Notes: a model not told the origin generated them from the sequence alone. A stretch of 55,795 nt of DNA from Perkinsus chesapeaki ATCC PRA-425 (GCA_013115145.1 JAAPAO010000190.1:1-55795), one strand, 5' to 3'; shown: positions 1-55,795, numbered from the stretch's first letter. A program made the numbers and translations.

Positions 1-140
1 GGGAGGTGGTTTAGTAACTTCAATATACCCTGGGAGGTGCTTTAGTAACTTCAATATACCCTGGGAGGTGGTTCAGGAACTTGAGTTTCACCAGGGAGGT
101 GGTTTAGTAACTTCAATATACCCTGGGAGGTGGTTCAGGA
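1..140. repeat. 31-bp minisatellite (GGGAGGTGGTTTAGTAACTTCAATATACCCT), about 4.5 copies, cut by the window start
   Basis: Units start at 1, 32, 63, 94 and 125 with few substitutions and no spacers. Confidence 0.95.
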
Positions 141-894
141 TGCGCGCGTTCGTACAGCGCGCGTTCAGGATTCTCTGTTACTATTAGTATGGTTAAGCCT
201 TTGGTAACACTATCGCGGTTAAACGGTTATCTGATTCGCCGTGGTTCTACTGTTATGGCTTGAAGTACTGAGGAGACAGTGACATATGGTTGCGCATGCG
301 TGCGTACGTATGCACATGGTTTCGCGGCTGGTTCCTTGTGACAAGCCTGTTGCAGCCTGCAACTTCAAGTTCGGCGCAACAGGCCCTGTTGTGCCGAACT
401 GTTCTGGAGCTTCATTGCTTATTGCTGTACGGTTCTAGATAGGTTTGTAGGGATCTATACTGCTTTGGGTGGTATAGATAGTAGAGTCCGCTGTGTTATA
501 CTATAGTTTGTGTGCATAGTTGGCACTTTACTGAGCAGGATCATTCGCTGCAGTTTGCGAGCCCTTATAGTTTAGGGTTTTTGAGTCATTGAGGAAAGGG
601 TTGTCGCTACGGTTTGTCGATATATATCAAGTTGATATTATCAACTGGCTCAAGCTTTGTGTTCTTCTAGTAAGGAATGGTCGTTACCAGATCGGGAAAG
701 TCTACTGAAGTGCCACGTAACCGTGACACGGATGCTATTAAGAAAGTTCGTGCTAGGAAGACTAGGAATAGATTATCTCAGACTCGAGCTTACCTTCCGC
801 TACGGGCTATGATCAGGGACGCAACCCATGATACCTCGGTTGCCGTCTGTCCTGGTCTGCGCGAGTATCATAGGGATACTCACCGTCGCGCGCA

Positions 895-1003
895 AGGAAC
901 TTCAATTTCACCAGGGAGGTGGTTTAGTAACTTCAATTTCACCAGGGAGGCGCTTTAGTAACTTCAATATACCCTGGGGGGTGTTCAGGAACTTCAATTT
1001 CGC
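895..1003. repeat. Second block of the same 31-bp minisatellite, about 3.5 copies, same orientation
   Basis: AACTTCAATTTCACCAGGGAGGTGGTTTAGTAACTTCAAT... matches the 1-140 units. Confidence 0.93.
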
Positions 1004-1544
1004 TACACTTGTCTAGGAAATAAAATTTCGGAACTTTAGTAAAACAATTTCGCATATGTGGCACATGCTGAGGGCGACTCACCGATTATGCCGTACTCAC
1101 CTCCACAATTTCAAGTCCGATGCCAAGAGGCTGATCTGGAAGCGATTCCGGGAGTGCGTGATGGTCTGTCAAATGACATGATCGCATGCTAACTTCGCAG
1201 TGGCCATACAACTGTTGGTAAATGAGTGGGGGTGTCTCGGGAAGTTTCTCAAACAATGGTTGAAAGCTTGGGTCTATCGCTGAGCGTCGTGGTCGCAGAA
1301 CTCATTCAACCTGCACCCTCAGTAATACTGAGTCAGTATCCGAGGCAAAATTTGTATAACAAATGCAGTTGAATCAGATAATCGCTTGCTCCGGGGAGGT
1401 AATTATCGTTGCTGCGTCGATGATCAAGTGGCTAGTTAGTAATTAGTAATTACTAACTTACAGTTACGAAGTCGATACGCACAAGCTCGAATTGAACTTA
1501 AACCTCATCCCTCATCCCTCCTAGGTTAGCCAGGGTTCTTGGGA

Positions 1545-1812
1545 GCAGAGGGATTTCGAGTTTAGGAGAAGGGGAAAATTTGGGAGGGGAAGGACGGAAG
1601 TTTGGGAAGCAGGGGTAATAGGGTAGAAAAATTGTGGCGCGGGGGGGCGGGGGGCCCCCCCCCCCCCCCCCCCCCGGCCCAAGGGGTGAATGGCATGGGC
1701 CGGGGCCTGGTGTGGGGGGTGTTGGGGGGGAGGGGACCGCCCCCCGGAGACGGGGATGCGGGTNNNNNNNGCCGGGCCCCCCCCGCCCGCGCCCCCCCGC
1801 CCCCCCCCCCCG

Positions 1813-1860
<48 letters not shown>

Positions 1861-1861
1861 C
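1545..1861. other. Poly-G / poly-C stretch around a 7-N gap (1764-1770); probable low-quality read ends
   Basis: G-rich sequence left of the Ns and an almost pure C run right of them, ending abruptly in normal-complexity sequence. Confidence 0.8.
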
Positions 1862-3771
1862 CACTGGCGCCCACATTGCCCATGGAAAATTCGTGACGCG
1901 CGCGAAGATGGAGTGGCATAAGCTGGAGTCAATGACGACGCACCCTTAGTCGAGTACTAGGATGACCAACTACCTCACTGACGGTCAGCGCGCCGGGTGA
2001 CAGATTCTGCCAGGCAGAAGCAGCTCGACGGATACTTAAAGAAGAACTGGTGGTCTACCAATGGTGGAGGCCAGAGCCGGGGCCACTGGACGCTGAGCAA
2101 GCGAATGCGGTCGCTACGATATTTCCGGTGGTTCGACCTGAGAGTAAGTCAACAACCATAAGACCATGTGTTGATCCGAGGCGGGCTAGTGCCTGCTCAC
2201 CTAACCTATTGTAGAGCGAGAGGACCACGGCTGGTCTACCATCGGTACCTGCGGCGATTGGGCAGCTATCGGCGATTGATGTATATATCAGCGAAATGTG
2301 GGGCTCTGAATTCAGGGTATACCGCCGTTCATACACGATCAAGCATACTATGCTTGATCCAAGATCATTCCATCCAAATTGCAGTTCGTCCAGGATCTTT
2401 CCATCCAAGAAAATTCGATTGTTTCGTCCAAATTATTGGATTGATTTTCGTACACGTATTATTCGGACAACTGTTCTCCATCCATGTGCGTTTCAGACAA
2501 AGATGGTTCAGACAAAAACTGTTAGTCACTGTACGAGCTCGGCTCGTTTGAGCCGGGCTCGAACAGCCTCATGTGCTCATATGCTCGTAGACTAAGATCC
2601 TTAGTCTAAGAAGAGAAGCACAGGAGCACCTGGATTTGAAATCCAGCTGTTGAAATTCAACGAGGAAGATGACGTGAGAGAATATAACCTATTTTGGGCG
2701 GCGGTTGCGATTGCCCTGATTCTGGAGTCCAGAACACGCCTCACAACGTATGTTCCCAATTGCAGTGAAACTGGTGCTCCATTGGAGTCCAATGACTGGA
2801 ACAGCTCCGATATCGGTCTGAGGTTCTTCCAGAACTCTTATGTTTTGAGAAAAACTGGATAATCCAAAGATGTGGGTCGTCGCAGTCAGTACACGGCTTG
2901 ACAGTTCCAATTGGAACGAAGGGTTCCAAAACAGAATAATGCGCTCGAAGGTATTAACCACGGACTTAAAGCAGGTAAAGGATCCAATTTGATATTTAAT
3001 TCATATAATAGTGATAGCCAGTTTGTTTATCTGATGAACTTTATCAACTTTATAATTTAACTATATCAAATTGGGCAAGTGTATTCAATCGACAAATTCA
3101 TTTACTTTCGAATTTCGCATCTGCTGCAGGTGACCTGCAGTCGTTTGGTTCTTTCTCCTCACTCGGGTGCGAAGTTTAAGCTCAGTGGAAGGTACTCCGG
3201 GCCCCGGAGTCCGGGGAGGAGTAAATCGAGTATAGTTGGCGTATTGGTAGTGGGACCTGACTGTATACCGTGAGATTGAGGGTTCCCCTCTTGGTAATTG
3301 CAGTACTGCACGCCTAGCAAGTCTAAAACTGTCAATTAAGAGGATTTGCTCAATTGATTGCAGTCGACGATTGCCAATGGTTCATCCTCTCCCGCAAAAG
3401 GTCCAGGCTCAATATCATGCTTGGGCTAAGTAAAACTTGTCGTAGTATAAGCCTTGTATTGTACAAGGCTCAACACTAAGTGTTGAAGTTGGCCGAGTTT
3501 GAAACACAGAGTATGGAGTTCTGTCCGAAAAAAAACTGCATGTAGGCTTGAGGGGACCTACTTCACTTGGCGATTTTTCTCGGGGTAATTCTTGAGCGCT
3601 ACTCCTAGAGTGGTATGTCCCCGTAATGAAATACATGCAAAGTTCGTCGAGTCGACGATATTAAACAAGCTAGAAATATGTGATACTTAGACACTGCAGT
3701 CTGAAATGAGGTTCCTTGGATAACAGCAATAGATATCGGCATGGAACATACAATGTACAACAACCATTGAC

Positions 3772-5236
3772 TTATTCTTCATCATCTCCATCATCCTCGA
3801 AATCAAACTCGTCATAATCTAAGCAATACACACCGTATGAGTGGTTAGTAATGCAAGTGGAACCTTCAAAGTCACTGAAGAGGTCTGCCGCGGCTTCAAT
3901 GATATCATCTACTGTTCGACTAGCTGTCTCATGTTGAACATCTCTTTCCATATCTTCTATTGTCACATGACTGCTACAGTCATAAACTGACGAAGCCTAA
4001 GAATGTTAACATGAGCCAAAATGCACATCACCCTCCCCCAATCGACGGAGACCTATAGCTTACCCTATCATCAATCTCCTGTGTTTCTCTTCTAGAATCA
4101 AGGTATCTACATTGTCCCCTCATACAACTCCTATGGAGGCCTTACCCGGCACAAGAAGTCTCTCTGTTAGTTAACGCTACATTCAATGCTCTCAGTATCA
4201 CGGCTCGTGCACGCTCTCGATCGGTCGCAGGTTGCTTTGTAGGGGAATGTGAGGGCTCATAATAATACGACGAAGAAGTAGAGGCTTGGCCCTACATTTG
4301 CAACCATACATCCCTGAGGCTTCCTCAACCTACCCATAAAGTATCATCATTTTTATGTTTGCTCTTGGCCACTAGACTGGGCGAAGATGCGCTTCCACTG
4401 AGATGCCCGTGTTGCTCGTCTTTATACTGACTCCGAATTCGTGATGACCTATATAGCTGTAAAGCCTGCTGCTTAATCTAGCCTTACTTGGCCGAAAGTC
4501 GTTCTTTTGCTTTCATTTTTTCCACTAGAGGATGCTGTCTACCGTCCCTATTATAAGCGTGTGCGCTTGACTGGACCATATACCTGATAATTGCTAAGTA
4601 ATCCCCTACCAAACACTCAATGACCTCATATGGCGCCGATAGTCCTTTTCGAGTCGCGCTGTACTGTAATAAGGCCGCAGTCGTTCGAGACGGTCAAGTA
4701 AGGCATGATTCTCCTGATCAACGAATTTGATTTTATTATAATCGATACTTCAACCATCGTTATGCGGAAGAGCTCCTTCTTTCGATAGTCCCTATTCAAG
4801 CTCACCGGTCCAAGCCTTCTTTTTGCCCCCTAATAACATTTTATCACTATGCTGTGATAATCAAGAGTACCAAAAGCTCTGGTGGCCTGGTCATCGTCTG
4901 TGCTATACTTTGAATCATTTTCAAGTCGTTAAATGCCGACTCTGTTATTTGACCTGCCCACAGCCTTCCCCCTCCTATCCACCCCTAGAGACTCACGTTT
5001 CTTCGCGTAATAATCTCGGCCGTATAGTGTGAGATGCCTATGCTCCGCCGGTCGTCTAGTATCTAACATACGCAACACTATTAACAGTCAACGGTCACAT
5101 AAGGCTAGTGACCTATGCTCGGCTGCATTTTCCGGATTGTTTCCCGGTGCTTTTGCTGTTGCCTTTGCAGAGCTCTGCGAGCTATCAATGAGTTACCGTG
5201 GGACACATCAGTCCTCTTTTGTGATACGCCTAGCAT
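3772..5236 (-). CDS. CFAP97/KIAA1430-domain cilia/flagella-associated protein, multi-exon, with acidic C-terminal tail
   Basis: Manual splicing at GT-AG sites gives MLGVSQKRTDVSHGNSLIARRALQRQQQKHRETIRKMQPS..DTRRPAEHRHLTLYGRDYYAKKRQITESAFNDLKMIQSIAQTMTRPPELL-GAKRRLGPVSLNRDYRKKELFRITM-ENHALLDRLERLRPYYSTARLEKDYRRH, ending DYDEFDFEDDGDDEE*. The SLN..RK.EL.RIT.EN..LL.RL motif is what I recognise as CFAP97-like. Confidence 0.75.
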
Positions 5237-5418
5237 ATCGACATGTAAGCTGGAACAAGAGAAGATTCCCAGCATTGACAAACAAGACACTTCCCTTCTG
5301 TCAAGTAACGAGGAGCGAAGAGGGAGCAGCAGCACGATGATGATGTAATATTATATGATAAAGTAGCTGCGGGCGTTGGTACACTCCAAACGTCCGTCTT
5401 AATGATAATACAAAACTA

Positions 5419-6881
5419 TTATAACTTAGTAACGGTAACAGGAGGCGGCGAAGATCCTCCGCGGTGGCTTGCATCATCATCATCATCCTCAGACGTAATG
5501 CCGCTAATAGACGGGGGAGACGATCTACAATAGGCAAGCGTAAGTACACCGCCTTTATGTTGATGGAGGCTTTTTATTGATCTATACGTTACAGTATGAA
5601 AGCCTTCATTAACGACTAGAGCGCCTCTATGAAATACAAACTCTTCAGAGATCTATTTCCCCGATAACACTATCAATCCTGCGAATAGGGTTGGCAGTTT
5701 GGCATAGTGAGCGAATAGGCGAGTCGCTTTCACGAATAAGACCATCACTACAGCATATATAGTGGAGAAAGGTAAAAACGAGTAATGTATTTTACAATAT
5801 ACTGGATTGCCAACAAGCCCAACCGTGTAGTTTGAGTCTCATCCAAATCGTAGTACATCGGGTGTAATCCACATGAATTCTGTTAGGGAGCTCTAGCATC
5901 ACATCATCCAACAGCATATCGATTAACATGTTTCGGTACACCTTGTAGACCTCGTTCACCGACTATCGATATGCCTTGATCCGTGATCCCCGCAATAGTG
6001 AACGACCACCCCGTTGTATAGTACCTATTTCGCACATTCCCTTCCACTGAAGAGCTTCGTGGACTCGTTTCCTCGATCGACCTGAGGATGCTATTGCTGA
6101 TTACCTATAAGCCTAACGAGCTTAACTATTACCCGTCACCATCAGTGATCTGTCTCTCGGGGGTCGCCGGCTCTCCTTGTTTTGGCCGTAAGATATCTTT
6201 CAACACCTCAACCTCTTGAGAATCAATACTATATGCATCGGACGAGAACTCCGAGCTAGTAGCTTGCAGTGCCATTAACTCAGCCTTTGCTGATCGAACC
6301 GGAGCCTACCATCAAACACCTCATAACTGTAGCCCAAGCCATTACCGTTAATACTACCGTTAAATCGATGAATATCTCATTAGTACTGATAGCACTAGAG
6401 TTAATACTCTCTGCATCATCCCCTCTCTGAACACGATTGCCGGCTCCTACAGTGCTAGTTGGTGACGTTATCGTCAAGAGCTCCAACTTTGCTCGATTAG
6501 TCGTTTCTGCACCATGGCGATACATAAGACGGTCCCTGAATGCTTTTACCTTTGTGTGGCTGTAGACGAGCATTACCCCCCTCGGACAAAGGGAACTCGC
6601 TACTATCATTCTGCAAGCTGGACCGAGACCGTCTCTCATTAGAGCGTTCCTACAATAGTAAAGTTTTATTCTTTCGCGTATTAAGAAACAGCGTTGTAGT
6701 AGCTTAACCCCTATACACCCTCCTCTACTACCTTCTCGACAGAGTAGCCTCCAGCCCCTGTAGAAGGCGTCATCTCCATCGTTGCCCTTTGCTGCTTCCG
6801 CCTGTCAACTGGTGTAGTGGCTGCTGCATGATGCGTTACTAGCTCCTCGTTAGTTTCCGGGGTTGAACATCCGCAACCCAT
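5419..6881 (-). CDS. Hypothetical multi-exon protein with N-terminal MGCGCS dual-acylation motif
   Basis: Exon 1 MGCGCSTPETNEELVTHH...VEKVVEE followed by a GT donor; later exons include SVNEVYKVYRNMLIDMLLDDVMLELP and end SEDDDDDASHRGGSSPPPVTVTKL*. Internal splice sites uncertain. Confidence 0.6.
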
Positions 6882-7311
6882 TAAATCAACAACAATGAAT
6901 GAAACTATTGAATATATTCTACCATCCAATCCATTTGAACCCTCCATTCCTCCCACCATGAAATGTTATGATCAGCTTATGACACTTTTATAATATTTTC
7001 AATCCCATTAGTTGGCTAATAGCAAGGGCTGTACACTAAAAGTCACTACCATCACGAATTTCCGTATCCTGCCACAGTAAACTCTATCCGTTTTACACCG
7101 CCGCATAACCAACGGTTCACATTTTGTGACTGACAGCTCCTTGAGAGCTATCTTCAATCAATACTTAGCGTCTAACCTTGGAAAATACACTCCACACGTG
7201 GATGCTCAGATGAGGTATAATCGATTATAATGGCGGGCGCTAGCTACGGCGCACTTTGCTGCGCTCGAACCTATTGGCCTTCCGGTTCAGCAATTGGTGA
7301 GAATTCCGATC

Positions 7312-7890
7312 ATGAATATCATTCGATTGACATCAATCGCCTTAGTCACCCTTCCCGTGATATTTGCTAGTAAGAAGAGGCGAACTAGATCTACTAGGAG
7401 CTTCAACTGCAAGTACTCTAAGTGCACCGATGATGCCGTTTTTATAGACTCTGAGGATTCTGATGACGATGCATTATCAAAATGGGTACACGTATGCCCG
7501 CTTTCCCCCACTGGACTGGACTCGAGTGGCTCAAGCTTGTCATCGGAATTCGGCGGTGAACGCTGTGTCAGTGTCGACCTCGAGTGCAATGGGCAGACGA
7601 ATGGACGAGAATGCAGATCCGACAACTATTATGTGACCCTCACTGTAGCACCCAGTCCAGCTCGTCTTTGCTCGGATGACGGAATAGTAAGCCCTAAGCT
7701 ACCAGGTCATCGCAATAAGCAGAGCGGAAGAATCGATATATATCCTAGCGAGGACGATGAGAAAATGCAAACTTTCTTGAGAGGGCTCGCGGGTGCCCTA
7801 GGAACTGATAAAGTCGAGCTTCAGAACATTCACCTCGAAGCCGACGCTAATAATAGACTAAGCTTTTACATTGTCGATGATTTCATTTAA
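7312..7890 (+). CDS. Intronless hypothetical secreted protein (signal peptide, Cys-containing)
   Basis: ATG at 7312; MNIIRLTSIALVTLPVIFAS hydrophobic leader then KKRRTR; open to TAA at 7890. Confidence 0.75.
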   Translation: MNIIRLTSIALVTLPVIFASKKRRTRSTRSFNCKYSKCTDDAVFIDSEDSDDDALSKWVHVCPLSPTGLDSSGSSLSSEFGGERCVSVDLECNGQTNGRECRSDNYYVTLTVAPSPARLCSDDGIVSPKLPGHRNKQSGRIDIYPSEDDEKMQTFLRGLAGALGTDKVELQNIHLEADANNRLSFYIVDDFI

Positions 7891-8115
7891 GTCAGTGTAA
7901 TGTGTTAATATGATGTTCGTGCACATGTGTTGTAATGTTATCGCCAAACTGTTGAGCTCGTAAATGTCTCGTTCTGTGACGCTGTACATTTCTCACCAAC
8001 GTGACGTGGTAGGATGCAAATATCGCCAAAACTGGATAATAATTATCACTACGCACGATCTGAGAATCACTCTCCTTAGTCCAAGAAGCTCTTTTATAAA
8101 CAATGCTACTAGAGT

Positions 8116-9787
8116 ATGTCTAAGAGTATAAGAACAGCTGGTAAGACGAATCAACGACCGCCAACTAGTCCTCGTGAGGGCATCCTCGGCATAATGACCT
8201 TCAACACATGGCTCATTCCAGTGAGTTACAGAGACAGATACAACGTCCTTTGATAACGCACACAGGTCCGCGCCAACTTTCCGTGCTGCCTGGATTTTGA
8301 CTTACCTTTGCGAGCTAAGCGAGTCTCTGATCACATTACAGAATCCGTATTCAAAGACGACATAGATGTAAGCAATTCCAGCTTCCTAATGGCGCAGATC
8401 GCAGTGCAGATTGTGGCTCTTCAAGAGGTTTGGTCTGGCTCGCAATCTGTGGTGGCTAGCTGCATTAACTGCCTCTGTTGCTGTCGAATGTTTCAACGTG
8501 GTAAAGTCCTGAAGTCGCTCAAAGAAGGTAACTACGTCCCATGACTGAGATGTTTTCATATAACCAGTATTCAGGTACACACCTACACTATCATACAAAA
8601 GCCCACGGCACCTGGCCATGTGAGTGTACGATGAAGTTCTTAGACTCTGGTCTGATGGTTATGTCAAAATGGCCCATAATAACAGAAGAGTGCGTCTCTA
8701 AAAACCGGGATATCTTCAGATTTCGCCGTGCTTGCAGGTTCTCTCGATTCACGGATGCTACCAGCGAGGACTCCTTCGCATCAAAGGGTGCACTCTGTGT
8801 TGTTTTGGACCGCGGAAAGGACGTAGGTCTCTCAGGCAGCATGTCAAAATGCCACTGAATGATTCAGTTGATCATCGTGGTTACAACTCATATGGATGCT
8901 GGAGATGATGCTACTGTCAAACTCAAGCAGCTTGTAAGGTTTGTCCACTGAGTTCATTGTACCCTTCCTCAGAGGCACGCACTCAACTTATACCGTAACG
9001 TTCGAAAGAGAGCGTGAAACGAGAAAAATGGGAGAAAGCGTGACATCACAGCTGCATTCTTCACAGGAGATTTTAATATAGATGGCACTGAGCGAGAGCA
9101 CAACTCAGTTGTAAACACCATGTCATCATAGTGTCAATAATACCATTGCCAGGGACCGGAGGGAGAATCTTTATATGCACTCACACGAAAGGAAATGGAA
9201 GAGGCTGACTTTACCGATTCTTGGGCCGAGTTTGCGCGGCAAGAAGGGTACAAGAGACCACAGTCCTTCGTTGGCGATTGGAGCGACCTGCGCAATTCTA
9301 TCATTGCATGTTATGGGGCAACAAACGATCAAGTAGTCAGCCGCCTCACTCAAGGCTCGTAATCAGTTCCTTTCAGAGCATACCTTCATTTCCAACAAGG
9401 CTTGATTATATTTGGGCATCACGCGTTGCTGGTGCAGTACAGGTGGAAGTAGCCCCTGGCCAACAACAGATGGATAACACCCATGAACTGAAGGTAGGCC
9501 CTCAGCTGGCACTGCGTTAACTGATAGACTTCCTTGTTAAGCTGGTAGACGTGAAAGTCGCTGATGCTACACTATGGCGAGGCAACTTACAATTGCGTAA
9601 TGACATCGAGAACGTAGAGTGCCCTGATGCGCAGGACTGTTCAGAGAAGAAACATTTACTGGACGAGTATCATGAACAGTTTATGTGAGCGCTCCTGTTC
9701 ATTTCCTGTTTGCGACGGTCCACATTTAGTAACCGTACTTCGGATCATGCCTCGTTGACTACCAAGGTGAGACTTAAGAAGATTTAA
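8116..9787 (+). CDS. Endonuclease/exonuclease/phosphatase (EEP) family enzyme, neutral sphingomyelinase-like, multi-exon
   Basis: Spliced motifs in the expected order: GIMTFNTWLIP, DID/IVALQEVW, DSGLMVMSKWPI, DSFASKGAL, TTHMDAG, FFTGDFNID, RLDYIW, TSDHASL, stop TAA at 9785-9787. Confidence 0.85.
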
Positions 9788-10106
9788 CATTACAAGGTGC
9801 TTACGCATGAATCATATGACATTTGCTGTCATTGTTGTTTATTACTGAAGAGAGGTTTTGTTAGTATAAACACTTCGAATGAACGAGTGAGGAAAAAGCG
9901 TGCAACGGGAGATGTTGAGATAACACATGTCAGAACGAGTTAAGACAGTGAAGGGCATGTCCGAATGCTTGAAGATAGTGCAGGGTGTATCCAGTTAGGG
10001 GTTTCGTTCGCTCGACTGGTAAGCTACAGTACATCTAGATTTACAGCAGTAGCGCCGTCTAATATCTTTTCGAGACGCAGTGCAACGCAAGACAATAACT
10101 GCTGAA

Positions 10107-13100
10107 TCAAGCAACATTATCTCGTTCATGACTCATTGAAGCTTCAACTTTAGTCTTCATCAACTCAATCTTTAACGCTGATATCTCTCTAGCATAAGTT
10201 CGGGAATTGCTGAGCAGCTCAGCTTCCAGACTCTGAATGGTGGTCGGACCGTGCCCTCGAGGAAAGCATCTCAGTTTATCACCTCTATGCGGGACTTCAT
10301 CATCTTGTTTCTCTCAGCGAACTCATCTCTCGTTCGCTCAAGTTGTGCAATCTCAGAACGCAGCTCCATCGAGCTACCGAATTCAGCAATCTACACACAG
10401 CAATACCGCGATCCGCGCTTTTGGACAAGTTGAAGCTGGAGGGCGATCCCGTACCTTTCCAGCGGTCATTTTTTCACGATTCTCTTCGCTTCGTATGGCG
10501 TTGAGTAACTCTTTTATCTCCTTGTCTTTAGCCCTGATCATTTCCCTATTATTTTCATTCTCTCTCCTTTGCTCTTCGGCCTTTACTTTCTGCCTATATC
10601 GAACTGTATCGCTGCATGGGTAACGACCTCACTTATTCTTGAGATCGCTTATTTCAGAGTTGAGCATGTCATTAGCAGCTTTCAGTCGAGTGAGCTCGCT
10701 CAGTATACCGGAAGACTTGCTCGTCTTCTTCACGGACCTCTCAAGTAGCTGCAAGCATCGTCCGCAAGACACGCTATGCACACAGTGACACACCAATTCC
10801 AGTTTGCTGATTATCTTTTCTTGTGACTTGATAGTTGCCTCGAACTTTGGCAGCTTCGCAGCCCTTTCCTGGAGATGTTGGTGTTGTTTTGCCAGACTAA
10901 CCTGTCATTCAAATCGACTGATTGAGTGTGCTGTCCTCCGCTACATGTGCGCGTTCCAATTCCTCTAGTCGGTGCCGGTCGGCTTGTGCTCGTGCTAGCT
11001 CCTCGCTAGCCCCCTTCAGTCGCCTTCGCAGCTCGTCCACTGCTGCCCTCTCAGTGCGATATCTAAGACCGCCACCTCATTGCACTCTTGTGTGCTACTG
11101 GACAAACTTGTTAAGGGTTTCCTGGAGTCTCGCTACAATCTGAGTGCTAGACAGGTTGCTCAAAGCCGCCTCTAGAACGGGGTCTGCCGAGTTGCCTGAT
11201 AACGGTTGCGGTTGGGCTGCGTATCTTGGTACGTGATTACCCGCGCCCGCCGTCGCCTCGTCCCACATATTTTTCTCTTCGTCTATTCTGCTACGTAGTT
11301 CTTCATTCTCCTGCTTAACCGCTTGGAGTTGTTTAGCAAGACTGCTAACTTCAGCTTTTGCTTGTTCAAGGGATTCGGCCTGAGCTCAGGAGGATTCGAT
11401 CGGGCTCATGACCATAAAAACAATGTGCCCTTACGCGTCTTGTATATTCTTTCGCTAAGTGTGCGTTGACCTGTTCTCGGTCCCTCGCGATTGCCAACAC
11501 GGTCTCGACTGTATCATCACTAGGCCGTGCAGGGCCACGGTTCGTTCCTTTGACTTCTAAGGGTTATGATAAGCAAGAAGGCGTACGCTGCACCACGTTC
11601 ATCAGAGTGTCCAACATCATCAATACTCCCTGCAGCACCCATCGGCCAGGTGCGCAAGTCGACCTCTAGAGCTGCTGTGAGATGTGGTGCTACTAGAGGC
11701 TTGAACTCGACGTGCTGAGATTCTGGCTATTGGACTGCGAAGATGTGCTATGATACTCACACATGATTTCACCCCTCCTGGTGGACTGTCACCTTTCCTT
11801 GGCAACTTTACATTACCAACAGCAACAGGATGGAATTCAGGAACGGCCGAGGTTCCCGATGATGGTATGCTTTCCGGGGCAAGCAACTACTGATCAAGTT
11901 GCCGAGCCATACAGAAGTGATTGTACGTGTAAGGTGAGACTCCTTGTCGAAGACGGGATTAACAACCTCATCACAGAGCTGAACGCCTAGAGGGGCAGAA
12001 GCTGGCATTAGCATGTTTCTTACCCTCGCCAACTTGGTGCTATCGAAGTTCCAATAGACCCAGGTGTGATACAGACAAGTGGCGCGGCGGTGCCGGCCAG
12101 TCGTAGATCAGCAACGTTCTCTTTAAGAAACCTGAATTGATACGCTTGTTCCAGCAATAGATATGTTATTGTCACATTGTGAGCGATTGTGACTGATCAT
12201 AGAAGAATGCTTGGAAGGACGGTTGAGGAGTTCCCCCTTCACCATTAGGATAGGTCGCCAAAATGGCCGCAGTAATTGCGTCTGGTAGACTACGAGAGAA
12301 TAGGAACCGATGAATCTGAGCCAATCGTTCCAGCTAAATGGAGTGTTACGTGACCTTCATCTCGAGCAACAGCTGTTCATTGCCCTCCTTAAGGTTAGTC
12401 AGAGGAGCTTCGTAAGCAACCGTGAAGCTCAGCTCTGCCTGAACAGCAAGTGACAAGAGGCAACCAGTGGTGTTCTTTACATGCGAGCCTTTGCCGTTCC
12501 CACGGTAACCGGAACGTGCCAGTATATGAGCCTGCAAAGGGCAGGCGTGGTGTGGCTCTGTGGGCGTGGGGAGGTTTTAATGAGATCTTACCTGTGAGAA
12601 TGGATCCAGCACCGACGGCTTGAAAGTTAGGTTCAAGAGCTCTCGTGAGGAGTTTTTCGTTTGTAACTGAATTGAGAATCTTTTAACCTGATCGACGGTG
12701 ACATACCAGTAAGGAGAACTGAACTGTAGTGTCCTCTACCTTGCGAGGCCGGCAGATCGGTAGAACCTATACTTTCATCACGATAAACTTACGACTAAGC
12801 ATAGCCTCACCAGCTCCTCATTGATATCACAACTACCCTCCCAATCGTCTACTGTACATCTCAGAGTTGAGCAAGAATACAGGACAGCCCCGTCAGTTGT
12901 CCTCAATAGCTTAGCTAGTATCACACAGCTCGCAAGATTATCCTTGGAAGCTGACAGGATGAAGAGTTCGTCCGCAATGGTATGACTTTAGCGTACACGA
13001 GTTCAATCCCCGGACGCGGTGAAATATGAAACGAATTCTTCCTTCACTTTGGACATCAGCTCGGGTCTCCGCTAAAGAGAAGGAACTCTCAGTCCGACTA

Positions 13101-14432
13101 GAGCATCACCGTGATAAGTGGTGTTATTTCTGCAGCTACTCTCATCAGGCTTGAGGGAGAGTTCTAGTTGCTCTATCTGCTCTTTCTCCGCTTGTCTGGC
13201 TGAAGCCACCCGAAATTCTTCCTGAATACAGTCGGCTCCTTCTCGGGACCTTCTCCTTCTCCAGAGCGGCTCGAAAGTTGTGAAATGACACGTTCCGCGG
13301 CAGTACTAGTGTACGACTATCAATAAGAATGACTCAACCATACGTGTAAGGCACTACCGGATGTAAATCACCAACTGTGGGAGTTTTAAACTGCGAAATC
13401 CTAAACTATATTCGATATCGCTCACCAAACACACGAAGCCTGTGATGAGTTTCACCGATGATTGGTTCATAAGATTTCCGACATTATCAGAAAGGCAACC
13501 TATTCACCTTTAGTGATTCCAGCGACTGCGTAATCTTGTCGCGTTCTTCATTCCCTTTCATTTGCGCTGTTCTAAGGTCCGCTTGTGCTTCCGCCGCCGA
13601 CTTTTCCAAGACTCTGATAGCCTCTTTCAAGCTTTTAACCTCAAGGACCCTTCAACACAAACTAATGCCAAAACCACGTACTTCTTTATCCTTCTCATTT
13701 TGAGTTTTATTATGAGCGACTTTCTCTTCCTCTGCAGCTTTCTTAACTTCCTTTAGTGCATTGCTTGCCTCTTGCAAGTCTCGTTGCAAATTAGGTATGT
13801 CTTTACTTTCCTTTATCCCCTCGATCACTTTCACTAGTCGTTCTACCTACATGTCCTTGAAGCTACATTGCGTTCTGACTTCACCTCACTTCTTCACTGT
13901 ATCCCTTCAGTTTTTTCTCGTACTCTTCTCTATCGTCATTCGCCTTTGTCTCTACACTCCCCAACTTCGATATAGTGGAGCTCAGCTCCTCTTCAAGTCT
14001 CTTCACTTCAGCTTGTAGCTTTTTTGTCATGTTATTGAAACAAGACATCAACTTCTTTTTTATCCTCCTGTCACCTCTTTCATGGGTAACCATGGACACC
14101 CGAGTGAGTAATAGTTCGCCCTCACTGTGTAGGATTGCTGCTACGACTGCACTGGCAATCCTCCAGTGTGGTGCGTACATGCACATGCTGTGGCTTTCAC
14201 CAATTCAATACCCTCGAGTTGACACATTTGCAACCGTTGTGCGGCGGAGTATGTTTTTGCGTCTTCTGTCTTATTAACACCACTAGCGCAACAATGATCA
14301 ATGATAAAATGGTCACCAGGAAACGTGCCAAAATAGCTGGTCAGCCGAGTAGCGTTGTGCTGACCTGTCAAGGCTCGCTGTCTTCTCACGTCACACAGAG
14401 CTCAATCACCTGATCTCTAAACTCCTGCCCAT
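10107..14432 (-). CDS. Hypothetical coiled-coil protein with a central C2-like region, many exons (could be more than one gene)
   Basis: Heptad-rich exons (KLQAEVKRLEEELSSTISKL; AESLEQAKAEVSSLAKQLQAVKQENEELRSRI; YAREISALKIELMK) flank a C2-like segment GRIRFIFHRVRGLNS..SCVILAKLLR..WEGSCDINEEL near 12830-13050. Both ends approximate. Confidence 0.55.
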
Positions 14433-15423
14433 CACGATGCAGCAGCTACAGGAGGCTCCTCTTCAGGGGCGGCGGTCACGGTCTGAAAAACGCTAGGTTT
14501 TCTAAAGTATGACCCATACCTTACTGTATTAGGTTTGTCTTTCCCCTTTAACTTATACACTAAGTTGATAAGCTCTTCCTTAGCTGCATCATTACTCGCC
14601 GGTGGTGTCCGTCTATAATAGCATTCTATATGCTAAAGAAAAGAACAACAACACTTGAATCGAAGCTTGGAGGCTTTCATGCTTACTGATCTGGCTAGCA
14701 TCCGTCTCAACTGCCATTGGAATATCTTATTATTGTAACATCGATACTCTTCCTCTATGCCATTTTCAGGGTCGTCGTCTTGAAGCACTCTATCCATATA
14801 TTTCTGACCCACGATCAATGACCAGAAATAATACCAAACTTCCCCTACATCGCACTGTGATACCTCCTCTTCAGACGCCTCATCACCCGAGCTCTCCGAT
14901 GGCGAAGGACTCTCTGCTGACGGAGCATACGGTGACCTCGTAGAAGCGTCCGCCTATCAGAATACCGTTGGCCCGGTAGGTTCTCTCTCGATCAACCTAC
15001 AGCTTGATGCAGCATTCGCAGCATTCTCTCGACATGTCTCGGTACTCCAGGAGCGTGACGTGCCCTCTTGACCGGCGGATGCGCTGGTGATTCTGATGGA
15101 CGGAGACGGTCAAGCGAGGAGGAACAACGTTCCCTACCGCTCATTTCTTCAGCGCTCTTCCTCTTGTTGTTGATCGAAACATCGACCGAAGGTGTAGGAG
15201 ATGTTCCCTCGTCTGGTGAAGGTGACACCGCCACCACAGACGGGCTGCCGTTTTCTTTGTGATCCTCAACAGCTAACAAGCGTGTTGGTGGCGGCCAGGG
15301 TGTTCCAAAACGTTCTCTGTGAGTAGAGTGAAGGAACGGACCGCATACTTCCTGAAAGAAGTGTGTGAAAATCATATGGTTATAACCAGATGCATTCTCA
15401 GGCCGGCGGTTCGACTGAAGCAA
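14432..15423 (-). CDS. Hypothetical multi-exon protein with Ser/Pro-rich and acidic segments; start uncertain
   Basis: ORF 14992-15423 plus spliced exons ADASTRSPYAPSAESPSPSESSGDEASEEE, KYMDRVLQDDDPENGIEEEYRCYNNKIFQWQLRRML, HIECYYRRTPP..KDKPNT, TVTAAPEEEPPVAAAS*. Confidence 0.5.
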
Positions 15424-15793
15424 TTGCCTCAGGAGTTAGAGCATGCTTAATACAAGGCGTGCTGTTGAAGATCAGATATTTACATTCACTGGAGATCGAG
15501 ACATTCGGCCAATGGGGTTTACGATGCCGTGGAATGTAATGAGACACTCAGTGTGGCGAAATATGCTTCCTGTTGCGAGATTCCCCAGCTACTTTGTGTC
15601 TAGGTAACATCAGAAAGTACACAGGACCAATTGTTTATTGTCAACTAAACCAACGTAAGCTCGCTGTGATTCTTAGTGAAGCAACCTGTGGTTCCGACTT
15701 CACTCCAAGCAGTGAAGCGAACCACCGGTGGTTGTGGGAGCCGAGACCACGCTAGGAGGGCAAACGGATGTCCACATATAACTCATACCAACA

Positions 15794-15806
15794 GCATCAT
15801 TGGTCT
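15794..15806 (+). tRNA. 5' fragment of tRNA-Gly(GCC) (GCATCATTGGTCT), separated from the rest by an insertion
   Basis: GCATCAT is the exact complement of the acceptor 3' strand ATGATGC at 18099-18105; TTGGTCT is repeated at 18042-18048. Confidence 0.88.
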
Positions 15807-15863
15807 GGTGGTCGAACCCACCTTTGCCATCCCCTTAAGGGGGGGGAGAATCCTTAAAGGAGT

Positions 15864-15953
15864 GCCATTCTGGCCATTCTGAAGGCCATTCTGAAGGCCA
15901 TTCTGAAGGCCATTCTGAAGGCCATTCTGAAGGCCATTCTGAAGGCCATTCTG
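15864..15953. repeat. 12-bp tandem repeat (GGCCATTCTGAA), 6 full copies plus partial copies
   Basis: Full units start at 15872, 15884, 15896, 15908, 15920, 15932; partial at 15944. Confidence 0.97.
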
Positions 15954-16018
15954 GCCTTCGGCCGCGGCTACGCCGCGGCCCTAGAATTGTAAGAACAGCT
16001 GACGGCACCCTTCGCCAT

Positions 16019-17825
16019 ATGAGGGGGACTAACTTCAATGAAGCCAAACACGCGTGCTTACAAAGAGACTTCAGCTCCATTACCAGAGCTTCCGCTTTTA
16101 TCTTTGACTGTAGAATGTTGTGGCGGTTCATATTCTCGAACAGGAGGTTATTTAATCGTGTCGGTGGTACGGACGGTTTCAACTTTGGTGATATTCCGAT
16201 ACCGTATTCATTAAACGAGGTAAGAGGTCGTCTCGAGTATGAATGTCAAGATATCAAGCTCAGTGAAGAGGGAGCTATTTTTGGTCACGAATACCTAAAA
16301 CTCTTGGACTCCAATCGCTATGATGAAATATGCAGCGAGTGGCTGGCCGAGGAAAAACGGTCTAGTGAGCTCCCGGCTTGCGGTACGCCATCAACGGACG
16401 ACGAAGGTGTTGCCATTCCTGACGACAGTGTGGAGGCCACGGTAATGCGGGTGCTTTCTGGAGAGCTCGACTGTGATTTCTTCGAAGATGAAATTGAAGA
16501 CCAGTCAAGCCGAGACGCGGCGTTCAAATCGATATCTGAGAGCGGAAGGCCCAAGAGAAAATTTTGCCGCCTCAAAGGCCTCCATTCCACACCGAGCATT
16601 ATCAAGTTGGACAAGTGGAGTGACCTTGTGAGAGGTGTGGTTCGAGAACTCATAGCCTCAGCTCCACAGGGTAATGCTACTGCTGAAGCCGTTTACAAGG
16701 AGTATCTAAGAAAGACCCTAGATGAGACCGACCAGGCGCTGCGAAGCGGCCGAAAGCCGCTACCACTACATCCGATTGGCCTCGATTGTATCAAGACGTA
16801 CATGAAGAAGCTTAACAGTTGTCGAGCTGGTTCGATAACCCCAACAGTTCGGGGTCTCGAAATTATGGCCGGATTGTCTGAGGCACTGCAAAATCCGTCG
16901 AGCCTGACCTTTAATGAACCTCCTCCTGTAGAGATACAAACGAATGGCGTCCTCATATCCTCTGGTCCTCTTCCGGTATCTGCTGCGGATATAGCCGCAG
17001 AATTGATGTGCAGCGAATTGGAGAGGGCTGCAGGGGACAGCCAAAGAGTGACTCCATGTCAAAGAGAAGACAATGATATTGGGATAGGTCAACCATTAGA
17101 GTCACCACCGGCGGAGTCGCAACCACCAAACCGTGGCCATCTCCCCCAAACTGACAACCGGGTGGTTTCAGAAAAGAATACACAGATGGCTTGCCGTTTC
17201 TGCCAAAAACCTCTCGCTAGAGGATTCAACAACCACGACCACAGCCAGAAAGAGTACGGTAAATATGGCCGGTGCCCTCTTGATACTCGGCCCGCTAAAC
17301 CGACAAACATTAAGGAGCTCACTGAGAGGGCTCGCCATGCTGCGCTTGGTGTCACTGTGGGAGGAAACACCGGCATTCGTAAGTGTAATTTCTGTGATCT
17401 GCCTCTGGTCGGCCACTTCATCACTTCCGCGGGCGTCCTGATGAGGCAGCATGAAGTCTTCGCCGATGAGGATGGCCACCTTTTGAGGTTATGGACTTTT
17501 AAGGTTATTTCGACGTACTTCATCTTCTAGGTACTGCCCGTTTGCCGAGAACATTGATAAGGGGCGACTGACCCAACTCGACGACCTTAAACAGCGCAGG
17601 ATTCGGGAGAAGCTGGACCGGAAAAGAGCTGGAAAGCGGCAGCGCTATGCGGAGAAGGTAGAGGCCAAACGGAAAGTCAAATACGGTCGGACACAGCTGG
17701 AGAGCTCTAGCTCCAGCTCACAAGTAGTAATCCGACGATTTCAGTTGTTCAACGACTTCTGGACAGGTTCATCTCACTGGAGGGTAGTTGCAGGAAATTT
17801 GCAGGAAACCGATAAAAGCTCATGA
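16019..17825 (+). CDS. Transposase-like protein, C-terminal portion only; two exons (intron 17488-17530)
   Basis: Begins RGTNFNEAKHACLQRDFSS, resembling the helix carrying the last catalytic Glu of IS256/Mutator-like DDE transposases. Two Cys/His motifs: CRFCQKP..HDH..GRCP and CNFCDLP..QH..R/YCPF (the second completed by splicing). Basic tail, stop TGA 17823-17825. No upstream D..D region is visible. Confidence 0.7.
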
Positions 17826-17904
17826 TGTGCATGCTGTATCCATGTAACTAGCTGTTATTGCGTTTTTGTGTATGGTATGGAGGAGTACACACATCAGTTC
17901 CTTC

Positions 17905-18040
17905 CTCTTTCCTCTCTTTTTTCCTTTTTTTCCTCTTTTTTCCTCCTTTTTTCTTCTTTTTTCTCCTTTTTTCTTCTTTTTCCCCTTTTTTCCCTCTTTT
18001 TTTTTCTTCCCCCCTTCTTTTCTCGATTTCTCCCCCAGCC
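17905..18040. other. T/C-only low-complexity tract, possibly a low-quality read end
   Basis: Aperiodic pyrimidine run of about 135 nt with almost no purines. Confidence 0.7.
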
Positions 18041-18041
18041 C

Positions 18042-18106
18042 TTGGTCTAGTGGTAGAATACAACGTTGCCATCGTTGTGACCCGAGTTCGATTCTCGGAT
18101 GATGCA
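18042..18106 (+). tRNA. 3' portion of the interrupted tRNA-Gly(GCC)
   Basis: A box TGGTCTAGTGG; anticodon arm CAACG-TTGCCAT-CGTTG; T arm CCGAG-TTCGATT-CTCGG; acceptor strand ATGATGC plus A; TTTT at 18111-18114. The 7 bases upstream (CAGCCCT) do not pair with the acceptor strand. Confidence 0.92.
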
Positions 18107-18354
18107 GTGGTTTTCTCTGAGCACACATTGTGTGCTCTGTCCCCTCCGATCACTATCCTTCTGGAGGATCTATAATCGTGTCGAATGTCCCACGAACGCC
18201 ATCAAGACACTCGTTAATACATTCAAAAGACATCAGAAAGGAACACTAGCTATTCCTCCCGATAGCGCTGCATCATAACAAGGTGAATCGGGAAGCTACA
18301 TAGGATGCGTAAACCCTGGGTGCTAGACATGTGAGGATGGAATTTGGAAGCCCC

Positions 18355-21300
18355 CTACTTAAGGCAGTGGATAGACCCAAAAGATAGTAAATCTCGATGA
18401 CAAATGTACAAAAGAACCCATACCGACTTTTCCCCCACCACACAAAGATCCACCCTCCTCACTTTGCTAACAGCTATACCCTTCCAAGCTAGCCAATGTG
18501 ATTCCTTTCGCAGAAGATAATCCGCCAGGCTTGTGATGCTAGATCCAAACACGTTGTGAACCATCCGTCTCAGGTCCACAACCGGATGAAAGATCTCGCG
18601 TCTATGCTGCAGCTGCGCCCTGAAGTCTGGCGTATCCTACAAAACATCGCTCTCTCTACCGACCGAGGCCGACAGCTACCCTTTTGCAATCCCACACTCG
18701 GTTGCATGAGCTGTGAGCTTTGATGAGGATATGAAGGGCTATTCTCCGCATTACTGTATAGTCAGTCAGCACCAATGCTAAGTCAGGCAGCCTAGCCGAC
18801 TCCACCGAGAATCTGAAACCGTCCAGTGACAGGTCTGGACAACAGACAAGGCTTTACTCCGCAGGAACCTCTGCCCGCTTCACTAAGGTAGGGTTGCCTA
18901 TAGCAGCCGGTTTAGTGACCTACTCCAAGATCACTGACAGTGGCCTCGAGTCGCCCCATTACATGTAGAATAGAGTAAACCGCGCTCCTGAGTTCGCTAG
19001 TCAGCTGCTTAACATCGGATGGGGTCTTAAACGGTCCAGAAGTCTCCTGCGGCCGCTCGGTCATCTCCCTGAGTTCGTGCTGAATATGCGACACAAATGC
19101 TCTGGCCTGAATAAGGTAAGTAATCAAGCAGCTTAGCAGCACTCGCCTTACCTTCATCAAATCCACTATATATGCCTTCTTTTCCTTGTCCGACAACTGC
19201 CCAGTTCCCCCCGGCCATATCCTCTCCCACACTTTCCATAGCTCCTCAACCTCCTCGTCGGAGACAATCGATGGGCTACATAGACATCACAAGCGCAACT
19301 AGCCATGTGAGCTACTCAGGGTCCTTCTCCTTCACTAATGACCCATCCACCTTAGTCCAATGCTCTCCAAATGGCGTTCTATATACATGGCAAAGTGCCT
19401 TCAAATCCATAGGCAGTATCTCCTCTATATATCTGCTCTCCACACTTAACCCAGCTCTGTAGTGGCATACAGTACCCAGCGGCCTTAGCTCGTGTTGCCC
19501 AGTCTTGCGGAACAGATGAGTCCAATCTATCCAGCGCTCTACTTAATACCATCACAACTTGTAGAGTGAATGAGGAATCACCAGTAGACGCAATTTTAAC
19601 CTTCACCGATGAAATAACGAAGTAACGTACTGAGATGTTACCTCCTTCTCTGTAGCCTTATCCGGCAGTGCATCGACCCTAGCCTGAACTCGACCGTGGA
19701 GGAATTGCCGCGCTGTTAGTATACGAGACGATATGATCTAATAGATACTTTCTTGCCTCAATATAGGGAGAGCTGCTACCTCAATGGCCTTAGGCAATCC
19801 CTGTGGTGGTACAAGTGAGAGGAATGTGTCAGATATAGGTACTATAGGACGCCACCAACATGTTGTTGAGGACCTATTTAAAGGGTAGTCAATAGGAATA
19901 TATGGCACATGTCAGCATCGCAGCGGATTGGCACGTTGACCAAAGTTTTTCATTAAAGTTTTGCAGTGATGCCTTATATTATCCAACTATAATACCAACC
20001 CTTCCTTATATTATCCAACTATAATACCAACCCTTCCTTATATTATCCAACTATAATACCAACCCTTCCTTATATTATCCAACTATAATACCAACCCTTC
20101 CCTATATTATCCAACTATAATACCAACTCTTCCTTATATTATCCAACTATAATACCAACCCTTCCTTATATTATCCAACTATAATACCAACCCTTCCCTC
20201 CCGTACTACTCTTCCTTAGTTAGTTCCCCTATACAAACATCTAATGATGTCTCTAATTCACTCAGCAGCTTCTCCACCAGCACTTCCGGCTGGCCAGAGA
20301 GCTCACCGACGATCTCCACTGCCTAAGTGGGTCTATCAACCTCACTAAGTCATACTATGATTACCTTCTGTATAGAACTACTCTCAAACTTGTCAGCTTC
20401 GACCCTGGCAGATTCTACACCAGCAGCACCACTGCTGCTTATTGTAGCAGCCGGAGAGGGTGGCTCTCGTCGGGCCGGTGGATCCTTTGTAGCTGCTGTT
20501 GCCATTATACAGGGCAGGCAACTATATAGTAGAGAGCTCACATGGAGACGCTGGACCGCTGCCTGTCTGTAGGGCTCGATAGTATATCGGTTACTCGGAG
20601 TAGGTACGGGGTTATTGATAATACTATTCGATTGATTACTTGTTAATTGATCCACAATCGAATGAGGTAGCCGTAAGAGCTCACATTAGCAGACACTTCG
20701 CAAAGGATTGGCTCATCTCACCGGCTATTGTTAGACATATCATCCCTCTTGGTGAGTTCTCAGTATATTAGAGGTCGCTAGCGAATCTATCAATATGATT
20801 AGCCTCTCAATCAACCCGTTGCTTCTGCAGCAATCCCGGCCCATCGAACGGATTCTTGTCCATCTTGCGTCTCCTCGCACTTCCTCAATGCGACCAATTC
20901 TGTGCACATTCATACTTCTTACCCCCAATGGCTGTGATTGCTCATCACCGAAGACAGCTTAGTCCTCCTGACCCTCCAATGGTGGCTTATACTACCTCAG
21001 AGAGGCAATCACCAACATCTGAGTTCTCGCTAGGAATTCCTGTTGAGGAAGCTGGTGTTCACAGCGGCAGAGTGTGGCGGAAATGCCGGAACTTTGTAAT
21101 AAGGGAAACTATTAGGACATTTGGAAAGGCACATTCGGGCCGCTCAATCCTTCAGCCAACAGAACGATCGTTGCCGAAAGGCTCAGGATTGATGGGGCTA
21201 TATTGGAGGAGGCATATAACAGTTGACCTAACACAGACATAGCTCTATTCCACTTGAGAAGAACGGCGCGTGAATTTACTTGCAGCTTAATAGGGCGCAG

Positions 21301-21597
21301 TTCAATGCGTTCAATGTTAATACTCGTATTGTGAAGGCGGCTTCGCAATCAAGCTACCTCATTTTGAATCTTTCAGGCTATACTAATGCCACAGTACGTA
21401 CCAGAATGGGCCTCTATTATGCAAAACTTCTTTGTATCATTCGGCAGTGAGGATGATCCTAAGCCAAGATTTACACTGTGTTTGGGTAGTATCATTGGTA
21501 TTGATAAAGGGAATGCAGAGGGAGATCCCAAAGGGGACCTTAAGTTTATTATAAGGTAATTTACTTGTTCACGAGTGTCCAGGACATAGTTGGGCAT
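18355..21597 (-). CDS. Hypothetical multi-exon protein(s), function not recognised
   Basis: Spliceable exons such as ELSGQPEVLVEKLLSELETSLD, YIEEILPMDLKALCHVYRTPFGEHW, DPSIVSDEEVEELWKVWERIWPGGTGQLSDKEKKAYIVDLMK, ARAFVSHIQHELREM. May be two genes; ends approximate. Confidence 0.45.
19972..20195. repeat. 32-bp minisatellite (CCTTATATTATCCAACTATAATACCAACCCTT) x7, probably intronic
   Basis: Seven near-identical units; lies between minus-strand exons. Confidence 0.97.
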
Positions 21598-21952
21598 ATC
21601 TTTGATTGAACTCGGCCACAAAAGATATGCGCGTCTGTCAAAAACTTGCTTCGAGCAAGTTTTTGACAAGTTTTTGACTTGCTATCATCTGTTCCACTAT
21701 CCGTCATGAGGTCATATACGGCAATGTTGTATTGTTATTAGTAATGACGCTTACCTGGACTCTTCGCCAGGCAATCCTTTTTGTTGACAAACTTGGTCAC
21801 TATTTGGCAAAAAATGATGAACGTTGCTAGTATTTGGGTGTCTATGTTAACTTCGCCTTACTCTAGACAAAGTCTCTCAATAATACCTCTAGGCCTTCCC
21901 AATAAGCGCTTATTTGCCTTATGCTTAACTTAGATACCACGGAGTTGACGGT

Positions 21953-24225
21953 ATGAGTTCATCACCCAATCGGGTAGAGTTCCTAGCCATTTCACCACTA
22001 GCTCGCGATGAGTGGATTGAGGCATTGGCTAGAGCAGCAGCCGATCTCAAAGGCAAACGCTTTGGTAGATTCGTCAGCATACGGGCCTATCAACGAGTAG
22101 TCGATCGATCACTGAGCAGCATCAAGGATGTAAGCAGTGGTGATAAGAGGGAGGGTGAAGGTTCTAGGGTAAAGGCTCTGGACTTGGCTGATTTAATTGA
22201 AGCTAAAATGCTGCAGAAGGCTGTCTTTGCCGCGTGGGCTGGTTACCGGAAATTGGCGATTGGCGAGAAATATAGAGGATGCGAGAGGCTTGGGTACATT
22301 ATTAAGGCGGCTTTGGTGAGGAGGAAATGTTCTGTTATGAGGATGCTCTGTGCGCACGCTAAGGCAGCTGTGGTTGAGGAAGCGACTGTTGGTAACTGTA
22401 CGAGAGTGCTGGGTGATACTTTGATGAGATACGCTGGAAAGCTGTCGATGGCTAGGCAAGCCTTACTGAAGAGGTTTGCCTATATCGTCGCTCAAAGGAG
22501 CGTCGGTGTAGGGTTATATGGTATTATCGAGGGGAATGTTCGAGTGGAGCTAAGATACCAGGGCGCGCGAGCTCTGGCTAGAAGCCTGGACCACCTGGTG
22601 GGTTAAAACCGTAGTGTAGCAGGAGATAGAAGCCTCATTTAGGTGCATCGTCACTCTCCTATGCGTCAGTGTCTTCGACAAATGGTGTTAACGACAGTGA
22701 ACGAGCGGTGGCAGGAGGATTGGGGGCGTGGCGGTTGGACTGATGTAAAGTTAATCAGATGGCTTCGTATTGGGGATATTTTCATGTCTCAGATGATATC
22801 TAGGGAGAGTGTTATAGTGGAGTTGACTAAGGAGGAAGAAGAAGAAGGGCCTGGTACTACTGAAGCAGTAGAGGAGGAGGGAAGGCCTGGTACTACTGAA
22901 GCAGTAGAGGAGGAGGGAAGTNNNNNNNNNNNNNNNNNNNNNNNNNNNNNNNNNNNNNNNNNNNNNNNNNNNNNNNNNNNNNNNNNNNNNNNNNNNNNNN
23001 NNNNNNNNNNNNNNNNNNNTCAGTAGAGGAGGAGGGAAGGCCTGGTACTACTGAAGCAGTAGAGGAGGAGGGAAGGCCTGGTACTACTGAAGCTGTAGAG
23101 GAGGATGGAAGGCCTGGTACTACCGAACCGGCTGAGGGTGTTGTCTTTCCATATGGAGGAGATTATGAAGAGCTAGTCGGGAAACAGATAGGAGGAACGG
23201 ATGATAATTATATTGTCCAAAGGTCCGCTGAAGATGAATCGATACACGATGTAACGGATGATGGTACCATCATTGCTGTTGACGAAAGCATGGAAGCTGG
23301 GCTACGTGAGGCAGTAGCGGGCCTTACAACGGAAGTTATTATGGATGTTGACAAGCTAGTAGCGGAGACAGCTGATGAGGCCATACCGCTCCCTTCTCTA
23401 TCACCTCGGGATGCCATCACGGCACCCCGGCCAGGCCACATCATAACAGCAGAGGCTCCTGGAGAGTTGCGGTTAAAGTTCTTCTCGTGTCTAGCGGTCG
23501 ATGAGCCTCCTTCAAACGACAACGGCTGCTTTTTGAGAGAGGAGGATTTAAAGTCGGTTGGCGAGGGAGAGAATTGGATGTCGCCCGAGGAAGTATCGCG
23601 GCGGGTGGTATCGGCCTTGAACAGCGGAAAGGACGGGCAGCAGGTAGGCAGTCCTGGGACGGCAACTGTAATCGTAGAAGGTCATGCTGAACCTGGTGAT
23701 GAGCAGGAGAGCGCTGGGCAGTTGTCTTTGTCGTTAAGTGACGAAGGGGGGGATAAGTGTGGTAAAGTGGTGGCATGGGAAGGCTCTGAGGGGTTGAGTG
23801 ACTTATTGGAGGGGACAACCGAGCAGGAGGGCGATGGTATTGTAGAGGAGGAGACAAGAAGCTCTCCTGCACCATCCGTTGTGAATGAGGCTTCGGGTCC
23901 AGCTTCACCCGGGCTCACTGGAATCGGCATGGACAATTGGGCTACCTTTAATGAAGGTAATCAAGAAGGCTCCAGACGATCGTCATCTCCTAGTGACGAG
24001 AGCTCAGAGGCGAAAGGATACCGTGGCGGTGAAGTGGGGGAGGAGGTCACTTTCGAGAAGGCAGTTGAGGATAAGATGTTTCAGCGCCCAGCAGAGGTGC
24101 CCCCGTTATCTATGCGAAGAGTGTTTGTACAGAATGCCAGCCGAGCTACTCTTCCACCGCCAGCTCAGGACTGGGAAACAATAGAGTTCACAGACTCGTC
24201 ATCAGAGGAGGGAGGCCATTACTGA
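21953..24225 (+). CDS. Hypothetical multi-exon protein with PH-domain-like motif, coding tandem repeat and acidic C-terminus; spans a gap
   Basis: EFLAISPLARDEWIEALARAA resembles the C-terminal helix of PH domains; ORFs 21953-22606 and 23290-24225 plus the Glu-rich repeat. Upstream exons possible. Confidence 0.55.
22844..23127 (+). repeat. 36-bp coding tandem repeat (EGRPGTTEAVEE) interrupted by a 99-N gap (22922-23020)
   Basis: GGAAGGCCTGGTACTACTGAAGCAGTAGAGGAGGAG units on both sides of the gap; true copy number unknown. Confidence 0.92.
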
Positions 24226-24423
24226 GGGAGCTGTAGTTCAGAGCCTGTGGACGGTTGTGGAGAACACCGTGCTTACGAAGCCTTAGTCGAAATAGTCGGA
24301 TGCGCTTCCGGCAATGAGTGCATGACAAGACTATTTATGATGTCTGTTGTTGTTACCTATTTGGCATTGCGTTGTAAGTCTAGGAAAGGCGTAGCATTAG
24401 TGCAGAAGGGGTGTATCTATCTC

Positions 24424-27097
24424 ATGGTTACCCCTCGAACGTCGTTACTCCTCCTTCGAGGGCCCGCTCTGAAGGACTCCCGAGGAGCACGTGCCTTCAC
24501 CTCCGGGTTGAGTAGTGGTATGCTCGCCTATACCCCTCCCCCAGAAATCCCCGCTAAGGAGCCTGTTAAGCAACAGCCTGAGGGAGGCCTTCGTAACCTT
24601 ATGGGGTTTGGATCGAATCATGCTGGGCCCGCACAGTGAGTAGAAGGGTATAGCTGCTCTGTAGGGAAACGTTTCAGATCCACAAGCTTCGATCGGGTGA
24701 ACTCCTTCCATCGATTCGGCCTCGATAAGGAGCTCCTTATTGGCCTCCACAGCACCGGGGCTGTCACACCGACAAGGACGCAGGTAGCCCTTAACTCAGG
24801 TGCAGAGGGATTGCTTTGCGTTACTTAGGAAGTCTGTATACCGGCCATGATGGAAGGTCAATCCCTCCTGTTGGTGGCGCAGACTGGCTCTGGCAAGACC
24901 ATGGCCTATGTGCTTCCTCTTCTCCATCGCTTGTTGAGGTCGAATCCCGATAATTTATATCCGTTGGAGAACAAACCACGCGCTATCATTATGGTGCCTA
25001 CTCGAGAGCTTGCAATACAGGTAAAGAGCCTCCTAAACCGCCTGGGAGGATTTCACCGTTTATAGGTTATAAAGGTAGTTAGGCAACTGACCACTCAAGG
25101 TTGTCGCCAAATTACTAGTACTGGCTTGGCAGCGGGACTTAGTTACGTGAAAGAAGCACGAGCTCTTAATCAAGCCAGAGTGAACAAGTCTTCGGTGTAA
25201 GAGTCTTACTAGTTGTTTTTTTCAGGCGGATGTGGTGGTATGCACACCTGCGAGGTTGTTGTTGCATTTAATGAAGGGGAACGTCAAGCTTGGCGAAGTT
25301 ACCCATATTGTGGTAAGGTTGTGGTGTTACCTCCGCCGATGAGTGGAATTTTTCGTCTGACAGCGTGTCCGAGTGGTTAAGGAGGTGGACTAGAAATCCA
25401 CTGGGCTCTGCCCGCGCAGGTTCGAATCCTGCCGCTGTCGATTTTCATCCATTTCAAATGCGCGTTTTCTTGTCCAGATCGATGAAGCCGATACGTTGTG
25501 CGACACCTTCTATGAGAAGGAAGTTGCTGATGTTCTCTCAAAGACGTTCAAGGCCCGGGGAGCTGCTCGCTCGGCACCGCTGGTAACACCATATTGCCGC
25601 ACGAGTTTTCACTCGTACTCTGCAGGTGGCGTTCGTTGGCGCTACACGTACCGGCGCGGTGAGCAATTTCGTCAGAACATCCGTCCCTAGTCATATTGTC
25701 GTGAACCAAGTCGTAGCCCCTGATGCCCACATGACAGTGCCAGCCTTGGAACAAGTGACATTCCCTTCACTGCACTCTATCGATTGAAGTCTGCAGGTGT
25801 TTGTCCCAATGGGTGGCCGAAAAAGATCGAACGCGTTGGTTGACATACTAGAAGAGCGGCAAGTTCGAGGACAAAAAGTGATGATGCGTACGCTAGTGAT
25901 GTTATATGTCCTTTTGTTGCAGACGCTCATCTTCACCAACACTGTATCGCGATGTAGAGGGGTGGCAAGAATGCTCGAGACGGAAGGGTACAACGTCAGC
26001 TTGCTCCACGGAGAGATGGCATTTAAGAATCGAAGGAAGGAATTTGCCTCTTTCAAAGGCGCATCCAAAACGGGCGCTCCAGCCAAAGAGATCATGGTCA
26101 TCTTGACACGCTACATACCTTGCATTGTACTCAACAGGTGTGCACAAACCTTGCGAGCAGAGGCTTGGACTTCGACGATGTCGGGCATGTCGTTATGTAT
26201 GACTTTCCCTACACGCTCGCTGATTACATTCACCGAGTGGGCAGAACAGCGAGAGCAGGTTGGCTATCGAAGTAGGGTCGAAGAGGACGCGGCTGCTGTG
26301 CCAGGACGGGCGGGAAGGGTTACAACACTGTTCCGGAAAAAGGATCTCCCGGTTGTTCGGAAGATCCAGGAGGCCAGTCGAGCCTCGAGACCTCTAGACG
26401 TCCGCTTTGCCTCGAAGAGCATAAAGAAAATATTGAAGCTGGAAAAGCTGAAACAGGATTTGGAGGTGAGGAAGCTTATCATGGATCCAGATGGGCATCT
26501 GTGGTTCTCAGACAAAGAAAGTGAAACTGAAGAAGAAGAGTGCGTACGACTGGTATTTGGCGCGTCGAAAGAAGATGGGCCTGCCGCCGAGAGATAACCT
26601 CTGTGGGCCGGCTAAGCGGGCAGTTATACAGGAATGGCGGAAACGATATCGAATGGATAAGAAGGTTACACTGCCTGTACTCGGATTGGACCACTTGCCG
26701 TGTCCTTCAGTTGGTCGAGCTTGTTAGCAGAGGTCGTTTGAAGAAGGGAGAAGTCCTACCAACCATGCCCAACCAGAACGTCACTCGTAGCGACTCTCAG
26801 GTGAGAGATCAATCTGGACCAGTAAAGTTAGCACCTATTTGTTCAGGAGCAATCGGTTCTCAAGCGGGACTCTGACACTGGCGCAATGCTCAGGGTCAAT
26901 GTACGTCGCAGTGAAAGGCTACTGGCTAAAAAGGGCATTCTTAAAGAAAGAGACGACGACGATGGGCATGTTGAGATCAGGGATGTTCAACTTGGTAGGG
27001 CTTCGCCACTATAATGTACTTAGTTGCCGTATCAGGTGACAATATTATACTGCCGAAGAAGGAGCGAAGCAAGCGTGAAAATCGTATGGTGTTTTGA
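24424..27097 (+). CDS. DEAD-box RNA helicase, organellar type (DDX28/RH39-like), multi-exon
   Basis: Q motif [48 protein letters not shown], motif III as [36 protein letters not shown]-terminus [28 protein letters not shown] looks like a mitochondrial presequence. Subfamily is inferred. Confidence 0.9.
25359..25440 (+). tRNA. tRNA-Ser(AGA), intact, 82 nt, inside a helicase intron
   Basis: Acceptor GACAGCG/CGCTGTC; anticodon arm GTGGA-CTAGAAA-TCCAC; long variable arm; T arm GCAGG-TTCGAAT-CCTGC; TTTT just downstream. Confidence 0.97.
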
Positions 27098-27369
27098 TCA
27101 TCCTCTGCATGCTTTCAATGTTTCTGCTAATCGTTTCTATAATCATTATTTGTCGCGTTGATTGTGGATGATGACTGGAACACGAGCAATAATTAGAATT
27201 GAAACTACTCGATAGAAGTAGCGAGACGCACGTCACACAATGCTTGAATGAGTAGACGTCGTTGTCGTCACCGTCGTATTGACGGCGGCGGCGGCGGCAT
27301 CCTCAATCACATTATCCAACTTTCATTGCAATTCTATCAGCTGTTAACCACCATCAGGATTTGATAAAT

Positions 27370-29163
27370 CTAGGCTTCTGGGGACATGCCGAAGAGGTCA
27401 TGAAGACTCTCCTTCTGATGAATACGACGAATGGCATCCGCAATAAGGACAGCAATGGAGAGTTGGGTTAACTGACAACATCAGCATCATCATCATAACC
27501 AACTGCATAGCGGCAATGCTACCTTAGGGCATTCTTTGCCATCTTCAGGGTTATGTTGAATGCTATCTGTAACAATGACCTCTTCCAAAGGTGATGCCTG
27601 TATACGTGCCTAACAGTAATAAGGGTTATTCTGCTAATAACAGGAGGCTGCCAATTCCCACCTTGGCTGGGCCGCTGAGAAGGCCGTGTGTGGCGAATGC
27701 GAAGACACGCAATGCGCCGTGCTTCTTGAGCTCCCTGGCGGCTTCACAGAGAGTGCCGGCGGTATCGATCATATCGTCAACAATAATGCAATCGCTGCCA
27801 GCTACTTGGCCAACCAGATCCATGCGAGCAACCTTCGAATAGTAGGATGCTGCGAATACAGACGGGGCAGTTTGCTTACCTGATTGGGACGATCTCGCTG
27901 CTTGATGAGCATGGCTATGGCAACATCCTCGACACCATGGTTAATAAGACCCTCTTGGAACTTACGAGCGCGATATACACCACCTAACAGAAAGGAGAAT
28001 CCTATACGGAAGGCCCACATTTCACCGTACCGGCATCGGGGGAGACGACTACGGGCTTGACGAGAGGCTTGGTGAGGAAGTACTCCAGACCGATGACTTG
28101 TGCCTCGAGGTTGTCAACAGGCACGCGGGGACCGAAGAATCCCTGATTAATGTACACAGGGTCTTTATAGGAAGTGGCTCACCTGAATCTGACCACAATG
28201 TAAATCAACAGCAACGACTCTGTCCACACCCATGGTTTCAAGAAGCCTAAGGTGCAGTACAAATACGATTCGATGAAAGTGTGGTATGGCTTTACCTGGC
28301 GACATCAGCGGCTGAGATGGGCACACGACTGCTCATTTTGCGGTCTTGTCTAGCATAACCGTAGTAAGGCACGACAGCGGTGATTCTCTTGGCTGAGGCC
28401 TGATCACGATCAGCATTAACAGCGATGGTGATGAGCGAGGAAGCGTTACTCTCCGACAGGTTGAGATCATCAAGAGGAGCTCCATAAGATTCTCATTAAC
28501 CGGCGGAGAGGTCGGCTGGACGATATAAACATCCTTTCCTCTGATACTCTCCTGGATCCTTAGGCTGACCTCACCATCGGCAAAGCGACCAAGTGCAACC
28601 TTTCCGAGGTGAGTACCAAGATGCTCACAAATGCTCTCGGCGAGCTTCCTGTTAGCACTACCTACAAGGATCGCCCATACCCTCCCGAGGACATCCCAAC
28701 TAGTACCAGCGAAAACTGTGATCTCTTCGTGATGGGGCTCACCGTCATGAGGCTTCTGTACTGGCTTGTTCTCCTTACTGCGATACCTGATCATACCGCT
28801 CCTTCCACATCGATGCTAACATTGGATGTACATGGGGTCCTCCTTGGATACAGTGGTTTCACATTGCGCTACATGACTTCCGAAGGTGTAATTCAAAGCC
28901 AGGCCACCAGCAAAGAGAGCAGCACTGCCAGCAGCTATCATCTGATCATCACCACATCACACAGTGATGACATCCCAGCCATCTCATTTTACAGCAAGTC
29001 TGTTCCTATTGTCCTCAGCAGCCTGTCTCCACCCAAATCGAGATGCTATCGAAGCTGTAGGGGAAGCAGCTCTGGTCGAGAAAGCTCTAGCTGCTGCTGG
29101 CGCCGCGGCCACTAATGGCGAGGCAACCGCTGCCAGTCTGAGTCCGCTTTGACAGGCTAACAT
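27370..29163 (-). CDS. PRPS: Ribose-phosphate pyrophosphokinase (PRPP synthetase) with N-terminal targeting extension, multi-exon
   Basis: Spliced motifs [100 protein letters not shown]; stop TAG at 27370-27372. Confidence 0.96.
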
Positions 29164-29685
29164 TTGTGTTATTGAAGTTCCACCGGAAGTTGATTAAACA
29201 ACAGTATAACACTCCTAAAGGAATGGGTTCTTATTTCGTGTATCCAATAGTAGTGGCGCCTACTACCACAATTCTGCTAATCTCAATTATATTCGACGAA
29301 GTCGCGCTCGCCATTCAAATCGATTACTCTTTTTCTGAGCATCATCTTCCAGCTAAAGGCCGCAGGGGACGATATATAGAACGAGCATTTCATACCACAA
29401 AATTGGTCTCACCGTAGATGTCCAAATGTTGAATGCTCCAAATAATGCGTTATAAATGACATTATGATAGCCGTTATACAGTATTATATGGCAGCTATTA
29501 ACGGAGTGTGATAACTAATAATAACGCTTATAAAGGCTGATAAGCAAGGGCAAGTCATTTTCGTTACTTATCTTTATTAAGCTGACATCATATCTCTATG
29601 ATGAGCCCTATGAAAGGTGCTTCTAAACCCCACAAGTGAATGTGGAGACTATATACGTTTATTAATTAGGACACGTTGTTATATT

Positions 29686-30447
29686 ATGTCTTATTACCAC
29701 GAGCCTGGTAGTCCCTACCCAGAGCAGGAGCTCCTCGACTCTATAGGCCACCATGAAGGGCACGAACAACATTCCAACCCGATCCACAAGGATCTAGAAG
29801 AGGACGCGTTCGACATGCTCCGTCGTATCCTATTTCCTGAATCGCACGAGGAACATCCAGGCGAGCACGCTACTGAGCACCTCGGTGAGCTGCTTAAGCT
29901 TCTGGAGGAACTTGGTCACAGTGAGGAGTTCTTGGATGTCCTCAAGGAAGTCGAATTTTACCATCCGGGGTTCCTGGAAAAGTTGCGACATGGTCACGCG
30001 CACGAATATGTGGAGGGTCTCTTCAGACGGCACACAGAAGAATCATTCGATCCAAAAGAATGGGAATTTGATCATAGTCATCCCTATGGCCATCAGCGCG
30101 GAGGAGGCCGTAACGATCAGCTTAGAGACGGTGTCGTTGATCAGTTCCACGAGAAATACCAAAGCGAAAATTACCGCGGCAGTGATCCGTTTCGTGATGA
30201 ACATAATTGGGAAGGCCATCACGATCCCTACCATGACGAACATACCCGACAAGATTACTCGCGGAAAGTACCGGAGCCAAAGTCCACATCAAGACAATCA
30301 CATACAGATGATGAACGCGGTAAAAGAGGTCCGAGCGGACAAGGAGAGCCGGTGAAAGAAGACAGCTGGGGTGGGAAGAATTGGGAACATGAAAGAATGA
30401 ACGAGCATCCTTGGAGCGATCCACATGGTGAGAGCTTTGTTGGGTAA
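29686..30447 (+). CDS. Intronless histidine/glutamate-rich hypothetical protein (253 aa)
   Basis: ATG at 29686 after an AT-rich intergenic stretch; 29 His by manual count, no Cys. Confidence 0.75.
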   Translation: MSYYHEPGSPYPEQELLDSIGHHEGHEQHSNPIHKDLEEDAFDMLRRILFPESHEEHPGEHATEHLGELLKLLEELGHSEEFLDVLKEVEFYHPGFLEKLRHGHAHEYVEGLFRRHTEESFDPKEWEFDHSHPYGHQRGGGRNDQLRDGVVDQFHEKYQSENYRGSDPFRDEHNWEGHHDPYHDEHTRQDYSRKVPEPKSTSRQSHTDDERGKRGPSGQGEPVKEDSWGGKNWEHERMNEHPWSDPHGESFVG

Positions 30448-30490
30448 CTCCTCTCGTCGCTGTAAACGTTAGCTGAACAACGGCTGTTAT

Positions 30491-31076
30491 ATGCCTGCCT
30501 CGGTCGATCATGATGCATTGTGGGTTCAATTGAGCTCGATAAAACCTCCCTCAGATCATCAACAGCCATGGATGGCAGCAAGAGCCGGACAGGAGCACGT
30601 GAGGAATGTCCCCGAGGCCTCTCGATCTGTTGGAGTGGTTGAAGATGAGGACGATGATCAAGAGCAAGGCCGCCCTTCTAGCCAGTACAATGATAGACCT
30701 CGCTCTACATGGGTATTACAGCACAGCAAGTTGGCGAACGATGGTGCTCTTGTCATTTTCAGAATGCGGCTTTGCCTCCGGCGCCCCCTACCGCAGTGCG
30801 TGCTCGGCAGGCTTCGGCGGGCGACATTATCTATCCTGGGAACCCTGTCATCATCGAGAACGGAGCAACACTGAAGCAGTCTACCGTTATTATTTTCATA
30901 GGAATTGTACGCTGCCGCAACACTGCACTACAAGCTTCATTATTTCCACTTTTCAGGTATTTGCCATCATAGCCTTAGTGCGAAAAGTAAGCTCTTGCGT
31001 GGGTAAAAAGCACTTGAGTTTTGAGCGTTTCAGTGCCGCGCTGCCGTTACTGCTGAGGAGAAGAGTTCTCCGTTGA
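30491..31076 (+). CDS. Possible hypothetical protein (overlapping ORFs, structure unresolved)
   Basis: ORFs of 127 and 156 aa with normal complexity; no family recognised. Confidence 0.25.
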
Positions 31077-31755
31077 GCAGAGTATAAGGATAAAATACCT
31101 TTGTTGCATGCCCACCATCCGTGTCCCCATTGTTGTACTTGTTTATGTCATTCTGTTATCACAAAGTTGTGATCAGTTATGAGTCAATGCTTTTGGATAC
31201 AACCATGTTCCTCCTTATATCAATGTAGTGTACCGATCTTGCAGTGCTTCTTCGGAGCAAATATCGATTACACTCGCAATGGGAGTCGGGATCATTTCAG
31301 CTGTTAACACAGAGTCAACCGTTCCAGATTTGACGAATCATTGAACTTCATGAGTTAGCGCTTTTGACCACCTCTAGTCGTCCCGCTCCAACAGATCGCT
31401 TCGGCTCTCAGAACTGATGATGCATAAGCTCTACTCCAAGTAGTTTCAGCTACGGTATGTCGCATGTGATAAGAGCCCACAAAGAATATATGGTCAAGGC
31501 TATCTGCCGTAATCTGGCAACCATCTTTCCCCCACCATTACGATAGCAATACTAGAACAAAACATATTGCTTGAGGGATCATAGTTTAAATGATGATGTG
31601 GAACCTCGTGATCGTGTGACAAGGTGAAATAGCTCTTACGATGCACCATTCGGAAATCATAGCGAACTACGACCTTCTTTGGCTAAGTGGTGCCAGAAAT
31701 AAACGGCTCTGCCTGGCGAGGCAATTAACACGTCTGTGCTCAGCTCTAGGGCTTC

Positions 31756-32178
31756 TTACACGTTGAATGGCAGCAGAGCCGCCTGATGAGAATAGTATAT
31801 GTCCTCGCCATTACTAAAAACTATAGCTAGTGCTGAACCCTCCGTAGCACAGTCCAGTTTGACAATCGTCTTATCATTAAAATATTTCGGGAACTCGGTC
31901 TTCAGCGCTTCAATATCCTTCTTGTTCAGGCTCGGGAAGATTGCATCGCCAGTAGCACTCATAGTGTAAGTAGCTCTTATATCCGGGCCCGGGGTGATGA
32001 AGAGGATCCTGGAGCCACTTAGGATGCTAATCTCCTTTATTGGGATGTGAGGATGTTTTCCAACGATATCATATTTCCCAATAGGCAATGGGCCAGATAG
32101 AATATTGGGGAGCATATCAGGTGGTGTCATCTCTGCTACTGCCATTAAGACACAAGACAGCACGGTGAGTGGGATCAT
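31756..32178 (-). CDS. Small secreted hypothetical protein, paralog A
   Basis: MIPLTVLSCVLMAVA signal peptide; intronless; aligns with the ORF at 34450-34854. Confidence 0.8.
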   Translation of the reverse strand: MIPLTVLSCVLMAVAEMTPPDMLPNILSGPLPIGKYDIVGKHPHIPIKEISILSGSRILFITPGPDIRATYTMSATGDAIFPSLNKKDIEALKTEFPKYFNDKTIVKLDCATEGSALAIVFSNGEDIYYSHQAALLPFNV

Positions 32179-33449
32179 GATGCTGTGAAAAGATGGACTT
32201 CTGATACTGAATATCGAAATCAACAAACCCGACGATTCCTCAGTCACGAGTACGTCTGTTATTCAACTCAACTCAGAGCTGACACATTGTCTTAGTCATA
32301 CAGGGAGATACTGCACTATCTGTGGAACTCGCTGAGTGAATGATGCAAGTTGTTGAATTGGGGAGAATGCCTCGCCTGATGAGATCAAGTTGATATGTCA
32401 CGAACAACTTCTTTCTGGCTACGACCACTTCTTCTGATATTCAACTGACAACTTCCTTCTAGCAGCTAGTTCGCCGACGAATAGTCGAACTTTTATTGCC
32501 TATCAGGATGATCCTCGATTCTAATATGAATTATCTCGGATAGGTATTGTGCCGGCGCACAATGCGCGCCATAAATATTTTACGACGGCGCCGAGAGGCG
32601 CCCTCCAATATATATTATTTGTAGATTCTCAGATATCTGGATTGGTGCGATATTGTAGCGATGGAGTGAGGAAAATACTATTACTTGACTCTCTGAGGCG
32701 GACTTTCTTTTTTTCTGGTGAAAGCCCTTGTAGATTGAGCCCTTCTGTTACATTATTTGTTGATGTCATAAGTGATATGAGCATGCGGGGGAGTTGGTCC
32801 GCATGCAGGCGATAGGCGGCATGATCGCTTATCAATTAGGAAAGCTTCAGACCAACTGAGTTATATCTTTAAGTTGTCCCCACTCGGGTATAAGTGTCGA
32901 GTTGACGAACAGGAGTTCCAACTGAGGAACATCCCTTCCTATCAGGATATGTGCGTGCGTGCCAATCAATAATATCGATCGGGCGCAGAACGGCAGATGT
33001 CGATCAAATGACTACTCCATTGCATGCCTCTCCTCCAATATAGATTTTTGTCTCTTGTGGGCTGAAATCTCCGCTTAAGCGTCATCATGGGCATGGAATA
33101 GTTACATGTCTCGACTGCGGGCAGTAGCCTCGTGGCCAGACACACCAGCTTCGGTCACCCAAAGTTTGGTGACCTTTACACTTGTCTGCCGTACAATAAT
33201 GACAGTATACCATGGGAACCAGCCACGTGGTTTTGCTGATACAACAGAACACGGGCACCAATGCGGGTTATTGCTCCGGAGCTCCCATCGGAGTTCTACT
33301 TGATGCAACACTGTATCATGAATTCCGCGTCTTCCTATTTCAGGTGTCCGAAAGGTTAGACGGCTTAGAAGCCTGTCTTATTCCCTCACGAGTATAGAAA
33401 GAATGAGGAAAGTATGCAGATTTGTCTTATGATTGATCTGGTATGAGAC

Positions 33450-33659
33450 TACCATTATTTCTGATTATTTATGAGAGTACTATTATCTCTGATTGTCTAT
33501 GAGAGTACCATTATTTCTGATTATCTATTATAGTACCATTATTTCTGATTGTCTATGAGGATACCATTATTTCTGATTATCTATTATAGTACCATTATTT
33601 CTGATTATTTATGAGAGTACTATTATCTCTGATTATCTATGAGGATACCATTATTTCTG
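33450..33659. repeat. 28-bp AT-rich minisatellite (TACCATTATTTCTGATTATCTATGAGAG), about 7.5 copies
   Basis: Units every 28 nt from 33450 to 33646 with variant blocks. Confidence 0.95.
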
Positions 33660-34449
33660 TATCATTACTTTTCTCTCGTATTTCCTGTACTGCGACTACT
33701 ATACAGTCAATATTTCCTTTTTGGGCTTGTAATATGCCTAATGGTACACCAAGTCTCTCGTTATTCTAAACTAGTGTACACACTGAAGATGAGAGTTCTT
33801 TAATTAGCAGACTTCCATAGTGTCACTGTTCTTGCATACACGCTATTTATGGCATGCTGTTCTGGGCTTGCTATACTTGTTCATTCACTCTATCGTTACG
33901 ATGTCGTCATCACTTATTAGTCATTGCTTTCGGCTACGGCATACTCCTCCTTATACTACTCTAGTTGATTCCGAGATGGGCCCAGAACCCCTACAGGGGA
34001 GATCTTCTGCAAGTGAGTGGTGTAGGCTACTGAGCCTCTGATGGCGCTCCCCCAAGAGGATGGACGTATCGCAGTTGGGACGTGCGGCGTCGAACTTATA
34101 TGTTTGAAGCGCCAGCTTCGTACCATCTTGACTGTTCCGAGCTTCCTCCCTTTTATGGAAGATTCTGCGGATTGACACTGGGTATACTCAAGAAAAAAGA
34201 CCTCTATGCGCATCCGAGGGACACAGTTTCTGATAGTAGTGGCATAGCAAACCTCGGGAAAGCGTGACTACATAAATGAGACCTGAATCAAGAAATAAAA
34301 TGACGACTTGCCGTCCACCATTCCGAAGTCATTAAGACTTCCAATGTTGGAGTGGGATTCAGAAAGCAAGTTCTGCATACCAATAAATAAGCAAGACGCC
34401 GTGTGTCTTGCACACCATGTTTCCTGAACCTCCAGGGCCAGGTCAAAAC

Positions 34450-34854
34450 TCATGGTGAACTACTTGAGTGAGAATAGTATACCTCCTTTCCATTCGTATA
34501 GCGAATAGCAATTGCATGGCCTTCGGTGGCACGATCCAACCCCACGAGGGTAGCGCGATTGATGTACTCTGAGAACTTCGACATCAACTTCTGGATTTGC
34601 TGGGCGGTCCACTTCGGCAAGATTGCCATGTCATCTGGAGTCATAGTGAAATCGGTCCAATACTCATCCAAAATGGTGGTGAGGAGGAGCCTGTTTTTAG
34701 CCAGGATGTGGATTTCCTTTATAGGAACAAAAGGAAAGTCGCCAGTGACGGTGTAGCTACCAAGAGCCGGCGGACCAAGTGCAATATTAGCTTCCGTATC
34801 GGTTGCTCCGACCATTAGGGTACATAACAGCACGGTGAGTTGCGCCATGATCAT
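34450..34854 (-). CDS. Small secreted hypothetical protein, paralog B
   Basis: MIMAQLTVLLCTLMVGA signal peptide; shares PIKEI.IL...R and LD.ATEG.A.AI...NG...YYSH with paralog A. Confidence 0.8.
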   Translation of the reverse strand: MIMAQLTVLLCTLMVGATDTEANIALGPPALGSYTVTGDFPFVPIKEIHILAKNRLLLTTILDEYWTDFTMTPDDMAILPKWTAQQIQKLMSKFSEYINRATLVGLDRATEGHAIAIRYTNGKEVYYSHSSSSP

Positions 34855-36039
34855 GAAGAACGAGAGGTCCTTGAAAAACGGAAGTAAAAACTCAATTATC
34901 CATCCGTGACCATTGTCCCCCGCTCAACACAGTTCACCTCCGAGGTCCTAGCAAGAAGACGCCCCGCGACAATGATATTTGATACACTAGCAGAATTTGT
35001 CCCTCGAATCAATTTTCAATCTTTGGAGAGGTAACGGCTGAGACATGCACGCGTGCGGGTGACAGCGCCAGTGGCACTATCACGTGGCCGCTGCAATGTT
35101 ACAACAGACTAAATCTAATAAGTTGTGGAAACTCGCGCCTTGGGTGGTTGTTGATGAATGATCGTGCGTTGCGTCGTCTGAGGGAATACCCGGGATAATC
35201 CCGGCGGGATTCCAAATCGACTACAGAAGTGAGGGGCCAACAAGGCATCAAAAGGGAGCGGGCACTGTCATCATGTACACGGCTCAGGGAAGTGCAGCCT
35301 TCTGCGACTTCCATCCGCCTCTCAGCTTTTGGGCACTGGTCTCCTTGTTTCCATAGTGCGACTATCACACTGTGACTGGCGGAGTGAAACACGGATATTA
35401 TCTATGTCCACTTCAACGGCGTCCCCGAGCATCCAGCTACAGCTATCCTCGGCGCCGGCTGCATTCTCGAAAACCTCAGAGGTTTCCGAGTTTGGTGAGG
35501 GGTTCCCGTCAATTTTCCTTCTTGTTGAATTGATACAGCGTGGGTAAAAGATTTGAATACTTCCTAAGTGCCTTGAACGCAATGAAGAGTTACGGATAAA
35601 TGATTATTGTTTGGCAAGCGTTGGGCAACGATAGCGACATTCAAAAGAGCTGTAGATGTAAAGGTGATCACGATGCCTTTCCCGAGACCACTTAATCGAG
35701 AGGTTACTCTTACGGTTGAAAACTAGTCTCGATACGTAGGCGGTCACTGTGTGTTGTGCCATTTCCCATACTGTCGGTTGGCCACCGGTCCGGTCATGGT
35801 CAGATCTATGATATATACTCTTGCATGTTCTCCATCTCAGGTACCAATAGAGTAGATTAGCTTGCATAATGAGACAGATTCCTTTCGCAGATAGCCTATT
35901 CGACAGTTCCCTTACAGTGTCAGCTTCTTACCGAAATACTTTGATAGATAGAGTTTAGATACCGTCTGTTGCCTGTCTACCTGGTTGAGTTGTAAATAGT
36001 CTTCGATCTGTTAATACAGTGCTGATAGTCGTTCAATTC

Positions 36040-39000
36040 ATGCTCGATTTCACGCGTATATTCCATCTCATTATACTGCTCATTTCCGGTACTTCGAGAA
36101 TGAGAAGTTTAGAAATAGTGAGCCCGCAGGCAGTATCTATCAATCAACGCGACCGCGACATAAAGGTCATCGTCAGTGGTGCCGAGGACGGGTCTCCATG
36201 CCGTTGGACTGCTGTGGACGTTGATAAAAAGGTCCTTCTGACTGCGAAGATCACGGCGACAGGTGTGCCTTCTCATGTAAAGCAACGAGTATGTATCCTC
36301 CGGCTTGAAGAAAATGCGTCATGGCCAGGACAGCCTTCTCAGAAGCAGCGAATTCGATTATATCTATTCGTGGGGAATAAGCGTTCGTTAAAGTCTCTGG
36401 AACTGCTCCCTTCTTATTCTACAGTCGCTGTCTCAACCAGCGAGAAGCCTTTGCAGTCTCGTCTGGATCATCAAGGAGGTGCAGTCTTTATCCGACGACA
36501 GTCGGGCGATACGCTAGTCTTCGCTGGGGATACAGTCATTGTCGCCACGGTTGTTGATGGTTGGTCACCAGACTTCGCTGAGTACCTCGAGTGGTGCGTC
36601 TTCAAGTCAAGCACGGCCGGTGAGTACACGGTGGTGCGTACGGATAGTACATCTACGCTTCGTAAGCATCGCAGGGCCTATTTAAGTAGCTGTAGGGTGC
36701 CAGGCGATGCCCAGCCCGGTAAGTGGGCCATCGCTATGAGCACTTCGGTCGATATGCATGCGGGGCTGACATTCGTCAGCTTCGTTGTGAAGGAGAGCGC
36801 TGGAGCTCTTCAGGCCCGGCTAACAGAGCAAAAGCTAGCCAGCGGCAAGCTGCGATTTGTTGACCTACAAGGAAGTGCGCCATTACAGTTTATTCTGAGA
36901 GTGGAGACTTGGAAGGCTCGTTGCTTAGGCAGCGGAGTCTGGTACATATCAGAGAAGAAGATGGTGATATGCGCGAATGGTAGCTTGAAGGTTGGCGACC
37001 ATTCTGTTCGGTGGTTGGCCGCGCCAGAAATCACGTGGTCCACAATAGACTGTCGTTTCATTGTGGCCCAGGTTGAGGACGGCGGGTCGTTCCCATTCGG
37101 TTGGTTTGCCGAAAGTGGGTATGACTTGAGCAAACTACCGTGGGATAAAATTAAGGTGGAGGATTATGCAATACCGACTGACTTAGAATTCGGTCTCAGT
37201 TATGGAATACCTGCGTTATGTTTCCGAGGAGACGGTCGACTACTGCAAAAGCTATCACGAAGTGTTGCACAGGTCAAGTCGCCTGTCTCTTTGATGGCAC
37301 TGACAGATATGGAGATGCCGAGTCAAAGCGAGAATGCCAGTTCGGCCCCGATACGAGCTAATGGTAGCTACACCTTGAAGCACCCTATACGCCCTAGCGG
37401 TGGTACCTCATCTGTAGAGCTACACTGGTTGGGGGACTCACTACCCGTCTCGGGTCTTGGTGCCGCCTGCAGCTGGAAAGATACCACCACTGGAGCGATT
37501 GCTCGGCGGAATGGAATTTGCACCGCAGCTGACGAAGTTAGTTGCTTTGTGCCCAATGTTAATAATACGCTGAAGGACTTCCTACTCTTCGAGCTCACCA
37601 TAAACGAGTCTCTGATATTTGTATACGAAACCTGGCAATCCGAAGATGGGAGAACACTTAGAGTCTACGATGTTAATTTCACTTCACTCGATATGCAGAC
37701 TTTCACTATCAGCATGCCTATTTCCGGTACTCCTATTATTGAAAGCGGATATGGCGTGCGAACGAAAATAACGATATCGGGGTCATTCGTGCCGTATGTT
37801 TCGGACTTGTGGTACCTTGGTTGCTCGTTCAACGATATATTACAACAGTACGAAGACGTCTTGGTCGAAGGCACGTCGCAAAATAACTCGACAAAGTTAG
37901 AATGTTTATTACCCAGTAACTTCACTCACCATGAATTCGCATCCAGCTTACATATTATTGCCTTAAAAATCGATGACCCCCATGAGGTTATCGCGCGATT
38001 CTCTGGCTCAAATCCTTTGCCTTTCGTATCTGCCAAGATATTCACGATTAAAGGCGCGACGCCTAGCTGGGGATTAGCTGGCCTCACTACCGAGGTTACG
38101 ATTTACGGTGGGGATTTTCCTCCGGCGGATTTCATCGAGCTTTTGTGCCACTTCGAAGGGATCGGTTATACTAGGGCTTCCCGCAGTAATGAAACTACTA
38201 TTGCCTGCCCTACTCCTGAGGCTGGTCAGTCACCAAAACTTGGCAGTAGACTTACGGTGATGTACGACACAACACAACGGGAGACGGCTAATTGGCGCGC
38301 TCACGAAGCAAGCTCTTTATCCTCCTACCCGACTGTGAGTTACGACCAGTACGAGATTCCTGTAATAACCAGCATCTCACCGGCATCTAGACAGCTTTAC
38401 CCGTTATCACAAAATAACACCAGAAGGCTACGTATAACTCATGCTGGTCGGTTACCTTGGATCATGTTATGGCCAAATTCGGTAGCTTGTGAGTTCAGTC
38501 CGAGCCTTGGAGCTCCTACACAAGGCATAGCCGAAGCTGCAACTGCTACGGTAGTGTGCCCTGTCCCAATGCTAGCGATGGAAACAAACGTGACAGACAT
38601 AAGTATCTCATATCGTATAAATGGCAGTCATATCTATACCCCAATATTTAGCCTCGGTCATGTCGCGTCATTTGATATTATCCCGAGGCCAAAAGTTATC
38701 AGACTTGTACGAAATAGTTCAGTGCACCTACAGCTAGCTCCTATGTGTGGCTCACCAAGACGATTTATCGCGGTCGTCGAGGCGGCGAATACACCTTCAC
38801 GAGAAAATAGATGTTCGGTGGTACTGGTCCCTCCGGACGGCGTACTTCCTGGTCGTCTCACAGGATTGTCAGATGGTACTTTCCAATGTAACGTACCTAT
38901 TGTCGTACCGGCTTCCCTCCAAACTCAGATCGAGTCCACAAGTTCTAACAAAAGTGATTTCTCGGCCTACGTCATTATAGGCCAGCTTGATGTCCTTGAT

Positions 39001-42000
39001 CTGCAGAATGACGATATTAGAAATCATCTGCTACATGGCTCCGCTGAAGTTCCTGTTGTAGTTGCTAGAGGTATCCGTAACAGCTCTGTTACTTATTCAT
39101 CCCTGGCATTGAACACTCACGCGAGGCGCCTTCGTGAAGGAACTTGCGCGGATGGGTCGTGGGACATGTGGCGCCGAGCATCTTCGCAGCAGCCAAGCAT
39201 TTCACCCGCTGGAAGTGCACTGGCCGATGGGTACCATGTTTCAAAAGTCGTTGCGAAGGCCCCTGATGTGAGAAAGCTTGTGCACGTGCCTGCTAATGAA
39301 ACAGAGCCAGCCCCACCCCCGCCTAAGGACTGGTTCAACCACAACGTATCTTTAAATGCGGTGTCCCCAGATTGGAGTTTTTCGAATGGTGGTGGATCGT
39401 TCTTGATCTCAGGAACGTTTATTGCTCCTTCTATTTACAACTTTTCTGGATTCCTGGTGAACTTTGGCAACCAGGGGCCGCGCGTTTCTGCACATTTAGT
39501 CAACGAGTCCACCCTGAGCTTTGTAGCTCCTGCTATGCCCGATAACTTCTTCGATATGATCGAGTTGAGTATTACTGTGATCTTCTTGAGTCCTTTCAAC
39601 GGCACTCATGTGAACTTGACTGCCAACCACCCCGGCCTCATGTTTAGCTACCTCCCCAGCTTCTCCTTGGGTGGGTTACAGCCCCGAGCCGGACCTCCTG
39701 GCGGTCTCACTAATTTGACAATGAGAGTCATGTTTTATGCGAACTTCAGTTCCGGACTCGAGCGTGAGCTTGGCCTAGAATTTGACTGCGCGATTGGCTG
39801 GACTAGATCTCCGGCGACTTTCACGCTAGCCAACCCTCTAGACTTAGCTGCGCTCGCTATGACTAGAAGTTACGAAGTATGGTGTGAAGCTCCGATGGCT
39901 GGGCCAAGAAGAGACGTGTGCGTCCAGTTGGTCCCGCGAAGGGCTCGGTATGTAGTGAACCCCTTGCAGCCGTGTAACAATACGGCTGGCTTACATAGAC
40001 TTGAGTATAACTACTATAGACAAGTAACGGGTCCACGAAGGGGCAAGCCTTCCATTTCGCCCATCGCTTCAGGTACCCCGGGTAGATCACCTATCACCCT
40101 CAGTTGGCCTGTTTGAAGGAGGTGCATCGGTCGTGGTATCAGGGAAGAACTTCCCCTCTAACATTACTTTCCCGTATCTACCCACAGCGCTGTGCCGATT
40201 AGATATTTACATATCCCACGGTCTTCGGATCGATAATTCGTCTGTTCTTTGTGAAGCACCCGCTCTTTCATTCTTTTGTAACTCCTCGATCCAAGCTCCT
40301 GATTGCCCCGATGGCTACGGCGTCAACGGCACCATAGGTGTTCCTGTAACCTTGAGCTTCAATGGCGGTCGAGACTGGTCCTTCAGGTAGGTCTGGCTGC
40401 ACTTAGTTTCCATGTTCCAAGCCGTCTTGGCTTGGAGGCAACTTGACTCGCTCCTCGCATATCATTAATCCGCATAATTTTATTTACCGTTATCCTCAGC
40501 TCGGTCAACTTCACCTACGTTCCTCGGAGCTCTATAATTGGTATATTCCCAACCTTCGGACCCGTAACTGGCGGCACGAAATTGTCAGTATCAGTGGCTT
40601 CAACCCACTACGCTGCACGCAAGTTATGTGTCGGCGACCAGGTCGTCCCGGTGACACCCAAAGCATATCCAACTAATACAGGTCTTTCCGGTATAACCGA
40701 TTACGAGGCTACGGTACCGGCCCTTGCGAAGAACGGTGAGGCCTATTCTTGAAGTATAAGCAGATCCACTCGTCGTGGATAGGCACAACTAGTATTGAAG
40801 TGTGGACGGTTGGGGTGTCAATTATGCAAGGCGACGGACGCTGCTTTATGGGCGACAGAAACTTCACATACGTTGCTATGTGGAAAGTTCATAACGTCGA
40901 ACCTGCTCAAGGGGTGCTTCAGAGAATACGCGATCCAGCGGCTTTGCTTATAAGTGGAAGCAACTTTTACATGAGTCTGGAAGCTCGGTGATATCGACCC
41001 GATGCGTTGTCAACGAAATGAAGTACGCATTTTTTAGATGCCGGTTTTCAATATCGATGATGATCAATGGAAGTGCATTTGCCGATTCCGATCACAACAC
41101 TTCAGCCGCGCATAGCGAAGTGTCTCGATATGGGGCTACTTCGACGCGGGCTCTCGCAGTGAGAGATAGACCGTTGGCCATGTGAGACATGGATAGGTTT
41201 GGCTGTTTCAGGATTTCATCGCGCGTCGAGCCTGCGATATCGAAGTGGAGGCTAATGTATTGGACTGGAATCGACTCATGTGTGGTCCGGAGTTTGGTGT
41301 TGACTTTATCGACCGTACAGTTGCAGCATGTGGAGGAGATATCCTAGCAGCCGCTCTTTCTTCGGAACCGAGGTGACTTTCAGTCTCGAAGTTCTTTTCC
41401 GTGCTTTAAGGTTTCGAGTATATAATACCGAGCATCTCAGGTACATGATCGTCTTGTCGTCATTATCCATGAGCATTTCCGTTGCAATGAACGGTGTAGA
41501 CTATGCTCCGGCGGTTACAGCTGAAGCTGGGAAAGCATGGACTTTATTATACTCGATTTTCTTAGCACCTAGCGTAGTCGGTATCGAACCAGGAAGGGGG
41601 CCCGATGCGGGAGGGTAGGTGTTAAACTTCTTAATCAAGCGAATTAGCATAGCGCGGGTTCATGATCGACCCAGTTAATACGTGATACACATCAGGTATC
41701 CAATTCGGTTCGTGGTCTCTGGCTCGGTTGTATGGAGGGTTACTAGCTGTCGCTTCGAGCCTGCCCATGTCTGGGATGGCGTGGCAACGTCGGAATCAAA
41801 TGATACACCGTGGGTAGATGTCCCTGCTACCCCAGTATCTGATAGAGAGGTGAGATTCCCCTATGAAGTAAATCTTCTATATTCGCTTGCCTTAAACGTG
41901 AATAAAGACTCCACCCGACAGTGACCATGCTCTGATAGGTAATTTGCGTCGCTCCTCGCTGGCATATCGAACCTGGGCGCGATGCATCTCTGGTCAATAT

Positions 42001-45000
42001 CTCTATGCAAATAACGAGCACACTTTGGACGAATGTCACACAGTTTACTTACGTGAAATCTCCTGAAATTGAGAGTGTTAGTCCGGCTGAAGGACACTCT
42101 AATGGCGGAACTCGTGTTACTATTTATGGCAAAGGTAGCTCCATTTTCAAAGTATCGACAGACGCGTGCGTGTCATTGACAGGATTCAATTTATTCGATC
42201 CGGAAGTGTTGGGGTCGTCGGACATGCGCATCTCCTGCGTGTTCGGCAGAACGGCGGTTGCAGCTCACTACATATCACCAACCGAGCTCTACTGCTACTC
42301 GCCACCGAGCACATTTAGTGATACCCAATCGGGTGAGCCTTTGAATCTCCCATGATTGGGGTTTCGGTCTCGGCCCCTTAATCAGGTCATTATGTCAATT
42401 TGGACCTCACACTGGCACATGAACCTTCACATCCTAGTCTCCGTGTTCCCAGTGTATCACTGGTGCCTCTCTATCAGCAACTATTTTATTATCGAGGGGC
42501 TCGCTTCTCGGTAACCTACGCAAGCCCGTTATCTGGACCGCGAACAGGCGGCACACGTATGTCGATCTACTCGGACGAGCCTTTCCTGAATACCGGTCTT
42601 CTGCGATGTGCCTTTGGGAAACAGTTGGTGCCCGCACAATGGGTGTCCCCTTTTCGAATTGACTGCAGCAGCCCATCTGTAAACTCCCCAGGAGCTGTTA
42701 AATTTGGGCTTTCCTCGGACAACCAAACTATTACTCCACTCACGGTTGTCGATCCTACATCGAAGCTGCCTGTTGAACTACAATTTACTTACTACATAGG
42801 TGCCACCGTAGCATCTGTATCACCATCGTTTGGTGGTACTGATGGTGGGACCGTTGTTTTACTGCAGGGCTCACACTTTGCGGACTACTCTGACCTCTCC
42901 TGCAGATTCGGGACAACCGTTGTGCCGGTTTTGAGGTTTATATCATCAAGCGCTATCTTATGCAAGAGCCCCGCTCATCAGATGGGAGCTATCGTCGTAG
43001 GAGTGGCGAATAATGGCCAAGACTTTACCGGAGGAGCAGGTGTGATTGCGATTCTCTCTGTTCATTCGCTGTTCGGTGGTGGCCTCACTTGCTTTTGCTT
43101 GCATCATGCAGCTCATTGATTCCCCAGGGTCACTTCTACTCTGTGTTTCTAGAATGCTCTCTCAGGTACTGTTTACACATACATCAATTCCAAGCCTGCT
43201 TTTATCATTACTCCCTTCCTTGGTCCCATATCTGGTAACACTCGCGTCACTGTGCGCGCCTCTGATACCGATACTATTCCGCCACACATTTGGCGAGCAG
43301 CCTCAAGCAGCAGTTACTGCAGCTTTGGTACACTTAAAGCTGAAGCTCTAGTGGACGATGCTACTGCAACCCTCTACTGTATATCACCCAAAACCACGGA
43401 ACCCGGTGAAGTAACTCTCTTAATATCGCTTAATGGTCAGGACACTGCCGCCGCCACGCAAAAATACTATTACTATGCTCCTCCGTTTATCAGTCTAGTA
43501 GAGCCTCCGATGGGGCCGCAGGGTCAGAGTACTTTCATAACTCTTACAGGCGGCAACTTTTACAATACCGATATGCTAACGGTGAAGTTTGGCGGGGTCT
43601 CCTCCAACAATGAAGATTCTACAGTTGCACTCAGACGAGCTATTTGGCTGAGTAATTCTCAACTTCAAGTAGAGAGCCCCGATCTTGCGCCTGGTGGGCA
43701 ACTGAGGGTGCCCCTATACGTGTCGAATAATGACCAAAACTTCTCCCCAGAGGGTATAGGATACTGGGACGCCGATGACGACAGCCACGACGAGGCGAAA
43801 TCGCTCAGGTTAGGAGTCAAGCTCATCTGTGTCAGGGGTGTCTCTTAGTGTCTTCCCAGATACTACACGTTTCACTTGCCAATTATTATAAAGGGCGTAT
43901 ATCCCCAAGAGGGCAATATGCATGGTGGTGGATTGATCTCAGTTCACGGCGGGCCATTTATTGCGACGGCAGAACTTCTGTGCTCCTTCGATTGGGTCTA
44001 TATCGACCGTACGGTTGCTAGGCCGGTGGTCGTATCACCTACGCAACTCCTTTGCCCAGTCCCAGATATGTGGGATGCTAGGTCAGCCAATGCTTTAAAT
44101 AGAGAAGCCAGAGTGCGCATTACCCTCAATGGTATCGACTGGAGCCTAACTGATGCGCTGTTTACCTTCAAAAGCATGAGCCCACCAGGCTACTTCACCC
44201 ATCATTTAGAACAATCAATATTCACCTCCCAAATTCGGCCATGTCCCTCTGGGCACATGTGCGAAGAGACTGGCCTCAGCCAACCCATGCCGTGCCCGCC
44301 AGGAACGTATCAGCCTAGAGGTGGCAGCAGACAGTGCCTGGATTGCCCCATGGGATACTACTGCCCAACCGCAAGAATGGAGAAGGCCGTAGTTTGCCCT
44401 GCCGGTTGGATTTGTGATGAGGAAGGCCTCGTGAGTCCATACAAGCGATGCCCTGCGGGCTTCATGTGTCAACCTGGAACAGCTGCGGGATCGGCTACAC
44501 CTGTCCAGACTATATTCCTCGAGTCCAACAACCCTACAATATACACTGCCGGTTTTAATGCACCAAAACTTTGCCCTAGGGGGCTGCACTGCTATGCTGG
44601 CACTTCGACACTTCGTTCCTCGCCGGGGAACTTAAGCACTCCCCAACCCTGCTTTCAGGGTTTTTTCTGTCCGCCAGGTAGCAGCAAACCCTACGGGGCA
44701 GGTGCGTGCCCACCGGGTAAATACTGCCCGGTTCCGCGCTCGGCCGGTATCACCTGCCCGTCCCGTTTCAAGTGCGGACCCATGCCGGGCCAGTTCGAGC
44801 CAACAAAATGCCCTGCCGGCAGCTATAATCCCTACCATGGTCAACATAACTGTACATTGTGTAATGAGGGCGGTATTTGCCCTGTGCCCATGATGGAGCG
44901 ACCTAAACCTGCAGAGTGTGGATACGTTGCAGCCAGAAAGGGTATAAAGGTTCATTCTGGGAATGACCTATGTCCTGCTGGGAGGGTATGTGGTTGGGGT

Positions 45001-48000
45001 GTAGCATCGGTTACTGAGCCCAAGATATGCTCTGTGGTGGAAGCAAGCTCGATAGGTAATATGTCCTTCCCTGAGGATTCTTGCCTGCCCGAGCTTGGTG
45101 AGGCATATGTGACAAGGGAACGAGCCCGCTTGCTCTTGACTGGCGGTGATGTAGCCAACCGACTCAACAACTCATTAGGATTATGCTGCTGGACATCCGG
45201 GAAAGTTCTGCAGTTTCTGAGCGGGATTGCATCACACTTTGAAAACCTTCAAGTGCCCCTGTTGGATGAGGCACGTGCGGCGTGGACACTAGTGCACAAG
45301 GTTAGATCTCTCAACGAGAGGGAAACAGCGTTGGATAGCTCAGCCACAGGCTTTGATGGTCTTGCAATGCTTCTTAACTTCACTGATGACTCTCTACGTC
45401 TGTCGTGGGAACTGCATTTGTCTCGGGTGCGGCGCAGGATACTCCTCGACATTGCGCGACGGTTCTATTTCAACACCCCTAAACCTTGTCCGAAGGGGTC
45501 CTTCTGCAACACTGGGACATGTGAAGACCTTATGGTCGTTGTTTCGGACTCGGGTCAAACATCGTCTGGGAGACGAAGGCTTGAGGCTGTGGTCGAAGAC
45601 GCAGACGGTATAACGCGGAGGAAGGCACTGGCGGATACCGATATTGCATATTTCAATATGCCTAAAGCAGACATCGTTCGCATGTCAGATGACGACCAAC
45701 AATTTGTCATGATTCAACTTGGTGCTCAAAGGCCCAGGGTCCTCACGTCCGCTGACAGTATGCGCCGTACCCGATTGTTGCAAACTACAGGCTCGGAAGA
45801 GGTCCAGCGGGTGACATTGCCACCGAACCACCCTCTAGCACTCCGTGCCCCGCAGCAATGCCTAGCGGGCACCTACTGTAATGCCCGGGCTAACTCAAGT
45901 CTGGGGACGGGTTTATGCCCAACAGGAATGTACTGCTCCTCGGGCGCATCTGAGCCCGCACCAGCACCCGAGGGCGAGTTTGTCGGCGAAACAGGACGTG
46001 TCAGGGGACGTATGTGCACACCTGGGAAGTTTGCACCGCAGCCCAGCTCCCCAATTTGCTACCCATGTCCTCCAGGCTATAGCTGCCCAGATTTTGGGAC
46101 TCGGACTCCCTTCATATGTTCGCGGGGCACTTTCCGACTTTCGTCTGGTGGAGAAGCTGGTTCGGCTTTTGACGACGAAACGCCAGTTGTGGTAGATGAG
46201 TCTGGGGGGTCTTCATCTGGCAGCATCTCGTGTAGCCCCTGTGTAGCGGGTACATGGTCTGCTTTACGAGGGACTGAGGACGAGACTGGTTGTGATCCAT
46301 GCCCAGCTGGACGATTCTGCCTTGCTAAAACGGGCAATTTGAGTGAAACGAATCCTTGCCCGGAAGGAAATATCTGCGGTGAAGGGACGACTTTGGAAAC
46401 GGCCTCGAAGGTGCTATGTTTTGATGGCTTCTTTTGTGGCCCGGGTACAAGTCCTACTTCGGTCTATCAATCACTCTGCTTGAAAGAGTTCTACTGCCCT
46501 CAAGGAACAACCTTCGCCAACAGGTACAACTTCCGTTGCCCTACAGGATTTTATTGTCCTGCGGGTACAGGCTGGAAGCCCGATATGGATGTGCCACTCC
46601 GACCAAATTCGGCCTACTTGAAGTACATTCACTTTCATATACTACAAGTTGTTGGGCAGTACTGCCTTCGCCAGCTACATGCCGCTGAGTATAACTACAT
46701 CCAGTACACTAATGACGCACGGCGACGAAGCGGCCTCGCAGAAGAAATGCCGAGGTCAGAGGTACAAGTGCGTTTGTCTAAATGGACTACTTCAATGTTA
46801 AACTGCGTACACTCTCAAATAGAGTACATACCGCTTTTAGCCGATGGGGTGGAGGGTGTCACCAAAGAGCTATTCGATGAAGAAACGTGGCACAGTGAGA
46901 GCATACTCACACTACAGCCCTGGAAGCTCGCACATGAGTACTCTAATAAGTGCCTCAACGACACATATCCTAGGGTCAGAAGCGGTTCCACTTGGGACTG
47001 TCTCTGCACGAGCGAGCCAGCTGGAGGTGAACTAATGAAATGCCTGACAAGCTCGGTTGATCCTTACGAGGAACCACACGGCGCGCCTTTCCGATACGAT
47101 GGTGATGGAGAGCTCACCAGTTCATCCTGTTCTCCTTGGCCAGACTGTATCGATTGGAGTAGAGTATCTCAAGATAATATTGGTGGCTCCGCCGGGCCAG
47201 AAGGCGGTCCTTTCTGGGATGATTTTGATCGACTTGCCGTCCCTTTTATTGACTACGTACGAGCAGCTCTGGAGAGGGAGATGAAGAGAACCGCCCTTGC
47301 GGTTGACGAGGCTGGTCGTAGTCAGCAAAGCCGGACCAGATGCCCATTTGGGACCCTCACATCAGAGGACGCAGAGTCCGAGCTTGAGCTCTGCGTGAAA
47401 CGCAAGTCGATTGTTCACCTCGAGGATAATGCCGACATTGTTATATCTCGCATTAATCCAGTAGCAATGGCCAACGTAGACTCCGTACCAAGACCGATAC
47501 CACCCTCTATGCAGGGAAAGATCATACCAGTCATAGACGACGAGGACGAGAGAGTAGTGTACAGTCTTCCAGCTCGAGGAAGCGCTGTAATAACACTTGA
47601 CCTCCGCCACCTCCCTTTCGGGGTTGAGTATGGGAGAGATTGGCGTATGCGCATCGTCGCCAATGACACTCTTCCGCATGATTTCGACGACTCGCAAGTA
47701 TGTGAAAATATATGGGCACGATGGTATCTGGACAAGGAGCTGTATTATGGTAGTTTGGCAGATGTCCGGGAGGATGATCTTCGAGAACACAACTGCACAG
47801 CACTGCAGATGCCCATTGCATTAGAGAAGTTTATGATGGCTTCTGGCAGTCTATGTCCAAGCTCTACTGATCCACTATGTCTGGGCTTTGGCTTTACCCA
47901 GTCGATTTCGACAGCTGTCTGCAGTAGCGGGGGTCCAGGCCAGAGTCCCACAGGGCAGCCTAAGGTTATCGAGTTACAGCTGCACGCCCTGGTGGATATT

Positions 48001-51000
48001 CAATTTCGAGTTGAAGTCCAGATGCTCAACGGTATGACAATGGCCGACCGATTCAACTTTATACAAACAGCCTCGGTAGAGATACTCCAGCCTGCCAGAA
48101 ATGTCCTGAATACATCAAACGCATTCGTCATAGAACTCCGACATGATAGCCAAGTAGCCCTACCATTCAACACACCACTAGCGTCACCCGACAGAAAAAC
48201 CAATGACCTAGACGTTAAATACAGTGACCTTGCAAAACAATCCAGTATATCTGGCGCAACAGCTATCTCGCAGCGCGGTGTATTAAATAAAGCTTTTCTG
48301 TCGTGGTTGCCTCGAGACCAGAGTCTGACCAACTGTATGAGGCATCCAGCTGACTATGACGAGTATCTGTGGGCTGGGCAATACTTCACGAATATCCGAA
48401 AGACTGTGTGGATGTCTCACATACCGTTTTTCTCCAATTGTCGTGGTTTTGGTCGAGCTATCCCATTATGGCAAGTGGTAGAGCATGGCGAAAAGTGCCG
48501 TATTGTGGACGAACAAGATACAGTGGGAAATGGGGGCACTGCTCCTGGGCTTCACTAGCTCTTGATAGGTAGCAATTGATCGATTGAGCTTCGGCGCTTT
48601 AGCCAGTGGTGATTACTGTGGGCCAAGTGACGACGGCTCGACCTCCCCTGTACGGCTTACATGCATTATCGATGAGAAGCCTAATGAGAAGCTACTGCTG
48701 CCACGCTGGTTTGAGGGCCAATCCGGTATTTGATTAATTACAATTTTATGTCCGATATCTCGCCCCTCGTAGGATCTATCCTATTTTATATATCACGCCG
48801 AGCCCTCACATCTATAGAATATGCGTCGATTGGGGAGCCTATGCCTGTGAGCCTTCCGAACCAAACAGATCTGAAACGTTCAAGTCTTAGGATGCCATTC
48901 CGATTGTTTTGACTCGCGGTGCAACTTCGGATGGGAAACTGATGAGAAGCGTTAAGCTCGACCTTAAATACTGGCAGAGAACTTCGAAAGAGAAGGTCCT
49001 CTGCACTGAATTGCCAAAGTCGGTGGTCTCAAGAGTTTCACAGGTGCTTATCAAAGGAGAAGTGGAATTCTCGAAATTCGAGACGCCTACTGCGCAACAA
49101 TTGAGTGGAGAGGCGTTGTGGGAGTATACATTGGAAATTAATTGGGAAGGAATGAGCCATATCGGGGTAAGCGTGGACACATACCGTGGCATCGGTCCCA
49201 CAGTGAAGCCGGAAGCCTTCCTAAAGCCAGCACGTGGTTTATAATGTTAGTATGCAGGTTATGAATAGCTTCGCCTTCCCTTGGGACTTCTATCTCATCT
49301 CTTTCACCGCTACATCATTCCTTCTGTTATCGGTCATGCTATTATTCTGGGGGTATAACTGGACATTCAGCCTCATCAAGTTCCCACCGAAGGTGCAGGC
49401 CTGAACCTCGGCTGACCACAATTCTCTCCCTTCAGATAACCGACTCGCGGTATATCCGTTTAATCTGCAAGCCTGTTGTCAAGGGAGCTGTCCTAGCTAT
49501 ACTGCCGTGCGCGCCCACTCTCATGCTCCTTATCATGTTTGTTCGCGGTACCATCGGAGACTTCTCACTTCCTTTCTTCGAATGCGCCGAGGGAACCTCA
49601 ATAGAAAACTGCGCAATTGGCATATTCGACAACTTTTTGACCAGCTGGAATGGAGAGACCCGTGTACCTTTTGAGCACATCGCCATACAAGAGTTATTAT
49701 CCTGTTAGGTTACCGAAACAACAGCGCAGCAAAGACGTCGCGCCAGGTCGGGTGTGGCGCTTTTGACAGTGGGAGCGTACATTGCCGTGCAAAGCGTCAA
49801 GGTAAGCCGTCTACACGCTGGCATGCTAAAGCGGATAACGCGTTAGGCCTTCCTTCCAGCCGCAGAGTCAAAGTTTTATGCTACCGGGAATAATGGTGGA
49901 GGTAGGATAATGAGACCTGTCTCACTGGAAGCTAATCTCACCGATAGATTATCACGGCCTATTGTAGGAAGATGTCAGGTATTGACGCACTGGAAAATAT
50001 TGATGAAGAAAGTGAGGATGACGAGGGGAATGAAGGGAGAATGAAGGAAGAGATAGCTGATGACAGCGAACTTCGTAGGCAATAAGTTGACATTCACATA
50101 ACTGGCCTGTGTAATATCACTTGAACTGTCAGCATCCGACGAACCAATCTTCATACCTCACATATGGAAGAGAACATGCTTCGCTCTAATCCTATTTGGC
50201 ATGGCTGTGGTTGCACTTATTCTTCTGCAGTTCTCATTCTCCCAGCTGTTCATGGATAACCTCTGGTTAATGCTGCTCGGCTTATATCTATTCGGTGAGC
50301 TTCTATGTGAGCACCAGAGTCAGGCTCACGCTGGATGCCCTCAGGAATAATTAGCGAAGTTATCCTCAACACTTTCGTGGCAGAAAGGCTCCTTCTGGTG
50401 CCTGCGGTTAACGTAGTCAGGCTTCTGTCGTCTCTGGCCATGCTTGCGAGTAAAGACTTCTTCACATTTATACTAACGCAGTTCGTGGTAAGGATTGTTC
50501 TGGCATGCACTCGGGAGACCCGTGCCTGGGAGTGTAAACCATTGTATTCAGGTTTTGGCTATACAGACTGTGGATCGCATGTACATATCTCCAAACAAGG
50601 CCTGGCTGCTGAGTCAGGCATACAACATAGCGGTTTCGACGGTAAATGCGATAAAGTGGGTCCTTAAGGGCGGTGACGAGAGCGATGTTCAAGCAAAGAT
50701 ACGCTCTACTATGGGTGGTAAGCCTACGATGCCGTTAGCATCGTCTCTGAGTTCGTGCTCAGGTGGGGGCTCACAGGAGGAGGATGACCTGATAGATGCT
50801 CTGGGAAACCCTATTAAGTCTGACGAAGGCATCGGTATGATATCGGGATTTAATATCGATGACGAAGGTGTGGTGGATGAGCCGATCGAACAATACGACA
50901 CCCGGGTGGAGGATATGATAGGATTCTTAGCCGGGTGAGTATAGCCTTTGTTATGCTATGACCGGTATCACAGAATCTGTGATACCGGTAGCATACAGGT

Positions 51001-54000
51001 ATGTGTGACACAGATAGATCAGATATTCCTCCGACTTAATTGAAAGCCTCCTCACTCCTTTCTTCATCTTCCTGTGTTACTCACTCTACGATGAAAGCCA
51101 AATACTCGGACAGTAGGTTGGGAGGCTTTCATGCCGATGATTTGCCGGAGCTCGAATTGATAAGAGTGTCACCGGCGTACCTCAATTGGGCAGTCTACTT
51201 GATGGAGATTATGAGCCGAGGCTTCCAGCGTGCACTGCAAGCTGGTCATACGTAGCTGAAACAGTTTGCAATAATTTCCGGGGTATTGGTAAATTTCATC
51301 CTCGGCCATATTATCGGGGAAGCATTAAGGTCGTACTCTCCTTCTTATCTGTCCTCCCCTTCAGGTATAATATTACCTCAGATCAGACATCCTACTACTT
51401 GGCATTCACAATAATCCTGGCGCTAACTCGCTTCCTATCAGACATTCTATGTCTCAACTCTCTTGAGCTTTTCCAGGGCTGGAAGCTCTTAGACTACTTC
51501 AAGTACGTCTCGTACCTTTCTTGGCACAATCTATCGCCTGGCATTCTGGTATAGGGGCTTCTTCCGCGCGTATGTACTGTAGGTATTGCAACTATCGGTT
51601 CATATCAAGACCCCATCGGTGGAAAGGCAAAGGGGAGCCTTTCGATGATACCGTGGCGCCGCACCTCAGGAGTATTGATCTCATGTGCTTCTCTGAGCAA
51701 TACTACTTCTGCTGCTACCTCAATGGACTTGGTGAGACCACAGAATCGGTTTATTGATTTAGCGAGCTTGGAGGGATTTGCCTACCAGCTTATATGAGGT
51801 TTGCACCAATCACATTGCTACGTTGTCTGTTCTATGAAATAGCATCAGTCAACGACATGCGCCGTGGGGCATTCTGCCACACTCGTATGTGAACCATAGG
51901 TATAATAACCTGGATCGTTGGCCTCCAAATTATACTGGCTAATCGATGGAATATCTTTGATGATCCAGCCTCAGCGATGGTATTCGTACTCAGCATTGCT
52001 GTATGCAAGCTTGGTCAAACGGGAACTATAACTACAGCGAACTATCTCAAGCTCTGGCAGGTTAGTACTCCACATTTTCACATACGTTGTTATTTTATCT
52101 CACGAGTCTAACCACTTCAACTGCTATCGAATGGGAGAACGATCTCAATCCCTTTATAAAATTCATTTTCGGACAGTACATACTCGGAGTTGGTCATAAG
52201 CTATTCCATTTATTCTCCCATTCAAGCGTATAAGTGGGAGCGCCCATCTGTTTCCAGATGCCATTTACGACACTTCAGGTTAATGAGGCGCCAATGAAGT
52301 ACCCTACCGCAACGGTGGCCGCACTAACTGCAGCAGCAACTCGCCAACAAGACAGTCCTCTGGTTCCTTTGGTGAAGATACCTGCCCCTCCCAGATCGGC
52401 GCTGGCCTTCTGGGTGAGTAACTTCAGTTCAACACAGTTCAGTTGTTTAGTGTAGCCTGAACCAAGTGAAGCTGATGCCCACAATCTTGAGCGATATCGC
52501 GAGGCATTTGTGAAGGAGAATCAACTCTGGCTGCAGCATTCATTTGATGAGCTCTTGAAAGATGACGTAGCAAAGTGGTGCGAATTAACTCATGTATCGC
52601 TCCGTTATTGAAGGTTCTCGTTAAGCATCGGAAGGCTCTTCTAAAGTCTATAGCGGGCGCCATTGGAGAGGTCGATCCTGATGAGTACAATCCTGCTAGT
52701 GGATCAGACCTGCAGCAACGGGCAAGAGCTCTGCCCCCCAAGACGCTACCCACGGGGGAGATTCATCAGAGATTTGAATCGACAAACGCCGGGGTGAGCT
52801 AGCTTGCTCCCTCGTTATGCCCGTTATATTCATCTTAGACACTGGCCCAGAATACTGTCTCTCGAGCTGGATACGATGTGACCAACTCGGTTCAAGCTAT
52901 CCTTGCCAATGACCCGCAAGGATTCCAGTTCGATGCTCCCCCTCCACACACATTGGTACTTTGCAATCTCGTGGATGACTGCAATGTGAAAATTCAGGCT
53001 CTCGGTAGAGCCGCGAGAAGACGTTTTGCACACGAATCTACAGCGGCTGCGGAGCTCAGTTTGCTATGGGTTCGTCGAGCAAGGTGGAGATATTATTGCT
53101 CCACCGCCGAGTGTACACCAGCCCGGCAGGTTCCTTCTGTATTTGCGACGCAGTACAAATAATTTGAGACCATCGCAGTACCGACTACGCGATCGTTGTG
53201 ATTTATGCGACAACGACCGCCATAACGGCAGAGGCCTTTGTTTAACACCCATTTATACCTTAGTGGAAATTGCCAGCGAGTACGTGGCGTAAGCCGGACG
53301 CTGCTAGATCGCGAATCGATTGCTGGTAGGTATAGACGACAAAGAGAGGTTTCACCTTTCTGGAATGCCCCGCTGTGGGAGCGGTTTTATACCAGATACA
53401 CTCCAACGTGTACCCTATGTTCACTCTGTCATGTAACCATGCTCTACGAGCCCCGTTCCCATAGTAGATATCTCTTCAGGCCTACTACTGGAAGCGCAAT
53501 ATCAACGTACCCATTGACAATCGTCGTAGAGCTACGCGTGGAGTATCCAATCAGCGGAGGACACCTCTGGATGTACTGGCCGATAGCCCCTATTCGCAGC
53601 TGCAGCCACCACCAAGGGTGGACAGGAGCGAGGTATGTGCCAGTAGAACTAGTGAACTCGAGGTCTCGTTGCCAGGCCGAAGTCTTGCTGCAATGGCTCC
53701 AGTGGGCGGAGCGAAGGCGTTCAGGCGATGACTGGCGGGGGTGGATCTCCGATTATGGTCACGAGCGTCCCTTGCCTCTCGAGCACGATTCCATCACGAA
53801 TCAGCTGGCTAACGATATAATAATGAAAGGACGAGCTGCGGCTGAGCAGGTATACACGTGATGCTGCGGATGCTACTAGCCGTTAAGGTTCAGGTGGAGG
53901 TGTCCAGTGATTCTTCTGATGACACTTCGAGTGTCAGCTTCTCCGTAGCGGAGCTCCGTTCTGCCTCGGCACAACCAATATTATTAACCTGGCTTGCCAA

Positions 54001-54255
54001 AGTGATAACTAGTGTAACGGCAGTCCATATAATTCACTTTAGGCAAAAGTGGCTGTCAGCAATAGGCCATCCCCTCTTCCCCCAGTGGCAGAGAGGTGGT
54101 TAGCGCTACAACAAAATAGCGGGGGGTATGCCGAAAGCTCCGACTCCTCGGAGGGATCTGGTACAGCATCGGCAGAAGCAGGGCTTGAGATTACTGAGTA
54201 CGCTGGGGATGCTCGCAATGATACAGTGTCGAATGACCTGGATGATTATTCATGA
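36040..54255 (+). CDS. Giant membrane protein: signal peptide, many IPT/TIG domains, GCC2/GCC3-type Cys-rich repeats, multi-pass TM region, cytoplasmic tail
   Basis: IPT motifs (PEIESVSPAEGHSNGGTRVTIYG, VASVSPSFGGTDGGTVVLLQG, IKGVYPQEGNMHGGGLISVHG); repeated CP.G.YCP units in 44240-46570; PFFSNCRGFG motif; hydrophobic segments about 49250-52050; tail SSDSSDD..PILLTWLAK. IPT and Cys-rich parts share one ORF (43876-48558). The 3' end is approximate. Confidence 0.8.
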
Positions 54256-55564
54256 TATGATGTATTTCTCATTGGCGTTTTGTTGTTGCGTACCCAGATG
54301 TCGGGAGGGCAACCACAGGGCCCGATCTCCAGCGGTATAACCTCAACGGCGTACCTTACAGTTATCGATGACGATATTTACATATTACGAGGTACTGTAA
54401 TAGCAATCTTCAACTGCAATAGTCAGAGATATCAACGACTCAAGACCACAAGCATTTTCTCATTGACAGTTGCATGTGTCCAAGCAAATGAGACTGAGCG
54501 TCGTAGAAGTTGGCATCTCGAGATCGAACCAAAGGCGCACCGAGTGCCGACGTTGATGACGGTGCCGTGATAATGCACATGTGATTACCGCACGTACATG
54601 ATACTATGCAGAGATGCACTGCCGCTTCAGTGAAATGTTTCGCACGGTCCGGTTGTGCACATCATCAACCCTTCTCCATAATGCGTACATTGCTTTGCTG
54701 GCCAAACTGCGTTTGTCTACATTCGCCATAACTCGGTTACTAACGACCACTTCTACGACTCAGAGGATATCGCCGCTGCTAGTGTCAGAGCAACCGTGTA
54801 ATTTTCTCCTGAGGCGGTGAAGGTGTGACAGCGGAGCCGGCCTTCATACAGGGATTTTTATTTGAAAAGTGCAATATCAAACCAACTTCGCCCGTTACTC
54901 GTTCGTAAAAGCCCCCTCGCACCATAACTCAGGAGTTCGCGATTTGCCAGCAGTTGAAAATGCATACATCAGGGGCCTATTTAAAAGTTCTCTTCGAGTA
55001 ATCTCCGTTAATCATATCAACGGTGGAACGGCCAAATTTTACTTCGACGGGCCTAAGCAGTTGTGTTGACGAACCTTAAGAATGCTTTCTGGACCTGGTA
55101 AGTTCTTCAAGCTAAAAAACGGACCCTCCTTCGGAAGAAAGGCTTCGTAAAGAGAAAAGTTCCCACACTTATTCTCACAAGAACCTCCCATTTAAGTGAT
55201 TCAATTCCCCAGCCGTGGCCGGCGGCCTCAAGTTACTAATTATAATATAATCGATCGTTCGGGCGAGCGCATATCATGCGTTGCACAAGAACCGGGCAAG
55301 ACCTTAGCTATTAATGGTTTTGGGTCGTTGCGCGATGGTGAAATAATATTCATATGGCTCATTTTTATCCGGTGGGGAGCTGTAGTAGATCTTGTTTTTG
55401 TAAGAAACCTAGTTTCATCATCATCTTGAGCCTTAAAATAAATTGAAAAGTAATTTATGTATCTCTGCGCTAGGCTTAGGTTTCCTGTCCCCGTATCTCA
55501 CAATTTTTCGCTGTCAATTGTTTTAGAGTTTACTCGACGTGTAATTTTACGACTAGCGCCTACC

Positions 55565-55795
55565 ATGTCTACTGCCAATTCAACTCAAATTGGCACTTCT
55601 ACTAAGCCGCTCGTTCAGAAAGAAGCCGCTAAGGCTGATGAAAGTAATGATGAAGTCACTGAGGCTACCAAGGAGTTGTTGACTTCCGATGATTGGAAAG
55701 AGAAGATCCACCGTCCTACTGCTGATACTCGTGTGAAGACTACCGATGTTACTGCTACTAAGGGTAACGATTTTGAGGACTACTTTTTGAAGCGC
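55565..55795 (+). CDS. DDX6: DEAD-box helicase DDX6/Dhh1, 5' end only
   Basis: MSTANS...[36 protein letters not shown] matches the conserved DDX6/Dhh1 motif preceding the helicase core. Confidence 0.9.

What the first reader, a model, noticed from the sequence alone, without database searches (positions are those of the whole stretch)
15794..18106. tRNA-Gly gene split by a site-specific DNA transposon (Dada-like) with a 7-bp target-site duplication
Seen: GCATCATTGGTCT at 15794-15806 and TTGGTCTAGTGG...ATGATGCA at 18042-18106. Removing 15807-18048 restores a 71-nt tRNA-Gly(GCC) with a perfect GCATCAT/ATGATGC acceptor stem. The duplicated TTGGTCT overlaps the A box, and the insert encodes a transposase-like ORF. 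Known: Dada elements are DDE transposons distantly related to MuDR/IS256 that target tRNA and snRNA genes with 6-7 bp TSDs; I recall Perkinsus tRNA-targeting families, including a tRNA-Gly one, from Kojima and Jurka 2013 (recalled, needs checking). Inference: this is such an element, which uses multicopy tRNA genes as low-cost landing sites. The superfamily is described, but this copy would be missed by ORF or tRNA scans.
Basis: partly seen in the sequence, partly recalled or inferred. Interest (0 to 1): 0.9.

Follow-up and report, generated by a model that had tools for sequence, protein, structure and literature searches.

The report
Truncated Dada transposon splitting tRNA-Gly
A 2.2-kb, internally deleted copy of a Dada "jumping gene" sits at a fixed position inside a glycine tRNA gene of the shellfish parasite Perkinsus chesapeaki; tRNA-targeting Dada elements are already described in the sister species P. 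marinus, so it is real but largely expected.

Summary
Window 15794-15806 and 18042-18106 are the two parts of a tRNA-Gly(GCC) gene. Removing 15807-18048 gives a 71-nt tRNA that ARAGORN calls.

The Dada reading also holds:
- The 503-aa ORF, plus a second exon after a 43-nt intron, is the C-terminal ~55% of a Dada transposase. Its P. marinus relative is nearly identical to Dada-tG_PMar in Kojima & Jurka's own alignment.
- A 3' terminus (CT-rich tract, then TTTTCTCGATTT..CCCAGCC) recurs in seven related Perkinsus elements. Each is joined to nucleotide 7 of a tRNA.
- Three complete elements show a 7-bp duplication of tRNA nucleotides 7-13.

- This copy is non-autonomous. About 1.6-2.1 kb, carrying both catalytic aspartates, the DxxH motif and the N-terminal zinc finger, is deleted.
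- It is single-copy at 80% identity or above.
- The junction repeat is really 32 nt at 81%. The element's 5' end imitates tRNA nucleotides 14-38 of its own target (19/25).

It is a new member of a known kind. First-stage notes of this scan already list Dada-like elements in other tRNA genes of this genome. The target-matched 5' mimic is the only part that may go beyond the literature.

The parts
15794..15806 (+). 5' fragment of the tRNA-Gly(GCC) gene (nt 1-13). Its last 7 nt (15800-15806, TTGGTCT) are the left copy of the target-site duplication.
   Evidence: canonical GCATCA|TTGGTCT seen in other genomic copies
15807..18041 (+). Internally deleted (non-autonomous) Dada DNA transposon, 2235 bp, without terminal inverted repeats
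   Evidence: termini 6/30 identical in inverted register; single-copy depth
15807..15831 (+). Element 5' terminus: GGTGGTC heptamer shared with L009, followed by an imitation of tRNA-Gly(GCC) nt 14-38 (19/25 identical, anticodon loop 8/8)
15872..15953 (+). Tandem array of 6.8 copies of the 12-mer GGCCATTCTGAA inside the 5' non-coding region
   Evidence: raised word depth fits the array alone
15960..15980 (+). GC-rich perfect hairpin (9-bp stem, 3-nt loop). Longer counterparts lie at a similar place in the 5' regions of L001 and L009.
   Evidence: z -3.7; L001 -10.7; L009 -6.8
15981..16018 (+). Region holding the internal-deletion junction. In-frame residues ADGTLRH just before the ATG already align with the relatives.
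16019..17487 (+). Exon 1 of the truncated transposase (489 codons + 2 nt). It starts at the RGTNFNE motif that holds the third catalytic residue (E, 16040-16042) and includes the first CCHC zinc finger (17192-17278).
17488..17530 (+). 43-nt GT..AG intron, predicted from homology
   Evidence: exon 2 YCPFAENI aligns to YCPLAENL of relatives, 3e-10; no RNA data available
17531..17826 (+). Exon 2. It completes the second CCHC zinc finger (17384-17540 across the intron) and a basic tail. Stop codon TGA at 17824-17826.
17902..18017 (+). CT-rich low-complexity tract typical of the 3' region of this Perkinsus Dada group
18018..18041 (+). Conserved 3' terminus TTTTCTCGATTT + CTCCCCCAGCCC
   Evidence: same motif in L001, L003, L004, L005, L009; shorter form in L002 minus strand and L006
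18042..18106 (+). 3' part of the tRNA-Gly(GCC) gene (nt 7-71). 18042-18048 is the right copy of the TSD. A and B boxes are intact.
18111..18114 (+). T4 run, the expected Pol III terminator of the tRNA gene
   Evidence: read directly from the sequence

Best explanation
A Dada-superfamily cut-and-paste DNA transposon inserted into a tRNA-Gly(GCC) gene of Perkinsus chesapeaki, in the same orientation as the tRNA. The insertion lies between tRNA nucleotides 13 and 14 and duplicated nucleotides 7-13 (TTGGTCT, overlapping the A box). The copy kept both ends of the element: a 5' region of about 180 bp and the conserved 3' terminus. It lost roughly 1.6-2.1 kb of its interior, which removed the N-terminal zinc finger, both catalytic aspartates and the DxxH motif. 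What remains encodes only the C-terminal ~587 residues, from the catalytic-E motif through two CCHC zinc fingers, so this copy could move only if a related transposase were supplied in trans. Shown here: the split tRNA, the TSD, the protein homology, the conserved termini and the constant insertion position. Inferred: DDE-type staggered cleavage as the origin of the TSD, loss of the interior by abortive gap repair, and recognition of the tRNA A-box/D-arm sequence by the transposase. That recognition would also explain why the element's 5' end looks like the tRNA sequence that normally follows the insertion point.
For: - Excision restores a canonical 71-nt tRNA-Gly(GCC). Other genomic copies read GCATCA|TTGGTCT.
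- phmmer against 1.8 billion representatives gives 18 hits. The eight best clusters, which were looked up, hold only Perkinsus proteins where a source names them (two are unnamed Logan proteins). The ORF aligns to the C-terminal half of 1000-1190-aa proteins.
- P0030 of P. marinus is near-identical to the Dada-tG_PMar entry of Dataset S1 of PMC3706591 and matches the window ORF at 3e-58.
- The full-length relatives carry D1, D2, DxxH and E motifs like Dada-tG_PMar. The window has only the E motif.
- The 3' terminus is conserved, and the junction is at tRNA nt 7 in the window and in L001, L002(-), L003, L004, L005, L006 and L009, across Gly-GCC, Gly-TCC and Ala targets in three named species.
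- Complete elements: L009 has the 7-bp TSD GTGGTGT and L001 has TTGGTC(T/A).
- PMC8869645 states that P. marinus Dada TSDs correspond to tRNA nt 8-13.
- There are no TIRs, as published for Dada.
Against: - This copy lacks two of the three catalytic residues, so Dada membership rests on the remaining protein half and on the termini.
- It is single-copy at 80% DNA identity or above in three DNA runs from two samples, and no autonomous partner was found in this genome.
- Only two other 5' junctions were available for comparison.
- A ~587-codon frame that is still open in a dead copy is somewhat unexpected.
- No transcript evidence exists.
Confidence: 0.9

Rival explanations
1. Domesticated gene: the truncated transposase (E motif plus two CCHC zinc fingers, one intron) is kept by the host or by the transposon family as a functional protein, for example a regulator of Dada transposition, and is not a decaying relic. 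This adds to the transposon origin and does not replace it.
For: An uninterrupted frame of about 587 codons remains despite loss of the catalytic core. The copy is single, with the same depth as its flanks in two samples. The ATG lies directly at the deletion junction.
Against: No RNA run is shown to hold it. No ortholog is available to measure selection. The perfect TSD and perfect tRNA flanks fit a young insertion that has simply had no time to decay. The nearest relative, at 47% identity, sits in an ordinary tRNA-embedded element.
Confidence: 0.08
2. Two independent tRNA-Gly-derived fragments happen to flank an ordinary host gene: a diverged 38-nt 5' half and a copy truncated by 6 nt at its 5' end. 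The 7-bp 'TSD' would be a by-product of both being the same tRNA.
For: This tRNA is present at very high copy number. First-stage notes report tRNA-Gly relics scattered through this genome. The 5' piece continues as tRNA-like sequence to nt 38.
Against: The sequence between the fragments is a Dada transposase fragment. The DNA directly before 18042 is the family's conserved 3' terminus, joined to tRNA nt 7 in seven other loci. The base directly after nt 13 starts the same GGTGGTC heptamer as the complete element L009.
Confidence: 0.02
3. An integrase-type element (tyrosine or serine recombinase) integrated by site-specific recombination, with the 32-nt imperfect repeat acting as an att core, as in prokaryotic tRNA-targeting islands or Crypton-like elements.
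For: The repeat spans 32 nt at 81% identity and covers tRNA nt 7-38. That resembles attL/attR sites more than a short TSD.
Against: No recombinase is encoded. The only protein is of the Dada DDE family. Identity is perfect only over nt 7-13 and drops immediately afterwards. Relatives with other targets share the same 7-bp geometry.
Confidence: 0.01

Closest known systems
Dada-tG_PMar (Perkinsus marinus; Kojima & Jurka 2013, PMC3706591; TSD described in PMC8869645)
   Same: Same superfamily and genus. The transposase C-terminal half is homologous (31% identity, 3e-58). The 3' terminus TTCTCGATTT..CCCCCCACCC is the same (L005). The element inserts at the A box of a tRNA-Gly gene, in the same orientation.
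   Different: The host species differs (P. chesapeaki). The target is a different tRNA-Gly gene family: the GCC type beginning GCATCAT, versus the GCGCCGC.TAGTCT type. The window copy is an internal-deletion derivative of 2.2 kb. The published putative TSD is 6 bp (nt 8-13), whereas the junctions here indicate 7 bp (nt 7-13).
Dada-U6N1_DR (internally deleted derivative of Dada-U6_DR, zebrafish; PMC3706591)
   Same: A non-autonomous Dada that keeps both ends of the parent element, has lost internal sequence, and sits at the family's specific target site.
   Different: It is an animal element that targets U6 snRNA. The parent of the window copy was not found, and the window copy still carries a long open frame.
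tRNA-targeting Dada lineages of fish (Dada-tK, tN, tY, tL and others; PMC8869645)
   Same: Insertion at the orthologous tRNA position (nt 8-13), a 6-7-bp TSD and no TIRs. That paper also concludes that the protein binds mainly downstream of the insertion site.
   Different: The transposases are only distantly related. The fish elements are much larger and contain introns throughout. That paper has no hit for 'mimic', 'termini', 'terminal sequences' or 'sub-terminal', so I found no description of a long target-matched 5' end there.

Membership tests
Dada superfamily of DNA transposons | Coding sequence derived from a Dada transposase gene | tested here: met
   phmmer hits to Perkinsus proteins of 1000-1190 aa. 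P0030 is near-identical to Dada-tG_PMar in Dataset S1. BLASTP of the window ORF against P0030 gives 3e-58.
Dada superfamily of DNA transposons | Insertion at a family-specific site inside a multicopy small RNA gene | tested here: met
   The element splits tRNA-Gly(GCC) at nt 13/14. The tRNA is at very high copy number. Seven related elements are joined at tRNA nt 7.
Dada superfamily of DNA transposons | Target-site duplication of 6-7 bp | tested here: met
   TTGGTCT appears on both sides. L009 has GTGGTGT on both sides. L001 has 6 of 7. The published range is 6-7 bp.
Dada superfamily of DNA transposons | No terminal inverted repeats; sub-terminal sequence related to the target | tested here: met
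   The termini are 6/30 identical in inverted register. The 5' end matches tRNA nt 14-38 at 19/25. The published features are given.
Dada superfamily of DNA transposons | C-terminal CCHC zinc finger | tested here: met
   Two CxxC..H..CP motifs are present (17192-17278, and 17384-17540 across the intron). They align with the relatives and with Dada-tG_PMar.
Dada superfamily of DNA transposons | Termini shared with autonomous relatives (the criterion for calling a deleted copy a family derivative) | tested here: met
   The 3' terminus and CT-rich tract align with L001, L003, L004, L005 and L009. The 5' heptamer GGTGGTC is shared with L009, and the GC hairpin with L001 and L009.
Autonomous Dada element (able to transpose by itself) | Complete DDE triad plus C/DxxH motif | tested here: not met
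   Only the E motif (RGTNFNE, 16022-16042) is present. No D1, D2 or DxxH motif occurs in any frame of the window. These motifs are present in the relatives P0005/21, P0006/22 and L006.
Autonomous Dada element (able to transpose by itself) | N-terminal CCCC zinc finger | tested here: not met
   Homology starts at about residue 590-625 of the full-length relatives. Only 212 bp lie between the 5' end and the ATG.
Integrase-type tRNA-targeting element (tyrosine/serine recombinase, att core) | Encodes a site-specific recombinase | tested here: not met
   Neither the ORF nor seven relatives have a recombinase domain. The protein is of the DDE family.
Non-LTR retrotransposon or SINE next to a tRNA | Reverse transcriptase or retroposed structure with an A-rich 3' tail | tested here: not met
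   No RT is present. The minus-strand A/G-rich tract is the CT-rich 3' region shared by Dada relatives on the coding strand.

The most novel reading that the evidence does not exclude
Perkinsus Dada elements may carry, directly after the TSD, a copy of the tRNA sequence that normally follows the insertion point (nt 14-38), matched to their own target: 19/25 here, 15/25 in the tRNA-Ala element L009, weak in L001. The left junction then looks like an uninterrupted 5' half of the tRNA. If the transposase reads the same motif at the transposon end and in the target, target specificity would be written in the element's own end. A switch between tRNA-Gly(GCC), tRNA-Gly(TCC) and tRNA-Ala could then happen by changing, or gene-converting, that end. 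The literature read here describes only 7-9-bp sub-terminal repeats shared with U6/U1 targets.
Probability: 0.3. Interest if true: 0.55.

Novelty: new member of a known kind. Interest (0 to 1): 0.3.

Why it matters
It extends the published Dada-tG-type elements from P. marinus to P. chesapeaki and P. olseni, and to a second tRNA-Gly gene family. The junctions collected here are cleaner than those in the literature: a 7-bp TSD of tRNA nt 7-13, a conserved 3' terminus, and apparently complete relatives of only 3.7-4.5 kb. This copy is also a concrete example of an unannotated, internally deleted derivative. For genome annotation, the split tRNA and the ORF should both be masked as transposon. 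The only point with wider reach is the target-matched 5' end. If general, it would give a simple handle on how a DDE transposase achieves strict site specificity, which bears on targeted gene delivery.

Tried and rejected
- Pfam on the ORF and on seven relatives gave nothing usable; the only hit was zf-WIZ at E 0.22.
- The word-indexed protein search found nothing, probably because its length window excludes the 1000-aa relatives.
- Self-BLAST of the element against the window found no second copy.
- DNA-level BLAST against the fetched loci aligned only the CT-rich 3' region.
- A TIR search was negative.
- The tRNA-like 5' end does not fold better than shuffled sequence, so no tRNA-like structure is claimed.
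- RNA evidence: the two RNA runs with this species label hold none of the sampled words, and nothing was laid from them. The intron therefore rests on homology only.
- Laying contigs at 80% likeness found no diverged paralog of the interior.
- No empty-site allele was seen (no joint 15806>18049).
- Readings considered and dropped: integrase/att element, retroelement with an A-rich tail on the minus strand, and chance juxtaposition of two tRNA relics (see the rival explanations).
- The L001 5' end is not clearly matched to its own target (12/25, against 13/25 for tRNA-Ala), so the mimicry is not uniform.

Full report
**1. Observation**

After removal of 15807-18048, ARAGORN calls a 71-nt tRNA-Gly(GCC) with a perfect 7-bp acceptor stem. 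On the untouched window ARAGORN reports only tRNA-Ser at 25358-25441. Rfam still scores 18038-18106 as a tRNA at 36.3 bits.

Contigs of public DNA runs of the same organism give very high word depth on 18042-18108. Their loose ends read ...GCATCA directly before TTGGTCT. The reconstructed gene is therefore the canonical multicopy tRNA-Gly(GCC) of this genome. A T4 terminator follows at 18111-18114.

An earlier follow-up note of this scan names the genome Perkinsus chesapeaki. This fits the protein hits: every cluster I looked up that has a source name is from Perkinsus.

**2. What the insert encodes**

The 503-aa ORF (16019-17530) has no usable Pfam hit, and the word-indexed search found nothing. 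The exhaustive phmmer search found 18 relatives. The eight best clusters were looked up: six are P. olseni, P. chesapeaki or P. marinus proteins, and two are unnamed Logan proteins. The ORF aligns to the C-terminal half of proteins of 1000-1190 aa, for example residues 589-921 of the 1057-aa P0001 and 611-1039 of the 1178-aa P0005.

The P. marinus relative P0030 (XP_002779120) is almost letter-for-letter the Dada-tG_PMar entry in Dataset S1 of Kojima & Jurka 2013 (PMC3706591). It matches the window ORF at 3e-58 with 31% identity.

In that published alignment the catalytic motifs of Dada-tG_PMar are:
- SLSIDHTR (D1)
- IFVDRDCC (D2)
- LKLDALH (DxxH)
- VRGSSRSE (E)

Full-length P. olseni relatives carry all four, plus two C-terminal CxxC..H..CP fingers. 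The window ORF begins exactly at the E motif (MRGTNFNE). No D1, D2 or DxxH motif exists in any frame of the window.

The ORF's apparent end is an artefact of a 43-nt GT..AG intron (17488-17530). The next exon, YCPFAENIDKGRL..., aligns with the relatives' YCPLAENL... at 3e-10 and completes the second zinc finger. The encoded product is thus about 587 residues, the C-terminal ~55% of a Dada transposase.

**3. Termini and target**

Ten loci that encode relatives were fetched. Most sit in or next to tRNA genes.

The last ~24 bp of the window insert (TTTTCTCGATTT, then CTCCCCCAGCCC), preceded by a CT-rich tract, recur at the 3' end of the relatives. Every 3' end that abuts a tRNA is joined at tRNA nucleotide 7:

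| Locus | Species | Target tRNA |
|---|---|---|
| L001 | P. olseni | Gly-TCC |
| L004 | P. olseni | Gly-TCC |
| L002 (minus strand) | P. olseni | Gly-TCC |
| L003 | P. chesapeaki | Ala |
| L009 | P. olseni | Ala |
| L005 | P. marinus, the Dada-tG_PMar relative | Gly |
| L006 | Logan contig, species not determined | the same Gly-GCC tRNA as in the window |

L006 also carries D1, D2, DxxH and E motifs. In L005 the junction is ambiguous by one base, because it lies in a run of C.

Two relatives have both junctions:
- L009 is 3669 bp, with the 7-bp TSD GTGGTGT. Its 5' end starts with GGTGGTC, the same heptamer as in the window.
- L001 is about 4.5 kb, with TTGGTC(A) on the left and TTGGTCT on the right.

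All three 5' regions contain a GC-rich perfect hairpin (z -3.7, -10.7 and -6.8). The window therefore keeps genuine 5' and 3' ends. There are no TIRs (6/30 identical), as published for Dada.

The distance from the 5' end to the E motif is 215 bp in the window, 1.8 kb in L009 and 2.3 kb in L001. The window copy has therefore lost about 1.6-2.1 kb.

**4. Comparison with the literature**

PMC3706591 lists Dada-tL, -tIA, -tIB, -tG and -tY of P. marinus, each specific for one tRNA. [quoted passage not shown]

PMC8869645 states that the P. marinus TSDs correspond to tRNA nt 8-13 (TAGTCT followed by AA for Dada-tG_PMar). It also states that the protein probably binds downstream of the insertion site.

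The window element fits all of this. In the junctions collected here, nucleotide 7 (T, T, G in three different targets) is also duplicated, while the element end (..AGCC) stays constant. No paper in the library mentions both Dada and P. chesapeaki.

**5. Copy number and age**

Word depth over the interior equals that of the flanks in three DNA runs from two samples (33.8 vs 36.7/37.1; 77.1 vs 85.7/83.3; 98.4 vs 114.5/97.1). At 80% likeness no further contig covers the interior.

The copy is thus unique, and it shows no empty-site allele in these samples. The perfect TSD and the perfect tRNA flanks suggest a fairly young insertion. That may be enough to explain the still-open reading frame, although domestication cannot be excluded (rival 1). 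No RNA run listed holds the sequence.

**6. The tRNA-like 5' end**

The junction repeat extends to 32 nt at 81% identity. After the TSD, the element reads as an imitation of tRNA-Gly(GCC) nt 14-38: 19/25 identical, with the anticodon loop 8/8.

| Element 5' end | Own target | Other tRNAs tested |
|---|---|---|
| Window | 19/25 (Gly-GCC) | 8/25 (Gly-TCC), 12/25 (Ala) |
| L009 | 15/25 (Ala) | 12/25, 5/25 |
| L001 | 12/25 (Gly-TCC) | 13/25 (Ala), so not clearly matched |

The segment does not fold better than shuffled sequence.

The simplest reading is that the transposase recognises the same A-box/D-arm sequence in the target and at the transposon's 5' end. This extends the published observation on U6/U1 families. 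Gene conversion from the many intact tRNA copies, starting in the identical nt 1-13, is an alternative source of the similarity. With only three 5' junctions this remains an inference.

**7. Verdict**

- Corrections: the copy is an internally deleted, non-autonomous, single-copy derivative. Its target is the GCC-type tRNA-Gly gene family, not the one that flanks the P. marinus Dada-tG_PMar relative (L005).
- It is a new member of a known kind.
- First-stage notes of this scan already flag Dada-like elements in tRNA-Pro, -Asp, -Ala, -Phe and -Ile genes of the same genome. They are unchecked, and none concerns tRNA-Gly.
- Interest is modest. The target-matched 5' mimic is the one feature worth a systematic follow-up.

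Noticed in passing
L002:7054-7090 and L002:12947-12983: Twice in a P. olseni tRNA array, tRNA-Gly(TCC) nt 1-12 (GCACCGTTGGTC) is fused head-to-head to the reverse complement of the 5' end of a tRNA-Val/Ile-type gene (CGACCATTCCAGC...). The fusion lies exactly at the Dada target site and sits next to inverted array segments. It may be a transposase-mediated inversion or an excision rearrangement.
   Followed up: no
window:18042-18108: The tRNA-Gly(GCC) sequence has summed contig word depth of 13,000-57,000, against about 35-115 for single-copy flanks. One 53-nt contig alone is at 11,152 against about 80. This suggests on the order of a hundred or more copies, although the tool warns that summed depth is not a copy number. 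Downstream flanks of other copies share a TGAGCAC motif with this locus.
   Followed up: partly
L007:12900-12985 (same in L008): A Dada relative ends with the usual ..TTTTTTCCACCCAGCC terminus but is followed by non-tRNA sequence. Just inside the end there is a long near-perfect palindrome (CCCCATTTTAAAAATGGGG core) that triggers spurious miRNA-family hits.
   Followed up: no
L009:197-3865 and L001:7611-12109: These apparently complete Perkinsus Dada elements are 3.67 kb and about 4.5 kb long. That is shorter than the 4666-10979 bp range given for complete Dada elements in PMC3706591.
   Followed up: partly
window:15357-15789: In two runs of one sample, a 1002-nt contig at about half the local depth matches 15300-15357 with 5 differences and then jumps to 15789 (skipping 431 bp). 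It could be a diverged allele or a paralog of the upstream flank that reaches the 5' tRNA fragment.
   Followed up: no
window:15872-15983: Contigs from different runs of the same sample skip 35 or 71 bp at the end of the 12-mer array (15947>15983, 15911>15983). This is either length variation or assembly collapse of the GGCCATTCTGAA repeat.
   Followed up: no
window:36019-40116 and 43876-48558: Two long uninterrupted + strand ORFs of 1365 and 1560 aa. The first has an IPT/TIG domain (1.9e-06). The second has only a weak ephrin-receptor-like hit, below the Pfam cut-off. They are probably ordinary host surface or secreted proteins.
   Followed up: partly
L006:5206-7778: A Logan contig from SRR12548988 carries a Dada with D1, D2, DxxH and E motifs. 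Its 3' end abuts a tRNA-Gly(GCC) identical over the 30 nt available to the one in the window. It is only about 31-34% identical in protein to the window copy, so a second, distant Dada lineage uses the same tRNA site. The organism of that run was not determined.
   Followed up: partly
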